A stretch of DNA of 61,620 bases. Origin: a virus (taxonomy: Duplodnaviria; Caudoviricetes). The translations under genes and the position numbers were made by a program. How positions within the stretch are numbered: position 1 is the stretch's first letter; the number at the start of each line of letters is the position of its first letter. The notes under the pieces are model-generated. The model worked only from the letters and a program-made list of their open reading frames with translations, made no database searches and was not told the origin of the DNA. The stretch spans positions 1-61,620 of the IMG/VR virus record IMGVR_UViG_3300022921_001235; one strand, 5' to 3'. Positions 1 to 61,620 of this stretch are shown here, one piece after another.

Positions 1-202
1 CATCTATCCACATCTCACGCACAAGATACACACCTACAGGCAAGCCTACAAACGCAATCGCAAAGACAAATGCAATGAATGCGCCGGCGCCTTTAAATAG
101 TGTGTTTGCATAGGCTGCGCCAAATGACACTGCTGCAATATAAGCAAGACTGCAAACAGGCCAAGCAAGATTTTTAAGAAAGTGTTTCCATACTCGATTC
201 AT
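1..202 (-). CDS. small membrane protein (partial, runs off window)
   Basis: Manual translation from ATG at 202 gives MNRVWKHFLKNLAWPVCSLAYIAAVSFG..., with two hydrophobic stretches; frame stays open to the window edge. Confidence 0.6.
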   Translation of the reverse strand, partial: MNRVWKHFLKNLAWPVCSLAYIAAVSFGAAYANTLFKGAGAFIAFVFAIAFVGLPVGVYLVREMWID

Positions 203-206
203 ATTC

Positions 207-1043
207 TTATACCTTATATAGTTTTACATAGTTTAGACGGGTTTCGTTTACTTCGAACAACTTGTTCTTAGTCTGTGCTTTTACCTTAGCCTTACAGCGT
301 AGCATAGCACCTACATCATATGCAAACTTGTTCATGAAGCTCACTAGGTTACCTTCTGTAGTAACCGCAGTGTAGTTGTAGCTCTCCCACCGGGCGCTGT
401 AACGACGGTCAAGGATAGCAATCACTGCTTCTACACTATCCTTCTCTGCACCTAAATGTTTGCTGTCGCGATACTCAACACGGATTTCTTTTTTAAGATT
501 GCTTTCGTGTTGATCACGTTTGATAAACTCTGGAGCAAAAGCAATACGACCCATACCGCACTTAAACGGTACTTCGTCTTGCGATAGTTCTTTTACCATA
601 TCAGCTTTGAAGCCGTCTAGCTCACCTAGTCCAAGCATTACATACCGACGCATCCACTTGAGTGCTTCTTGTACATTAGCATAGTCTTCTTCAGTAGGCT
701 CAAACATCTCAAAGTCGCTTGGATGCCATTGTGCATTAGAAGAATTAAGTTTGTTATCCCAGTAAAACTTAACAAGACTTATGTTGTCAAACCGTGTCTT
801 GTTTTCTTCTGTGCTAAATCGACGAGTGTCTTTGATGTAAGTATTGTTGTTGATGCGGTATGCTGCATATGCTACAGCAAGAGCTTCTGTGAGGGGTACA
901 GCCTTAGGAGGAAGTGGCACGTAGTAATGCACTTTATTATTTGTCTCGTCATCAAGCTCGTATTCGAGTTCCAGGCTCTTGAACTCTGCCTTGCTCATAC
1001 TACCCCAATCAAGAGTGTTTGGATCGTGAAGTGTATTTCTCAT
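207..1043 (-). CDS. hypothetical phage protein, possible C-terminal OB-fold
   Basis: Long ORF; likely start MRNTL at 1043 after SD GGAGG; C-terminus has an OB-like beta pattern (KAKVKAQ...ETRLNYVK). Confidence 0.6.
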   Translation of the reverse strand: MRNTLHDPNTLDWGSMSKAEFKSLELEYELDDETNNKVHYYVPLPPKAVPLTEALAVAYAAYRINNNTYIKDTRRFSTEENKTRFDNISLVKFYWDNKLNSSNAQWHPSDFEMFEPTEEDYANVQEALKWMRRYVMLGLGELDGFKADMVKELSQDEVPFKCGMGRIAFAPEFIKRDQHESNLKKEIRVEYRDSKHLGAEKDSVEAVIAILDRRYSARWESYNYTAVTTEGNLVSFMNKFAYDVGAMLRCKAKVKAQTKNKLFEVNETRLNYVKLYKV

Positions 1044-1074
1044 GTGTGCCTCCGTGTGTTTGTGCCTATACACT

Positions 1075-1103
1075 TTTATAGCATACAGACACACACTTGT
1101 CAA
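1075..1103 (-). promoter_or_regulatory. sigma70-type promoter
   Basis: TTGACA-17 nt-TATAAA with extended TG; the -35 box contains the TGA stop codon of the MTase. Confidence 0.65.
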
Positions 1104-2038
1104 CCAACAACTTCACATAATCCATTGGCAAATACTTCAACCGGTTTTACTATAGTTGAATGTAATAATATTTCTTTGGCTGCTTTTGCCGTGCGTGTGT
1201 CGTTTCCATCTTTGTCTTTTTCTGTAGCTCTTCGCCCAGCTGTATATTTTATATCAAAGTAACTATCATTTAGATGTGCTTTGTGTGTATCAAAGAATCC
1301 ATCCTGTGCATCATCTCTATTACAATAAAATACAATATCGCCAGCCAAATCTTTTTGCACACAATACTCGATTAGAGTTTGGTGATCTGCATCGGTAAAT
1401 CCTTCGCCATAACTTGTAAAACTATCTCTATAAGGCGGATCATAAAAGAAAAACGCACGTTCGCCTGCTACTGCATCGCTTGCTACTTTCCAGTCTCCAC
1501 AATAAACATCTACTTTCTGTAAAAATGTATGCCATTCTATTACATTTTCTTTGTCATACACTGTTGTCTTTTGATTACCTAATCCAAATGGTGTATCAAA
1601 TCTGCCATTTGCACGTTTGGTAGTTTGCCAAATACCATTAAATGCTGTTTTCATTAGGAAGTAAAGTGTAGCACTTTCTTCTGTAGTAGTCCAGTTGTGT
1701 ACATTGGTTGCATATGGTGTACGAAGATTGTAAAACCATTCTTTACGTTTGGCTTTATCTAAAGGAATATATTGTGCTTCGAGTGCATCCATACGTTTAA
1801 TAAAGTTATCAACATCATTTTTAATAGCGTTGTAAATACCAACTAGTTCTTCTTTAACATCATTGATAACAAACCTTTTTACATCCGGACAGTTTTCATA
1901 TACCCAAATAGTCATTGCTCCGCCACCAAAAAATGGCTCAACAAATGTGTCGTAGCCACTAGTTGGAATACCTGGGTTATCCAAATATTTGGGTATCATT
2001 TTGTTTTTTCCGCCTGCCCACATGTATAATGGTTTCAT
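1100..2038 (-). CDS. Dam-family (D12 class) N6-adenine DNA methyltransferase
   Basis: WAGGK, EPFFGGG (motif I), FNG and DPPY (motif IV) in alpha-class order. Confidence 0.92.
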   Translation of the reverse strand: MKPLYMWAGGKNKMIPKYLDNPGIPTSGYDTFVEPFFGGGAMTIWVYENCPDVKRFVINDVKEELVGIYNAIKNDVDNFIKRMDALEAQYIPLDKAKRKEWFYNLRTPYATNVHNWTTTEESATLYFLMKTAFNGIWQTTKRANGRFDTPFGLGNQKTTVYDKENVIEWHTFLQKVDVYCGDWKVASDAVAGERAFFFYDPPYRDSFTSYGEGFTDADHQTLIEYCVQKDLAGDIVFYCNRDDAQDGFFDTHKAHLNDSYFDIKYTAGRRATEKDKDGNDTRTAKAAKEILLHSTIVKPVEVFANGLCEVVG

Positions 2039-2541
2039 AACGTTCCTTCTAATGTTTCTTGCATTATAGCACTAACTTGATCAAATGTAAAGCCTTCGGG
2101 TGACATATAAAACTTGAAGTTTTCGCCTAACATAATGTTTGCTTTGCGCCGGAGATTATCTAAACATTGTCCTTGTGCAGAGCCTGGACCGCTGCAAAAT
2201 GTTACATATACTACATCTGGATTAATATGTTTTGCTGTACAAGCATTGTCCCACCAACGTTCGTATGCATTGCCGCCAAGTCCTTGTTTCTTGGCTTCAA
2301 ATACTGCTACTAGTTTGTCGCCTTTGAACCATGCGCCGCCATCTGGTGCAAATCCAAAACAGTTGTCGCCAACATATTTTATTTTATCTTCATAAGAAAA
2401 CTGTTTGATCATCTTAAGATCAGGTACTCGAATATTATCTCTAGATTCTTTAAGTTGTTTATCAAGTTTGGAACTATCTGCATCTAATGCAGTTGTACCT
2501 GATTGGATGCCGCCTTTAAAGTTGTTTACACGTTGTGACAT
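2035..2541 (-). CDS. EcoRI/MunI-like PD-(D/E)XK restriction endonuclease
   Basis: PDGG...EAKKQG...GNAYER parallels EcoRI PDGG...EAKHQG...GNAIER; overlaps the MTase start by 4 nt. Confidence 0.75.
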   Translation of the reverse strand: MSQRVNNFKGGIQSGTTALDADSSKLDKQLKESRDNIRVPDLKMIKQFSYEDKIKYVGDNCFGFAPDGGAWFKGDKLVAVFEAKKQGLGGNAYERWWDNACTAKHINPDVVYVTFCSGPGSAQGQCLDNLRRKANIMLGENFKFYMSPEGFTFDQVSAIMQETLEGTL

Positions 2542-2594
2542 GTGGTACCTTTCTGTTTTGCCTTAGTATTAATATAGTGTATTTTGATTTAACG

Positions 2595-2996
2595 TCAACC
2601 AGTTTGTGTCCATTTTAAGTGAGCAAGACGTTCTTTTTCTGCCCAGCGTATAAACAATCCGGGCTCGCGTCCCATTGCTTCGATTTCACTAGGTTTGTCC
2701 CAGTAATCCATGCCTGCTTCGTTGTCTTGTGTTAGTTCACCTAGTTCATACTGTTTTACATGCACCATTTCGTGTGCAAGTGTACACAGCATTTCACGCA
2801 TGTTAAGAGTACGCTTGATATCTACTTCGTATTCGCTGTCTTCTAGCTCTGTGCAATAGCCGTAGTTCTCGTCATTGCTCATACGCCGAAAGTTGATTTC
2901 AACTGTAGGATTAACATTGAATTTTTCGCAGACAAACGCAGCCATGCTAAGTGCATACTTGCGTTGATTGCGTGTTCCGCCATTTACTGTGATCAT
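2595..2996 (-). CDS. HExxH zinc metallopeptidase-like protein
   Basis: LAHEMVHVKQ plus downstream PSEIEA. Confidence 0.75.
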   Translation of the reverse strand: MITVNGGTRNQRKYALSMAAFVCEKFNVNPTVEINFRRMSNDENYGYCTELEDSEYEVDIKRTLNMREMLCTLAHEMVHVKQYELGELTQDNEAGMDYWDKPSEIEAMGREPGLFIRWAEKERLAHLKWTQTG

Positions 2997-3376
2997 TGTG
3001 TCTCATCATTTGCTAATGGTTGCAGTAAATGTATTAATCCTGTTTCAACAGCACCAATACCTGTTTCGCTTGTCATTACAATATAACAAAACTTTAGTTT
3101 AGTCAAGTCTAAAATACCGTATTTTTCTCTAAATGCTTTGAAACCTCTTGTGTCTCTTGCATTACGGAACTCGCCCAAAAACTTTTCTTTGTGCATTTTT
3201 TGTCTATCGCGGATGAAACCTTTGCCAACATAAAATACATCATCGTCGTCATAAATGACATATACCCCACGGCTTTTTTTAACTGCTAAATCAGGACGTT
3301 CGCTCCAGTTGGTGTATTCTACTTGTGCTGGAATATCATAGAAAGATAGTATCTTGCTGATAGTTTCGCCGATCAT
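2993..3376 (-). CDS. GIY-YIG nuclease family protein
   Basis: GVYVIY...FYVGKG...R, and C-terminal E...I...QPLAN. Confidence 0.75.
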   Translation of the reverse strand: MIGETISKILSFYDIPAQVEYTNWSERPDLAVKKSRGVYVIYDDDDVFYVGKGFIRDRQKMHKEKFLGEFRNARDTRGFKAFREKYGILDLTKLKFCYIVMTSETGIGAVETGLIHLLQPLANDETQ

Positions 3377-3672
3377 ACTTGCACCGGAGTTTTGCCTGTG
3401 ATTAAGTACATTTTCTTTATAATAGCACTTACATCTGCTTCTGTCAAGTAACCTTTTACACTATCATCTTCATCTGTAATGCCAGGCAGATGTGTAAAGT
3501 AGCCGTTTTTAAGTACAGCAATCTCATAAGGAGCAGTTTTTTTACCGTATGCACCTTTGCCACTGATAATGCTGAGTTCATAGTCATCGCCAAAACTCAG
3601 CACACATTGATAGGAGCCGGGGTGATCGACTTTTTCAATCATTTCAAAACTTGATAATTCTAATACAGCCAT
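3373..3672 (-). CDS. hypothetical phage protein
   Basis: ORF with SD (GGAGG) and an upstream TTGACA promoter at about 3694-3721. Confidence 0.65.
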   Translation of the reverse strand: MAVLELSSFEMIEKVDHPGSYQCVLSFGDDYELSIISGKGAYGKKTAPYEIAVLKNGYFTHLPGITDEDDSVKGYLTEADVSAIIKKMYLITGKTPVQV

Positions 3673-3722
3673 TGTACCCTCCTGTTAACTATTTTATAAC
3701 ACAAAAAGCAACAACTGTCAAC

Positions 3723-3941
3723 CTAGATTCTAAATGTAATGCGTCCTTTGTCAAGGTCGTAAGGTGTCATTTCAATCTTTACCTTGTCGCCTAGAACTAG
3801 TCTAATTCTAAAACGGCGCATTTTGCCGCCTGTATAACAAGTTACAATATGTCCATTTTCAAGTTCTACTTTAAACATTTGGTTTGGTAGCACATCTATA
3901 ATACTACCTTCTACTTCTATTGTGTCATCACTCTTCGCCAT
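3723..3941 (-). CDS. infA: translation initiation factor IF-1
   Basis: 72 aa, [12 protein letters not shown]...[12 protein letters not shown]...GKMR...IR...[19 protein letters not shown]. Confidence 0.97.
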
Positions 3942-4116
3942 TATCTACCTTAGTAATAACGATTGTACCGTTCTCTATCACAAACTTCAATGTGTCTCCT
4001 TCTTTCCATCCTTGAGATTCCATAATCTCAGGTGGTATTGTCATATTAACATTATCCGGGTCTCCGTCAATGTCTTGAAATATTTCATCTACGTTGTATG
4101 TTAGTCTATTTACCAT
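3928..4116 (-). CDS. AbrB/MazE-like small DNA-binding protein
   Basis: [21 protein letters not shown] swapped-hairpin pattern. Confidence 0.65.
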
Positions 4117-4321
4117 TAGTTTTCACTCCAATAGTATTTAACATTTCAACTGCATCAGGAAACTCGTCCATATTCCGGATAGACTCTTCAAGTTGATCTT
4201 GAGTTTCAATGCTTGCAATCGAATCTATTTGTTCCCACATCAAAGAGTGTGTACGATAAGGTTGATTGATGGTAGTGTGTAGGCTCCAGTCAATTTTTGC
4301 TGGCTTTTCAAAATTGTTCAT
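4106..4321 (-). CDS. hypothetical protein
   Basis: Short ORF overlapping both neighbours in an operon-like arrangement. Confidence 0.55.
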   Translation of the reverse strand: MNNFEKPAKIDWSLHTTINQPYRTHSLMWEQIDSIASIETQDQLEESIRNMDEFPDAVEMLNTIGVKTNGK

Positions 4322-5043
4322 TTGTTACTCCAAACACTTGCGTAATAACCTTTTCCGTGAGTATCGCCGCCGTCGTTGTCTACGTCAACATCGTTGTACA
4401 AAATACTAGTAACAGTGTCTTCTCCGTTTGGATATTCAGTAAAAATAACTTTTAGTTTCTTAGGATCAAACTCACCAAAAGTTTCAAAACGCCCTTCAAA
4501 GAACGTGCCGTTTTCACTGCTGGTCATCTGTAGTGTGTAATCACCTTCGTTGCCAAAGTCTTCGTCCGACTCTACTAGATCAACTTCATAGTCGGTGGCT
4601 TCCATAACACCGTCTAGATATTCTTGTAGTTCTTCACTATCAACAACTTCACTAACAATATCAGCATTATAATCGCCAGTGCTGATTTCTTCAATGGTTA
4701 CTCTAGCACTACCATACTCTACACCATACTGATGCACAATTTCATTTGGTGCTTCATACCATGGATATTTGTAATCTTCATTATCAAACTCAGTGAGGAA
4801 GTCTGCCTCGGGCGGAACTACTTCAACATTATCAAAATCATAATCTTCTGGGTCTTCATTGACCATATAGTTTACAAGATCACTATCGCCATGTTCTTCA
4901 CAGATGGGTTGCCAAAAGTCATGCACAGCTTTGCTTACATTAATGTATGCACTCTCGCCACCGTACCCCCAAAGTTGAATACGATAGTAGCGTGGGCCTT
5001 TAAGTGTTTCTACCAGTTCTTGCTTTTCTTCTGATGTCGCCAT
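4318..5043 (-). CDS. acidic hypothetical phage protein
   Basis: 241-aa ORF with SD AGAGGA and an upstream TTGACA promoter. Confidence 0.7.
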   Translation of the reverse strand: MATSEEKQELVETLKGPRYYRIQLWGYGGESAYINVSKAVHDFWQPICEEHGDSDLVNYMVNEDPEDYDFDNVEVVPPEADFLTEFDNEDYKYPWYEAPNEIVHQYGVEYGSARVTIEEISTGDYNADIVSEVVDSEELQEYLDGVMEATDYEVDLVESDEDFGNEGDYTLQMTSSENGTFFEGRFETFGEFDPKKLKVIFTEYPNGEDTVTSILYNDVDVDNDGGDTHGKGYYASVWSNK

Positions 5044-5095
5044 TCTTTAAATCCTCTTGGTTGCCTTTAGTTAAATATACAACAAGTTAAAAGGA

Positions 5096-6019
5096 ATGTC
5101 AACCTTGAAAAGAACATTATTTGTAGTTACATGCCAACACGACAAATGGAAGTTTGAAATGATGTGCCGTAGTATTAGTGCATTTTTAGAGCCATGTCGT
5201 ATAGTGATTGTTCACAATGAAAGTGACAAAAAATACAATGAATGGTTAGAATGGTTTAACACTAATATTAATGAGACTTTGCTTTACAAGTTTAGTGTGG
5301 TTACCTATCCTGCTAGTAAGTTTTGGCCTAAAAATATTCCCCAGCACTTGGATTATGAATTAGAACTAGGTGGCTGGGTCGGACAACAGATGTTAAAAAT
5401 ATTAGGACATTCTGTTATAAAAACAGAAGAATATTTGATACTAGATAGTAAAAACTTTTTCTTTCGTCCTTATAATATTGATGATACGCCGTCTTGCAAT
5501 GCTCACGGAAACTGGACCCTCAAAGGTGTAACTGAATGGACAAAGCTCAGTTGTGAAAGACTAGGATTAATATATCCTGGACATCATCTAAAACTAAGAC
5601 CAAATGTTACACCCTACATATTTAAAACCCATGTTGCAAAACGTTTGGTAAAATATTTTAAAAGTGATATAAACTTTTACTGTTGGTTTGCTGAAACTGC
5701 ACTATTACCCGAAACAAGTCCAGCTGAGTTTATTCTTTATGATTTATTTGAACTTAGATTAGGACAACGATCAACTAACCCAGATGAGCCGATCACATAT
5801 TCAACTATATGGAGACATCAGCTATTGAAGGAAAAACAAACGCCCAAGCAGATAGCACATACTATAATCAAAGAGTACAATGACGGCGTAAAGCCCTGTC
5901 CAATTTCAGGATTTCATAGCGGTGTTGAACCGTTGTTAACACTAAAAGACGTTAAAGATATATTAAAAATACTTGACGTTGATTTTATAATGCCGACAAA
6001 TTCTTTGGGTCCTTTTTAA
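5096..6019 (+). CDS. putative glycosyltransferase-like protein (DUF6492-like)
   Basis: GWVGQQMLK, YLILDSKNFF, TPYIF and EFILY motifs. Confidence 0.55.
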   Translation: MSTLKRTLFVVTCQHDKWKFEMMCRSISAFLEPCRIVIVHNESDKKYNEWLEWFNTNINETLLYKFSVVTYPASKFWPKNIPQHLDYELELGGWVGQQMLKILGHSVIKTEEYLILDSKNFFFRPYNIDDTPSCNAHGNWTLKGVTEWTKLSCERLGLIYPGHHLKLRPNVTPYIFKTHVAKRLVKYFKSDINFYCWFAETALLPETSPAEFILYDLFELRLGQRSTNPDEPITYSTIWRHQLLKEKQTPKQIAHTIIKEYNDGVKPCPISGFHSGVEPLLTLKDVKDILKILDVDFIMPTNSLGPF

Positions 6020-6058
6020 TAAATACATATGTAATAGCAGAGCGTGAGGGCGCACTTA

Positions 6059-6337
6059 ATGGACTTTTTAACTTTAGCAAGCGAAGTAGGATTTCCTATT
6101 GCTGGGGCATTAGCAGCCGGATATTTCGTTTTTTTAACACTCAAATTTATTCTAGGCGGCGTTGAAGACAGTGTAAAAACACTCAACGGTATTATTGGCT
6201 CGTTGGATAACCGTGTGCAAACTATGAACAACGACCTAGTTAAGATAGATGCACTGTTAAGTTATGCACTTGGAGTTAAGCCCAATATTGATAGAATAGC
6301 AGCAAATGAAGGAAAAGATGATGCCAGAAGAGACTAA
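6059..6337 (+). CDS. small membrane protein (GFP-motif TM helix plus coiled coil; YvrJ-like)
   Basis: EVGFPIAGALAAGYFVF TM segment; paralogous to 6522-6902. Confidence 0.65.
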   Translation: MDFLTLASEVGFPIAGALAAGYFVFLTLKFILGGVEDSVKTLNGIIGSLDNRVQTMNNDLVKIDALLSYALGVKPNIDRIAANEGKDDARRD

Positions 6338-6521
6338 TGTAGACGACAAAGGTAAAATGGAAATCCAGTTGCGTATACTAGGAAATGAACTAGTAGCAAT
6401 AAAAATGTCAGTTGATGATTTCAAAATGAAATGGCTGTTTTTAGGAGTAGTTGCTATGTTAGCTGTAGGATGGGCGGCAAGTAGTTTTGGGCCAGACTTG
6501 ATCGGTATGTTCGGAGAGTAA
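6318..6521 (+). CDS. small single-TM protein
   Basis: C-terminal hydrophobic helix; sits between the two paralogues. Confidence 0.55.
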   Translation: MMPEETNVDDKGKMEIQLRILGNELVAIKMSVDDFKMKWLFLGVVAMLAVGWAASSFGPDLIGMFGE

Positions 6522-6902
6522 ATGGAGTTTGATATTTCAACTGCAATCAAAGACTTTGGCTTTCCAGTCATTGCTGCGTTTGGCATGGGATATTTCATCT
6601 TCTTTATCTGGAAGTGGGTAACAGAAACTATTGATCCAGTTATTGGACAAAGCATGGGTACACTTATACGTCTTGTTGACCGTGTGCGTATGTTGGACAA
6701 CGACATGATTAGACTTAACAGTAAGTTGAGCATGGTGTTAGAGCATAGGGGTGCGCTTAATCCAGAACAACAAGCGTTCTTAGACGAAGCAGTTGTAAAA
6801 TATCAAAGCCGCAGCGAAACGTTTAACTCAACTGGCAAGCCTGCACCGAAAGAAGACCCAAATAAGCCAGAACTAAAGAAAAGAACTTCACGCAATAACT
6901 AA
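6522..6902 (+). CDS. small membrane protein (GFP-motif TM helix plus coiled coil; YvrJ-like)
   Basis: DFGFPVIAAFGMGYFIF...LVDRVRMLDND aligns with 6059-6337. Confidence 0.65.
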   Translation: MEFDISTAIKDFGFPVIAAFGMGYFIFFIWKWVTETIDPVIGQSMGTLIRLVDRVRMLDNDMIRLNSKLSMVLEHRGALNPEQQAFLDEAVVKYQSRSETFNSTGKPAPKEDPNKPELKKRTSRNN

Positions 6903-6910
6903 GTATTTTT

Positions 6911-7183
6911 ATGAGATACTATTTAGGACAATGCGAATACAAGTGGACACATGCCAATACTGATATGGAGAACATATGGATTAGGCGTGAACTTGGCGAT
7001 GATCTTTATCGTACAGTAGAAGAAAACAACTGGGAATGGAAACTTTTGCGTAGTAGCAGTACAAGTTTGCCCGGAGATGTATACTGCCGCTGTGATATAT
7101 ATGTAGACATTGATGATTCAAGACACGCAACTTTATTTGCATTAAAGTATACTCATGTAAAACTAGTGGAGAAAGTACAATGA
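6911..7183 (+). CDS. hypothetical protein
   Basis: 90-aa ORF in a plus-strand run. Confidence 0.55.
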   Translation: MRYYLGQCEYKWTHANTDMENIWIRRELGDDLYRTVEENNWEWKLLRSSSTSLPGDVYCRCDIYVDIDDSRHATLFALKYTHVKLVEKVQ

Positions 7184-7434
7184 TGTGGATGGATTATAAT
7201 ATAATGCAAGCCGGTGATAACTTTTGTATAGAAGGCGATTGGCCTGGAGAAGTAATGGGATTAGATAGGCAAGGAAATCCTGGTAATAAGGATCATCCGT
7301 TGTATAAACCAGGCGATGTGTTTATAGTAAACGAAAGTGGATGGTTAATAAAAACTGATCAAGTTAACGCACTGTTGTTAAAGCACGAGAATAGCGTTCA
7401 GCAACAATCTCAGCAACTTGATCAGAACACATAG
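7180..7434 (+). CDS. hypothetical protein
   Basis: ATGA overlap with the upstream ORF; SD GGAG. Confidence 0.55.
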   Translation: MMWMDYNIMQAGDNFCIEGDWPGEVMGLDRQGNPGNKDHPLYKPGDVFIVNESGWLIKTDQVNALLLKHENSVQQQSQQLDQNT

Positions 7435-8014
7435 TTTCGTAGTGTGTATGTGCTACCTCTACTAGTTCCATGTCTGTTCTGTGTGTCATTGAAGCAAGTG
7501 TAACAACACCGTCATTAGGGCCATTGTGATAAGGCACTGATCCTGTTGTACTTACTATTTGTGTCCAAGGTATATCTAATTCTATCTCATGTGCTTTTTT
7601 GATAGGATCGCTCTTGCGTCCAATATCCCTAAACAATGGATAACTTGGTACAACATACTTTGCCCAGTCTGCTGTGCTACTACCTCTAAACGGTGTGCTA
7701 ATACTAACGCCACCTACTACACGTAGATATTTGGTAAGATGTAGTGCATACAACCCGCCCATGCTGTGTCCTACAACAAAGTGCGGTCCTCTATTTTGAC
7801 ACTGCTCTGTGATCATATCTAGGTTATCATAGAATCTATCCATGCTGCTATAGTTGACCATAATCTCTTTTGAGAACTGTGTCTTTGTTTGTAGGTATTT
7901 GAAACTAAGACTGGTTTGATTTGCACCATGCAACCATATTACATTGATATCATCAATGTCCTGGCCTTTGTATTCAGTGTTGCTGCCGAAAAGATTTTTT
8001 ATATAGTTGAACAT
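7364..8014 (-). CDS. alpha/beta-hydrolase (lipase/esterase-like)
   Basis: WLHG, GHSMGG nucleophile elbow, STPFRGS, NDGVV, C-terminal His. Confidence 0.85.
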   Translation of the reverse strand: MFNYIKNLFGSNTEYKGQDIDDINVIWLHGANQTSLSFKYLQTKTQFSKEIMVNYSSMDRFYDNLDMITEQCQNRGPHFVVGHSMGGLYALHLTKYLRVVGGVSISTPFRGSSTADWAKYVVPSYPLFRDIGRKSDPIKKAHEIELDIPWTQIVSTTGSVPYHNGPNDGVVTLASMTHRTDMELVEVAHTHYETMCSDQVAEIVAERYSRALTTVR

Positions 8015-8017
8015 ATG

Positions 8018-10066
8018 TTATTTACTCGTCGCAACAAAAATTCCATTCCAATCCGGTGGTAGGTCCTGTGTTTTCATATACTCACAGCGTTCAATCCACA
8101 TATCGTAATAGCCTTCCATTTGGCCATCAAACGATCTACGTATTATTTTACATTGTTCAATGGCTTCATCAAACAGTTGCATCTGATATAGTCCATGCAT
8201 ATCTTTGTGATGTTTTTGTGTAATTTTCCATGTATCTTTTACATTATCGAGCACTGTATAAATGCTCAATCCAACACTCTTGCCTTTTACTTGTAAGTCA
8301 TCTACTTTAAGATAGAAGAAGTCATCCTTTGTTGCTTCATAAGTTGCTTCGCCTACAAGTAATAAGCATCCGTACTCTTTACACTTGCTTTCTACTCTAG
8401 CGGCGGTGCTTACAGCGTCTCCAAGGACATCATATGAATGACGTTTAGTACTTCCCATCTCACCAAGGTATCCCAACCCTGTGTTGATGCCAGCGCCCAT
8501 ACCAACAGCAGGACGACCATCAGGTATAATAACTTCTTCATTAAACTTCTCCACTGCTTTAAGCATGTCTAAGCCACACTGTACTGCTGTCTTAGCGTGG
8601 TTAGGATCATCTATGGGTGCATTGTGTATGTGCATACTTGCATCGCCTATATACTTGATAATCATTCCGTCTGCGTCTAGCACTGGCTCTGTAATAGCAT
8701 CCATGTAGCCATTCATAATACGTGTGAGTCCTTGTACGTCATCTCCAAAACTTTCACCTAATGGTGTAAAGCCACGCAGGTCTGAGAACACAATCGACAC
8801 TTCTTTCTTAGTACCCTTCTTGATAAGGTCTGGGTTTTCCTGTAGCAGTTTAACCACTGTAGGGCTTGCGTATCCAGCAAACTGTTTCTTGATTGCGTTC
8901 TTCTGTAAGAATTCATCTACAAACTTGATTACGTATCTTTTTAATCCAACTAACAATAAAAACGCTGCTGGTATAAATCCATCAATCAACAGGTTTTGCG
9001 TAGCAAACATATAGTAACTAAAATAAACACCTCCACCCACGGACAACACAAAGAAGGCTATGCCTACGTATGTCCAACGGGCGAGGCCGATTAACAGTAA
9101 GCCGGCTATAACTAGAGCTGCTAGTTCTGCCCACTGTTCTGCGTCTGGGTGTCTTGATATATTCGATTCGTTAAACACTGTGCCTAGCATTGCTGCTTGT
9201 ACTTCGTGTGGAAACACGCTGCCTGCTGCTGTTGCTAGTGGCTGTGTAAGCCCTGCTGCTGTTGGTCCTACAAACACAATAGCGCCAGCAAAGTCATCTG
9301 GTAAGTCTACTGCGCTCACGCTTTTACTACGCTGACTCCAATCTATCCATACTTCGCCTGTTGGATTTGTTTGTATAACACCAAACTGCGGTATGCGTAG
9401 TTTGTCTACACCCATTGGGCTTAGTTTTATTTGAAACGAGGGATCGCCTGCTAGTACACGTAACACTTCCATTGTAACATTTGGATACAGTGTTCCGCTA
9501 GACTCTACTACAAGAGGTATGCGTCTTGTTACACCGTCTATTTCTGGCCAACTGTTTGTAATACCTGATCCAACCGCAGTATATTCAATGTCTGGAACAT
9601 TTGCGATAATTCCTGGAACGCTGGGTATAGTATAAAGATAGTCGCTGTTAACGATAGTAGCACCAGGATTAATTGGTTCATTTTTGTTCTCCTCAGATCC
9701 CAGCATTGTTACAATCACTGGGTATTGTTGCATTATTTCAGCAAGTGCAGCGTCTTGCCCACTCCTGTCTGTCTCCGACATCAACACATTAAACACCACA
9801 AGTCCAGCGCCTCTGGCATACAAATCCTCTATAAGGGCAGCATAATCACCTCTCGGCCACGGCCATTGTCCGTAAGCCTCTAAACTCGGTTCATCGATGT
9901 TTACTGTGTAAATGTTGTTTTCAACAGGTTGTTGATTGATTATCAGTGTGTCGAAATATCTTAGTTTTATACTTTCTAAGAAAGGCGGATTGATACTATA
10001 CACCCATGCTAGTAATCCTAGTAGTAATACACTCCATACGGGCGAAAATAAAACTTTACGCATCAT
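8018..10066 (-). CDS. CHASE2-domain class III adenylate cyclase
   Basis: IDE..L..YGQWPWPR and DGVTRRIPL (CHASE2), TM helices, then FSDLRGFT, KYIGDA, GINTG, GEMGS..R.SYDVLGDAV, VKGK. Confidence 0.93.
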   Translation of the reverse strand: MMRKVLFSPVWSVLLLGLLAWVYSINPPFLESIKLRYFDTLIINQQPVENNIYTVNIDEPSLEAYGQWPWPRGDYAALIEDLYARGAGLVVFNVLMSETDRSGQDAALAEIMQQYPVIVTMLGSEENKNEPINPGATIVNSDYLYTIPSVPGIIANVPDIEYTAVGSGITNSWPEIDGVTRRIPLVVESSGTLYPNVTMEVLRVLAGDPSFQIKLSPMGVDKLRIPQFGVIQTNPTGEVWIDWSQRSKSVSAVDLPDDFAGAIVFVGPTAAGLTQPLATAAGSVFPHEVQAAMLGTVFNESNISRHPDAEQWAELAALVIAGLLLIGLARWTYVGIAFFVLSVGGGVYFSYYMFATQNLLIDGFIPAAFLLLVGLKRYVIKFVDEFLQKNAIKKQFAGYASPTVVKLLQENPDLIKKGTKKEVSIVFSDLRGFTPLGESFGDDVQGLTRIMNGYMDAITEPVLDADGMIIKYIGDASMHIHNAPIDDPNHAKTAVQCGLDMLKAVEKFNEEVIIPDGRPAVGMGAGINTGLGYLGEMGSTKRHSYDVLGDAVSTAARVESKCKEYGCLLLVGEATYEATKDDFFYLKVDDLQVKGKSVGLSIYTVLDNVKDTWKITQKHHKDMHGLYQMQLFDEAIEQCKIIRRSFDGQMEGYYDMWIERCEYMKTQDLPPDWNGIFVATSK

Positions 10067-10383
10067 TTTTTCTTTCCTAACAGTTTTGCTTTCATTGCAG
10101 CCAGCTCTTGCTGTTTTTTTATTGCGGCTTGATCGGACGGGGTCGATAGTTTGGGTTCTTCACTCCTGGTGTGTACTCCACCACTGGGTTGTAACTCATC
10201 TTTTGTATTTTTTTCAATTGTTGATGTCTTATGATTAAGGCTGGCTCGGAGTTTTGCAATTCGGTGCTTTCGCTCGTGTTCTTGTTGTTGTCTAAGTTTT
10301 TCAATTATGCCCTCCTCAATTCTTTTATCAATCAACTGATTGATATAATCTTCTAATATCCATATGAAAAATCTTTGTATCAT
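10063..10383 (-). CDS. hypothetical coiled-coil protein
   Basis: Likely start MIQRFF at 10383; overlaps the cyclase start. Confidence 0.5.
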   Translation of the reverse strand: MIQRFFIWILEDYINQLIDKRIEEGIIEKLRQQQEHERKHRIAKLRASLNHKTSTIEKNTKDELQPSGGVHTRSEEPKLSTPSDQAAIKKQQELAAMKAKLLGKKK

Positions 10384-10390
10384 ACAGTAT

Positions 10391-10558
10391 TTACTCTCCG
10401 CAGTATATATAGTTACATGGATTGAGAGTAAAATCCATATTGTAACCAACTTGTGCCCAATATGGAGCAGCAGGATCAAAAACTGCACCTACAAACATTA
10501 TAACACCTATGAATCCAGGAATCAAACATATAGATAATATATCAGTTAATTTTTTCAT
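10391..10558 (-). CDS. small membrane protein
   Basis: MKKLTDILS... with a TM helix; SD GAGG. Confidence 0.5.
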   Translation of the reverse strand: MKKLTDILSICLIPGFIGVIMFVGAVFDPAAPYWAQVGYNMDFTLNPCNYIYCGE

Positions 10559-10606
10559 AATAAAGCCCTCAATGGTATTTACCAAAGAGGGCTCCATAAT
10601 ATACGC

Positions 10607-12436
10607 TTAGAACTTGAAAGTTAAACCAGCACTTAGGAATGTACTAGTGTTGTCGCCTGCTATTTTGCGGTTTGCACTAGCACCGATAGCAATACGATCA
10701 TTGATTGATTTTTCAATGCCTACTCCGATCTGTGTTGTGTCTGCGTCATCAAATGCTTTGCTGATACCAATGTCTAGTATACCTGCTTCAATGTTTAACC
10801 CAACAGTTGCATAGTTGTACGACTCGTCGCCTTCTGTATGATCTAGGATAGCTTGAATATCTCCAGTTTCTGTCCATGCATCAGTGCTGCGCTTGCCAAC
10901 GGTATAACCTGCCCAAGGACGAACAGCACCAGTTGATTTCTCTACAGTTAGTGTGCTCCATGTATCTGTTGCACTAGTTGAACCTGCTGCATCAAAGTCG
11001 CCGATGTTTCTGTTGTATGCTAAATCTGTGCTTGTAGTGTTTAGCATACCAGTTACAGTAACTCCGCGGCTGTCAATGTGTTTGCTTGCTTCAAAGCTCA
11101 ACATTGTGGTGTTGCTAGTACTATTTGAATCTGTGCCTTGCATTGTAGTATCAATCTTAGCAATACCTGCGCCTAGTGTTAGCAAACTGTCAGTTGTTAC
11201 TCTGCCGCCAAGTTGTGCTAGATTTGAACTAGCACTGTAACCGTTGCCCATATCATGATTAATACGACCGCCTTCTAATCCACTGCCTATTCTAACATTT
11301 CTATGTGGTGCTAGATTTGTTATCTGTGTTACTTGGTCTACACGCCCTGTAAAGCTACCAGGATCTGTTACTGCAACTACAGGTGTTCCCAACGAAGCGT
11401 CACTGTATACATCCCATGTGCTAGTTGAAGTTTCTCTGGCAATAGTTTGTACACCATCTGCTGTTGTGCTACTGTGTGTTGTTACACTTGAACTTGCACT
11501 GCCTACAACTGTTGGTGCTGCTGGTTCTGTAGATCCGCTTGCTGCGTCTGTGGCACTTCCTACATCTTCTAGTGTGCCTGTAGTAATATCAACGCCGCCG
11601 CCTGCGCCGCCTGCAATAGCTGTTGATGCCGCATCAAACGCACTTGGTCCAAAGATATAAGCATAGTTAGCTGTTACGATATCGCCTGCTACCAAGCCAG
11701 TCCATTCCCAACCTAGACCTATAGTATCGTCGCCGTTGCCTACAGTATAGTCGCCGCCTGTTGCATAGTCATTAGGGTCTGTGCTCCATCCGCTACTAAT
11801 ACCAGCGCCTACATTGCTGTCTGTTGAATACAAACCTAGTGCATAGCGTGAAACAGTTGCTTCTGAGAACACAACATTTGCTTCTGGAATAGTTCCGTAT
11901 CCTAGTACGTTGTCTGTAGCACTTGTATCGCCTGCTGCTGGCATTGCATCTGGATCAATAAAGCGTCCAAATCTTAGCGTAGTGATAGCTGTCTGTGCTG
12001 TAATACCGGTTGTGATGTCAATGTATTCTTGTCCGCTTGGCAGACTGTATGTGTTGGTCATATCAAATACACCGGTTACTCCGCCGCTCCACGTTGCACT
12101 GTCTGCTGTTGGAGTTCCTGTCCAGCCATTACTTGCAATGCCGCTGGCGCCACCGGAGTTATTGTTGGTGTATGCTATGCCATCAACATCAACTGTAAAT
12201 CCATCAAATGGTGCACCAGGTGTTAAGTAGTCACCTTGTTCGCCGTCTGCTGGAAATGTGCTAGTTCCAGTTGAATCATATTGTAGTCCTGGGCGTGTAT
12301 TACCACCCGAACCAAATGTGCCTGTTGTTTCATTTACGCCGGCTCGGACGTATTCGTTTTCTATTATTACATTATCTGCTAATGCAGTAGTAGATAGTAG
12401 TGCAGCTAGTACGCTGCTTATTATTATTACCCTCAT
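10607..12436 (-). CDS. autotransporter-like outer-membrane protein
   Basis: Signal peptide, G/T/S-rich passenger, C-terminal amphipathic strands (VRPWAGY, AWTETG) ending in Phe (LTFKF). Confidence 0.7.
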   Translation of the reverse strand: MRVIIISSVLAALLSTTALADNVIIENEYVRAGVNETTGTFGSGGNTRPGLQYDSTGTSTFPADGEQGDYLTPGAPFDGFTVDVDGIAYTNNNSGGASGIASNGWTGTPTADSATWSGGVTGVFDMTNTYSLPSGQEYIDITTGITAQTAITTLRFGRFIDPDAMPAAGDTSATDNVLGYGTIPEANVVFSEATVSRYALGLYSTDSNVGAGISSGWSTDPNDYATGGDYTVGNGDDTIGLGWEWTGLVAGDIVTANYAYIFGPSAFDAASTAIAGGAGGGVDITTGTLEDVGSATDAASGSTEPAAPTVVGSASSSVTTHSSTTADGVQTIARETSTSTWDVYSDASLGTPVVAVTDPGSFTGRVDQVTQITNLAPHRNVRIGSGLEGGRINHDMGNGYSASSNLAQLGGRVTTDSLLTLGAGIAKIDTTMQGTDSNSTSNTTMLSFEASKHIDSRGVTVTGMLNTTSTDLAYNRNIGDFDAAGSTSATDTWSTLTVEKSTGAVRPWAGYTVGKRSTDAWTETGDIQAILDHTEGDESYNYATVGLNIEAGILDIGISKAFDDADTTQIGVGIEKSINDRIAIGASANRKIAGDNTSTFLSAGLTFKF

Positions 12437-12464
12437 TATTTTCCCTCCATGAGATATTTACATC

Positions 12465-12821
12465 TTATTTAAGTTGTAGTTCTATTCCTAAAACTACACC
12501 TATATTGTTGTTTTCTTCGCCATATGATTCTATTGTTGGTGCAGCGAACATTATAACATTATCATTTATGTCGTATGTACCTCTTACCATTGGTGCTAGT
12601 TCTCCGTATGCCGGATATCCTGTAACTAGACTAAACTCAACACCCAAACGGTCTGTTGGCTCTAATCTATATCCACCGTAGAAACTGATTCTGTCAACGC
12701 TGTTGTAGTAGGCACCAGCAATAGCACCGTCCTCGTAAAATCTCACATGGGGGTGTATCTCGTTGTAATCACGCTCCAGTCCCATATGTGTAGTTAATGC
12801 TAGTGCCCAAATAAAATCCAT
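12465..12821 (-). CDS. small outer-membrane beta-barrel-like protein
   Basis: YNE.HP...GAYYNS..R.SFYGG...VTGY alternating beta pattern (PagP-like). Confidence 0.5.
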   Translation of the reverse strand: MDFIWALALTTHMGLERDYNEIHPHVRFYEDGAIAGAYYNSVDRISFYGGYRLEPTDRLGVEFSLVTGYPAYGELAPMVRGTYDINDNVIMFAAPTIESYGEENNNIGVVLGIELQLK

Positions 12822-12840
12822 TGTATTGCCCTCATAGTAT

Positions 12841-13179
12841 TTAGTACTGCGTAACTGTTACAACACATCCTGCGCTGTTGGTACAATAGTTGTTTAATAT
12901 ATAACTTAAATTGTCGCCGCTTTGTAGCACACTGATATCTGTAGGATAATCTCCGTCTATGGTGATACTGCTAACATTACCGTTGCCATCTTGTACAACT
13001 TCAATAATATGTTCGTCGCCAGTGATATCAAGGTCTAAATCGTTATCAGATCCATTCTTTTGTATTAGTGTCATTTCAAAACTGTCACCAAATGCTTGTA
13101 AAAAAATATCATTAGCTTTACTGCTGTGTGATACTAATGCTGTTGCTGCCGCCAACGCCAACACGATAACCGTACGCAT
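12841..13179 (-). CDS. curlin-like secreted protein (CsgB-like)
   Basis: Signal peptide; xIxQxGxxN repeats (VVQDGNGN, VLQSGDN); C-terminal CTNSAGC; SD AGGAGG. Confidence 0.7.
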   Translation of the reverse strand: MRTVIVLALAAATALVSHSSKANDIFLQAFGDSFEMTLIQKNGSDNDLDLDITGDEHIIEVVQDGNGNVSSITIDGDYPTDISVLQSGDNLSYILNNYCTNSAGCVVTVTQY

Positions 13180-14212
13180 TGAATCCCTCCTGTACTATAT
13201 CTATTGTATAACTGTCGTCTACAAACAGTTCCAGTCTAAAAAAATGATCATCACCTTGCTTGCGCTCTACAATGTAGTTGGGAGTTTCATCATAAAATAT
13301 ATTTGTTTCTGGATCTAATCCTCTAAAACGCTCTGCAAACAACTCTATATTTTGTGAAGATAATTCGTCGATCCACTTTGCTAGAATTTCTTGTAGTTGT
13401 CTTTCCATTTCATCTGCAAAATCATATTTTAAAAAACTATTATTGTCTAAATCTGTAACCCAAAGATTTTTTATACCTTCTACCAATGGATCTCTGTCTA
13501 ATTCATCATATTTTAAAAAGTCAATATCCAACAAGTTTGTAACTGGGTATTGCCTTTCTATTTCTTCATCGTAAGGTTGTTTGTTACGCACAATCAACAT
13601 TGCTCTCAGCATATCACTTGGCAGTTCTAGTATCACTGGGTTAGCAGGTGTGTCCCATCTGCTTTTTACCACTGTTGTTTCAAACGCTTGGTTCATTATA
13701 ACTGTGCCTACATCGCTTTCAACTGATATTTCGCCTACAACACAAGCGCCTGTATTATCACAACTTGGTAGTAGTGTAATCATACTGCCGCCTATTTCAT
13801 CTACAATCATCATAAAGTCTGTGCCACGCACGTTAATGGTAGCACTAGGTGTTCTTATGTTTACTCTTTGTCTGCTGTTCTTTGCTATTTGTCCACTAGC
13901 ATATCTCACTGCACCTAGTGTGGCTCGCATACCTAATGTGCCTTTACCAGTTGCAGGATCGTATATAAATTCGTCTATAACCATACGGCTATGTTCGGTA
14001 ACATCTACACGAGTTTCATCTTCAAACTCCAGTTGCCATGCACCGTCTCGGGTGGTAATAGCATCTTGCATTTCTAAGCCTGTGCCAACATCACCTGTAA
14101 TCTTGTCGTTTTCTCTTTTGATTGTGCCTGGGCCAGTGCTTGCGGTTATTTCACCTATACTGGCCCAAGCATTTGTTGATATTAATATCAACACTAGAAT
14201 GATTCTAATCAT
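13118..14212 (-). CDS. FecR-domain secreted/periplasmic protein
   Basis: Signal peptide; D.ITT, F.DET.V...HS...ID, TPSATINVRGTDF, G.I.V. Confidence 0.85.
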   Translation of the reverse strand: MIRIILVLILISTNAWASIGEITASTGPGTIKRENDKITGDVGTGLEMQDAITTRDGAWQLEFEDETRVDVTEHSRMVIDEFIYDPATGKGTLGMRATLGAVRYASGQIAKNSRQRVNIRTPSATINVRGTDFMMIVDEIGGSMITLLPSCDNTGACVVGEISVESDVGTVIMNQAFETTVVKSRWDTPANPVILELPSDMLRAMLIVRNKQPYDEEIERQYPVTNLLDIDFLKYDELDRDPLVEGIKNLWVTDLDNNSFLKYDFADEMERQLQEILAKWIDELSSQNIELFAERFRGLDPETNIFYDETPNYIVERKQGDDHFFRLELFVDDSYTIDIVQEGFNAYGYRVGVGGSNSISITQQ

Positions 14213-14949
14213 CAGTCACTCTGTGTTATATCTACGCTTTGGTCATCGCCGTCAAATGTAGCAGTCAACATATTATCGTTGATGCCGCTTTGAGTGATAT
14301 TGTAATAACTGCCGCCACCTGTAATAGTTAAGTCTATTGTGTGTCCAATAACGTCTCCGTCACCAGTTACATCAATATCAATAACATTACCTGTTGTGCC
14401 TGTAGCACCTGTCAGTGTTCCGTTTGTACCTGGACCTACTGCTGCACTTGATGTGTTGTCGACTACTACATCAATATCAGCACTTTGTCCATCTACAGTC
14501 ATCTCAACAACATTACCGTCTCCGTCAATAGTAAAGTCAATGCTGCTGCCTGTTGCATCAGCTACTTCGCCTATGTCGAAATCGAGTGTTGTAAAGTCAC
14601 CTTCAATGTCTACATTTAGTGTTACAGTATCACAGTTTCCAGCTGCCGTACTACTACAAAGTAAATCTATATCATTGCTGTCGCCAACTATACTCCAAAG
14701 GCCTGTATAAGTAGCACCTTTGATTGTTGCTGCAATGGTATTTGTATTACCTGTTTGTGTAATGCTAAAAGTCATATCTGCACCTTCTAACACTGCACTT
14801 TGTGTACTGTTGCCGAGTTGATTGTCTTTTCCATCTTGTACAATGTCCAAGTCCAATCCGTCGCCAATTTGCTGGATATAGATTTCATTGGCCGTCGCCG
14901 TCGAAACCCATGCGAATACCATAGCTATTATTATTGCTATTTTTTTCAT
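14212..14949 (-). CDS. curlin-like secreted repeat protein (CsgA/B-like)
   Basis: Signal peptide; NEIYIQQIGD and repeated ITQTGNTN / IVGDSN / IDGDGN units; adjacent to csgG. Confidence 0.75.
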   Translation of the reverse strand: MKKIAIIIAMVFAWVSTATANEIYIQQIGDGLDLDIVQDGKDNQLGNSTQSAVLEGADMTFSITQTGNTNTIAATIKGATYTGLWSIVGDSNDIDLLCSSTAAGNCDTVTLNVDIEGDFTTLDFDIGEVADATGSSIDFTIDGDGNVVEMTVDGQSADIDVVVDNTSSAAVGPGTNGTLTGATGTTGNVIDIDVTGDGDVIGHTIDLTITGGGSYYNITQSGINDNMLTATFDGDDQSVDITQSD

Positions 14950-15023
14950 GGTATATACCCTCCTATAGTAGAGTGCGCCCTCTCTACTAGTGTTATTTAT
15001 AGGTAATCTGGGGTTTTAAACAG

Positions 15024-15806
15024 CTACTCTTTGAAGTTCCAAAGGCCTTTTCGTACACCTTCGTAAATCATCTCAATAACCGTTGCTTCTATAGCACTAC
15101 GAACTGCAATGTTGGTTGGTTCGTTTACAGTATAGCCGGTTTCAATCTCTACTACTTCTGTGCCTAGTTCAATAAACTTGAATACATCTGCACCTGTTCG
15201 ATGACTTGCTATGCTTTTTTCTGCTGCCACGCTTAGTAGCACTCTTCCTGTGCTTACACTTACAATACGCATACCAACAGTAACAGTGTCCACACGATAC
15301 TCTGTGCTGGCTCCTATGCCAAAATATCTAGCACCACTACCGCCTGTTGTTGTATTACTATCATATCCGATAATGCCGCCTTCTAATATAATACCAGCAA
15401 ACTTCATTGGTGATAGTGGAGTTGTTTCTTGTTCGTAGTTTTCTCTTGTGCTTCGTATAAGTTGACGTTCTTTGATAAGGTTATCCATGCCGCCACGTTC
15501 CATTACTTCGAACCAGTCGCCACCGCCCGCATCTAGTAATGCGTCTATTACCCATACTTCTGCACCCTGTGTTACAGCACTGCTCAAACTTGCTGCGCCA
15601 TCTGTAGGTGCTCTCTGTCCTGTTTTATCTGTAAAACTATAAACTCCAATAGTCATAGCAGGACCGTTTATTGCCGGAATATCTCGCAGTTCTGCTGCCA
15701 TTGGGTTGTCTTGCACTGCTGGAGGATTAGAATCCAGCAACGCCTCTGGAGATTTCATAGTGTAACTGCATCCTGCTAGTAATAATATCGGTAATAGTTT
15801 CCACAT
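15024..15806 (-). CDS. csgG: curli secretion channel CsgG
   Basis: Lipobox LLAGC; VYSFTDKTGQR, SSAVTQGA, WFEVMER...L.KERQLIR, LEGGIIGYD, GGSGARYFGIG, NEP. Confidence 0.95.
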   Translation of the reverse strand: MWKLLPILLLAGCSYTMKSPEALLDSNPPAVQDNPMAAELRDIPAINGPAMTIGVYSFTDKTGQRAPTDGAASLSSAVTQGAEVWVIDALLDAGGGDWFEVMERGGMDNLIKERQLIRSTRENYEQETTPLSPMKFAGIILEGGIIGYDSNTTTGGSGARYFGIGASTEYRVDTVTVGMRIVSVSTGRVLLSVAAEKSIASHRTGADVFKFIELGTEVVEIETGYTVNEPTNIAVRSAIEATVIEMIYEGVRKGLWNFKE

Positions 15807-16267
15807 TAGAATGTAAAGTCTCCTGGTCCTGGGATTGTTACTTCAGTATATCCATCTGGGCCATCTACAGTTAGTGTGATACTGCCTGTTTCTTCGTCCT
15901 TGACCCAAGTAATAGTTGCGCCTTCTACTTCTGTGGTGCCGCCGCTTGAACAATCAATGCCTGTGTCTTCTCCGCAAGCTGCAAACATATTGTCCACCAT
16001 CTGCTTTGATAGTGTTGCATAGATGCGTGATTCTAAGTTACGAATGAATTTGTTCAACACACTGTTTTCAAGTTCACGCTCAATACGTGCTGCTTCAGCT
16101 TCTTCGGCTTTGCGTATATCGTCTCTGCGATTGAATTCCAGTTGCTCGATGCTTAGTACATGAGCACTATATCCCTGTCCGCTGAAACTAGGATTGTTGA
16201 AATTGTGAACTAGGTCTGCGCTTGCTATTGTTGGTAGTAGTATTAGAATTGCTAATAAACATTTCAT
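15806..16267 (-). CDS. csgF: curli assembly protein CsgF
   Basis: Signal peptide then LVHNFNNPSFSG (cf. CsgF FQFRNPNFGG); F..NLESRIY..LS; directly upstream of csgG. Confidence 0.88.
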   Translation of the reverse strand: MKCLLAILILLPTIASADLVHNFNNPSFSGQGYSAHVLSIEQLEFNRRDDIRKAEEAEAARIERELENSVLNKFIRNLESRIYATLSKQMVDNMFAACGEDTGIDCSSGGTTEVEGATITWVKDEETGSITLTVDGPDGYTEVTIPGPGDFTF

Positions 16268-16287
16268 TGGAAGCCCTCCAATACTAT

Positions 16288-17358
16288 TTATATCATTGCC
16301 TTGTTAAGTGTAAGCTGCGCCCATTGTTCACGTCCTGCACCTGCTTGTGTAGGAATAATACTAATAGCCAATCCGCCAGCATGTCCACCTTGTCTAAATG
16401 CTGCTAGATCATTTGCATTACGCAACATTGCAGTCTTTTGATTGGGAATACTCATTAGCAACAATGCATCAAAGTTGTCTCTGTTTTTGTACCATTCAAA
16501 GTTTTGTGCTAGATATGTAAGTTCAACTTGACTTGCATCTTCAGTTGTTGCAACTTTGTCTGCAATAGGACCAGCATAGTTTTCCATGTCCATTTGCAAC
16601 AAATCCAGCATCAATGATTTTCTAATCTTTTGATTGTTTGGATCACTTGTAGGAAGATCTGTGTTCAATGCTTGCATAAATGGACCTAGTCCTAAACTAC
16701 CACCTTTGGCACCAATAGCACCAATCACAGTTGGTAGTTTTTCTTTATACTTTTCCAACACTGCACGTTTGGCTTTTTGAGATCCGCCGCCGTATCCAAT
16801 ACGTCCGCCGCTTGAACTCATTGCTGCTTTAAGTTCTACTTTACCAATGCCGTCAATCTCAAGATCACCTTCACCTGCTGCTAGACGCACTTTGTTGGAA
16901 AGGCATGCAAGTCCATATTCGCCTGGACCTTTTTGCTTTTTACCAACACCATATGCCGCTAGTTTTCTAAATGCTGCTGATCCAACTTCGTCGCCAAAGA
17001 CTGCGCTAAACGTGTTTAGTGGTTTTGATAATGCACCAATATCTACTGCGCCACCTTGCTCTAAACGCTTTAGCAATGTATCCATTGTTTTGTAGTCGCT
17101 TTCAATAGTGCTAAAGATTTTTGTCATGTCTTGGCGAATTAATAGTTTTTCTTTGTCGCCCATGTTTTCGTCTTGTAGAGGAATATCAAATGCGCTATCA
17201 ATGTTTGTACTAATAGTTCCACTGTTGAGGATTTTCCAAATTCTATCCAACAAGTTTGCTTCGTCTTGATTGTCAGCACTCAGGCCAGAAATAGTTGATA
17301 TAATCTGTTCTTTTTCTTGTCCTAAGTCTTCATATTCTACAAGGTCTTTATAACGCAT
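16288..17358 (-). CDS. putative PD-(D/E)XK nuclease-fold protein
   Basis: GPGE...GDLEIDG.GKVELK motif. Confidence 0.5.
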   Translation of the reverse strand: MRYKDLVEYEDLGQEKEQIISTISGLSADNQDEANLLDRIWKILNSGTISTNIDSAFDIPLQDENMGDKEKLLIRQDMTKIFSTIESDYKTMDTLLKRLEQGGAVDIGALSKPLNTFSAVFGDEVGSAAFRKLAAYGVGKKQKGPGEYGLACLSNKVRLAAGEGDLEIDGIGKVELKAAMSSSGGRIGYGGGSQKAKRAVLEKYKEKLPTVIGAIGAKGGSLGLGPFMQALNTDLPTSDPNNQKIRKSLMLDLLQMDMENYAGPIADKVATTEDASQVELTYLAQNFEWYKNRDNFDALLLMSIPNQKTAMLRNANDLAAFRQGGHAGGLAISIIPTQAGAGREQWAQLTLNKAMI

Positions 17359-17380
17359 TTTTAACTCCTAAGTAATGTAT

Positions 17381-18067
17381 TTATTCGATATCAGGAAATA
17401 AACATTCTTGTACGAATACTCTTACATCTTCTTCATCGAGTCCTAAACTTGTCATTGTTTTAGGAGTATGTGGATTTTGTTTTTGATAATGTGCATAACG
17501 ATTTTGTGCTGCTTTGCCAGCTTCAGTATTACCTGTTCCGTTGTAGGAACCAATGTATTCTAAATAGTTGTCAATACTGTCAAAACTTAGTTCCACAAGT
17601 TGTTCTAGTTCTTCAGTGCTGTTTACATTACCTGCTGCAACCATATGTTTAGTAAATATAGCCTTTGCCCATTCTGGTAATTCACGTGGCTTGCGCCATT
17701 CTAGTTTTGCTACTTCATCTCCAAAATCATCAATCATTTCATGATACTCCAAAGACGTTGGAGAGTAATCATGGAAGTAACCTGTGATTTTGTTTTTACC
17801 TGCAATAACATCTAATCCAAAGATAGGACCGTCATTGTCCAAGTGAGGAAACACACAGCAATGCATCATCCACAAACCTTTGCTGTCTCGTGCATCAACT
17901 ACGTCAATGTGGGCTCTACGATAGTTCTCACTGGTCCATACACGGTTGATCCAACCTGGTTGATTAAATCTATCCATGCCCATTTCGTTGTATTCTTGAC
18001 CAGTTGCATCAAAACGTTCGATCAATCTATCTTGTATTTTAATCAGTGTATCCCAAACTTCACTCAC
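17381..18067 (-). CDS. ferredoxin-dependent bilin reductase (PcyA/PcyX family)
   Basis: RRAHIDV, MMHCCVFP, PIFGLDVI, FHDYSP, RELPEWA.AIF, Q..Y...QKQNPHT; adjacent to heme oxygenase. Confidence 0.9.
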   Translation of the reverse strand: MSEVWDTLIKIQDRLIERFDATGQEYNEMGMDRFNQPGWINRVWTSENYRRAHIDVVDARDSKGLWMMHCCVFPHLDNDGPIFGLDVIAGKNKITGYFHDYSPTSLEYHEMIDDFGDEVAKLEWRKPRELPEWAKAIFTKHMVAAGNVNSTEELEQLVELSFDSIDNYLEYIGSYNGTGNTEAGKAAQNRYAHYQKQNPHTPKTMTSLGLDEEDVRVFVQECLFPDIE

Positions 18068-18599
18068 TGTCTAACTCCTCAAATAGTTGCATTGCAAACT
18101 CAAAACATGTGTTTGCTTCATCTGCCATGTCGTCTGTAAGCATAGCACGTACTGTAGTTTTTAGTTCTTCTACATTATTAAACTCATACATCTTGCCGCT
18201 GCCTGGATTACGCTTTTTAATCATTTGGCCGCCATACATATCACCAAAGTGACGTACATACAAGTGTGCTAGAAACTCTTCTCGGTCTTTCATATGCATA
18301 CAATAGTCTGTATAGTCTGCAACAACTTGACACAGCAAGTCTCCGTTGCGTTCAATACTATGTGCAGTTTCTAGTTCTTCAACGTCTGCACGGATTGCAT
18401 CTGCTCTTGCAATATCTTCAATGCCTTCTAATACACCATATGTTTTTGCTTGGCTTTCCAGCACAGCATACATTACATATTGATTGTACAAATATCTATG
18501 ATACTCTTCTGGTGTCATGCCGTGTAGCAGTTTGCGGGCATGTTCTGTACGTTCTGCTTTCTGGTGATTAGCCCAGGTAAGTTCTTTAAGTTTGCTCAT
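18060..18599 (-). CDS. heme oxygenase
   Basis: LKELT..NH.KAE (proximal His), AHLYVRHFGDMYGGQMI, EAN..FE. Confidence 0.93.
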   Translation of the reverse strand: MSKLKELTWANHQKAERTEHARKLLHGMTPEEYHRYLYNQYVMYAVLESQAKTYGVLEGIEDIARADAIRADVEELETAHSIERNGDLLCQVVADYTDYCMHMKDREEFLAHLYVRHFGDMYGGQMIKKRNPGSGKMYEFNNVEELKTTVRAMLTDDMADEANTCFEFAMQLFEELDSE

Positions 18600-18895
18600 T
18601 CTTCCTCTAACTTGATTTGTAAATGAAATCCGTGATTTCGTGATAGGGTTACTGTTTCAGTTGTTTTCATTTCAGCAACTTCGTGTGAATACACACCAAC
18701 AACACCACTGCCTTCTTCGTGTACTTGCATGGTTATTTGCATAGCACTATCTGGTGTATGTTTAAAAATATTTACTAATACTGCAATAACAAAATCCATT
18801 GGAGTAGCGTCATCATTTAAAAATATTACTTTATATTTCTTTGGTTCTTCAAGATCAATTTTAATTCGTTCATCTAGTTTTACATCTGCGCTCAT
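18596..18895 (-). CDS. clpS: ATP-dependent Clp protease adaptor ClpS
   Basis: PKKYKVIFLNDDATPMDFV...VHEEG.GVVGVY..EVAE.K. Confidence 0.95.
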   Translation of the reverse strand: MSADVKLDERIKIDLEEPKKYKVIFLNDDATPMDFVIAVLVNIFKHTPDSAMQITMQVHEEGSGVVGVYSHEVAEMKTTETVTLSRNHGFHLQIKLEEE

Positions 18896-18909
18896 TTTTA
18901 TCTCCTAGT

Positions 18910-18937
18910 AAAATGGGGGAGATATTTCACTCCCCCT
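18910..18937 (-). terminator. rho-independent terminator after hsp20
   Basis: GGGGGAG/CTCCCCC hairpin followed by a short U run on the minus strand. Confidence 0.6.
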
Positions 18938-18943
18938 AGACTG

Positions 18944-19390
18944 TTAGCCTTCGATTTCATCAAACTGTTTGATTGCAATCTTCTTTGGTTTTTGTGCTTC
19001 TGGTACATTACGCACCAAGTGAATGTTGAGCATACCGAGTTCTAATGTTGCATTTTCAACTTCGATATGCTCGGCTAATGTAAACTGTCTACGGAAGTTG
19101 CGACCGCCGATTCCTTTGTGTAGATAGTTTACTTCCTCGTCTCCTTTTGGAGCATTACCTTCAACAGTCAGCACATTCTTTTCTAATGTGATGTCTAGGT
19201 TGTCCATACCAAAACCGGCAACTGCCAACGAAATCATATATTCGTTTTCATTGATTTCTACTACGTTGTATGGTGGATAACCTGTGCTCTTTGTATTCTC
19301 AAATGCTCGATTCATTTCATCAAACATTCTATCAAAGCCTACAGTGGCACGGTGAAGTTGGGGTAAGTCTAGTGTTGTTAATCTTGTCAT
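18944..19390 (-). CDS. small heat-shock protein Hsp20 (IbpA-like)
   Basis: GFDRMF, YPPYNV, LAVAGF, YLHKGI..RNF.R.F.LAE, GML.I.L. Confidence 0.95.
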   Translation of the reverse strand: MTRLTTLDLPQLHRATVGFDRMFDEMNRAFENTKSTGYPPYNVVEINENEYMISLAVAGFGMDNLDITLEKNVLTVEGNAPKGDEEVNYLHKGIGGRNFRRQFTLAEHIEVENATLELGMLNIHLVRNVPEAQKPKKIAIKQFDEIEG

Positions 19391-19443
19391 TTTGTTTCTC
19401 CTTATAAAGCAAGAATAATGTTGGATCCATTTTTGGCATCCAG
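19391..19443 (-). promoter_or_regulatory. ROSE-like RNA thermometer in the hsp20 leader
   Basis: UUCUUGCU-UUAU-AAGGAGAA places the U(U/C)GCU motif opposite the SD; an extra hairpin (UGGAUGCCA...UGGAUCCA) lies upstream. Confidence 0.7.
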
Positions 19444-19444
19444 T

Positions 19445-20569
19445 TTATTTACCAATTGTCGATCCTTCATAGACCGAATTGTGTGTTTGTGTACAACGAA
19501 TAAATGTTGCACACTTAGGCAGTTGCTTGATTGTTTTAGCACCTGCATATGTGCAAGTACTACGCACACCTCCTAGAATGTCCTGTACCGTAGCGGCTAC
19601 AGCACCTCTATAAGGCACAAGCACTGTGCGTCCTTCTGACGAGCGATAATCTTTCAATCCGCCAAAATGCTTTGTGTTTGCTGCTTCACTACTCATACCG
19701 TAGAACTGTACAAACTGTTTCATTTCTCTTACTCGATGACCTTCGTATTGTAATTCATTCGTTTCATAGAACTTACTAATAACTTCGCCGCCGCCTTCAT
19801 CGTGTCCGGCAAGCATACCGCCAAGCATTACAAAGTCTGCGCCGGCAGCAAAAGCCTTAGCCACGTCACCAGGGCAGGTACAGCCGCCATCAGCAATAAT
19901 ATGTCCACCAAGACCATGAGCCGCATCGGCACATTCGATAACAGCACTAAGCTGAGGATACCCCACGCCAGTCTGAATGCGAGTAGTGCATACACTACCA
20001 GGGCCAATTCCCACTTTAACGATATCTGCTCCAGCAAGTATAAGTTCCTCCGTCATTTCTCTTGTTACTACATTTCCAGCAATGATTACAATATGTGGTA
20101 ATGCTTTGCGCACATCACGCACTCGAGATGCAAAATGCTCCGAGTATCCGTTTGCAATATCCATACACACGTACTTGATCATACCTGGTGCTTTATCGTA
20201 TACCATACACAACTTTTCAAAGTCTGTATAACTTGTACCAATACTCATTGCAACATTATCTGTACGCTGATAAATACCTGCATTAAAGTATTCTACAAGT
20301 TCATCTACTGAGTAAGTTTTAACCAAGCAAGTAAACATGTCACCTTCAGCAAGTTTGTCAGCCATTTCAAATGTGCCAACACCATCCATGTTAGCAGCCA
20401 TAATAGGAATGCCACGATAGTGATAGTTTGGAATACGCAGACCTGGCTCATAGTTACGAAAGTTTGTTTTACGTTCTAAACTTACTTCACTACGACTTTT
20501 AAGTGTACTTCGCTTGGGACGTATTAGCACATCCTTATAATCAAGTTTGACATCTTCTTCGATGCGCAT
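19445..20569 (-). CDS. guaC: GMP reductase
   Basis: [64 protein letters not shown]; no CBS domains. Confidence 0.95.
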
Positions 20570-20581
20570 GTTATATTCCTT

Positions 20582-20824
20582 CTACAAGTTTTCTTGATCT
20601 TTAATACGTTTTTTCTTATATCTACGAATTGCTGCTTGTTTCTCTAGGCGCTTTTTGGTGCCTTTTGATTGGAAAAACTCTTTAGCACGTAGCTCTTGAA
20701 GAATACCATCTTCAGCAATCTTTTTCTTAAATCTGCGCAATGCTTTGTTAAAATCTCCGTTACGTACTTCTACACGCATACCTGAAACGATAGCATTTTT
20801 TTCGTCATGTTTATTTTTACTCAT
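20582..20824 (-). CDS. rpsU: ribosomal protein bS21
   Basis: VEVRNGDFNKALRRFKKK...GIL.ELR.KEFF...K.R..K..A.RR. Confidence 0.9.
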   Translation of the reverse strand: MSKNKHDEKNAIVSGMRVEVRNGDFNKALRRFKKKIAEDGILQELRAKEFFQSKGTKKRLEKQAAIRRYKKKRIKDQENL

Positions 20825-21211
20825 TTAATCCTCTTTGAGTTTATCATACAACCAATCTAAGTTGTATATTCTATTAACGCTAAGTATATTATATGGCGTA
20901 ACCTCGTCATTTGTCAAGTAAAAAGTATTTGGTAGGCTAACAAAATAAGTAGCCAAATTTCTTTCTATTGTGTCTAGGTTATCAATATCTAATATTGTAT
21001 AATCTACAAAGCGTGATATATTAAGTAGCCAGTCATATTTTCTTTCTTCATCATCTTTTGGATCATAAAGGTATATGTTCATTGGGCTATTAAAATTTTT
21101 CAACAAGTTTTGAAACTGGTCTCGTACTCCAACACTAGGCTGAACTAATAAGAACGAAGTTGATTTATTGTGTATTACATCTGGTGGTGTAATAACATTA
21201 ATTTTTGTCAT
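20825..21211 (-). CDS. hypothetical phage protein
   Basis: 128-aa ORF overlapping the upstream gene. Confidence 0.65.
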   Translation of the reverse strand: MTKINVITPPDVIHNKSTSFLLVQPSVGVRDQFQNLLKNFNSPMNIYLYDPKDDEERKYDWLLNISRFVDYTILDIDNLDTIERNLATYFVSLPNTFYLTNDEVTPYNILSVNRIYNLDWLYDKLKED

Positions 21212-23033
21212 AATCTTCCCAAGGCAAATAATCTGTCCTACCTTGTATATATCGTTCTTTGTGATACTTTACTGTATCATTTGGATTGTCTTGTTTCCAT
21301 TTTTGTTTATTTTCTTTGTAAGTGTTATCGTAAAGTTCACGTTCTTCTAAGTCTTGTCTTCGTTCTTCCAAAACTCCTCCGGGCAACATTCCTCCATCAT
21401 TGACGGTTCTACTTGCGGTATCATTGCTTTCAATTGTTCTGTGGTCATTCCTGGTGTATGAGGTTGAATTATCTCTGTCATTTCCGGCAATGTAGCTGCG
21501 GGCGTAACTGTCTTTCCAATCATCCCTGCCATCATTAGATCTATTAGTGTTGTCATTTAGTTCTTCCTGTTGGGCCTGTCCCTGTCGAGGATACTCCTGA
21601 CGGCGCATCTCGAATGTGGTTTGGCTCGCTATGAGCAGAAGTACTGCTAATGGATCGAATACAAATATGATTGTTATTATTACCCATCTTACTGCTTCCT
21701 CTAGTATATCCTTGTCAGCTGTTTCTCCGTAGATAAACTCTGCTAGGTATTTTACTGGTCCTACTTCTGCTTCTAGTTTTCTATACTCAGTCTGTAAAGT
21801 ATACTTTTGTTCTGTAAGTGTGTCAATGGTATTATTTGCTAATACTATCTTTTCTTGTTGTTGTGCAATAGTAGCTTCAACTGCGGCATCCTTGCCCACA
21901 GTTAAACTATTGCGTAAACTTTGTATAAGTGTGTTTGATTGTGCTATCTGTGCATCTGCACCAGCACGAATTCTTTGTACTTCTTCTCTTGCTTTTGTTA
22001 TAACAGGAGACTCTGTGTTGCGTACTTGATCAATAGTTGCCAATACTTCTAGTTGACGATTTTTGACGGCTTGTGTTTGCTCGTTGCGTATGTTGCTTAC
22101 AAGGTTGGTTAGTCGTGTGCGTTCTGTATCAACTATGCTTTGTGCTGTAGCACGTAGTTGTGCTACCTGTGCTTGTAGTTCGCCTATTCTAGCACGTTGC
22201 TGTGTTATCCATGTATCTGCTGACCTACGTGTGTTTGGACCTGCATTGCCGTCTGCGTTTGCTCCAATGGTACGCTGTGCAGATGCTATTTGATCACGCT
22301 CTCTACTAGCAAGTTGTCCTTCAACTTTTACAATACTATTTTCTATGCTGTTGATTTGTGCTAACACAGGGTCTACTGCACTAACATCAACACTCAGTTG
22401 TGCAATGCGTGATTCGTACTGTGTTGCTTGTATATCTAATCTACGTAGTTCTTCATCAAGTGCAGTTAGTTGTTCTTCGTATGGTTGTGTACGTTCGCTG
22501 TCTAATGTTCTTGCTGCTTGAATGATGGCGTTCTGTTCTGCAATAGCAGGTTCAATGCGTGTGTATGCTGTATCAATACGCTGTTGTTCTCTATCTATTT
22601 GTGCTTGTATTTCATCGTTGCCTGCGCCTACACTAGCTTCTGCTTCTAGTATACGTTCTTCTGCTCGCTCAATGATTGCTTCTTGTCTATCAAGTTCTTC
22701 ATCAATACGCTCTAGTTGTGCAACACCTTCGGTGGCAGCAGCAGTTTGTTCAATGTGTGCTTTGCTGAGATATCCAAAAATACCCATGCTTGTAATAAAC
22801 ATCAATATCACTGTAGCAATAGTTAGATAACTCTTTAACCACCATTTAGCTTGGTTCCAATATCTATGTAACCACACCGCAGTTACAAGTTTTCCTATTT
22901 CTAGTACGCCGCCCATGATCATAATAGGTACCGCGGCGGCGGCAAAAATAGCTACTAGTCCGCTAACGCTGTAGTAGATGGCAACGGCGCTGATCGACAG
23001 CGCCGTTATGAGTACAAGTATTCCAAATATCAT
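21198..23033 (-). CDS. multi-pass membrane protein with long coiled coil and peptidoglycan-binding-like motif
   Basis: Three N-terminal TM helices, about 350-aa heptad region containing QRTIGANADGNAGPNT, then a TM (IIFVFDPLAVLLLIA). Confidence 0.7.
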   Translation of the reverse strand: MIFGILVLITALSISAVAIYYSVSGLVAIFAAAAVPIMIMGGVLEIGKLVTAVWLHRYWNQAKWWLKSYLTIATVILMFITSMGIFGYLSKAHIEQTAAATEGVAQLERIDEELDRQEAIIERAEERILEAEASVGAGNDEIQAQIDREQQRIDTAYTRIEPAIAEQNAIIQAARTLDSERTQPYEEQLTALDEELRRLDIQATQYESRIAQLSVDVSAVDPVLAQINSIENSIVKVEGQLASRERDQIASAQRTIGANADGNAGPNTRRSADTWITQQRARIGELQAQVAQLRATAQSIVDTERTRLTNLVSNIRNEQTQAVKNRQLEVLATIDQVRNTESPVITKAREEVQRIRAGADAQIAQSNTLIQSLRNSLTVGKDAAVEATIAQQQEKIVLANNTIDTLTEQKYTLQTEYRKLEAEVGPVKYLAEFIYGETADKDILEEAVRWVIITIIFVFDPLAVLLLIASQTTFEMRRQEYPRQGQAQQEELNDNTNRSNDGRDDWKDSYARSYIAGNDRDNSTSYTRNDHRTIESNDTASRTVNDGGMLPGGVLEERRQDLEERELYDNTYKENKQKWKQDNPNDTVKYHKERYIQGRTDYLPWEDYDKN

Positions 23034-23045
23034 ATTATATTTATG

Positions 23046-23543
23046 CTATTCCCAACGATAGAAAATATGCGCACCTATCCTACCGACTAGTTGTAGTGTC
23101 GATGCCCATCTTGGTTTTACATATGTAGCGTGATAGTGTGTAGCACCTTCTGTGATGCCACGATATTTGTCTTCAAACACCATTTGATATGCTAACATTT
23201 GTGCATCAATCCATAAATCTTCATTTTGTGGCCTGTCGTTTTTTCCATCGCAATACCAGCTGAATTGACACTGGTTACGTATCATTGCACCGCTAGGATG
23301 CTGCCTGCCTTGCTTAACTACTTCGCAAATAGTATTAGGATAACGTGTGTCGCGCACACGATTTTGCACCACGTCTGCTACTGCCACACGATCTGCCAAG
23401 GTACTACCACGAGCCTCATAGTAGATATTCAGCGCCATACAATACGCTTGTGGATATTCTTCTTCTGTATACAAGTTTGTAGTTTGTGCTTGTGCCGCAT
23501 TGGCTACAATCAGCATTACTGCTGCTATAATATAAAACTTCAT
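23046..23543 (-). CDS. cell wall hydrolase (SleB/Hydrolase_2 family)
   Basis: Signal peptide; CMALNIYYEARG, V.NRV...YPNTICEVV.Q, CQFSWYCDG, GATHYHA.YV.P.W, IG.HIFY. Confidence 0.93.
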   Translation of the reverse strand: MKFYIIAAVMLIVANAAQAQTTNLYTEEEYPQAYCMALNIYYEARGSTLADRVAVADVVQNRVRDTRYPNTICEVVKQGRQHPSGAMIRNQCQFSWYCDGKNDRPQNEDLWIDAQMLAYQMVFEDKYRGITEGATHYHATYVKPRWASTLQLVGRIGAHIFYRWE

Positions 23544-23569
23544 GTTCTTACCTCAATGATTGATTTTGT

Positions 23570-23923
23570 TTATCGACGCATACTTGCGATGTCTTTTGCA
23601 TCTTCTTTTTTATCTGCGAAGATTGGTACCATATTACTTTTATGCATAGTTGCAATACCTAACAACTGACGCTCGCCTGAATACGTCAATGATTCTTTTG
23701 CAGGACCGTGGCCTGCAATCTTGTTGCTTAGTGGTACTGTGTTACTTGTTTTATAATCTGGTATCTCATTTGTGTGTTTGGCTGTGCTTTTGCCTACACC
23801 CATCTTTACAAGCCACTGCTCATGTTCTGCTTGTGCGTTTTGTAGTCTTTTGTTTTTGCTTTGTTTCTGTTTACGATTGTAACGAGTGGTGGTCATATAA
23901 GGACCAACTAGTTGCATTGTCAT
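23570..23923 (-). CDS. conserved-looking hypothetical phage protein
   Basis: Basic 117-aa ORF (GIATMHKSNMVPIF) with SD AGGAG and its own promoter. Confidence 0.7.
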   Translation of the reverse strand: MTMQLVGPYMTTTRYNRKQKQSKNKRLQNAQAEHEQWLVKMGVGKSTAKHTNEIPDYKTSNTVPLSNKIAGHGPAKESLTYSGERQLLGIATMHKSNMVPIFADKKEDAKDIASMRR

Positions 23924-23985
23924 AAAAAAACTCCTGCTAGTGTTTCTACTCTAAGTAATATAGCAGGAGTTTAGTTGAATGTCAA
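23924..23985 (-). promoter_or_regulatory. sigma70 promoter nested in an SD-sequestering/terminator hairpin
   Basis: TTGACA(23985-23980)-17 nt-TATATT; 12-bp inverted repeat AAACTCCTGCTA/TAGCAGGAGTTT followed by a U run. Confidence 0.65.
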
Positions 23986-23986
23986 C

Positions 23987-24223
23987 CTATTCTTTGTTGA
24001 TTAAATGACGTTTTACAGCCCTTTTATCAGGTGGTAGTTCTTTGCCGATCATACTATTACGTGCATCAATAAACTTTTCATGGTATGCTATTCTTTCTAG
24101 TAGATACTCATACATCGGATCTTCAGGATCAGTTGCTTTAAGTTGCCTTCGTATGTTGGTTAGTCTTCCTGCTACCCATCCATTGACTTCGTTTATTGCA
24201 TGTCTACTAGTATTAAATGACAT
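23987..24223 (-). CDS. hypothetical protein
   Basis: 78-aa ORF with a TAATG junction. Confidence 0.55.
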   Translation of the reverse strand: MSFNTSRHAINEVNGWVAGRLTNIRRQLKATDPEDPMYEYLLERIAYHEKFIDARNSMIGKELPPDKRAVKRHLINKE

Positions 24224-24351
24224 TACTTACCTTCCATATCGGCTAGTTTATCAGCTGCTTCTCGTAACATTTGAGCTTTTCGTAAGTTTTGAGACGATTC
24301 TGCCTCTCTTGCTAAATCATGTAAAAAAATAACTAGTTCACCGTCTGACAT
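24223..24351 (-). CDS. 42-aa hypothetical protein (not in ORF track)
   Basis: MSDGELVIFLHDLAREAES...MEGK; TAATG-coupled at both ends. Confidence 0.55.
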   Translation of the reverse strand: MSDGELVIFLHDLAREAESSQNLRKAQMLREAADKLADMEGK

Positions 24352-24830
24352 TAGTGTTTGCCTTCCATAAGTGCAACTGCGGCATCGTAGTCTTCTTGAC
24401 TTACAACACCTTCACGCAATAGCTTGCTTCTATTTACCAGATGTTTGCCTTGGACTTCTTCTTTTGATCCGCCGAAGTATGCTACACAATGTCCTTCAGA
24501 GATCATAATGTCTGTTACTAAATCTCCTGACGGAGTACGGAAGTCGCCTAGGATACGTCCAAACTTGCCTTTCATATCTTCGCCGCTTTTGTTTTCTGTT
24601 GTGATTAACTTGCCGCCATTTTCTAATAGTTCTTTTAGTCTATTCTTAGCTGCTGTGCCAAATACTTTTTCTACTTTGTCTGATGTTCTTGACTCTGGAG
24701 TGTCAATACCCATAATGCGTACACGCTCGTCTTTAAGCCATACGCCAAATCCTAGATCAATATCTACATCTACTGTGTCGCCATCTACGCATTTAAGTAG
24801 TACTACGTCATATTCATTTTGTGTTTGCAT
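24351..24830 (-). CDS. thermonuclease (SNase-like)
   Basis: VDGDTVDVDIDLGF, RVRIMGIDTPESRT, GKFGRILG. Confidence 0.88.
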   Translation of the reverse strand: MQTQNEYDVVLLKCVDGDTVDVDIDLGFGVWLKDERVRIMGIDTPESRTSDKVEKVFGTAAKNRLKELLENGGKLITTENKSGEDMKGKFGRILGDFRTPSGDLVTDIMISEGHCVAYFGGSKEEVQGKHLVNRSKLLREGVVSQEDYDAAVALMEGKH

Positions 24831-24914
24831 TTTTGATTCCCTCTAAATAATGTGCCCGTATTATTTAGTCAAGAATAAAGGCCGCACAAATCGACCTTTT
24901 AGTGTTGTGTTTGC

Positions 24915-25508
24915 CTAATCAATATTAGCTCTATCTAACCGTCTAAATATTTCTTCAATGTCCTTCAAGACATTGTGGATGCGTTTATCATCATCTATCT
25001 GTGTGTTGTTAACTCCACGTTCTATCTTGTCAAGTCTGCTGTAGATATCTGAAACTTTGTTTGACAGGTTACGCATCTGTTCAAGTGTGTCTCTCAGTGC
25101 GTAGATTTGATCTCTTAATGTGTCCAACTGTCCACGTGTAACTGAGTCATTTTTCTGACGCTCTAATGATTCTACGATTCCGTTCACTTCAGCACTGATT
25201 GATTCTTTCAGTGCTGAGAGTTGATCTCTTAATGTGTCTAATTGACCACGTGTGACTGAGTCATTTTTCTGACGCTCTAATGATCCTACAATTCCGTTTA
25301 CTTCAGCACTGATTGACTGTAAATCTAATAGTTGATTGTTGATGTCTTTTTGGGATTGTGCAATAGAATCTATCCTTGCGTGAGCATCTGCTGATGTCTG
25401 TATAGACTGTTCAAGCGAAGTTTGTAGATCACTGGCGATTCTAAGACCTCCGTACAACACACCAATCAAAGGCAAGACTGCTGTGATATATCCTATCCAT
25501 TTCCACAT
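24915..25508 (-). CDS. N-terminally anchored coiled-coil protein with internal duplication
   Basis: Likely start MWKWIG (SD GGAG); one TM helix followed by heptads. Confidence 0.65.
   Translation of the reverse strand: MWKWIGYITAVLPLIGVLYGGLRIASDLQTSLEQSIQTSADAHARIDSIAQSQKDINNQLLDLQSISAEVNGIVGSLERQKNDSVTRGQLDTLRDQLSALKESISAEVNGIVESLERQKNDSVTRGQLDTLRDQIYALRDTLEQMRNLSNKVSDIYSRLDKIERGVNNTQIDDDKRIHNVLKDIEEIFRRLDRANID
25107..25316. repeat. 114-bp-period tandem duplication
   Basis: 25107-25202 and 25221-25316 differ at 7 of 96 positions. Confidence 0.9.
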
Positions 25509-25554
25509 TTTATAATTCTCCGGTCTAAATAACGTACCCACATTATTTAGCCGT

Positions 25555-25577
25555 AAAAAAAGAGCCCTAAGGCTCTT
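25555..25577 (-). terminator. rho-independent terminator after porin
   Basis: AAGAGCC-ttag-GGCTCTT followed by a U run. Confidence 0.7.
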
Positions 25578-25598
25578 AATTTAATTTATGTGTTTAAC

Positions 25599-26387
25599 TT
25601 AGAAGTTGAACGATAGTCCTGCTGTTGGAGTAAAGTCTTCTGTGTCAACATTGTAGTTAGCACCTGCTGCAAATGTTGCACCAGCTACATCCATTGTGTA
25701 CTCACCACCGATGTTTTGTAGTGCGTCTGTGTCGTCACCGTTTAGGTATGCTGTTAAGCCACCACGTGTTGCTACAGTTTCAAAACCAAATGTTTCACCA
25801 TCTACATCGTAAGTCATTGCGCCACCTAGTGATGCTACGCCTAAGTCAAGACCGCTAATGCCTGCACCTAGTACTGTGTTTTCACTGTCCAAGTTGTAGT
25901 CAGCTGCTGCTGTTACATCTAAGTTTGCTACGTTCAATGTGTAAGCGCCTTGAATGTTGCTTACGTCTGTTACATCTGTTGTCCAGTCTGTAAGACCTAC
26001 TGCAACTACTGCATCGCCTACAGTTACTTGTACTGCTTCTGCCATTGCTGGTGCTGCTAGTGTTTGCTCACCTTCTGCGCCTGGCATTACGCCTAGGTCA
26101 TCACCAATTGCAACACCTACGCCTGCTACAGTTGTGCCAACTGCCCATGTGTCTAGTGTTACTGCATTGCCGTCTGTTGCAACAAAGTCTAGATCGATTG
26201 TTGCCAATCCACCCATATCTACACCTAGGTCCAGACCCATTGTTCCACCAAACTTGTCGTTTGCTGTTTCAGCAAAGTCAAGTGATACTTCACCTGATAG
26301 TACTGGGGTTGCTACTGTTGTTTCTTCAGCAAATGCTGCTGTTGAAATAGCCATAGCGGCTACTGTTGTAATAAATACATTACGCAT
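25599..26387 (-). CDS. porin-like outer-membrane beta-barrel
   Basis: Signal peptide (A-F-A), LSGEV first strand, acidic amphipathic beta strands, terminal Phe (GLSFNF). Confidence 0.75.
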   Translation of the reverse strand: MRNVFITTVAAMAISTAAFAEETTVATPVLSGEVSLDFAETANDKFGGTMGLDLGVDMGGLATIDLDFVATDGNAVTLDTWAVGTTVAGVGVAIGDDLGVMPGAEGEQTLAAPAMAEAVQVTVGDAVVAVGLTDWTTDVTDVSNIQGAYTLNVANLDVTAAADYNLDSENTVLGAGISGLDLGVASLGGAMTYDVDGETFGFETVATRGGLTAYLNGDDTDALQNIGGEYTMDVAGATFAAGANYNVDTEDFTPTAGLSFNF

Positions 26388-26467
26388 ATTTTAGTTCCTT
26401 TTTTAATATGTATACATAGTAAGGGGCAAGTTCGATGCTTGCCCCTTCACTATATTAGTTATAACAT

Positions 26468-26680
26468 CTACTTGCGTTTTGTCGATCGTTTCGAACGCTT
26501 TTTGGGTGTTTCTACTATAATCTTATCAATATTGTTGCGTTTGAGCAACGGTAGTAGTGCTGTTTCTGCTTGTCTGTCATTCCACTTGAATTGTGTCTTG
26601 GCTTCTTTAAGCATATCCTCTACGGCATCATGTCGTGCTATAATGCCGTAGAGCATTTTATCTATCTCTAACCAATTCAT
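26468..26680 (-). CDS. hypothetical protein with basic C-terminus
   Basis: 70-aa ORF with an ATGA overlap. Confidence 0.55.
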   Translation of the reverse strand: MNWLEIDKMLYGIIARHDAVEDMLKEAKTQFKWNDRQAETALLPLLKRNNIDKIIVETPKKRSKRSTKRK

Positions 26681-26922
26681 GAACTTGCAGTAGATCCACC
26701 AGGAGAAAATCTACCATCTTTAGGACGATACCAGACCTTTTGATTGTGTATGCGGCCTAGTAGCTCTCTTATTTCTTTGATTTCGTCATTAAGTTCGTCT
26801 GTGTAAGGTCCTTCTGGATCAAGCATTACAGTTCTTGCTCGTCTTGACAACTTTCCTTGTAGTGCATGTTCAATAAGTTCAATGTCTCTAACAGTCATAT
26901 GGAAGTTATTGTTTGGTTTCAT
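26677..26922 (-). CDS. hypothetical phage protein
   Basis: 81-aa ORF (MKPNNNF.MTV.DIELIE.AL...HNQKVWYRPK) with SD AAGGA. Confidence 0.65.
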   Translation of the reverse strand: MKPNNNFHMTVRDIELIEHALQGKLSRRARTVMLDPEGPYTDELNDEIKEIRELLGRIHNQKVWYRPKDGRFSPGGSTASS

Positions 26923-26937
26923 AGTGTGTCCTTTGTG

Positions 26938-27036
26938 TTAAGATATCAACATAAAGATAGTTCCAACAAACATTAAAATACCCACTAGTGGTAATGTAAT
27001 GCGCTGAAGTCTAAGATATTTTTTGTTACTTATCAT
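26938..27036 (-). CDS. 32-aa single-TM microprotein (not in ORF track)
   Basis: MISNKKYLRLQRITLPLVGILMFVGTIFMLIS; SD TAAGGA. Confidence 0.5.
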   Translation of the reverse strand: MISNKKYLRLQRITLPLVGILMFVGTIFMLIS

Positions 27037-27176
27037 TTTTGTGTGTTCCTTACAGTTTCAGAGTGGTGCGTTTTGTATCTCACTATTTGTAACCCGATGT
27101 TCTAACCCTAGTTTTATAGGCACAACCTCTTACCCAGCCAGTCTAACTATGTTAAACCTTTTTACCGTCTGTAAGT

Positions 27177-27367
27177 GGGGAGCATTCTGTTGCCCGGGGC
27201 TCCCCTAACCGCGAACTTGCCCTTAGGCTGCTTCTAGGACTTCAAAGTCAAAGAAAAGTTCAGGTTTGAAATTTGCGTTTGCAATTATCATTTTCGTTCG
27301 CGGTAACGGCGCTTACATCCCGGTAACTCCACTCTTCTATCCTGCCTGTCGATCCTATTTCGACCCC
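27177..27367 (-). ncRNA. ssrA: two-piece (permuted) tmRNA, coding piece; tag (A)ANANFKPELFFDFEVLEAA*
   Basis: Starts GGGGTCGAAATAGGATCGAC; ATAATT-GCA resume context; tag ends in AA-stop; 3' hairpin GGGGAGC...GCTCCCC. The 3' end is approximate. Confidence 0.9.
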
Positions 27368-27368
27368 A

Positions 27369-27479
27369 TCAAAAGGATTCTACTTTACCACATTTTTGGC
27401 ATTTGCGTCTAATACGGTTTGTTTTCGTATATGCGTTTACGGTTTTAAACCATTCCCAAGTGTGTTTATGCCAAAACAT
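27369..27479 (-). CDS. 36-aa putative zinc-binding microprotein inside the tmRNA intervening segment
   Basis: MFWHKHTWEWFKTVNAYTKTNRIRRKCQKCGKVESF*; SD AAGGA 7 nt upstream. Confidence 0.6.
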   Translation of the reverse strand: MFWHKHTWEWFKTVNAYTKTNRIRRKCQKCGKVESF

Positions 27480-27492
27480 AATAAAATCCTTT

Positions 27493-27555
27493 TGGTGGAG
27501 TCGCCGGGTACCGCCCCCGGGTCCAGTTCAGTCGTCAAATCGCTTCAACATTACA
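27493..27555 (-). ncRNA. ssrA: two-piece tmRNA, acceptor piece
   Basis: ...GGAC-CCGGG-GGCGGTA-CCCGG-CGACTCC-A-CCA; CGACTCC pairs with GGGGTCG including the G3-U wobble. The 5' end is approximate. Confidence 0.9.
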
Positions 27556-27559
27556 AGTA

Positions 27560-27590
27560 TATTTATACACTGGTATTAAGTGTTTGTCAA
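27560..27590 (-). promoter_or_regulatory. tmRNA promoter (sigma70 plus overlapping T4-late-like TATAAATA)
   Basis: TTGACA(27590-27585)-17 nt-TATAAA(TA). Confidence 0.75.
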
Positions 27591-27611
27591 GAGTTTTTTT
27601 TAACAACTCCA

Positions 27612-27818
27612 TCAAACCCGTTCCTTCCTGTCACAGACCTGACACTGCCGCCATTTGTCTGTTATTAATTCGGTAAATCCAAGAGTGATTATAGCAAAGA
27701 AAGTTCTTTCAACGCTATCTACCTTTTGACCTCTCACTGGACCATCCTTGAAGATGTCATGGCGTGTATCTTTCCAGCATCGCTTGCAGTATCTGATTTC
27801 AGTTTTTGCCATTGTCAT
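27612..27818 (-). CDS. small zinc-ribbon protein
   Basis: CKRC...H and CQVC flanking a hydrophobic segment. Confidence 0.55.
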   Translation of the reverse strand: MTMAKTEIRYCKRCWKDTRHDIFKDGPVRGQKVDSVERTFFAIITLGFTELITDKWRQCQVCDRKERV

Positions 27819-27898
27819 AAGCCTTTACATTTTTACAACACCAATATAACACATTACATATGGATGTCAAGTTCTTTTTCTGTTTACTACTGGTTTCA

Positions 27899-28252
27899 TT
27901 ATGAGTAATGTACCAAGTTAACCAGTCGCCATGGTTTAGCAGCAAGCCATTCATATTGATCTGGATACAGTGTTTTAAACTTTGCCATGTAATCCTCTCG
28001 CATACCGTCAAGAATAGTTTGATCAATCTCTACTTCGTTTGAGTTATACATTTCATCCCAGCGTGAATCACCTGAGTCATACAGACGTTCGCCAAAAATC
28101 ATATACTCGCCGCTCATGCCGTCACAGAGAATATTAGCATCATCAGCAGGATCAATATCTATATCCCAGAAGTCTTCCATTCTGTCACTAACAGCTTCAT
28201 TCCACTCAGTGCGAACACCCCAGTACGAATATACGTGAACATTAATACCCAT
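27899..28252 (-). CDS. hypothetical phage protein
   Basis: 117-aa ORF with an upstream TTGACA promoter at about 28285-28313. Confidence 0.65.
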   Translation of the reverse strand: MGINVHVYSYWGVRTEWNEAVSDRMEDFWDIDIDPADDANILCDGMSGEYMIFGERLYDSGDSRWDEMYNSNEVEIDQTILDGMREDYMAKFKTLYPDQYEWLAAKPWRLVNLVHYS

Positions 28253-28292
28253 TAGAACGTGTGCCTTTACATTGTTACAACACTAATATAAC

Positions 28293-28505
28293 TTACCATT
28301 TGGGCATTGTCAAGATCTTTTTTTGACTGCGAACAGCATCCATAAGTCTTACCAGTTGCTTGGAGGTGTCATATGGATAGTTGCTACCGTTCTTTGTTTT
28401 CCATTGTGTGCTGTTGTTGCACTGCTTTGAGAATTCTTTGTGTAGTAGTTGGTCTAAATAATCTAAATCTGTTTCGCTAAGTTGCGCTATCTTCGAGGTT
28501 ACCAT
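28293..28505 (-). CDS. hypothetical protein
   Basis: Short ORF in a minus-strand run. Confidence 0.5.
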   Translation of the reverse strand: MVTSKIAQLSETDLDYLDQLLHKEFSKQCNNSTQWKTKNGSNYPYDTSKQLVRLMDAVRSQKKILTMPKW

Positions 28506-28695
28506 ATCTTTGCTCCCATGCGGTTTCGAATCCGTCTTTACGATATTGCGACTCGTGGTTTCCCCATAGGCGCTTGAAATAACTGTTTTCCATTGATTTT
28601 ACTTGTTGTTCATCTCTGGCCCACTCTTGCGGGATAAGATGTCCTTTGACCATCCAGTGTAACTCGTTGGCCCATTTAAACTCTTTTGCTGTCAT
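28477..28695 (-). CDS. hypothetical protein
   Basis: Trp-rich 72-aa ORF. Confidence 0.55.
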   Translation of the reverse strand: MTAKEFKWANELHWMVKGHLIPQEWARDEQQVKSMENSYFKRLWGNHESQYRKDGFETAWEQRYGNLEDSAT

Positions 28696-28726
28696 ATTGT
28701 ATTTACTTGTTTACAAAATGTTGACG

Positions 28727-28963
28727 TTAACATAACTCTTTTTGTATATATTTTTCAAGCTCTTGTTGATTTAACTCAGTACCTAATGTGTAGTAAATCA
28801 ACTCTTCTGCTGCATCTCCATACACTACATCTACTACATAGTTATTTTTGTCACAGAACTCAGCAACCTTTATTACATCATTGTGTTGTATATTATCTAC
28901 TGCACATTTTGCAGTATCTTCACATACACTAATGGTTGCACAACCAATATTAAATACCATCAT
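28727..28963 (-). CDS. hypothetical protein
   Basis: Short ORF overlapping the upstream gene. Confidence 0.5.
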   Translation of the reverse strand: MMVFNIGCATISVCEDTAKCAVDNIQHNDVIKVAEFCDKNNYVVDVVYGDAAEELIYYTLGTELNQQELEKYIQKELC

Positions 28964-29273
28964 CTGAATCTAGAGCCACTTCTAATATTTCATTAAGGGT
29001 AAGATGTTTCATTTCATCATCTAGCACAACTTCTTTCATGTCAAGATCGTCGTCAGACGGCTCGTTGTTGCCAAGATATATCATAATATCATTTATTGTG
29101 ATAGTATCATCTATCTGTGCAGCCGTCCATATTTGACTCATAATCAAACAGTTCTGAATGCTGTTGCGATCTTTTATTTCGTTCTTTACTAGGAATTCAA
29201 TGGCATTTTGCTTTGCTTGCACATACAAGGAAACTTTGTCAGCAATATTATGTAGGTATTGTTTTTCGCTCAT
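28950..29273 (-). CDS. hypothetical protein
   Basis: 107-aa ORF with an ATGA overlap. Confidence 0.6.
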   Translation of the reverse strand: MSEKQYLHNIADKVSLYVQAKQNAIEFLVKNEIKDRNSIQNCLIMSQIWTAAQIDDTITINDIMIYLGNNEPSDDDLDMKEVVLDDEMKHLTLNEILEVALDSDDGI

Positions 29274-29458
29274 GTTTTTAACTTTTGATCTTGTATTTCT
29301 TTTCGACGCTCTGTTATTAATGTTTTTAAATCATTGAGAGCTTGTCGAGCACGAACAGCACTTACTTTCACACCTTCTTGTTCAAACTTCTCTGATTCCT
29401 TAACATAAGTTGCAAAGGCAACTTTCATTGCGTCATGTATTTCACTCAACTCAGTCAC
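29270..29458 (-). CDS. Hc1 (histone H1-like) family small protein
   Basis: EKFEQEGVKVSAVRARQAL.DLK.L..ERRKEI resembles the Hc1 GNKAA..RARK motif. Confidence 0.55.
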   Translation of the reverse strand: MTELSEIHDAMKVAFATYVKESEKFEQEGVKVSAVRARQALNDLKTLITERRKEIQDQKLKT

Positions 29459-30038
29459 CTACAATGTGTCCATAAAGCTCTTTCCAGTCAACAACTTTCT
29501 TCATACCATCTGGTACAACTTCGTGCATGTTCCAACCGTGTTCGATCAAGATAGGACGCATACCTACTGCTTGGCCTGCAACTGCATTTGAAAACTTGTC
29601 TTCAATCCAATAATAACCAGTGTCACGATATTTTTCAAGTGCTTCCTCTTTGTCTGCACCTGTATCCAAACACTCTAGTACTGGAAACGCTGTTGGCCCA
29701 AACAACTTGTCCAGGTTCATTTGACGTAGCTTTTTAGCATTAGGATCAAGGCTCATACTTGTAATACAATGAAACACATAACCATGCTCTTCGTGTAGTC
29801 GTTTGACATAATAACGTGCATCACGTAGTGCTGGCAGGAATGCCATTGCTGCACTTTCGTTAAAGATTACAACTTGCTTGATAGCCTCTTCTAATGTAAT
29901 ACCAAATCGTTTACCAATATTGTATTCTTTGTTGCCATCTTCGATTTCAGTATAACCATGTTGTGTCATCCAAGCGCAGAAAGCATACTCCCAGTTGAGT
30001 AGTACGCCATCGCAGTCTGTTACAATAATCTTTTCCAT
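29451..30038 (-). CDS. HAD-superfamily 5'(3')-nucleotidase-like protein
   Basis: DCDGVL motif I, ITS, K, WIED motif IV, HGWN. Confidence 0.8.
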   Translation of the reverse strand: MEKIIVTDCDGVLLNWEYAFCAWMTQHGYTEIEDGNKEYNIGKRFGITLEEAIKQVVIFNESAAMAFLPALRDARYYVKRLHEEHGYVFHCITSMSLDPNAKKLRQMNLDKLFGPTAFPVLECLDTGADKEEALEKYRDTGYYWIEDKFSNAVAGQAVGMRPILIEHGWNMHEVVPDGMKKVVDWKELYGHIVGD

Positions 30039-30113
30039 AAGTGCCTCTTTCTATTTGCCTTTGTTATGTTTTATATTAACACAAGGTAAACAGACTGTCA
30101 AGTCCTAATCATA

Positions 30114-30515
30114 TTAGTTGGCAAAAACGTTAGAACTACCGGAGGTTATTTGGTGTGTTTGAGAGGTGCCGTCACCATCATAATGATCACCTATTCGACC
30201 TATTGGTTTGCCATTGGCATAAACATTTGGAGAATAAGTATCCAGTGGCGGCGAATGATTTACAGGACTTGCTGTACAAGGATCTCCGTGCGGATGACTT
30301 TTCATAACATCGTCTTTTCTAACAACACCTATGCCATTAGCAAATACATTCCCGCTGCCGGCATTACTAGATTGTGTAGTATCTACATTCCAGTTCCACG
30401 CAACAGGTACAGTTACCGGAGGATCTCCTCTAGTTACTGTTCGACAAACCGATCCTCTAACACCATCGGTACATGCTACCGAACTACTACCATCTTTCCA
30501 AGCTACTCCTGGCAT
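30114..30515 (-). CDS. PAAR-like tail spike tip protein
   Basis: GSGNVFANG..V.R..D....H, SPNVYANGKPIGRIGD, SGSSNVFAN. Confidence 0.85.
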   Translation of the reverse strand: MPGVAWKDGSSSVACTDGVRGSVCRTVTRGDPPVTVPVAWNWNVDTTQSSNAGSGNVFANGIGVVRKDDVMKSHPHGDPCTASPVNHSPPLDTYSPNVYANGKPIGRIGDHYDGDGTSQTHQITSGSSNVFAN

Positions 30516-30523
30516 CTATACTC

Positions 30524-30814
30524 CTAAGCTACTGCTAATCCTGTTGTTGCTTGTACATACTGACTGGCCATATCTTTTTCTGTCTTGTGTACAAATACTA
30601 TTGCACTTTTATTTAGTTTAATGGTGCTGGCAGGATCTACTGTAAACACCCAAGGACCTAGTCCAATGCCTTGCTGAGTTGCTTGTAGTGCCAACGGCTT
30701 GGTTATTTTAATATGGTTACCATCTTCTTCTACAAATCTACCTACAATCTCTTCGCCTGCTGTAGTTCTAATAGTTACTGTATCTGTTGCTTTATATGGT
30801 GCTTCGATAATCAT
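30524..30814 (-). CDS. hypothetical protein, possible Sm-like fold
   Basis: TIRTTAGEEIVGR....I.I.KPL...GL.PW. Confidence 0.55.
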   Translation of the reverse strand: MIIEAPYKATDTVTIRTTAGEEIVGRFVEEDGNHIKITKPLALQATQQGIGLGPWVFTVDPASTIKLNKSAIVFVHKTEKDMASQYVQATTGLAVA

Positions 30815-31062
30815 AATGTGTGTCCTGTTCCGTTATAACCTGTTTCTTCTAAATACTGTGGAAACTTATCCCAACCGCCAATGATCTTGCCGCCTACTTT
30901 GATTTGCGGAAAGGTGCGGGCGCCAGGAAACATTTCCAGCACTTCTTCACGTGTAAAATCTACACCGAGTTGATAGTATTTAAAGTTGTATTGTCGTTGT
31001 TCGCACAATGCCTTTGCCTTATCGCAAAACGGGCATTGTGCTTTACCGTAAATCTCAATCAT
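30811..31062 (-). CDS. glutaredoxin
   Basis: CPFC, RTFPQI, IGG; next to nrdB. Confidence 0.93.
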   Translation of the reverse strand: MIEIYGKAQCPFCDKAKALCEQRQYNFKYYQLGVDFTREEVLEMFPGARTFPQIKVGGKIIGGWDKFPQYLEETGYNGTGHTL

Positions 31063-32186
31063 AAACTAAATCCTTTGAAGGTATCTGTGCTTACATCTTG
31101 TTTTGTGCCACCTGATACATAACTTGTAATCTCTGTTTCTTGTGGAGCCACTTGCACATCAGCACCCGATATCCATTTCTGTGTCCATGGTAGAGGATTG
31201 CTTTTTACACTGTATGGTGACTTTAGATTAACATTGGTCATTCTGCGTGTGCAAATCCATTCAATGTAATCACTCAGTAGTGCTGTGTTAAGTCCAATCA
31301 TTGATCCGTCTTTGAACAAATACTCTGCCCAGGCTTTTTCTTGATCAACTGCATCAACAAACATATCAATACATTCTTGTTCTGTTTCTTTTGCAATCTG
31401 TTCAAACACAGGATCATCTGTTTTAAGAATCTTCAACAACATTTGTGTACTTGCTAGGTGCAAGTTCTCGTCACGTGCAATCAACTTAATGATCTTGGCA
31501 TTGCCTTCCATTTGTTTCATTTCAGCAAACGCCCAACTACATGCAAAACTCACATAGAAACGAACACCTTCGAGAATGTTAACACTCATTAGTGTAAGCC
31601 ATAGTAGTTTCTTTAGTTCATAAAGATCAACGTTAATAGTCTTACCGTTAACTTTATGCTTGCCTTCGCCTAACAAGTTGTACCAACTGCTCATCTCAAT
31701 CAAGTCGTCGTAATACTTTGAAATATCTCCAGCACAATCTACAATCTCATCAATGTCCATCATCTCGTCAAAGATTTTACTTGGGTTGCTGTATACGTTG
31801 CGAATAATATGTGTGTAGCTACGTGAGTGAATAGTCTCTGAGAATGTCCATGTTTGGATCCAGTTTTCAATCTCTGGCAAACTTACAATAGGAGCAAATG
31901 CTTCTACTGGAGCACGACCTTGTACACTGTCTAGTAGGATCTGACGCTTGAGGTTACTAGTAAAGATATGACGTTCGTGATCACTGAGCGCTTTAAAGTC
32001 TTTAGCATCTTGATAGATATCAACTTCTTCAGGACGCCAAAAGAATCCAAGCTGTTTATCAGTTAGACTGTCAAAACTTTTATACTTCAGCGTATCATAA
32101 CGCTGAATAGTTGGACCACCTGTTGGATCTAAAAATGCAGTGACCTTAGTGTGGTCTGCTTTGTTTGCTGTATTAAAAACGCTCAT
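31059..32186 (-). CDS. nrdB: ribonucleotide reductase class Ia beta subunit
   Basis: FFWRPEEVD, LDSVQGR, ETIHSRSY, LEGVRFYVSFAC, RDENLH, VAPQETEI.SY. Confidence 0.97.
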   Translation of the reverse strand: MSVFNTANKADHTKVTAFLDPTGGPTIQRYDTLKYKSFDSLTDKQLGFFWRPEEVDIYQDAKDFKALSDHERHIFTSNLKRQILLDSVQGRAPVEAFAPIVSLPEIENWIQTWTFSETIHSRSYTHIIRNVYSNPSKIFDEMMDIDEIVDCAGDISKYYDDLIEMSSWYNLLGEGKHKVNGKTINVDLYELKKLLWLTLMSVNILEGVRFYVSFACSWAFAEMKQMEGNAKIIKLIARDENLHLASTQMLLKILKTDDPVFEQIAKETEQECIDMFVDAVDQEKAWAEYLFKDGSMIGLNTALLSDYIEWICTRRMTNVNLKSPYSVKSNPLPWTQKWISGADVQVAPQETEITSYVSGGTKQDVSTDTFKGFSL

Positions 32187-32249
32187 GTGTGTGTTCCTTA
32201 ATGGTTGTTTCTCTGTGTTTGTAGCATACTATTACAAGCATGTCAAGTT

Positions 32250-34559
32250 TTATATTGTGCAACTTTCGCAATCATCTTCGTCGATTGTTGCTTGCTCTAG
32301 TTCTGGCAAAGCCTGGGCGCCCATTAGTTTGGTAATATCAAGTTCTCCTTGGCCGTCATTGGTATTAAAATAATACAACTGTTTGCCACCATACTTGTAG
32401 AACATCAACATGTGTTGTAGCATTGTACTCATTGGAATCTTTTCGTCATCAAAGAAGATTGGATTGTAACTTGTGTTAATACTAATGCCTTGATCAATAT
32501 ACTTCTGTAGTACAGCCATGATCTTTAAGTAACCTTCTGGCGACTGTTGATCCCATAACAAGTCGTACTTGTTTTTCAAACGCTTATACTCAGGTACAAC
32601 TTGTTTTAGAACACCGTGCTTTGATTGCTTAACACTAATCAAACTGCGCGGCGGTTCAATACCGTTTGTAGCATTGGCAATCTGCGCACTTGTTTCACTT
32701 GGCATAAGTGCCATCAATGTGCTGTTACGAATGCCTGTGTCTTTTAACTGTGCTCTAAGTGTATCCCAATCCATACGCTCAACATGTGGAATCAATTCGT
32801 CTAAGTCTTTTTTGTATGTTTGGTTAGGTGTAATACCGTGTCCATACTTTGTTTCCATGTTACCACTTGGTGCACCTAGCTCTGTTGCAAGATCTGCACT
32901 TGCTTTGATTAAGTAGTAACTCCATGCTTCTGCCCATTCGTCTACAAGTGCAAGTCCATCTGCATCGATGTTTTGATATGTTAAGTCGTGCTTGGCCAAC
33001 CAGTATGCAAAGTTAATAATGCCAACACCTAAAGGACGGCGTTTCTCTGTAGATAGCTGTGCTGCTAGGATAGGATAGTTCTGATAGCTTAGTAGTGCAT
33101 CTAGTCCACGTACTGCTAAACGACACACACGCTCAAAGTCTGCTGGAGTTTTGATATTGCCCCAGTTGATTGCGCTGAGTGTGCATAGACTAATCTCGCC
33201 TTCGGGGTCATTTAGATCCTTTAGTGGTTTTGTTGGTAAGTCAATCTCTGCGCACAAGTTTGATTGTCTAATGGGTGCAAGCTCTGGAAGGAAGCTGCCG
33301 TGATCGTTTGCATTGTCTACGTTCTGCAAATAGATACGACCAGTGTTCTTGCGCTCTTCCATGAACGCACTAAACAAGTCACTAGCTTTAACTGTTTTCT
33401 TGCGTAGTCTTGTGTTACGTTCTGCTGTTTCATACAGTTCGCGGAACTTGTCTTGGTCTGCAAAGAACGCTTCGTACAGCCCTGGCACATCTGCAGGCGA
33501 GAAAAGAGTTATATCGCCGCCTGTGATAAGTCTTTCATACATTAACTTATTAAACTGCACACCGTAGTCCATGTGGCGCACACGGTTCTCTTCTGTGCCT
33601 TTGTTATTCTTTAACACCAACATGTCTTCTACTTCATAATGCCATACTGGATAGTAGATAGTTGCTGCTCCGCCACGTACACCGCCTTGGCTACATGACT
33701 TTACTGCTGATTGAAAATGCTTATAGAAAGGAATGATTCCTGTGTGATACGCATCGCCTTTACGTATAGGTGATCCAATAGCACGAATGCTGCCTCCACC
33801 AATACCAATACCTGCTTTTTGACTTACATACTTGACCACACTAGCGGCAGTAGCATTAATACTATCCAAACTGTCGTCAGTTTCAATAAGAACGCAACTA
33901 CTGAATTGGCGTTGTGGAGTTCGTACCCCAGCCATAACAGGAGTAGGCAAACTAATATCGTGTAAGCTAATGGCATCGTAATATTCCTTTACCCATTGTA
34001 ATCTTGTAGCTTCGGGATAATCTTGAAACAAACTTGCTGCAATAAGAATGTAGCACATCTGCGGCGTTTCAAATATTTCACCACTTACTCTATTTTGTAC
34101 TAGATATTTACCACGTAGTTGTTCCATAGCAACATAGGTTAGATTTTCATCACGCTCATGTTTGATAAACGTGTTAATCTTATTCCATTCTTCTTCACTG
34201 TATTTTGTAACAAGCTCTGGGTCATAAAACCCGTTTTTGGTATTACGATCAACTAACTCTTTAACATGACATGGCTCAAATCCATTATATACTTCTTTGC
34301 GTAATGCATAGTTAACAAGTCTGCCACCAACATACTGATAGTTAGGAGTTTCTTCACTGATAAGATCTGCTGCTGCCTTGATAAGTGTTTCTTGGATTTC
34401 TTTACTGGTTATACCATTATAAAACTGAATCTGACTCTTAAGTTCTACTTCGCTTGGACTGACTCCTGTAATATTTTCACATGCATAAAACACAACCTTG
34501 TGTAGCTTTTCAATATCGAGAGTCTCTTTGCGCCCGTCACGTTTAGTAACTTGAATCAT
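32250..34559 (-). CDS. nrdA: ribonucleotide reductase class Ia alpha subunit
   Basis: ATP cone (VTKRDG), RQFSSCVLI, SNLCAEI, LCTLSA, MPSETS, terminal CESC. Confidence 0.97.
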   Translation of the reverse strand: MIQVTKRDGRKETLDIEKLHKVVFYACENITGVSPSEVELKSQIQFYNGITSKEIQETLIKAAADLISEETPNYQYVGGRLVNYALRKEVYNGFEPCHVKELVDRNTKNGFYDPELVTKYSEEEWNKINTFIKHERDENLTYVAMEQLRGKYLVQNRVSGEIFETPQMCYILIAASLFQDYPEATRLQWVKEYYDAISLHDISLPTPVMAGVRTPQRQFSSCVLIETDDSLDSINATAASVVKYVSQKAGIGIGGGSIRAIGSPIRKGDAYHTGIIPFYKHFQSAVKSCSQGGVRGGAATIYYPVWHYEVEDMLVLKNNKGTEENRVRHMDYGVQFNKLMYERLITGGDITLFSPADVPGLYEAFFADQDKFRELYETAERNTRLRKKTVKASDLFSAFMEERKNTGRIYLQNVDNANDHGSFLPELAPIRQSNLCAEIDLPTKPLKDLNDPEGEISLCTLSAINWGNIKTPADFERVCRLAVRGLDALLSYQNYPILAAQLSTEKRRPLGVGIINFAYWLAKHDLTYQNIDADGLALVDEWAEAWSYYLIKASADLATELGAPSGNMETKYGHGITPNQTYKKDLDELIPHVERMDWDTLRAQLKDTGIRNSTLMALMPSETSAQIANATNGIEPPRSLISVKQSKHGVLKQVVPEYKRLKNKYDLLWDQQSPEGYLKIMAVLQKYIDQGISINTSYNPIFFDDEKIPMSTMLQHMLMFYKYGGKQLYYFNTNDGQGELDITKLMGAQALPELEQATIDEDDCESCTI

Positions 34560-34588
34560 TATCTTTTTCCTTTTTGTCTATTTGGTAT

Positions 34589-35017
34589 TTAGTAATACGA
34601 TGGTAGTGTGGCGTGCTGCATTTGACATTTTAATGTTGGCAAATCCATTGCGGCAATACTCTTATTATAATAATACCCTATTGTTAGGTTGTCAACGAAA
34701 AGAAGGTATCTTAACACACTTTCTTTTTCGTCTAGTGTAATATGTATCTCAAAACAACTGTTAGAAAAACGATCAGTTAACTGTAAAGTGTAGTATATTG
34801 CTAATATTTTTGTAAAATCGCAATAACGATTTTCTTCAATCATTTCCCAAGGAGTGGGCCAAGTTTCTTTGTTATACGGATCTGAGGCGATGCTACTCAA
34901 CGGTGCATTGTTCCAAAACTCAATCGTATCTTCAAATGGAGAATTACTTTCTTCCAGAGTTAAACGAAAGTCTCGCCACATCTTTAAACGGTCTACATAA
35001 GTTTTATCAAACATCAA
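34589..35017 (-). CDS. hypothetical phage protein
   Basis: 142-aa ORF (WPTPWEMI...YC). Confidence 0.65.
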   Translation of the reverse strand: MMFDKTYVDRLKMWRDFRLTLEESNSPFEDTIEFWNNAPLSSIASDPYNKETWPTPWEMIEENRYCDFTKILAIYYTLQLTDRFSNSCFEIHITLDEKESVLRYLLFVDNLTIGYYYNKSIAAMDLPTLKCQMQHATLPSYY

Positions 35018-36717
35018 TTTATATATTTGATTGTGAACTCTAGTTCGTCTGTTTCTGGACTTAGGTTATCCAACATTTCGTTTACAACATCTAAGTGTAT
35101 TTCTGTTGCGCCATTTTGAAATGCATTACCTTTTACACTAAAGACTAACTTTCCTACTTTACTTGGATTACCAGTAAAAATATGATCATCTGTTATTGAA
35201 ATCTCTGCGTTATCTCTGTTGTAGATTACGGTTATTGTTCCATTTTGCATTATTGGGCCGACGTTATCTTCAGCACGATATGTGTATTCTAATGCAATAA
35301 CACCTCTTTGTTGATCAGATGGTAGTCTAATCAAAGTCTCAGCTATTAGTTTTACACCAATACTAGTTCTTACTGGTTGTGATATTTCAACACGTTTTGA
35401 GCCATGTATTTCTGGAAAATAATCTTGACTAAAATAAAGCGGATCAACTGTTAGTTCGGCAGTACGTTGAAAGTAATCGTTTATACTTTTATTATTATCC
35501 ATATCAATGTGGCCCGCATCGCCTATGCCGGTTGAAGTTGCAGTACGATAAAACTCAATCACTGGTTCTACAACTACACTACTGCCGCCATCACGTCCTA
35601 CATTTAGATATGTATTATTTTGACTAATGTTAAAGTTACCTGTGCGTACATACAAACCTTGCTTGTCAACAAGATCAAAAACATAATCTTGGATAACAGT
35701 GTATTGACTACCTAAAGTTTTGCCAACTGGAGGTATTGAAGTAGGATCTGCTCCTAATACAAATCCTAGTCCACAAGTATTAATATTTCCTGTTTTAAAC
35801 TTGTTGTTGTTGATATCATATTCACTGTATACTGCGCAGGCAAACCCACTAATAAATATATTTTCAAATATATTATAATCCGAAGTTGCTGTTGCTACAC
35901 TACCATTAGAAACTACAACTCCAACTAGGTTTGATGTAGGTATACCTTCGCTGGTTATGCCATCGCCTGTGGTCCAACCTGCTGAAAGTTTAATGTCTGA
36001 GAACTTACTGTTTTGACAGTTTTCAAGATACAATGCACCGCCATTACTGTTGTGGAATATTGTCATGCCTTTTATGTTTACAAAACGAGCCATGTTGTCT
36101 GATGTTGTTGTACTTGCATCAGCATAGGTACCAGGAATACTTGTTTCGTTTACTGTACGGAAAATGTTTTCGGGTGGGTTTGCACCAGAACTATTGAAAA
36201 ATGTTTTGTCGATGCCGTCGCCTACAATGTTTGCGTAAGGTGGTATTTTCAACCCTGGCGAACTGATGAGATATTCGCCTGCTGGAATATAAAGTGTTAC
36301 ACGACTCCTGTACAAGCCCTTAGTTGCACTGTTGATAAACAACTGGTCAATAGCACGTTGTAGTTTTTCTGTTTGGTCTGTTCCATCGCCCATTGCTCCA
36401 AAGTCTCTAACACTTACACGGTCATCTAACTTTGCTTGTAGAGTACGTTCTACTGGAGATGCTAACGCAACACCTGTTTGTATTTCGTCTCTTTTGTATG
36501 CATATTGGCCTGCTAGACTCAATAGGTTATCAGCTTCTGTTAGTAGTTTAGTGTTACCAACTGCTGGTGCGCCTTCACTTACTGCGCCATTACCAATGTA
36601 AACTTCTTGTGTATCAATTGCCCAACCTATTTCGCCGGAAGCAAGTTGTGGTATTCCACTCCCTTGATTCTTTCTACCTCGGCGGTGTTGGATTCTTGAA
36701 ATCTGTACAATAGCCAT
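35014..36717 (-). CDS. virion protein with pectate-lyase-like beta-helix
   Basis: N-terminal IQHRRG...LASGEIGWA.D...YIGNG fibre module; VSVRDFGAMGDG.D.T..LQRAI, LYIPAGEY, GDG.DKT. Confidence 0.75.
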   Translation of the reverse strand: MAIVQISRIQHRRGRKNQGSGIPQLASGEIGWAIDTQEVYIGNGAVSEGAPAVGNTKLLTEADNLLSLAGQYAYKRDEIQTGVALASPVERTLQAKLDDRVSVRDFGAMGDGTDQTEKLQRAIDQLFINSATKGLYRSRVTLYIPAGEYLISSPGLKIPPYANIVGDGIDKTFFNSSGANPPENIFRTVNETSIPGTYADASTTTSDNMARFVNIKGMTIFHNSNGGALYLENCQNSKFSDIKLSAGWTTGDGITSEGIPTSNLVGVVVSNGSVATATSDYNIFENIFISGFACAVYSEYDINNNKFKTGNINTCGLGFVLGADPTSIPPVGKTLGSQYTVIQDYVFDLVDKQGLYVRTGNFNISQNNTYLNVGRDGGSSVVVEPVIEFYRTATSTGIGDAGHIDMDNNKSINDYFQRTAELTVDPLYFSQDYFPEIHGSKRVEISQPVRTSIGVKLIAETLIRLPSDQQRGVIALEYTYRAEDNVGPIMQNGTITVIYNRDNAEISITDDHIFTGNPSKVGKLVFSVKGNAFQNGATEIHLDVVNEMLDNLSPETDELEFTIKYIN

Positions 36718-36747
36718 GCTATACTCCTAATGCGTTATTAGTAGTAT

Positions 36748-37431
36748 TTAGCCATTCTTTTCGTAATACTGGCGACACCTGTTCCACCATTCTTGTTCCC
36801 ACTCTGCAAACTCATCTGGCCATAAATCAAACTGTTGATACTCTAAGCCTCGACTGCACATAAAGATGTGTCCTTCACGTATGTCAGTGCCGTGTACTTC
36901 GTTGTGTCCTAGTGCATATGCTGTAAGTTGTAGATAGTAGTCTTCTACCCATTCAGGCTTCTTAGGCTTGTTGGTTTGTTTAAAATCCATGATACAAGGA
37001 TTGCCTTTGTATTGTCCAACTAGGTCAGTAGTACCAGCATAGATACCTGGAACATAAAGCGGAACTTCACTACCCCAAATTTCGTCTACATGTACCATTG
37101 CTTCGTCACGTACAACGCAAGCCATTTTGTATGCTTGTTGTGCGTATGGATTGCTACCTGCTGACTCTGTCCACACACCATTGTCTACATAGTCTTCTAA
37201 GTATTTGTGCATACGAGTGCCTACACCTGCTGCTTCAGTTACAATCTCTTGTGCTTTAGCATGTCCTACACGCCTGCGCCATTCATGCAAGTGAGTCATG
37301 TCTTTTGTACCGCTGAGGATTGTTGTCACACTTGCTACAGGATTACCACCTGGTGCCTCATAGCGGCGCTTGCCGTTTACTTCTACCCGTTTGAGTTTTT
37401 CGTAAACATACTTAGGTTTTATTAATGTCAT
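36748..37431 (-). CDS. PD-(D/E)XK exonuclease
   Basis: SVTTILS, GTRMH, AGTTDL, IMDFKQ, Y.LQL.AYA. Confidence 0.88.
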   Translation of the reverse strand: MTLIKPKYVYEKLKRVEVNGKRRYEAPGGNPVASVTTILSGTKDMTHLHEWRRRVGHAKAQEIVTEAAGVGTRMHKYLEDYVDNGVWTESAGSNPYAQQAYKMACVVRDEAMVHVDEIWGSEVPLYVPGIYAGTTDLVGQYKGNPCIMDFKQTNKPKKPEWVEDYYLQLTAYALGHNEVHGTDIREGHIFMCSRGLEYQQFDLWPDEFAEWEQEWWNRCRQYYEKNG

Positions 37432-37467
37432 ACTTTATATTATAATAGGATCAGGCATTTGTCAACC

Positions 37468-37791
37468 TTATAATGCATTACCTACATTGGTTGCACGTTT
37501 TGCCATTTGACTAACTTCTTTACCACCTGCACCAGCTTGTGGTAATATATCTGCAGATCCCTGTGCAAATATTATTTCATCTTTGTTAAAGTTTTTAATC
37601 AACTTTTTGATGCGAGGATCATTATGCTGCATTGCAAATGTTTCGTAGCTAAAAGCTTCGAGACCCATACCTGCAAGTTTTTTATTAAGATCATCCATCT
37701 TAATAGAAGCAACTCCATTAGCTTGAAGTTGCTTTAATACCATGTACAGTTTTGGGCTAATGCCTTCGTTAATGATGTCTGATATTTTCAT
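37468..37791 (-). CDS. hypothetical (putative head-associated) protein
   Basis: MKISDIINE N-terminus. Confidence 0.6.
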   Translation of the reverse strand: MKISDIINEGISPKLYMVLKQLQANGVASIKMDDLNKKLAGMGLEAFSYETFAMQHNDPRIKKLIKNFNKDEIIFAQGSADILPQAGAGGKEVSQMAKRATNVGNAL

Positions 37792-38498
37792 TATCTAGCC
37801 GGGCGGCCTGCTGGCTCTTCGCCGCCTGCTGCTGGCAATGCTACATCACCTTCGCCTGCTGCTGGCGCTTCCATGTCAACTGTTGGTTCCATTGCTGGTT
37901 CAGCATCCATTGCTGGTTCTTCTGCGCCCATTGCTGATGGTGCTTGTCCTTCACCAGTTAATAGTGCAACACCTTGGCTTAGACTTTCACGAGCCTGTTC
38001 CATTGTTTGGTACAATGCTTCTAGTGCAGGCTTGATGCCTCCAACAAATGCTTGACTTTGATCGACGCCCATTTCGTCTCTGATAGCATCAGCAAGTTCT
38101 AGCATTGATTCAGTTTGCATTTCTGCTGTGTCTTCCATCCAGTTGGTAACACGATCGACCATATCCTTAGCAGCCATAACAATCTCTGCTTGATCTTCAG
38201 CACCTTCGTTAACTTGTGTTTCTTCAAGTGAAGTTTCTTCAATGTCGCCGCGCTCACTAATCTCTGCATTAAGAACATCTAAGAATAGTTTGTTCTTTTG
38301 ATAGTTTTCACTGCTTACAACTGAATTAAAGTTTTCATTCATTTCAATCTGACTAAGCTGTGTGCGTAGTTTGTTTCTTGCGTCTTGTAACTGTGTCAAA
38401 CTGAAGTTTTCTAGTTTGATTTTTTTACCAAAACGCTTGGCTAGGCTTTCATTTAGTGCCTTTGAGGTTACTGGTTTTGCGAATTCACTAATGTTCAT
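37791..38498 (-). CDS. acidic helical protein (scaffold/core-like)
   Basis: E/A/M-rich with a low-complexity EPAM tail; TAAATA upstream. Confidence 0.6.
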   Translation of the reverse strand: MNISEFAKPVTSKALNESLAKRFGKKIKLENFSLTQLQDARNKLRTQLSQIEMNENFNSVVSSENYQKNKLFLDVLNAEISERGDIEETSLEETQVNEGAEDQAEIVMAAKDMVDRVTNWMEDTAEMQTESMLELADAIRDEMGVDQSQAFVGGIKPALEALYQTMEQARESLSQGVALLTGEGQAPSAMGAEEPAMDAEPAMEPTVDMEAPAAGEGDVALPAAGGEEPAGRPAR

Positions 38499-38536
38499 TG
38501 TAATCTTTCCTGATTGCTATTACTTTTATTTATCAT

Positions 38537-38950
38537 CTAATCAAAGATGATAGCTTCTAAAATACGATAAGAATTGTTTCTGCGAGCTTCACTTACTTCT
38601 AATCTTATATGAGCAAGGTCAAATCTAAAGTTATCTGTTGTACTGGCGATTAAATGTTCATAGAATGTGCAATCAGTATCGTGTTTATCATATTCTTTAT
38701 CATGTACTACAGCATTTCTGTAGTCTTGTTTTGCATTATAAAGTTTTGCTATTGCTAATGCGCCAGGCTTTGATAATGCTAAACACACCTGTTTGCTTTG
38801 TTCGCAATCAAATAACAAGTATCCTTTGTTTGCACTATACCTTATAGCAACAATACCTATACGGATACTGTTTCCTCGCTTCATAGGTAAAGGATTCTTT
38901 TTTGTTCCTACATCAATGATGTGGGATAGTTGTTTAGTAAGGTTTTCCAT
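38537..38950 (-). CDS. hypothetical protein
   Basis: 137-aa ORF. Confidence 0.6.
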   Translation of the reverse strand: MENLTKQLSHIIDVGTKKNPLPMKRGNSIRIGIVAIRYSANKGYLLFDCEQSKQVCLALSKPGALAIAKLYNAKQDYRNAVVHDKEYDKHDTDCTFYEHLIASTTDNFRFDLAHIRLEVSEARRNNSYRILEAIIFD

Positions 38951-39143
38951 TTTTCACCAAGTACACTTTTCCATCTTCGATTTTTTTAGATATTAAACTC
39001 TTTTTAATAAGGGCTTCAATAACCCTTACTTCTCGTTCTGTAAACTGATTTGGTGTTACCGTGCCTTTGATTTTATCTAACAACTTACCCTCTTCGATAG
39101 TTGTATAGATTTCAAAGCTCGATATTAATTCATTGATTTTCAT
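38934..39143 (-). CDS. hypothetical protein
   Basis: MKINELI N-terminus; 69 aa. Confidence 0.6.
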   Translation of the reverse strand: MKINELISSFEIYTTIEEGKLLDKIKGTVTPNQFTEREVRVIEALIKKSLISKKIEDGKVYLVKNGKPY

Positions 39144-39144
39144 G

Positions 39145-39462
39145 CTACTGTGGCATGGTTGGCATCGTTGGTGATGCCGGTTGTTGCTGATTTAACGTGT
39201 TGGCGGTTTGCTGTGACTGCTGCGACTGTTGCTGTTGTTGTTGCTGTGCTGTTTTTGCTTGCTGTTGCTGTTGCATCAACTTTGGCAGGTTGCTGCGCAT
39301 ATCAGCAATCTCTTTATCCAATGCTCGTTTTTGTTCTTCTTTATTTTTAAGTTCGGCTTTTAATGTTTCAACAGGATCAACGCCCATTGCATCACCAACA
39401 ACTGGTTGTTCATTTAGTATATCGATATATGCTCTCATGTCAGGTGTATTAGTGTTGCTCAT
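39145..39462 (-). CDS. coiled-coil protein with poly-Gln tail
   Basis: CAG/CAA runs encoding QQQQQ...QQQQQQQSQQSQQ. Confidence 0.6.
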   Translation of the reverse strand: MSNTNTPDMRAYIDILNEQPVVGDAMGVDPVETLKAELKNKEEQKRALDKEIADMRSNLPKLMQQQQQAKTAQQQQQQQSQQSQQTANTLNQQQPASPTMPTMPQ

Positions 39463-39728
39463 TTGTTCATTGCCTTTACTCTTTTACTTGCCGGATTAAT
39501 ACGTTTGGTCTTTTTTGCTTTACGTGTCATTTTAGCACCTAATCTTGCTTTTGTCAACTTTAATCTTGCACGTTTTTTTATATCAGGTGCTGCAAAACAT
39601 TGTCCTATGTTTGAAACTATACGTCCAGCACGGGAACCAGAACTGCATCTAAACTTACGTACAACTTTGTTGCCGCGCTTTGCCCAGGCCATTTTTTCAT
39701 CAAGTGTAACTTCGTTAATCTTTACCAC
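39459..39728 (-). CDS. highly basic small protein
   Basis: K/R-rich, C..G.R.GR.V....C. Confidence 0.65.
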   Translation of the reverse strand: MVKINEVTLDEKMAWAKRGNKVVRKFRCSSGSRAGRIVSNIGQCFAAPDIKKRARLKLTKARLGAKMTRKAKKTKRINPASKRVKAMNK

Positions 39729-39731
39729 GTT

Positions 39732-39965
39732 TTAACCTAACTGTAATAGTATTACTACAATAGTAGATAACAATCCAGCAACTATAGTTCCTGTTGCACC
39801 TATAATAACTTTTGATAAACTATTCTGTCCTGCGGCCATTTGTTCTGCAATACTGTCTAACTTTTTTTCTACATTGGTTAATCGACCGTCAAGAGCCTCG
39901 TAACGGATAGCACACAAATCAACGTGTGCTTCTAGTGATTCTCTTTCAAGTTTTGTGGTCGACAT
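39732..39965 (-). CDS. coiled-coil plus C-terminal TM protein (XhlA/holin-like architecture)
   Basis: LEAHVDLCAIRY..L..RL..VE.K then a TM helix. Confidence 0.6.
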   Translation of the reverse strand: MSTTKLERESLEAHVDLCAIRYEALDGRLTNVEKKLDSIAEQMAAGQNSLSKVIIGATGTIVAGLLSTIVVILLQLG

Positions 39966-40045
39966 TCATTTCTCCAATATATTTACGACAGGAAATAGCC
40001 TTTTCGTTACCTAAAATAAATGCCTAAGTATATAAAATACTAATG

Positions 40046-40423
40046 TTATTTATCTATTTCTCTAAATACAATGTTAGAACTATTAATATCTGTGCGGAAT
40101 ACTGGATCATCTATAACTGCATCTTCTGTGAGTTCTTTGATAAAAGGTACTAGTTCAAAATCTAGTTTTAGCATATCAACACTGTGTATTCCGTATTCGA
40201 TATCAAATACCATCCTCCAAATCTTTTTAGCAGAAATGCCTTTTCCAAACTTGATTTTATTATCAACAAGGTAAGGCGATTTAATAATAGTAGGGTTGGC
40301 TCTAAGGCCGATAGTATTCATTACTGTTAAGTAGTTCTGTTGCTGATGTTCCAACAACTTTGGATCACCTCTGCGAGCGCCTGTTTCAGTAATATCAACT
40401 ACAGTAAATAATTCAAACATCAA
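40046..40423 (-). CDS. hypothetical phage protein
   Basis: TVVDITETG...QQQNY.T..NTIGLRAN. Confidence 0.65.
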   Translation of the reverse strand: MMFELFTVVDITETGARRGDPKLLEHQQQNYLTVMNTIGLRANPTIIKSPYLVDNKIKFGKGISAKKIWRMVFDIEYGIHSVDMLKLDFELVPFIKELTEDAVIDDPVFRTDINSSNIVFREIDK

Positions 40424-40986
40424 AATTTATATCCATATCTTATAACATCTTTGATAAAAATGTTTTTAACCTCTTCAGCTAACTCTATTGTATAATAATC
40501 TTTGTAGTCTGTCAAGTCTGTTGTGTTTAAAAACGGCAACGGTTTATCACATCCTAGTATGCGTTGTACTTCTTTGAAGTCTTGTTCTAGTGTTTCAAAA
40601 CGTAATGTAAGATTGATTGCATCACCTAGCCAGTCTGCTTGCGGAGTACCCAAGTTATACCATTGTCTACTCCAACTCACTTGCGGTTTGAATGTCATGC
40701 CCAGTGATGGTATATCATTGTGTCCATAGATCAGTCGTTGTGTCAGCCAATCTTCGAAGTTTCCATTACCTGCAAACTTGTACCAACTAACCATGCGGGC
40801 CCACGGATTGCGTACAACGCCAAATCTAAATACTGTATCTGGAAAGAACTCGTCTACCTCTTTGAAACTACCATGCTTGCGTCCTTCCACTGTAGTGAAG
40901 TTATCATCAAGCCATGTGCTGATACTAGTACCTGCTGTCTTAGGATTGTGTATAAATGTTATTTTATGATCAGGAAGGTAACGCAT
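40420..40986 (-). CDS. sulfotransferase family protein
   Basis: FIHNPKTAGTSI (5'-PSB loop), VRNPWARMVSWY (3'-PB), RFETL..DF. Confidence 0.85.
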   Translation of the reverse strand: MRYLPDHKITFIHNPKTAGTSISTWLDDNFTTVEGRKHGSFKEVDEFFPDTVFRFGVVRNPWARMVSWYKFAGNGNFEDWLTQRLIYGHNDIPSLGMTFKPQVSWSRQWYNLGTPQADWLGDAINLTLRFETLEQDFKEVQRILGCDKPLPFLNTTDLTDYKDYYTIELAEEVKNIFIKDVIRYGYKF

Positions 40987-41004
40987 CTAGTACTTAGTAG
41001 CCAT

Positions 41005-41035
41005 AAAAAAAGAGTCACTTAAAAAGTGACTCTTT
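41005..41035 (-). terminator. rho-independent terminator
   Basis: AAAGAGTCACT/AGTGACTCTTT perfect stem followed by a U run. Confidence 0.8.
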
Positions 41036-41080
41036 AGTGTGACGCCTGTTATAACATCACGGTTCCTAAGGTAAGGAATC

Positions 41081-41437
41081 TTATACTGCTACAGTGAAGC
41101 TTGCTGCTGCTTCGACAGTTGAGTCGTTTGCATCTGCTGCTACTTCCATGATAGCACGTACACGAGATTGTAGCGAAGCTGCTGTGTTTGCATGTGAATC
41201 AACTACAACGTTGATAATGCCGTCTGCTGCTGCTGGTGCCCATGCCATTAATGGTGCTAGTTCACGAAGGATTAGGTCATACTTTGAACCGTGTGCTCCG
41301 TCTACAGTTTGTAGATCAACTGCTGTGTTGCTGTCGTCTTTTACTGTAATTTTGTACATTGCTACTGCTGCTGTAGTTTCTAATGTACCTACTGTGTTGT
41401 CTCCACCGTGTACTGGTGTAAAATCATATGTTGCCAT
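41081..41437 (-). CDS. small Ala-rich protein, probably abundant structural
   Basis: Strong SD AGGAG, biased codons (GCA/GTA/ACA), own terminator. Confidence 0.6.
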   Translation of the reverse strand: MATYDFTPVHGGDNTVGTLETTAAVAMYKITVKDDSNTAVDLQTVDGAHGSKYDLILRELAPLMAWAPAAADGIINVVVDSHANTAASLQSRVRAIMEVAADANDSTVEAAASFTVAV

Positions 41438-41499
41438 TTTTATTCTCCTAATATCTCTATGGCAAATACACTACTCTGTGTACTTGTTTATAATATTAT

Positions 41500-42378
41500 T
41501 TATCTCTTTGTATTCTTTTTTGCTCTTTTATGCAGTATTTTGAACTGTTCTATGTATGCAGGGCCGGCTCTAACAATATCATCTAGCATTACTACCAACG
41601 GAGCATATGCTTGCACAAACTGTGCTATAGTAGTTTTTCCTGCTACAGCATTTTCAATAAACTTTGCAATAAAAGGTAGTTTGCTAACTGGAACTAAGAA
41701 TCTGTAGTTGATTACATCTGACTGTTTTACATCGTCTGGTGTGCTTACACTATACTCCGGATCTGTTTTACTAAGATCTTCAAGATTCTTATCTAATGCA
41801 AGTTTGCTAAACTGTTGTAGGAAATCACTATCACTGAGTTTTGCTCTACCTGCAAACAACAAACGTGTAACAGTCAACTGACGTTCTTTTTGTGTGTCTG
41901 TGCCAAATGCTGCAATGCGTCTACGTAGTGTTTTATAATCAGATGTTTGTATTTTTAGTTCTCGTTCAATTTGAAATAGGGTTTCTATATCTGATGTAGT
42001 TGGAGGTGTATTCTTTGCCATGCTTCTTAGATAACCATTTAAGTTGCCAATACTAAGTAAAACACCTCTACGTTCGATTGCTGCGGCGTCTGAATTTTTT
42101 AACTTTCCTAAGGCAGTTTCATCACCAGTGATAAAATAAATCAGGTTGTAAAGATCACTACTGTCAACTCTGTGACGGCTATAATCTCTATACATCACAG
42201 TCTTATAAGCATATTTGGCTGACGTATCTCTATGCGATCTATAATGTCGCATTACTTGCATCATTAATAATATTAAAAACGCACGTTCTCTGCAATCAGT
42301 ATATGTTAACATACGCTGATTTCTGCTACTTCGTGTCATACGCGATTCTTGTATGTCGTGTAAAAATTCAAATGCCAT
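41500..42378 (-). CDS. hypothetical phage protein
   Basis: 292-aa ORF. Confidence 0.7.
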   Translation of the reverse strand: MAFEFLHDIQESRMTRSSRNQRMLTYTDCRERAFLILLMMQVMRHYRSHRDTSAKYAYKTVMYRDYSRHRVDSSDLYNLIYFITGDETALGKLKNSDAAAIERRGVLLSIGNLNGYLRSMAKNTPPTTSDIETLFQIERELKIQTSDYKTLRRRIAAFGTDTQKERQLTVTRLLFAGRAKLSDSDFLQQFSKLALDKNLEDLSKTDPEYSVSTPDDVKQSDVINYRFLVPVSKLPFIAKFIENAVAGKTTIAQFVQAYAPLVVMLDDIVRAGPAYIEQFKILHKRAKKNTKR

Positions 42379-42629
42379 TATTTTTTACTTTCAATGACTT
42401 TGGTTACTCCGGTAACAAACTTTTTGCTGCTGCCTGCTCTAATGCTGTTAAGAAAACGTCTTTCTAATTCACTGGCAGTTTTTTCATCATAAGTTTCATA
42501 TATTTTTTGCATAAGATTTATAGAACTTTCAATGATATTAGTTCCAGTACTCTGAATAAACTCGTCGCCGCGAGATGATGTGTGTATATTATTTAATTCT
42601 TCTAAGATACTACGTGTACGTTTTCTCAT
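42378..42629 (-). CDS. hypothetical phage protein
   Basis: MRKRTRSILEELN...ELERRFLNSIR; TAAATA upstream. Confidence 0.7.
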   Translation of the reverse strand: MRKRTRSILEELNNIHTSSRGDEFIQSTGTNIIESSINLMQKIYETYDEKTASELERRFLNSIRAGSSKKFVTGVTKVIESKK

Positions 42630-42695
42630 TAGTTCTACCTCTTAATGTATTTAGCATAACCTAATACTAAATATGTTTATAAGTGAGGGCTTAAT

Positions 42696-43457
42696 ATGAT
42701 AACAGAAATGACATTAATGCAACGCAGTCTATTATTTGCTAAACTATCGAGTATAGCATACAACGATGACATAGACTGGGTTAGCAAAAAAGTAAGAAAA
42801 CTAGGCTTTACAACTGTAGAGTTTTATAATAGAGAAGGTGCTCAGGCATATCGCTTCATGAACAAGGATGATTTGGTCATAGCATGTCGTGGAACACAAC
42901 CAACAGAGTTTAATGACATCAGTGCAGACCTAAAAGCATTGCCTGTGGTAGCAGAAACAGTTAGTAGAGTGCATCAGGGTTTTAAGGCAGAAGTAGATGA
43001 ACTTTGGCCTATGATATTAGAAGATATTAATCGCAAAGCAAATGGCAAAAAGAAACTTTGGTTTTGTGGACACAGTTTAGGTGCTGGTATGGCAACTATT
43101 ATGGCTAGTCGTTGTCATTTATATCCAGATATAAACCCAGTAGAAGAACTATACACCTATGGTTCGCCTAGAGTGGGCTGGAAGAAATACTGTAAGAGCT
43201 TGGGTGTTGTACATCATCGCTGGGTAAACAACAACGATATAGTTACTAGAGTACCATTACGTGTAATGGGATACACACATGACGGTATAGAACATTATAT
43301 GAATGCATATGGAGTTGAGCGTAAACTTACAACATGGCAGCGTACCAAAGATCGCTGGCGTGGTATGTGGATGGGTATTAGGCAAGGCGGCGTTGATAGT
43401 TTTAGTGATCATTCAATGACAAACTATATTGCTAACTTGGAAAAAATGCAGGGCTAA
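42696..43457 (+). CDS. class 3 lipase
   Basis: IACRGT, VHQGF, GHSLGAG, YTYGSPRVG, NNNDIVTRVP, DHSM. Confidence 0.92.
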   Translation: MITEMTLMQRSLLFAKLSSIAYNDDIDWVSKKVRKLGFTTVEFYNREGAQAYRFMNKDDLVIACRGTQPTEFNDISADLKALPVVAETVSRVHQGFKAEVDELWPMILEDINRKANGKKKLWFCGHSLGAGMATIMASRCHLYPDINPVEELYTYGSPRVGWKKYCKSLGVVHHRWVNNNDIVTRVPLRVMGYTHDGIEHYMNAYGVERKLTTWQRTKDRWRGMWMGIRQGGVDSFSDHSMTNYIANLEKMQG

Positions 43458-43547
43458 CCATTGGCCCTGCTCGTGCTTATTACGTAGCAACCCGATTGTA
43501 TCAACTATTTTAGTATAGCAGCTTTATCCTGTTAGTCAACCATACTT

Positions 43548-43781
43548 TTAAAGTTTTTCGCCGCAATGTGGGCAGTTTGTTAAGGTGCCCATTTGCTTTT
43601 CCATTTTCTTTAGAAGGTCACGCATTGACTTTGCTTCTTTGATTTGTCTCTTTAGCCAGTCTTTGCGTCTATCTGATTTAGCACGTTCAAGTTCTTTTTT
43701 TAGATCCTGCTTTTGCCTGTCAAGTTTTTGTTTGAACACACCGTAGAATGCTGTGTTTATCTGTTCTTCATTTTTACTCAT
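43548..43781 (-). CDS. coiled-coil protein with terminal CxxC
   Basis: Ends in CPHCGEKL; SD GGAG; TTGACA upstream. Confidence 0.6.
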   Translation of the reverse strand: MSKNEEQINTAFYGVFKQKLDRQKQDLKKELERAKSDRRKDWLKRQIKEAKSMRDLLKKMEKQMGTLTNCPHCGEKL

Positions 43782-43944
43782 TGTGTGACTCCGTAAAAAC
43801 TTAATGTAGCACAGAGCGTTAATGTTGTCAAGTGTTATTGACTATAAAAAATATAAATAGTACGGCAAGATAAGTTCTCGACCTGAGTAGTTGGTAGCAC
43901 AACTCGCGCTCGCGTCACAAAGCATCATTACAAAGGAACACACA

Positions 43945-44124
43945 ATGATCAATTTAGCAAAAGCTATTGGTCGTGTAATGATGACTGCGGTCTCACCTAC
44001 ACGATCAGACAAACAACACGCAATGGAAACATATGTTAAGACCGAGTTTTCCAGAGGAGACCAAGCATACGTGCTTGACTGTATGCGCTACGGACGTCCT
44101 GTAGATTTTCGTAACATAGTATAA
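43945..44124 (+). CDS. small hypothetical protein
   Basis: MINLAKAIG... after SD AAGGA. Confidence 0.55.
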   Translation: MINLAKAIGRVMMTAVSPTRSDKQHAMETYVKTEFSRGDQAYVLDCMRYGRPVDFRNIV

Positions 44125-44325
44125 TAAGACAGCAATAGGGTGGCTCAGGTTGCCCTATTGTTCTGGGTGCGCAGATACGCACAGTTGCACTACACGCATA
44201 GCGTCTTTGCACACAAAGCACTAGTAAAACGGTCAACTATGTGTTAAATATAGTTGTAGAAGGAGTAAAACTAGCAGGTGCTAGACTCGGATCACACATA
44301 TACATATATACAAAAGGAAACTAAA

Positions 44326-44580
44326 ATGACTACATTGGTAGCAACAACATTTGACTGGTTTGGCTTTTCAGCTATTGCCAACTGGTTTAAAAACTTAGGT
44401 GTCGAACTACAAAGACGCAGAAATATCAAAGACACAATCAAACAACTATCAGCACTAACAAACCATGAACTTAACGACATTGGTATTGCTCGTGGCGATA
44501 TTTGGCATATTGCACACACATCATTCCCAAAAGGCAAAACTGTTGCTGATGTTAACCGCAACTTAAAAGGATGGGTGTAA
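44326..44580 (+). CDS. DUF1127 (YjiS-like) small protein
   Basis: RRR...T..QLSALTNHELNDIGIARGDI. Confidence 0.85.
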   Translation: MTTLVATTFDWFGFSAIANWFKNLGVELQRRRNIKDTIKQLSALTNHELNDIGIARGDIWHIAHTSFPKGKTVADVNRNLKGWV

Positions 44581-44750
44581 TGACTACTCTAGTAATGAAC
44601 TACACTGTCAATCCTTTTTGGACTGCACTCAAAACATTTGGGCGTGGAACATATAACTTCTTAGAGTCAGTGGGCCGTGCAAGAGCTGCTGCTGAACTTA
44701 GTCGTCAGGGCTATCACAAAGCTGCAAAAAATGTAATGTTAGGAAATTAA
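44580..44750 (+). CDS. 56-aa small protein (not in ORF track)
   Basis: MTTLVMNY...ESVGRARAAAELSRQGYH; TAATG-coupled to the DUF1127 gene. Confidence 0.65.
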   Translation: MTTLVMNYTVNPFWTALKTFGRGTYNFLESVGRARAAAELSRQGYHKAAKNVMLGN

Positions 44751-44751
44751 T

Positions 44752-44886
44752 ATGTGGAATAGATTTATTCGTGCAATGGAATACCGTAGTTACTGCATGG
44801 CGATTCGTGAACTACGCAATAAAGGCTTGTTTACAGAAGCACAACGCATTAGTGAATACAAACACAATTTGTATCCAACACACTAA
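44752..44886 (+). CDS. 44-aa small protein (not in ORF track)
   Basis: MWNRFIRAMEYRSYCMAIRELRNKGLF...; SD AGGA. Confidence 0.55.
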   Translation: MWNRFIRAMEYRSYCMAIRELRNKGLFTEAQRISEYKHNLYPTH

Positions 44887-44897
44887 TAATAAGAAGC

Positions 44898-44926
44898 AAG
44901 CGTCTAAAACATTTAGGCGCTTTTTT
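44898..44926 (+). terminator. rho-independent terminator
   Basis: AAGCGTCTAAA/TTTAGGCGCTT stem followed by a U run. Confidence 0.7.
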
Positions 44927-44988
44927 CTTGACATAAATAGATTACTACGTTATAGTAGTAATACACATAGATACACAGGAGAAAAACT

Positions 44989-45282
44989 ATGAATGATATG
45001 ACAAAAAACTTTGAACAGTTTGCTGAAATGATGAAGGCAGCAATGCCACAAGTAAAAGCAAACAAAAACGGTTATGAACTACGCACAAAGGTGCTGGAGT
45101 TTGCACAAAACAACGTATGGCAAGACTATCACGCCAAACTTGGTCAGTTCGAAACTACTGTTACCAAAGACGGTGACGAGATTGTGACCACAATAGAAAT
45201 GCCAAATGTGCCAGGTGCTGAACAAGTGCTTGAAACTGCTAACAAGTTCTATGAGTTTGTAAGTGGCAATAAAAATAAATAA
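44989..45282 (+). CDS. hypothetical phage protein
   Basis: KNGYELRTKVLEFA...VLETANKFYEFV; SD AGGAG; TTGACA-17 nt-TATAGT at 44928-44956. Confidence 0.7.
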   Translation: MNDMTKNFEQFAEMMKAAMPQVKANKNGYELRTKVLEFAQNNVWQDYHAKLGQFETTVTKDGDEIVTTIEMPNVPGAEQVLETANKFYEFVSGNKNK

Positions 45283-45550
45283 TAATACAAGAGTATTTTA
45301 GCTAGTAGGGCATAGCCCTTTTAATAAGAACCTTTAACAAAGCCCCTCGTTTAGTTTCACTAGGCGGGGGGTAATCTTTAGCACGTATGCTGAAAAACAG
45401 TTATCAAATATTTTATTTTAACCATGTCATATGGGGCCGTATGACGTGTCGTTTGATGCCGTACGAAGCGGTGTAAGATTTAACACTAATATTTTGTTTG
45501 ACACAAAATATATAATATGTTATTCTAATACTAAATCAAAAGGAAGATGT

Positions 45551-45751
45551 ATGGATACTGTTAAAAATATATTTTATGAAGTTTACAAACAGATAGATGA
45601 GAAAACAGACCAGTGGGAACTGTGTTCAAGTCATCTTGATGAAACAGATGCCGAGCAATGGATTGTAAAACTTATTGATGAAAATCCTGACTACGAAGAC
45701 ATTAACTTTAGAATTGACGAGTGTGTCGAAGAAGTTGTAAAAAAAATCTAA
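45551..45751 (+). CDS. small acidic protein
   Basis: MDTVKNIF after SD AAGGA; TTGACA at 45498. Confidence 0.5.
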   Translation: MDTVKNIFYEVYKQIDEKTDQWELCSSHLDETDAEQWIVKLIDENPDYEDINFRIDECVEEVVKKI

Positions 45752-48700
45752 CCAATCCAGATTTGTTTTGGACCTGTTGATTCTACTGCACCAGTTATCT
45801 TTATTTCGTTACTGTCGCCTTTGAGTTTGAACTCAATGGTGTCGTTTGCATAAATCTGCTTGAACTTGGTGTAGTAATACTGATTGGTGGTGCCGCCTAC
45901 TTTCAACGGTGCTGTGGTGCGCCTACTCACACTCTGTGTGATATCATCAAATGCCGTGGTTTCAATAAACGCCTGTGGCTGGAAGTTGTAGACGATATCA
46001 ACATCGTCGCTTACGCCAAATCCTAGCACGCCTTCGTTGTCGATGTTGACTAGTATTTCACTGGATGCAGCAACAAATGTTACAAAGTTGACTTCATCTA
46101 TGTATTGTCTTGTGCTGCTCTGTGTTGCGGTGTCACCTGCTTCCAATGCAGGTGCTTCACTGTCAAAGTTGTATATGACATCTACATCATCTGTAGCACC
46201 AAATGTGTTGAACTCTACATACTCAAAGTTGAATATGTTTTCGCTGTCTGATGCACCAAGCAATCCAAACTCGGCAGTGTCGTCGTATGCAAACGTTTTG
46301 TTGACAACACTGATGCTGTCTATCACAGTTTCGATAGTATCTTGTGGTTGTGTGTAAGCAATGCTGTTGGTTGCATCAGTGTCTATGCTCAATGCAGGAT
46401 CGGCTGCAAAGTTTTGTGTGCTGCTTTGATCCGACAGCACAGAGAATAGGTTTGCTGTAACTGTGTCAAACACAAACACAATCTGTTGATCACTCACAAC
46501 CAGTGCACCAAGTGCAGCAACATCTTCTGTGTTGAATATCTGCACAATGGCTTCTTGTGCGGCAATCTCTAGTTCACCTATTGCATCTCTGTTGGTTGTA
46601 AATGCAGTTTCGTCTGCGGCTAGTTTGGCAAACACACCTGTGTCGGCATAATCATATGCAACACTTATGGTTCCGTCTTCTGCTATCTCCAGTGGTGCAG
46701 TTGACGATCTATTGATAGCAAATGTATGCGGGCTGTCCACTGCAACTTCCAGCGCACCTTGTGTGATTCTGCTTACACTTTGACTGAACTTATCGGTTGA
46801 AGTTATTTCTAGTCCAACATTATCTACAATATTTCTAATAATGTCGACATCAAATGCTGTTATTGCACGGAACACACCTGTATCTGCAAATTCAAATACC
46901 TGTTGAATACTATCTTGTGCAGCAACTTCTAATGCAGTAGTGTTTACAAACGTTGTCGTTGATGCAGTTTGGTCTTGTGCAGCAAGTTCAAGTGTTATGC
47001 TGTCTTGGAAGTTGTAAACTATATCTTCATCAACAACAGACAGTTTTACAAACACTGCACTATCTGCATATGCAAATGTATTTGCTATATTATCTGAACC
47101 TGTTATGATTAGCGGTGTTGTATCTACAGTACCACTAGTGACTTCTATGCTAGTTGCACTGCCTTTGATAAACGATCCGCTGTCTACTATATCATAAATG
47201 AATGAAACAGTGTCAGCATCGCTGATTTCTAATGCACCAGGATGATTGTATACCAGTGTCTGCGCTAGAACATCAGCAACAGTGATTTCTAGTTCACCAA
47301 GATTGTGAACCAAGTCGTTGTATCCAAATACATTGCTGACTGTGCTTGCATCGCCAATCTCAAGTTCTACATCACCTACAGCAGGATCATAAGATCTAAC
47401 AGTTGCATCATCGGCAGTGATTTCTAGTTCACCAAGATTGTGAACCAAGTCGTTGTATCCAAATACATTGCTGACTGTGCTTGCATCGCCAATCTCAAGT
47501 GTGCCAAGATTATGTTCGTAATCCAAATAGTTATACAATATTTGGAAACTATCTGCATCGCTGATAACCAACGGTGTTGTGTCAATGCTGCCCAATGTTA
47601 CAACTATACCAGTGGCGCTACCTTTGATAAAGTTGCCACTTGTCTCATAATCGTAAATCACTGAACTTATATGCGTTTCGCCTATTTCTAGTGCTGCACT
47701 TTGATCTGGAACATTGTAACTTGTCAAATGCTGTTGTTGTGCTTCGATGTCAAGTGATAGAGTTTGTTCCGGAATCAGTATAGTTTGTTTTACATCAACA
47801 TCGGCACCAATGTGGAAATCTCTGCTTATGCTTGCTGACCATAGCAGCATTTCATTGTTGTTGGCAGGATCGCCGTTGTAATATCTTATTTCGTCAAACT
47901 CGAACCCTAAACTTGTAAGATTGTAAGACTGATTGTCAAATGTAGCTGTAGCAATAGCTAATCCTCTAGGATTGGTGTCAATGACTATTGCTTGATTGCC
48001 GTTGAGAACAGATGCTTGAACACGCAGAGTTGCATAGTTGTAATAGTTTCTTGTGTTTAGTATGGTTTGATTTACAAACGAATGTCTTACAGCGTGTTGA
48101 ACAACACCTTGCTTCCAAAATGTAATATATGATTCGTTACTGGGCAAATCATATCCAGTAAATGCTATTCGATCATTCAACACAGATACAATCTCGTTGT
48201 AGATATTGCTATCAGTTGTATCAAACTCTATCACATAATCACTGATAGTAGATCCGATATTTGCATATGCACCGGTTACTGTAAATGTTGTAGACGGATT
48301 CTCTGGTTGCACAGGTTGATAAATCACATCTATATCTTCTACGACTCCAATCTCAACACTAACCGTATCTATGCCAAAATTGATGGTAGTGCTGGTACGA
48401 GTGTTGTCTCCTGATATAACAGTTTCTAATGTTTGATCTGGTACAACAACCACTCTATTTTCAACAGAGGTTGCACCGACAATCAACGGCGTAACTTCAA
48501 TAGTTGCACTAATACCTATTATATCTGTAGCAGTTGTAACAGCAAACAATCCTGTATCGTTATAGACAAACGTTTTACCAACACTGTCAGCAGCAGTGAT
48601 TTCAAAGTTGGTTGTTGCTGTTCTTGGATAAACTGCAAACACAATATCGTTTGCATCAACTTCAACTGTAACTGTAGTGTCAAACTCAAACTCTTGTCGA

Positions 48701-50814
48701 TTGGTGTCAAGACTGCCTACTGCATTTATTGTCAAAGGAATGATATCAGTAAAGTCAAAGAACGAAGCAAGTGCACCTGCAATCTGTTGTTCTTCAGATA
48801 TAGCACTGTAGCTGATTGGTCCGATTGGTAAGCCTGCACCAGTGAGTGTTTGATAAGCAATACTGTTTTCAAACTTGTATTCTACCGAACTTGCTGCAAG
48901 TGTTTTGAACGGAATATTTTCTACATCAACTTCTAGAGATGGACGGAAATATGGATATTCAAGTTTGCCATCGCTGTCTCTAACAACACCAGGACCGTCA
49001 TTCCAATCAACTCCGATTGCAAGTGTAGTTGTATCTACAATAACTGCAATGTTTGCAAATGCATCATTGTCGCTTACGATCAGTTCGCCGATGCTTGGTT
49101 GATAATCCATTACACCTTCGTATTGTAGTGTGCCTATGGCATTTACACCAATAGGTGATATAGGCAAACCGGCATATCGTTCTAATCTATCAATACCATC
49201 ACTGGCAAAGAAATATGCTGTATCATTGCCTCCTACTAATACATCAACAACATATCCTGATACTCCTGCTAGTGCTGGATTATCTTGTGCTGGTGTATTA
49301 CCATCGCCAAATATACTGTTAATAGTTGCCAATGAAGGCTTACTAATAACTGGTACAATGTATGAGTTAAAGAGTGCATATCCTAATGGAAGATTTGTTT
49401 GTATTTGTGATGATGTACGAACAGTATCTGTCCACTCAGGAGCAAGACTGTCACCGTCCCATAGTCCTGTATATTCAAACATAGAGAAGTTTAGTAGGTA
49501 TAAATATTCTTTTGCAGCTACTTCAAATGCATCACTGTCTGTTTTAAAGTTGGCGCCACCATACCCTGACGGATCCCAGAACCCACCGTCATATGCTTCC
49601 ACCATTGCTGCATATAGTGGACCAGTTGCCCAGTCTGCACTAATAAATGGATACATTTTTAATGATACTGCATCAAGTCCGTGCATATGTAATGTATGGA
49701 ATACGTGTTCGATTACTTCTTGTGCATCAATTTCGCCATCGCCGTAGCCATCGCCTGTTGAATTCAAATACCAAACCATATCGTTAGCAACGTGCGTGTC
49801 AAATAATGGTGACAAGTTATAAGAAGCAATACCTGCATCTGTTAAGAAGTTTGGAGTGTAGTCACTGCCTGCGCCTCTTGCTACTCGTTGCAGTGTTGGT
49901 CCTTGGGCTGCGTGATATGTTCCTGCGTCACCTCTAAGTGTTTTAATAACATTTCGTTGTGCAGTTTTATTAATGCCTGCGGCATCTTTGTCTAAGAACA
50001 GTTCAAACATACGTGCTACTTTTTCTAACCACGCATCTGGTACTGCTGTTTGTCCACCTACTGTGCCTGCGGCAACAATCCTTACGCCATTTACAGTAAC
50101 TTCACGCTTGAAGAAGTCGCTGCCGTTGCCAGTAACATTACTGATTGCACCGTTATTGTATTCTGGATCAGCTTCTGCTGCGCCTCCTAGTGCACCAAAT
50201 GTCAGTTCAGTAACATAGCTACGTTCAACTTCGAGTACTGGTCTAAAGTGTGGATATTCCAGTTTGCCATCGCTGATTCTAACAACACCTGGTCCTTGAT
50301 TGTCAGTAGCACTGATCTCCAATGCACCTTGTGTGATACGACTTGTAGATTTAATAGTGTTGTCATTAGCACCAATACTTAATTCTACTAATCCTGGAAC
50401 AAAGTTTTGCGGACCAATATATTGTATTTCGCCAACTGCATTTACACTAATTGGACCAATCGGCAACCCTGGATAATCATCTTGGAACTCAAGTATAAGT
50501 CCATTAAACTCGTAGATAGAATCAAAATCACCGTATGTAAATGTTGCAGTATCATTGATAGAAGATATGTTGACAACAGAGGTAGACGCTGATACAAACA
50601 CAACACCAGTGTCTTCAACTACTGCTCTAACAGCAGGTCGAAAATGATCATACACAAGCGCACCATCGGTTTGTCTTGTGGTTCCTTCGCTTTGATTGTC
50701 AGTAGCGGATAGTTCTAGCCCAACAACTTCAAAATCAAATATATATTGACCTTGGTTAACGCTGTTGTCGCCAATAGCGGATTCGGCAACCGTGTTTTCA
50801 CTGATAGTAGACAC
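45748..50814 (-). CDS. 1688-aa repetitive acidic virion/fibre protein with an inserted globular domain
   Basis: Many LEI-x-A-x-D repeats; three GLPIGPI-type units; located in the structural gene block. Confidence 0.75.
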   Translation of the reverse strand: MSTISENTVAESAIGDNSVNQGQYIFDFEVVGLELSATDNQSEGTTRQTDGALVYDHFRPAVRAVVEDTGVVFVSASTSVVNISSINDTATFTYGDFDSIYEFNGLILEFQDDYPGLPIGPISVNAVGEIQYIGPQNFVPGLVELSIGANDNTIKSTSRITQGALEISATDNQGPGVVRISDGKLEYPHFRPVLEVERSYVTELTFGALGGAAEADPEYNNGAISNVTGNGSDFFKREVTVNGVRIVAAGTVGGQTAVPDAWLEKVARMFELFLDKDAAGINKTAQRNVIKTLRGDAGTYHAAQGPTLQRVARGAGSDYTPNFLTDAGIASYNLSPLFDTHVANDMVWYLNSTGDGYGDGEIDAQEVIEHVFHTLHMHGLDAVSLKMYPFISADWATGPLYAAMVEAYDGGFWDPSGYGGANFKTDSDAFEVAAKEYLYLLNFSMFEYTGLWDGDSLAPEWTDTVRTSSQIQTNLPLGYALFNSYIVPVISKPSLATINSIFGDGNTPAQDNPALAGVSGYVVDVLVGGNDTAYFFASDGIDRLERYAGLPISPIGVNAIGTLQYEGVMDYQPSIGELIVSDNDAFANIAVIVDTTTLAIGVDWNDGPGVVRDSDGKLEYPYFRPSLEVDVENIPFKTLAASSVEYKFENSIAYQTLTGAGLPIGPISYSAISEEQQIAGALASFFDFTDIIPLTINAVGSLDTNRQEFEFDTTVTVEVDANDIVFAVYPRTATTNFEITAADSVGKTFVYNDTGLFAVTTATDIIGISATIEVTPLIVGATSVENRVVVVPDQTLETVISGDNTRTSTTINFGIDTVSVEIGVVEDIDVIYQPVQPENPSTTFTVTGAYANIGSTISDYVIEFDTTDSNIYNEIVSVLNDRIAFTGYDLPSNESYITFWKQGVVQHAVRHSFVNQTILNTRNYYNYATLRVQASVLNGNQAIVIDTNPRGLAIATATFDNQSYNLTSLGFEFDEIRYYNGDPANNNEMLLWSASISRDFHIGADVDVKQTILIPEQTLSLDIEAQQQHLTSYNVPDQSAALEIGETHISSVIYDYETSGNFIKGSATGIVVTLGSIDTTPLVISDADSFQILYNYLDYEHNLGTLEIGDASTVSNVFGYNDLVHNLGELEITADDATVRSYDPAVGDVELEIGDASTVSNVFGYNDLVHNLGELEITVADVLAQTLVYNHPGALEISDADTVSFIYDIVDSGSFIKGSATSIEVTSGTVDTTPLIITGSDNIANTFAYADSAVFVKLSVVDEDIVYNFQDSITLELAAQDQTASTTTFVNTTALEVAAQDSIQQVFEFADTGVFRAITAFDVDIIRNIVDNVGLEITSTDKFSQSVSRITQGALEVAVDSPHTFAINRSSTAPLEIAEDGTISVAYDYADTGVFAKLAADETAFTTNRDAIGELEIAAQEAIVQIFNTEDVAALGALVVSDQQIVFVFDTVTANLFSVLSDQSSTQNFAADPALSIDTDATNSIAYTQPQDTIETVIDSISVVNKTFAYDDTAEFGLLGASDSENIFNFEYVEFNTFGATDDVDVIYNFDSEAPALEAGDTATQSSTRQYIDEVNFVTFVAASSEILVNIDNEGVLGFGVSDDVDIVYNFQPQAFIETTAFDDITQSVSRRTTAPLKVGGTTNQYYYTKFKQIYANDTIEFKLKGDSNEIKITGAVESTGPKQIWIG
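47280..47500. repeat. 86-bp perfect direct repeat, 135-bp period
   Basis: 47280-47365 is identical to 47415-47500 (LEIGDASTVSNVFGYNDLVHNLGELEIT twice). Confidence 0.9.
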
Positions 50815-50835
50815 AGTTGCCTTCCCCCTTTGTTT

Positions 50836-53800
50836 TTATGCTTGCGATTCGCTCCATGTAATACGCCCACTTGCTTCAAACGGACTTCCAGCATTGATAT
50901 CCGAAGTATCAATAACTCTAACTGAAATAGTCAACAAGTCAGGACCATTTGGAAAAACACCATCACCGCCTAGTATACTATTACCCAAGTCGGTGATATC
51001 TGTTAGATCAAAATCAGTAGCATTACTCAAACGTGCTCCATTTGTTTCAGTACCGCCTGAAGCTCTAAATTCAAATATCGGAGTACCGCCAGTGATAGTG
51101 TCTGATTTGTCATGCACAACAAGATTACTCAAACTAGGTGATTGAACTTTCTGGAAGTTAATATTACTCAAACTACTGTTTAGAATCAATCTTACATTAC
51201 AATCATGTGTTAAAACAAGACCAATCTGTTTAAGTTGTAGTTGCATTCTGTTTATAATATCGCGTTCGCCCATATTACCAGTAATGCCGTTGTCAACACT
51301 TGGTGCAAGTCTAATACTGATCAACGGAATATCACCCAACAATGTTTGTTCATCACTGCCACCTGATGCAGGAGCACCAATACTTACGACTGTGCTTGTG
51401 TTAACACTAGGGTAGATACTAGGTGTATTCCATTGTCTTGCAATAAAGATACGCACAACCAGTGAGCTTCCACTAAAGTATGTGCTGTTCACTGTTTCGC
51501 CATTAAGCGATCCGTCTGTTGTATACAACGGAGTTCCTATACTAAACTTACTTGCATCGTTAGAATTAAAGAAAAGTTCTACAAACCATTCTCTTGTTCT
51601 ATAGGTATAACTGTATCTTCCAACTAACCCTGAAGCACTATTAGTTGTAGCACTTAAACTTTGACCGTTTGTGAATGATAATGTGTTGCTTGACGCTGTG
51701 AACAAATATGCTTTGTCGTCATCGAACGTACCATCCATAATAACCGAAGTACCCCAGTGGAACAATCTCGGTTGATAAGTTGTTATTCCTGTGTTTTCAA
51801 CTTCGTATCTTGCAGGAATATTACCTGATCTCATATAGGCTTCAGTTTCTCTGTTGTTGTGCAACATTTCATGACAGTATATAACATGTCCGTAAGTGTC
51901 TTTGAATCCAAAGCGTATCTTACCAGCACCATACCAACTATAGTCCATATATGCCATTTGTATTTTTGTAATGTCAAGATTAAAGTTGCTAGGCCCTGTG
52001 CCGTCTGCAACATCCATATTCCATTCTTCCTGCGGAATCTTAAGATCAACAGTTTTAGTAATAATAATACCGTCAGTATTCGAACCTTTATATCGAGGTT
52101 GAATAGTGATAGTGTCTTTGGCGTTAATACCAGTTACTTTATAACTTTGACCTCTCAAAACTATCATGTCTCCAACATCTAACTGTCCTTCAAATTCAGT
52201 ATTCTTGCCTGTTATAATGTTTGATTGGAATGTAGCATTTGCTGTACCACTTAACTGTAGTGTGCTGTTTCTACGCACTGCATAGATTGTATTGCCATCG
52301 TATTCATAAAAGAATCCGTTTTGGAAATCATACAATCCACAACGCACTGAACTATTTTCCCATTTAGTAGGACGGAACTGCACAACTCCACTCGGATTGA
52401 ATGTAGGCGGTGTTCCTGGCAAACTATATTGGAATGTAAAGTCATCAATATAAGTTGTAACAGTAAAGTCTCCGTTGAAGTAAGAACTGTTACAATCACT
52501 TATGTTGACAATCTGTCCTGCCTTAATATAGTTTGGATATTTGGTCTGTATGCGAGTTGCGTAACTCACAATCAATGTACTCATATTGGATTCAATATCA
52601 CCGGCAGCATCTTGAAGTTCACCGTTTGCCCAAGTAATACTTGGTTTGGTCTTTGTGTGAGTGCCAGTAAACTCAACAGCAGATGTACCATAAGTTACAC
52701 CGTCAATTACAATCTGCAATAGGTTTACAACTTCTGTGCCTTCGCTTGCGCCTGCTGGCGTACCGCTAGTATCTTGTGTTTCTGTGCAACCTGCTGTTAC
52801 TGTAACAGCATTTTCTTGCACAATATCACCAATGATGGCTTTGAATCTATTCAATACAGCAAGTGACTCGGATGTGTTCTTTCCATATACTTTTGTGTTG
52901 GTTACATACATAATCAATGTTGCCATTTGGTAACTTGCAAAGTTACCGCCGTAACTCATATCATATGCAATCGCATATGTTAGCATCTCCATGTCGTCCA
53001 ACAGTGTTGTTGTATCCCAAGTGGTATTTGGATACGTAACATCTATAAAGGCTTTTAATTCTGCCTGTATAAATGCTTGGTTTGCAACCAACTGATCTCT
53101 TGCTGCTAGTTGTCCACTGGTTCTGCCCGAACTTGGATCTGTATAAACAGGAACATTTGCTGCTAATGCGCTGTTGTCAATGATATCAAGAATTTCTGTA
53201 AAATATGTTTCAACTCTTGCTTCTGCTGTTGTGCTATCGTCAACTTGTGGCAATGCAAGTATATCATTTTTTACTTTAGTTATACGTTTATTTACTACTG
53301 GATTTAGATATAAACTTCTTAACTCCGCTAATCCGTGGAAATATGCTTGATAAGTTCCACCTAATGCTGTTTCAAGAGCAGCACCCTGTGCAATATAACC
53401 GATGTCTCTTTGACATTTTTCGTCAGCAACAACGCTGATTTTTTCTACTAGCAACGGTGGATTAAAGTTGATAGCCAAACTAATTTGAATACCTTTACCT
53501 GACTGATAACGGAAGTACTTACGTGTTTGACGCACAATCTGCGATCCTGGAGCACTACCAGCAATAATTTCAACACCACCGTCAAACGGTCTGTGTGTGC
53601 TTGCACCATCCGGTCTAGTATAGATCTTGGTTGGAACCAAGTGTACAGCTGATGCACTTGTAAATCCTACTGGGGCTGTGAGATTGATAGTGCTATCATC
53701 TACTACACTTGCAATAGTATAAGTTGTCAACTTACCTGGGGTGGTACTTGGATCTTTTAATATAAAATCATCACCGGCCTTGTAGTAAGTTAAGAAAATA

Positions 53801-56800
53801 CTGTCTTCACCGCCGTCTACAAGTTTGCTACCAGTTGTAACAGAGATACTAGGAGTAATAGGAACCATACCGTTTACAGTAGTACTGGTGATTATATGTT
53901 CTGAAGAAGGGATTGTAGTCCAATCCATTGCCATATAAACTCCGTCTCGACGATTGTCTTCACTGTCGCTTAACTGTAAGTATTTGTCGTCGATTACAGT
54001 CACATAGTAGGTTTGTCCTTCAAAAAATCCGTCCCAAACAGCATTGTTATTCGAACTGTAGGTTATTGGAGTACCGTCTGCAAAGTTATGTCCTAGTGCA
54101 ACATAAATGTGGTCATTGTCTGTTTGTGATGCTTGAGAAACTGTGATGGTTTTTGCACCGGCTTTGAAGTTGGTTTGAAAATTCATCGAAGTTTCTGTTG
54201 GAACATCGGACACTGTATAAACACCGTCAAGAGTTCCGATTTGATTACTAATGTCAAGGAATGTAAATGCTGCTGGATTGCTTGTAACAACAACATTTCC
54301 AAGCATTTGTCCGGCATGGTTTTGACATACATAATAATACGTGTCTTCACTGAAATCCTCTGGTACAGTCCATATCAATGTACCATTTTCTGTGCCGTTG
54401 TTTGTGATTCCTTCATCAGTTCCTAACGTGTTTGAAGCGTCATATCCTGCTGTTGCCGGATCAGTTGACTGAATCCAGAAAGGATGTCCTGCGGCTGCAA
54501 TTGTAAATGTGTACGTGAAACCTGGTTTCACATAGAGTGTAGGATTTGGATCGCCATCAATGGTGTATGCAGTTGTTGCATTATTGTTTACTGTAAACGC
54601 AGTATCGCCTGCTTGGCCTGCGATTCCAGCACCGGTTAAGTTAACAGGAACACCTCCGGTACTTTTTAATCTAAATCTATTTTCATCAATCACTTGTGTC
54701 TTGTAGTTTCCGCCGACTTCCAATGTAGGATATTTAAAGCCGTCAACCAATGTATCCATAACATAAGCATCTAGGTTTTGCAACATTGTAGCATCGATAG
54801 TGATAGCATCAGGTATACGCATAAACACTGTATAATCTAGATGATTGTATCCGTTGCTGTTGAAATATGCATAAGCAGGCGAGTTGTCTCTACTATAAGC
54901 CATACTATAAAAGTTATAACTATCCCAATCATCTTTCTTGATAGAGATTTGATATTGCAGAATACAATCTCTACCAGTTGCATTAGCATATTGTGCAACT
55001 CTTGCAAAGCGCCAGTCTGTAACGGTACCGGTGGCGGTTCCATTGACTCCTACAGTTGTCCAAACAGTTGGATTTGTCTGGTTACCAAATCGTTGATCGA
55101 TAGTATAAGAATTAGTGATTGAGAATCTTGCTTCAAAGTTGCTGTATCCATATCTGTTCAGTGGTTGTTTGTTCGCCACACTCCAAAATGGAATCTCACT
55201 GTCTTGCACAAATGGTGTCATAATCATTGCATGACCTTGTCCTGATACAGGGCGACCTTGAGCAACATCTTCAACTTCTCCGGTATCGTATGCACCTGTG
55301 TTCCAATCGCCGCCTTGTATTGTCCAACTACTCCAGGTATTGTCATACTGGTACAAGTACATATTAAAACCTTGAGACATTGTACTATTAGACGAAGATC
55401 CAGTACCATATCTAAATGGCGAGTTGCGACTGGTGCCGTCCATGATCATGTTTGATCTACTTGAAAGACTATTAAGGAATGCATCCACTCCACTGTCACA
55501 AACACTCCTAAATATTTCTAAGTCTGTGTTAGAACTAGTGAAATTTATGTTTCCCGATGAAGCTGTTGGGAAACGTGCACCAAATTCTAATCCGGCTGTG
55601 ACAACGTTGTTTTCTGCAAGACCGTGACTTTCAATGTAAAACGAATCTCTTGTAGGACGTTGTCTAATACCAGTTACAGTATACGTTCCTGTTGCTGATG
55701 CAATACGTATTGATGTGCTGCCATTTTTGAGTCTAAATCTATTTTTGTCAACAACCTCAACAATATATGTCCCAGCATTCAGTGTGCTAGGTGTATAGTT
55801 GGTGCTGTAGTTACCAACGCCATGTGTATAGTAATAAAGAGGATTGCCTGTGTAACTAAAGTTCACGCTTTGCCCATCGACAAAACCGTGATTTTCTTCG
55901 TAGAAACTATCTTTTTCGCTGTTGTCATTGACCGGAACAAAGAAAAAGTCACCTCTGCCAAAAGTCCAAGTGCCGCTATAATAGTATGACCCATTGTTGG
56001 ACCAGGTCATTGAGCCTGTCGATTGCCACTGTAAATAACTGCTGGATGCTGGGGAATCAAAGTTTGGAACACTGCTAAATCTATTAAAATCTTCTACAAA
56101 GTTAAAAGAATGTGGATATGTGCTGTGATTGTCTGCTAAACGCATGTCGTTGTCATAAGACTGACCCCAGTAAACACCGTATTGATTAAATCCGTAATAC
56201 GGGTAGTTTCTCCAGCTTGTACTTGTGCTGCTTTTTCTAGCATGAACTGGAATCGTAAAGTCTGGTCTTGAGCCTATTTTACCATATGAGCTTTGAGCAA
56301 GGTCCCAACCGGAGTTGTTTGTTGACCCACCAAATGCCTGTCCTCTAGTGGTCCAATAGGTGTTGTAGGTATAGTATTGACTTCTCATACTATATATTTC
56401 ATAAGCCAGCATCATAACACCTTGCCCATGATCATAAGTTCCTGCACTTGAAAATCCTATTGCTGGTCCGGTTGGAGTTGATTTTAACTTGAATGTATTT
56501 TCAGTTTGTTCAGTTATCCAGTAAAAATCCAAACTGTTCAATCCACCAATAGGTGTATCTGTACCTGCTGGTTTTAAATAAAGTATTACATCATTTTCTC
56601 TAAAACCGTGATTATTCCAGGTTATTGTACTGCTGCCAGTGTCAACTGCGTTTGCATCAAAGCGCAACTCATAGGCACCTTTGACTGCTCTTGTGTCTGT
56701 TAAACTGTTGTCGATTGTGATATTTGCAGTTTCTGTATCTACAATATCAACAATTGGAAATCCGTCTGCTGCTGTGTTAGTTGATATGCTATCTAGCACC

Positions 56801-57639
56801 AATGTTTTTGGGGAAACAGTGTTGAGAAAATAAAACTTACTACCTGTTTCAAACCCATGCGCTTCAGTTGTTGATACGGATAACTCACTTTGGTTAGTTG
56901 TATCAGTTTGAATACCTGACTCTGGTATAAATGCAACGTCTGCTCCAGTATAAAATTGTCCAGGTACAATAGTGGTATAAGGAGTTTTAACATTTTGAGT
57001 AGTTGCTTGGATGCCTCTACTTTTGTAAGTAAACACAAAATCATCTTCAACATCGGCAACAAGATATTTTCCTTCGGCAGTTAGACTAGTTAAACCTTGT
57101 ACATCAATCGGTGTACCTTTGCTAATTCTGTGAGGGTCAGTACAAGTCACACGTATAATATCGGAACCGGCAGTGGCTCTAACAATATTAATACCAAGCA
57201 AAGTATAATCGCCGTTTTTTCCATAGAAACTTGGCACGTTGTTTGATAGTTCAAGTGTTTCCCATTTTGAACTTTGCAAACCGTATTCAAAGTCAGTATC
57301 AATTAGGTTTTCTGGATTACTGACTCTAAACTTGTGAACTGGATCAACAAATGCTTCTTCAGGTCTAAAACTAGTGTTATCCATTTCTACAAAAATCTGT
57401 AGACTATCTGTTGCTGACATTGAAGTTGTATCATAATCTAACACAACTGTAGTTGTTTCGTTTGTATGATCAATGGCATGACTTGCAAGTCCGTTTACAT
57501 TATCGTTGAATGTAAAAATTGTTTCATTAGTCGTCAAGTTTGAAATGAGCAGAAAGCGTTCTAAATTGTGCATTTCTTTTATGACAATTGTTCTTGTACC
57601 CGGTGTAAATGTATAATTATGTATTAGCTTCTTTGCCAT
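50836..57639 (-). CDS. 2267-aa multidomain virion structural protein
   Basis: Repeated HGF/H.F..G beta modules, a cupredoxin-like segment, a helical KCQRD block; structural cluster. Confidence 0.8.
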   Translation of the reverse strand: MAKKLIHNYTFTPGTRTIVIKEMHNLERFLLISNLTTNETIFTFNDNVNGLASHAIDHTNETTTVVLDYDTTSMSATDSLQIFVEMDNTSFRPEEAFVDPVHKFRVSNPENLIDTDFEYGLQSSKWETLELSNNVPSFYGKNGDYTLLGINIVRATAGSDIIRVTCTDPHRISKGTPIDVQGLTSLTAEGKYLVADVEDDFVFTYKSRGIQATTQNVKTPYTTIVPGQFYTGADVAFIPESGIQTDTTNQSELSVSTTEAHGFETGSKFYFLNTVSPKTLVLDSISTNTAADGFPIVDIVDTETANITIDNSLTDTRAVKGAYELRFDANAVDTGSSTITWNNHGFRENDVILYLKPAGTDTPIGGLNSLDFYWITEQTENTFKLKSTPTGPAIGFSSAGTYDHGQGVMMLAYEIYSMRSQYYTYNTYWTTRGQAFGGSTNNSGWDLAQSSYGKIGSRPDFTIPVHARKSSTSTSWRNYPYYGFNQYGVYWGQSYDNDMRLADNHSTYPHSFNFVEDFNRFSSVPNFDSPASSSYLQWQSTGSMTWSNNGSYYYSGTWTFGRGDFFFVPVNDNSEKDSFYEENHGFVDGQSVNFSYTGNPLYYYTHGVGNYSTNYTPSTLNAGTYIVEVVDKNRFRLKNGSTSIRIASATGTYTVTGIRQRPTRDSFYIESHGLAENNVVTAGLEFGARFPTASSGNINFTSSNTDLEIFRSVCDSGVDAFLNSLSSRSNMIMDGTSRNSPFRYGTGSSSNSTMSQGFNMYLYQYDNTWSSWTIQGGDWNTGAYDTGEVEDVAQGRPVSGQGHAMIMTPFVQDSEIPFWSVANKQPLNRYGYSNFEARFSITNSYTIDQRFGNQTNPTVWTTVGVNGTATGTVTDWRFARVAQYANATGRDCILQYQISIKKDDWDSYNFYSMAYSRDNSPAYAYFNSNGYNHLDYTVFMRIPDAITIDATMLQNLDAYVMDTLVDGFKYPTLEVGGNYKTQVIDENRFRLKSTGGVPVNLTGAGIAGQAGDTAFTVNNNATTAYTIDGDPNPTLYVKPGFTYTFTIAAAGHPFWIQSTDPATAGYDASNTLGTDEGITNNGTENGTLIWTVPEDFSEDTYYYVCQNHAGQMLGNVVVTSNPAAFTFLDISNQIGTLDGVYTVSDVPTETSMNFQTNFKAGAKTITVSQASQTDNDHIYVALGHNFADGTPITYSSNNNAVWDGFFEGQTYYVTVIDDKYLQLSDSEDNRRDGVYMAMDWTTIPSSEHIITSTTVNGMVPITPSISVTTGSKLVDGGEDSIFLTYYKAGDDFILKDPSTTPGKLTTYTIASVVDDSTINLTAPVGFTSASAVHLVPTKIYTRPDGASTHRPFDGGVEIIAGSAPGSQIVRQTRKYFRYQSGKGIQISLAINFNPPLLVEKISVVADEKCQRDIGYIAQGAALETALGGTYQAYFHGLAELRSLYLNPVVNKRITKVKNDILALPQVDDSTTAEARVETYFTEILDIIDNSALAANVPVYTDPSSGRTSGQLAARDQLVANQAFIQAELKAFIDVTYPNTTWDTTTLLDDMEMLTYAIAYDMSYGGNFASYQMATLIMYVTNTKVYGKNTSESLAVLNRFKAIIGDIVQENAVTVTAGCTETQDTSGTPAGASEGTEVVNLLQIVIDGVTYGTSAVEFTGTHTKTKPSITWANGELQDAAGDIESNMSTLIVSYATRIQTKYPNYIKAGQIVNISDCNSSYFNGDFTVTTYIDDFTFQYSLPGTPPTFNPSGVVQFRPTKWENSSVRCGLYDFQNGFFYEYDGNTIYAVRRNSTLQLSGTANATFQSNIITGKNTEFEGQLDVGDMIVLRGQSYKVTGINAKDTITIQPRYKGSNTDGIIITKTVDLKIPQEEWNMDVADGTGPSNFNLDITKIQMAYMDYSWYGAGKIRFGFKDTYGHVIYCHEMLHNNRETEAYMRSGNIPARYEVENTGITTYQPRLFHWGTSVIMDGTFDDDKAYLFTASSNTLSFTNGQSLSATTNSASGLVGRYSYTYRTREWFVELFFNSNDASKFSIGTPLYTTDGSLNGETVNSTYFSGSSLVVRIFIARQWNTPSIYPSVNTSTVVSIGAPASGGSDEQTLLGDIPLISIRLAPSVDNGITGNMGERDIINRMQLQLKQIGLVLTHDCNVRLILNSSLSNINFQKVQSPSLSNLVVHDKSDTITGGTPIFEFRASGGTETNGARLSNATDFDLTDITDLGNSILGGDGVFPNGPDLLTISVRVIDTSDINAGSPFEASGRITWSESQA

Positions 57640-57650
57640 TTGTTTTCCTT

Positions 57651-58016
57651 TTAACCCCCTAGTGCAATCGCTAGTGCAGTAGCGTTTGTTTGTGCTTTAT
57701 CAAATACTTCAAAACTAGCACTATTAACCGTGATAAACACTTGTTTGTTGCCAGCGCTAAAGTTTACTAGACTTCCTGCATTAGAACTAGCATAGACTGT
57801 TGTTCTTTGTACAGCATTATTGTCTGCATCATAAGTACCAACACCAGATTCCCATTCGTTGGTTCCTGGATTTGTTACAGCATAATCAAACGTGTCTTCA
57901 TTGTTACACGCTGTAGAAAATGTTATAAATCCAGTACCTGTACCTACTAGTGCTAGAGATCCTGTGCCTTGTGTTAAGCTAACTTCTTTTACTCGATCTG
58001 ATCTTACTTTAGCCAT
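57651..58016 (-). CDS. virion structural protein (tail-associated)
   Basis: DRVKE....GTG...L.G...GF..F, EWE.G.GT, SSN.G..VNFSAG.K.VFIT. Confidence 0.7.
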   Translation of the reverse strand: MAKVRSDRVKEVSLTQGTGSLALVGTGTGFITFSTACNNEDTFDYAVTNPGTNEWESGVGTYDADNNAVQRTTVYASSNAGSLVNFSAGNKQVFITVNSASFEVFDKAQTNATALAIALGG

Positions 58017-58027
58017 TTTTCAACTCC

Positions 58028-58432
58028 TTATGGGTTGTTCAATGTGATTGTAAGTGTAATACGAATTTCGTCGCCGTTGTTGGCAATATTGATTGGAGCG
58101 TTGCTGAATCTGTTTGCAAACATCAAGTTGCCACTTGTTGCACCTACAACAAAATAACCGTAAATGTTGCCTGCTGCACCTGTGAACGAGAACGTCACTT
58201 GTGGATATGCTGCACTACCTGGATCACCTGCTGTGAAGGTAAAACTTGCTGGTGTGAGTGTTACTGCACTATAACCGTTGCCTGATACTTCTGTGTAATC
58301 TCCAGCAATATCTGCGTTGGTCGGTGTAACATCATTTGAATATAGTTTTAAGACGAGCGATTCTGGAGCCGTGTTGTTCAAGAAGTTCTTGAGGGCTGTC
58401 AGTTCCGCTTCGTTTGTAAATACGACTGCCAT
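58028..58432 (-). CDS. virion structural protein
   Basis: LKLY.ND.TP...EVSGNGYS, YGYFVV, GD.I.IT. Confidence 0.7.
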   Translation of the reverse strand: MAVVFTNEAELTALKNFLNNTAPESLVLKLYSNDVTPTNADIAGDYTEVSGNGYSAVTLTPASFTFTAGDPGSAAYPQVTFSFTGAAGNIYGYFVVGATSGNLMFANRFSNAPINIANNGDEIRITLTITLNNP

Positions 58433-58476
58433 ATTTGATTTCCTTTTCTAAGTCTAACTAAGTTTATTTATCAATA

Positions 58477-59250
58477 TCAATCAAACGTGTAAAAGATTTC
58501 AACTGATGCATCTTTACCTGAAGAATTGCCTACTGCGGATAAGTTAATAGTCAAATAATCGTCCGTGGTCATTGTAAAACTCGTGTTTTTTGTTTGTTTG
58601 CCGGTGCTTGCAGTAAGAGTTATTGTTTCTGCTGTAGATCCTGTTTTAAGTATTGATGCAGTTATATCTATGTTTGCGGTTGTTCCCAAACGTAATACAA
58701 CTTTATCAATGGTGATATCTCCCGGAGCATACCATCTTACTGCACCGGCAGTGCTTTCAATAAATCCTTCTTGAAATAATTGAACTGTTTTAGGTGGAGT
58801 TGCAATAGTTAATTTCTGATAAGGAAAATTATTAACATCAGTGGTGATTGTAATGCCATTGCCTGCTGCTATCTCAATGTGATCCAAGCCTTCAGCAACC
58901 AAGGTATCTTCGCCATCTACTTCCCAAAACTTGAACGTGCTGTTCATTCCAACTTTGACTGTACCATTGCCCAAGTCTGTGATGTCAAACCCACTGTCTT
59001 GATCAAAGGCCAAGTTGGTCACTGATAAAACTGATGTGCCAGCAACTATGCTGTTGGTTGCATCTATTTCTGAAACTGTGAGAGGAGCAGCACCTGCTGT
59101 GAATTCAACAATGCCTTCGGTGCCGTTGTCTTTTTTGAGAAAGATCTTGCCATCAAATGTATTGATAGCAAGTTCACCTAGTTCTAAGGATGCGGTATTT
59201 GGAACAACACCAGAAGTGTTGTTCCTTTTATGAAGTAGTTCCACACTCAT
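58477..59250 (-). CDS. tail fibre-related protein
   Basis: KR....G.VP...L..GELAINT.DGKIF.K fibre N-terminal module. Confidence 0.7.
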   Translation of the reverse strand: MSVELLHKRNNTSGVVPNTASLELGELAINTFDGKIFLKKDNGTEGIVEFTAGAAPLTVSEIDATNSIVAGTSVLSVTNLAFDQDSGFDITDLGNGTVKVGMNSTFKFWEVDGEDTLVAEGLDHIEIAAGNGITITTDVNNFPYQKLTIATPPKTVQLFQEGFIESTAGAVRWYAPGDITIDKVVLRLGTTANIDITASILKTGSTAETITLTASTGKQTKNTSFTMTTDDYLTINLSAVGNSSGKDASVEIFYTFD

Positions 59251-59253
59251 TTA

Positions 59254-61239
59254 TTAGCTGTATGCCCCTGCATCCAATCTTTTAACTGTTGCAAAGCCAT
59301 TTGTGACTGTAAACTGTGCGCTGTCAAAACTTGCAAGACCTAGGTCTGATTGTGAAATACCTGTGGCATTTGCTCTTGTGTTAGCCGAGTTTAGATTCAA
59401 CTTACTTTGTGCGATAGAAGCCGATGCTCCTATTTTAGCATTTGTGATGCCGCCATCTTTGAGTTGTAGTTCGTCACTGCCGTTGACTTCAACAGTTGTA
59501 TCATCTACGTTTACATTCAGTGTGCTGCCGTTTTTACTAATCGCTGCGCCAGCATTGATAGAACCTGCGCCACTGAACTGATCAAATGTGATTTCTGTGG
59601 TTCCAAAAGTAGGTACACCATTGTGTGTTGCAACCCACCCTGTGTCCACATAGTTGGTACCACGTTCAACAAAGAAGAATGTGCCGCCTGTGAGTTCATC
59701 TGCTTCATCAGCATCAGGTGTTCTAGTAAGAACAAATGCGCTAACTCCGTCAACACCTACTACAGTGACTTGATAGATACCGTTTTCGGTTGCATCTGTT
59801 TGGTCTTTGACAAGAACTCTATCACCTGTTGCCAGTGATGAGTAACCATCTAATGAAAGTGCACCGTTTGCGGCGCCTGTGAGTGTTCCTGCTGCATTGT
59901 CGTATGTGGCTGTCAAGTTGGCTGTTGTTGCAACAACCACTGACTCTTTGACATCAAGACCGCTGGCAACATTGTCAACATATGTTTTGTTTACCAGTGA
60001 GTCACCTGTGAATCCTGTTCTGCTTTCGTATCCTGATGGAACAGTAACAGTGCCTTCGCCGTTTGGTGCTAGTGCCAAGTCACCGTCTGTATCAGTTGTT
60101 GAAACTGCATTACCGTCTACGGTGATGTTGTCTACAGCAACACTGGTTAACCCTGTAACATCAGTGATTGTGCCGCCCAGTGATGTATCAGTGTCACCGA
60201 TTGTGATACCGTCATTTGCTAATTTGGCATTGGTAATACTGGCATCTGTAATCTTATCGTTGTTAATCACTCCGTCTGCAATTTTTGCTGCTGTGATTGC
60301 ACTATCTGCTATTTTAGCACTTGTGACAGCACTGTTTGCTATTTTGGTAGTTGTGACATTGAGTGATGCGATTTTAGCAGTTGTGACATTACCATCTGCA
60401 ATCTTTGTTGTAGTAACAGCATCAGTTGCCAACTCTGTTTCTGTGACATTGGCTGCGGCAATCTTTGCTGTGGTGACAGCATCGTCTGCAATCTTTGCAG
60501 TTGTGACATTGCCATCTGTGATTTTAGCAGTTGTTACAGCATTGCTGGCTAGTTTGGCATCAGTGATATTAGCATCAAGCACTTTGTCCGTTGTGACAGC
60601 ATCGTCTGCTAGTTTTGCAGTTGTGACATTACTATCTGCAATGTTTGCAGTTTCCACAGCACCAGCAGCAATCTTTGCTGCGGTGACAGCATCGTCAGCA
60701 ATCAGTGCTGTGACAATACCGCCTGCGGTGACACTAACTGTGCTGGTTCCTGCTGTATCGTCATATGCAATAGTAATAGCAGTACCGTTGGTGATGCTTC
60801 CGCCTGTGATGTCTTCAATGTATTCTTGCAGTGAAGTGTTTGCGTCTCCAATGAAAGCATTGCTAATAACAGTCTTACCTGTTCCAGCTGGCGACAGTGT
60901 GATATTACCGTTTGTATCTGTTGAACTGATAGTGTTGCCGTCCAACTTGATGTTGTCAACATTCCATTCGTCAATCTTTTTGTTGGCATCCAGTAGTGCT
61001 GCGGCGCCGGCTGTTACAACGCCTATGGTGTGATCCATTAGACCTGTGTAATAAGATCCGCCGATCTTGATTGGACTGTTGGTGTTAGTAGTTGGGTCAC
61101 CAATCATTAAGCGGCCGCCGTTGCCCCCGGCTGCGCCATCTGTTGAACTTGTGTCGTATAGATAAACTAACTCACCTTGGTCAAGTGTTGACGGTAAGTT
61201 GGCTGTATTGGTACGTTTGATCTGTAATACTGTTGCCAT
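59254..61239 (-). CDS. tail fibre protein with about 16 decapeptide repeats
   Basis: LQIKR...L.QGEL; (V/I)TxAKIADxx tandem repeats; NKTYVD...GLDVK.SV; GDRVLVKDQ....ENGIY. Confidence 0.85.
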   Translation of the reverse strand: MATVLQIKRTNTANLPSTLDQGELVYLYDTSSTDGAAGGNGGRLMIGDPTTNTNSPIKIGGSYYTGLMDHTIGVVTAGAAALLDANKKIDEWNVDNIKLDGNTISSTDTNGNITLSPAGTGKTVISNAFIGDANTSLQEYIEDITGGSITNGTAITIAYDDTAGTSTVSVTAGGIVTALIADDAVTAAKIAAGAVETANIADSNVTTAKLADDAVTTDKVLDANITDAKLASNAVTTAKITDGNVTTAKIADDAVTTAKIAAANVTETELATDAVTTTKIADGNVTTAKIASLNVTTTKIANSAVTSAKIADSAITAAKIADGVINNDKITDASITNAKLANDGITIGDTDTSLGGTITDVTGLTSVAVDNITVDGNAVSTTDTDGDLALAPNGEGTVTVPSGYESRTGFTGDSLVNKTYVDNVASGLDVKESVVVATTANLTATYDNAAGTLTGAANGALSLDGYSSLATGDRVLVKDQTDATENGIYQVTVVGVDGVSAFVLTRTPDADEADELTGGTFFFVERGTNYVDTGWVATHNGVPTFGTTEITFDQFSGAGSINAGAAISKNGSTLNVNVDDTTVEVNGSDELQLKDGGITNAKIGASASIAQSKLNLNSANTRANATGISQSDLGLASFDSAQFTVTNGFATVKRLDAGAYS

Positions 61240-61273
61240 GATTATTCCTCTGTGCTGATGCTATTTGTATTTA

Positions 61274-61620
61274 TTAAAAGGCGCCACCATTTAGACGTAG
61301 CGTACCGAAAGTTGTTTCAATATTGTTGCTTGCTTGCCATTTGTTTTCATTGCCATTGTATTGCAACAGGCTTCCACTTTCTGGATTTTCTGCTTCTACA
61401 TTGGATAAATCCTGCAACGGCAAGTCATTGATCACATTGGTTACGTTGGTTATGTTGGTTTCTAATGTTTCGACTCTATGTCTTACACCGTTTTTGGTAA
61501 CCCATTTGTTTTTGTTGTTGTCATACTCCAGCACATCGCCTTCGTTGGGATTGTATTCTTCTGTGTCAATGTCGTCAAGGTCGGCTAGGAATGTGCTTTC
61601 GCCTCCTACTTCTATACCTT
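61274..61620 (-). CDS. tail fibre protein, 3' part (starts outside window)
   Basis: Frame open to the window edge; two L.DL.(D/N)(I/V)...G..L.Y.....KW repeats. Confidence 0.7.
   Translation of the reverse strand, partial: GIEVGGESTFLADLDDIDTEEYNPNEGDVLEYDNNKNKWVTKNGVRHRVETLETNITNVTNVINDLPLQDLSNVEAENPESGSLLQYNGNENKWQASNNIETTFGTLRLNGGAF

Follow-up and report, generated by a model that had tools for sequence, protein, structure and literature searches.

Protein genes under selection are housed, with high confidence, in the spacers of circularly permuted phage transfer-messenger RNA (tmRNA) genes, and one such spacer quite probably carries an expressed gene for a 36-amino-acid microprotein, as judged from its sequence. 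This spacer lies in a viral DNA fragment of 61,620 nucleotides (Duplodnaviria; Caudoviricetes; IMG/VR record IMGVR_UViG_3300022921_001235), hereafter called the window. The tmRNA spacer in these phages is a hypervariable cassette slot, occupied by a small gene in some cases and by a short structured RNA in others.

The tmRNA gene and its phage

A circularly permuted (two-piece, alpha-type) tmRNA gene is present in full on the minus strand of the window, where ARAGORN calls it as tmRNA* at 27132-27585(-). Two Rfam models match it over their full length: RF01849 (alpha_tmRNA) with 130.6 bits for a gathering score of 50 (model positions 1-355), and RF04321 (tmRNA_permuted) with 101.9 bits for a gathering score of 47 (model positions 1-213). 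The gene order is permuted, with the acceptor piece ending in CCA placed upstream of the coding piece. The former (27493-27555, minus strand), delimited from the RF04321 and RF01849 alignments and from ARAGORN, comprises the 3' half of the tRNA-like domain, with the T arm and the CCA end at 27493. The latter (27176-27367, minus strand; sequence, ARAGORN and Rfam) begins with GGGGUCG at 27367. Within it, the tag reading frame (27223-27282, minus strand; coding part 304-363 of the gene according to ARAGORN) encodes ANANFKPELFFDFEVLEAA, with Ala as its first residue and a stop at its end. The LEAA ending of this tag is unusual. As read from the sequence, the acceptor stem consists of 7 bp, formed by the 5' GGGGUCG with CGACUCC-ACCA of the acceptor piece, and its third pair is G3-U70. 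A G3-U70 pair in the acceptor stem is the mark of alanine identity.

Upstream of the acceptor piece, a -35-like TTGACA (27585-27590, minus strand) of a putative tmRNA promoter is followed, after 17 nt, by the -10-like TATAAATA (27560-27567, minus strand), for which a promoter function seems likely from the sequence. The latter equals the T4-type late-promoter motif, T4-like late promoters being given as 5'-TATAAAT-3' in the available part of PMC9004378. Most of the 12 related loci inspected also have a TTGACA-N17-TATAAAT(A) arrangement ahead of their acceptor piece. The promoter scan omitted the TTGACA/TATAAATA element because its -10 ends in A. In the same scan of the window, neither a separate promoter-like site nor a terminator was detected between the acceptor and coding pieces.

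The source record is a viral contig fragment with an estimated completeness of 22%. Its NrdA is nearest to those of large myophages (56-64% identity), and no SmpB gene is present in the 61.6-kb fragment. The window is a piece of a large marine or estuarine phage with its own alpha-type two-piece tmRNA.

The intervening segment and its open reading frame

Between the two pieces lies an intervening segment (IVS) of 125 nt (27368-27492, minus strand), an insertion with respect to both Rfam models that is, by homology, absent from the mature tmRNA. It reads AAAGGATTTTATT-ATG, 35 more codons, TGA and T. A Shine-Dalgarno-like (SD) AAGGA (27487-27491, minus strand) is located within the 5' strand of the basal stem, and the ATG (27477-27479) stands 7 nt past it. 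The open reading frame (ORF) of 36 codons plus TGA (27369-27479, minus strand) encodes the peptide MFWHKHTWEWFKTVNAYTKTNRIRRKCQKCGKVESF, with H4, H6, C27 and C30, and its TGA (27369-27371) is followed by a single T and then by the GGGG of the coding piece. A preliminary description of this DNA had reported the CCA, the SD, the spacing of the ATG, the 36 codons and the position of the TGA, all of which are correct on the minus strand. It had also noted that the SD strand pairs with the last codons, and AAAGGATT at the 5' end of the IVS is indeed complementary to AATCCTTT at its 3' end.

By its length alone the ORF is not significant, since 34.5% of interior shuffles give an equal or longer one (p 0.35). 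A joint feature was then defined by three conditions: a start no further than 40 nt into the IVS, an SD-like tetramer 4-11 nt before it, and an ORF that takes up 60% of the IVS or more. This combination occurred in 1.85% of the shuffles of the window IVS (p 0.0185). As for codon usage, the ORF frame is the best of the three sense frames and scores above 93% of out-of-frame windows, a weak indication of coding.

Spacers of related phage tmRNAs

Relatives were collected with an exact 32-nt pattern covering the T arm and the CCA end, which gave 92 stretches in viral contigs, and with anchors separated by a gap of 110-140 nt, which gave 12 further stretches in metagenome contigs. The spacer could be delimited in 92 loci, corresponding to 57 unique sequences of 25-266 nt, to which the spacer of L057 was added later (58). 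A TGAT end is present in 56 of these 58 unique spacers, and a complementary stem of 9-14 bp joins both ends in almost all of them. Given these conserved spacer ends, the stop codon of the window ORF falls within a conserved leader, and its last codons within a stem that is likewise conserved.

The combination of SD, start and ORF was found in 15 of the 19 unique spacers of at least 110 nt, for 0.36 expected from shuffles, and in one of the 38 shorter ones (2.5 expected). Four long spacers failed: among these, L018 and L064 do have an ORF with SD and ATG (34 and 43 aa, respectively), covering less than 60% of the spacer. The 113-nt spacer of L095/L104 is devoid of ORF, and that of L057, missed by the script, fits the gene-like pattern by eye. 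On the reverse strand of the 57 unique spacers, no gene-like ORF was found. A bacterial control, made of 32 permuted tmRNA spacers of 110-140 nt from genome or MAG contigs, contained no gene-like spacer either (1.78 expected).

The cargo ORFs are mutually unrelated and include short hydrophobic peptides, Cys-rich proteins, very basic proteins and the His/Cys peptide of the window. In seven of the 13 ORF-bearing spacer types, the SD (AAGGA or GAGGA) is inside the basal stem, with compensating bases opposite, while it follows the basal stem in the remaining six. All nine ORF-bearing tmRNA genes that were checked scored above the gathering score on full Rfam models.

Cassette exchange on a near-constant backbone

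The tmRNA backbones were compared over 130 positions, i.e. 60 nt of the acceptor piece and 70 nt of the coding piece. The backbone of the window is identical at 129 of the 130 positions to that of L104, which has the 113-nt spacer without ORF, and at 128 to that of L062, which has a different ORF in its spacer. With four more loci, carrying four other spacer types, 123-125 positions are identical.

Just downstream of the tmRNA, the window holds a free-standing ORF of 32 aa of membrane type (26938-27036, minus strand; from the ORF list), a homologue of which is located inside the IVS in L062/L100. The L062 spacer ORF and the free-standing window ORF share 16 of 26 residues (BLASTP, E 7e-12), and 16 of about 19 synonymous sites are changed between them, dS being saturated.

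Selection on the cargo genes

For the 62-aa cargo of the L034 spacer, viral contigs yielded 147 relatives. The best 80 of them were analysed, and the position of the gene was determined with ARAGORN and with nhmmer profiles of both tmRNA pieces. Among these 80 loci, the gene is inside the spacer in 31, directly upstream of the acceptor piece in 13, 430-650 nt upstream of it in ten and elsewhere in one. In the other 25 loci the tmRNA was not found, some of them being at contig ends and some probably having a divergent tmRNA.

For the dN/dS calculations, three rows that were not 186 nt long were dropped, identical rows were collapsed, and pairs with dS > 0.05 and unsaturated were used. The median dN/dS was 0.18 for the copies in the spacer (20 unique sequences, 186 pairs), 0.16 for those upstream of the tmRNA (12 unique sequences, 53 pairs) and 0.14 for those for which the tmRNA was not found (19 unique sequences, 118 pairs). 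The corresponding numbers of variable sites at the first/second/third codon positions were 29/15/51, 34/25/52 and 37/25/58 of 62, respectively. The spacer copies of this gene are constrained like its free-standing copies. They share a common type of stem-encoded C-terminal tetrapeptide, and the free-standing copies end otherwise.

In a tree of the 62-aa gene (52 unique rows, 186 nt), the spacer copies do not form one clade, and the starred branches need at least four changes, in a tree of a short gene with 25 of the 80 loci unclassified. The cultured phage Melnitz carries the homologue as gene 85, annotated as 'hypothetical protein', which ends 4 nt before the annotated ssrA. In L160, where the 62-aa gene is also upstream of the tmRNA, 28 nt separate CCA from GGGG and still form an AAGGA-bearing stem, so that this spacer has the appearance of a slot that has lost its cargo. 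A cluster of 105 members on many contigs, named only 'hypothetical protein', contains the exact L034 protein. Gene 85 of Melnitz, the L160 spacer and the 105-member cluster all fit a mobile cargo gene.

Three other cargo families were compared by pairs. The cargo genes of L094 and L096 differ with dN 0.099 and dS 0.562. For L030, in the spacer, vs. L109, free-standing on the opposite strand, dN is 0.05 and dS 0.346. The cargo genes of L051 and L103 are separated by a single change, which is synonymous. On the L109 contig, the tmRNA spacer carries another ORF. Four cargo families, the window ORF not among them, are under purifying selection at the protein level, spacer copies included.

The preliminary description had proposed that a protein gene fills the IVS. 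This stands as a property of the class, owing to the frequent SD-bearing cargo ORFs and the four constrained families; for the window ORF itself, the proposal draws on the reading of its sequence.

Copies of the window ORF in DNA and RNA contigs

The window ORF was found in three records only, namely the window, L016 and L101, with two substitutions in 125 nt. L016 is from the same phage population as the window (99.75% over 10,849 nt). L101 is a different phage, which has a 330-nt block in common with the window at 93.6%, and this block is recently exchanged. The two base differences in the L101 IVS affect the first base after CCA and the start codon, ATG being replaced by TTG. With only three near-identical copies, divergence is too low for a selection test on the window ORF. 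The dN/dS comparison of permuted tmRNA relatives, put forward in the preliminary description as a check, thus yielded evidence of constraint for the four other cargo families only.

In salt-marsh metatranscriptomes, four runs cover the region. Contigs of X1, X2 and X3 span the whole IVS with no difference, and their word depth is 23-32 in the IVS vs. 13-16 in the flanks, these values coming from contigs only, with DNA carry-over possible. Contigs extend at least 31 letters past the CCA side in X2 only, and past the GGGG side in none. In X4, no contig crosses the interior of the IVS. Many apparent joints across 27368-27493 in the metatranscriptomes turned out to be other tmRNAs with other spacers.

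Relatives of the window peptide

A phmmer search over 1.84 billion representative proteins gave two matches for the window peptide (E 7e-4 and 8e-4), both of them bacterial surface-type proteins made of H-x-W-x-x-W ... C ... R-x-C-x-x-C-G-x-x-E repeats. By BLASTP, the peptide is identical to one such repeat at 15 of 32 positions. Among 26,375 six-frame ORFs from all the collected loci, a profile built from the repeats only picked just the three copies of the IVS ORF, with an E value of 5e-12 that is inflated because the repeats had been chosen for their likeness to the window peptide.

Other searches with the window peptide gave little. Pfam returned no family at E values up to 10, the PDB sequence search nothing significant (best E 4) and PHROG weak matches only (best E 0.006). 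A tblastn search of phage genomes yielded a single match (E 0.7). With three degenerate back-translated patterns, L016 alone was recovered from viral contigs. In genome contigs, 21 pattern matches were all out of frame, stop-ridden or off-profile. The exact 36-aa peptide is missing from a collection of 15 billion proteins.

The window peptide is basic, rich in His and Cys, and not hydrophobic. The repeat modules have H + C + CxxC as ligands. In the window peptide the middle (second) Cys is replaced by Tyr/Thr and an extra His is present, so that metal binding would need this extra His. Most likely, to judge from these residues, the ORF encodes a zinc-ribbon-like microprotein with H4/H6 and C27/C30 as candidate ligands. 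The zinc-binding microprotein suggested in the preliminary description draws some support from the database-wide match to His/Cys repeats; the lost middle Cys and the lack of Pfam and PDB matches speak against it.

The spacer hairpin and alternative explanations

The precursor is predicted by ViennaRNA to fold with -66.3 kcal/mol (z -3.86), a value matched by none of 200 shuffles. In this predicted fold, the acceptor helix runs on into a helix of about 24 bp which buries the AAGGA and the AUG. The 5' arm of the predicted hairpin (27468-27492, minus strand) holds the SD and the AUG, and the 3' arm (27372-27402, minus strand) encodes K26 to F36, including CQKCG and the last codons, the pairs running from 1-121 through 25-91. 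Such a burial of SD and AUG would hinder initiation and, as far as the model goes, counts against coding.

The ORF could be a by-product, the 125-nt spacer being a non-coding structured RNA whose long hairpin prolongs the acceptor helix and guides or times processing, with an accidental AAGGA, ATG and frame. Besides the strong hairpin over SD and AUG, this explanation is favoured by the sole natural variant, that of L101, in which the change of ATG to TTG stabilises the hairpin from -26.8 to -29.6 kcal/mol. The L101 variant is the main item against the coding claim, yet TTG is still a legitimate start codon. In the same direction point the unremarkable length of the ORF, the existence of ORF-less spacers of similar length on an almost identical backbone (L095/L104), and the lack of homologues in phage genomes and in viral and genome contigs, as well as of a Pfam family. 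However, an accidental frame accounts poorly for the joint feature (p about 0.02 for the window), for the share of gene-like ORFs among long phage spacers as opposed to bacterial ones (15/19 vs. 0/32) and for the likeness of the peptide to a recurrent His/Cys module in a database-wide search. Moreover, clearly selected cargo genes, such as those of the L034 family, also have their SD within the basal stem. Taken as a whole, the by-product explanation is unlikely.

It is distinctly improbable that the ORF is a captured cargo gene which is now silent or decaying, with the hairpin tightened around its start. The more stable stem of the TTG variant would fit such a fate, as would the very narrow distribution of the ORF (three records) and the capacity of slots to empty, as seen in L160 with its cargo gene upstream. 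Against this, the frame and the SD are intact in all three copies, and two substitutions in total show no sign of decay.

Finally, that the true gene is the plus-strand ORF of 90 aa (27396-27668) can be set aside as very improbable: its frame is open and one antisense frame does outscore the IVS ORF frame in codon usage, but its start codon is TTG, it lies antisense to the acceptor piece and the promoter, whose conservation the RNA gene explains, and gene-like ORFs are absent from the reverse strand of the unique spacers.

Proposed expression of the cargo gene

The cargo-gene explanation as a whole, i.e. a small gene in a hypervariable spacer that is transcribed within the pre-tmRNA, is the likely one. 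The 36-codon ORF, without a promoter of its own, would be transcribed together with the rest of the pre-tmRNA, starting at the conserved TTGACA-N17-TATAAATA promoter. Coding and RNA functions would overlap at its end, where the last codons and the stop also make up the 3' strand of the basal stem and the conserved UGAU leader that precedes the processing site. The basal stem of 9-14 bp would extend the acceptor helix. PMC3985003 names RNase P and tRNase Z as the enzymes that presumably cut the permuted precursor, and the intervening sequence is absent from the mature tmRNA, according to PMC11915505. The template for translation may be either the excised spacer or the precursor, in the latter case probably during transcription, as long as the 3' arm of the hairpin is still missing.

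A ribosome on the ORF would transiently block the formation of the acceptor helix. At the stop codon it would sit over the cleavage site and the very beginning of the coding piece, so that translation and maturation should exclude each other on a given molecule. This coupling of cargo translation to tmRNA processing is speculative: behind it are a stop codon one nucleotide away from the processing site and a hairpin predicted to bury SD and AUG.

A more far-reaching reading is that the spacer is a dedicated and exchangeable expression slot which also senses ribosome availability for the output of rescue RNA, its stem having a triple duty in processing, as SD, and as last codons and stop. Since a single nucleotide separates the stop from the RNase P-type cleavage site, a translating ribosome would melt the acceptor helix. 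We regard this reading as doubtful. If it were true, an abundance of free ribosomes would lower the amount of mature phage tmRNA, and stalling or scarcity of ribosomes would raise it.

Significance and comparison with known systems

Annotation treats tmRNA genes purely as RNA genes and their IVS as a discarded spacer, and phages have repeatedly put selected protein genes there. RNA annotation systematically hides a class of phage microproteins, as indicated by the absence of the 36-aa ORF from the 15-billion-protein collection and by the 62-aa family being known as 'hypothetical protein' only. The locus would represent a natural case of one transcript giving a structural RNA and, from its thrown-away part, an mRNA. 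Its RNA-maturation stem would also supply a ribosome-binding site and C-terminal codons. The locus thereby offers a simple and testable system for the competition between translation and RNA processing on one molecule.

The preliminary description knew of no described case, and our literature search likewise found no protein gene in an IVS in the texts it covered; the supplementary tables of PMC11915505 and PMC9004378 may list IVS features or annotated genes that bear on novelty. The available part of PMC11915505, a tmRNA database from 2025, does not mention protein genes in intervening sequences. In the available part of PMC10117765, the tag frame is the sole tmRNA-linked small ORF; PMC4131195 was also among the literature compared.

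Two-piece tmRNAs borne by phages have already been described, according to the available part of PMC9004378. The window gene resembles the two-piece tmRNA of Alphaproteobacteria and of marine myophages (Pelagibacter phages and the Methylophilales phage Melnitz) in its acceptor-IVS-coding order, alpha Rfam model, G3-U70 pair and tag frame. In contrast to the described two-piece tmRNAs, whose IVS is treated as non-coding, the spacer here and 13 IVS types of related phages hold an SD-bearing gene. Melnitz differs in that its homologue of the cargo, gene 85, is upstream of ssrA and not within it.

Dual-function RNAs such as SgrS/SgrT and RNAIII/delta-haemolysin combine a functional RNA and the mRNA of a small protein in one transcript. 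The pre-tmRNA considered here would be similar in serving as functional RNA and mRNA; in SgrS/SgrT and RNAIII, however, the coding part stays in the functional RNA, whereas here it is the discarded piece.

In the mRNAs of hok-type type I toxins, translation is inhibited by fold-back of the 5' and 3' ends, and some T4 transcripts lock their SD in a hairpin. The window spacer is comparable to both, the SD and start of a small ORF being sequestered by end pairing in the predicted fold, and several cargo ORFs of sister loci are short and hydrophobic. Unlike in the hok type, neither an antisense RNA nor an antitoxin was seen here, and the window peptide is basic and rich in His and Cys. One may conjecture that the window ORF is activated by processing.

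Further precedents are genes nested in other tmRNA genes: PMC11915505 reports a tRNA-Ala gene and a repetitive element within intervening sequences, and homing-endonuclease genes in group I introns of tmRNA genes. As in those cases, the gene is nested in a discarded part. A group I intron-encoded ORF was considered for the window and rejected, there being no ribozyme core, no intron family at gathering score in the window and no Rfam family that reaches its gathering score inside the IVS. In contrast to the intron ORFs, the flanks here are two pieces that stay unligated, the cargo consists of diverse microproteins and not of an endonuclease, and the stem strands double as SD and last codons. 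What seems new is the presence of protein genes in a tmRNA spacer, and the known kind to which they belong is that of genes nested in the discarded part of a structural-RNA gene.

Small genes inside and outside the spacer

On the 3' side of the tmRNA, the minus strand of the window carries a membrane-type ORF of 32 aa (26938-27036), which is homologous (62% identity, E = 7e-12) to the ORF held in the spacer, i.e. between the acceptor and coding pieces, of the related tmRNA loci L062 (4032-4124) and L100. One small gene family is thus found both in and out of this slot. At locus L160 (650-800), the spacer is just 28 nt long and retains the stem with AAGGA that is characteristic of spacers with a cargo gene, while a gene of the 62-aa cargo family (relatives of the L034 spacer ORF), with a C-terminus of the stem type, lies 46 nt 5' of the acceptor piece; the spacer is an apparent emptied slot. 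The cultured phage Melnitz (MZ577097.1, 1489-2155) also has a member of the 62-aa family, gene 85, annotated as "hypothetical protein", which ends 4 nt before ssrA, and a glutamine riboswitch aptamer (RF01739, 52.8 bits) was found 3' of its tmRNA.

Spacer ORFs extending into the tmRNA and other unusual spacers

At four loci (L094, L096, L099 and L060), the spacer ORF continues through the conserved TGA position and into the mature coding piece, giving an overlap between coding sequence and mature tmRNA. The stop codon lies 13 nt into the coding piece in the first three loci and deeper in L060. A spacer ORF reading into the coding piece was also observed in L102 (2482-2591), where the 110-nt spacer, with GGAGG, ATG and 35 codons, was positive in the gene-like test (Shine-Dalgarno sequence 4-11 nt before a start in the first 40 nt, and ORF covering at least 60% of the spacer). 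This spacer is extremely structured (-53.6 kcal/mol) and belongs to a GC-rich, 138-kb contig of bacterial appearance; its positive result is probably due to chance. It was the sole bacterial-type gene-like candidate seen. As for the long spacers of L064 (130-385) and L018 (4356-4562), they contain, besides an ORF with Shine-Dalgarno sequence and ATG (43 and 34 aa, respectively), a second structured module similar to ORF-less spacers found elsewhere, and each has the appearance of a fusion of two spacer units.

Neighbourhood of the tmRNA

Further 3' of the tmRNA, a secreted Gly/Thr/Asp-rich protein of 262 aa with a signal peptide is encoded on the minus strand (25599-26387). Similar N-termini come after the tmRNA in L051, L034, L055 and L060, which indicates that this gene order is conserved. 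On the 5' side, a minus-strand ORF of 68 aa with two CxxC pairs (27612-27818) ends just before the tmRNA promoter; a Pfam search with it gave no match, and a weak match to endonuclease VII was obtained in PHROG (E = 0.069). Among the small genes 5' of the tmRNA, secondary BLAST matches revealed two copies of a repeat of ~63 nt (27821-27882 and 28263-28325; ~80% identity). A promoter-like site, TTGACA-16-TATATT, is located at 27870-27843.

Tag peptide

The tag reading frame of the window's tmRNA (27223-27282, minus strand) encodes ANANFKPELFFDFEVLEAA, whose length of 19 aa is out of the ordinary. While the tags of the sister loci have ALAA or LAA termini, as in ANDNYAPEMALAA and ANENFALAA, that of the window ends in LEAA.
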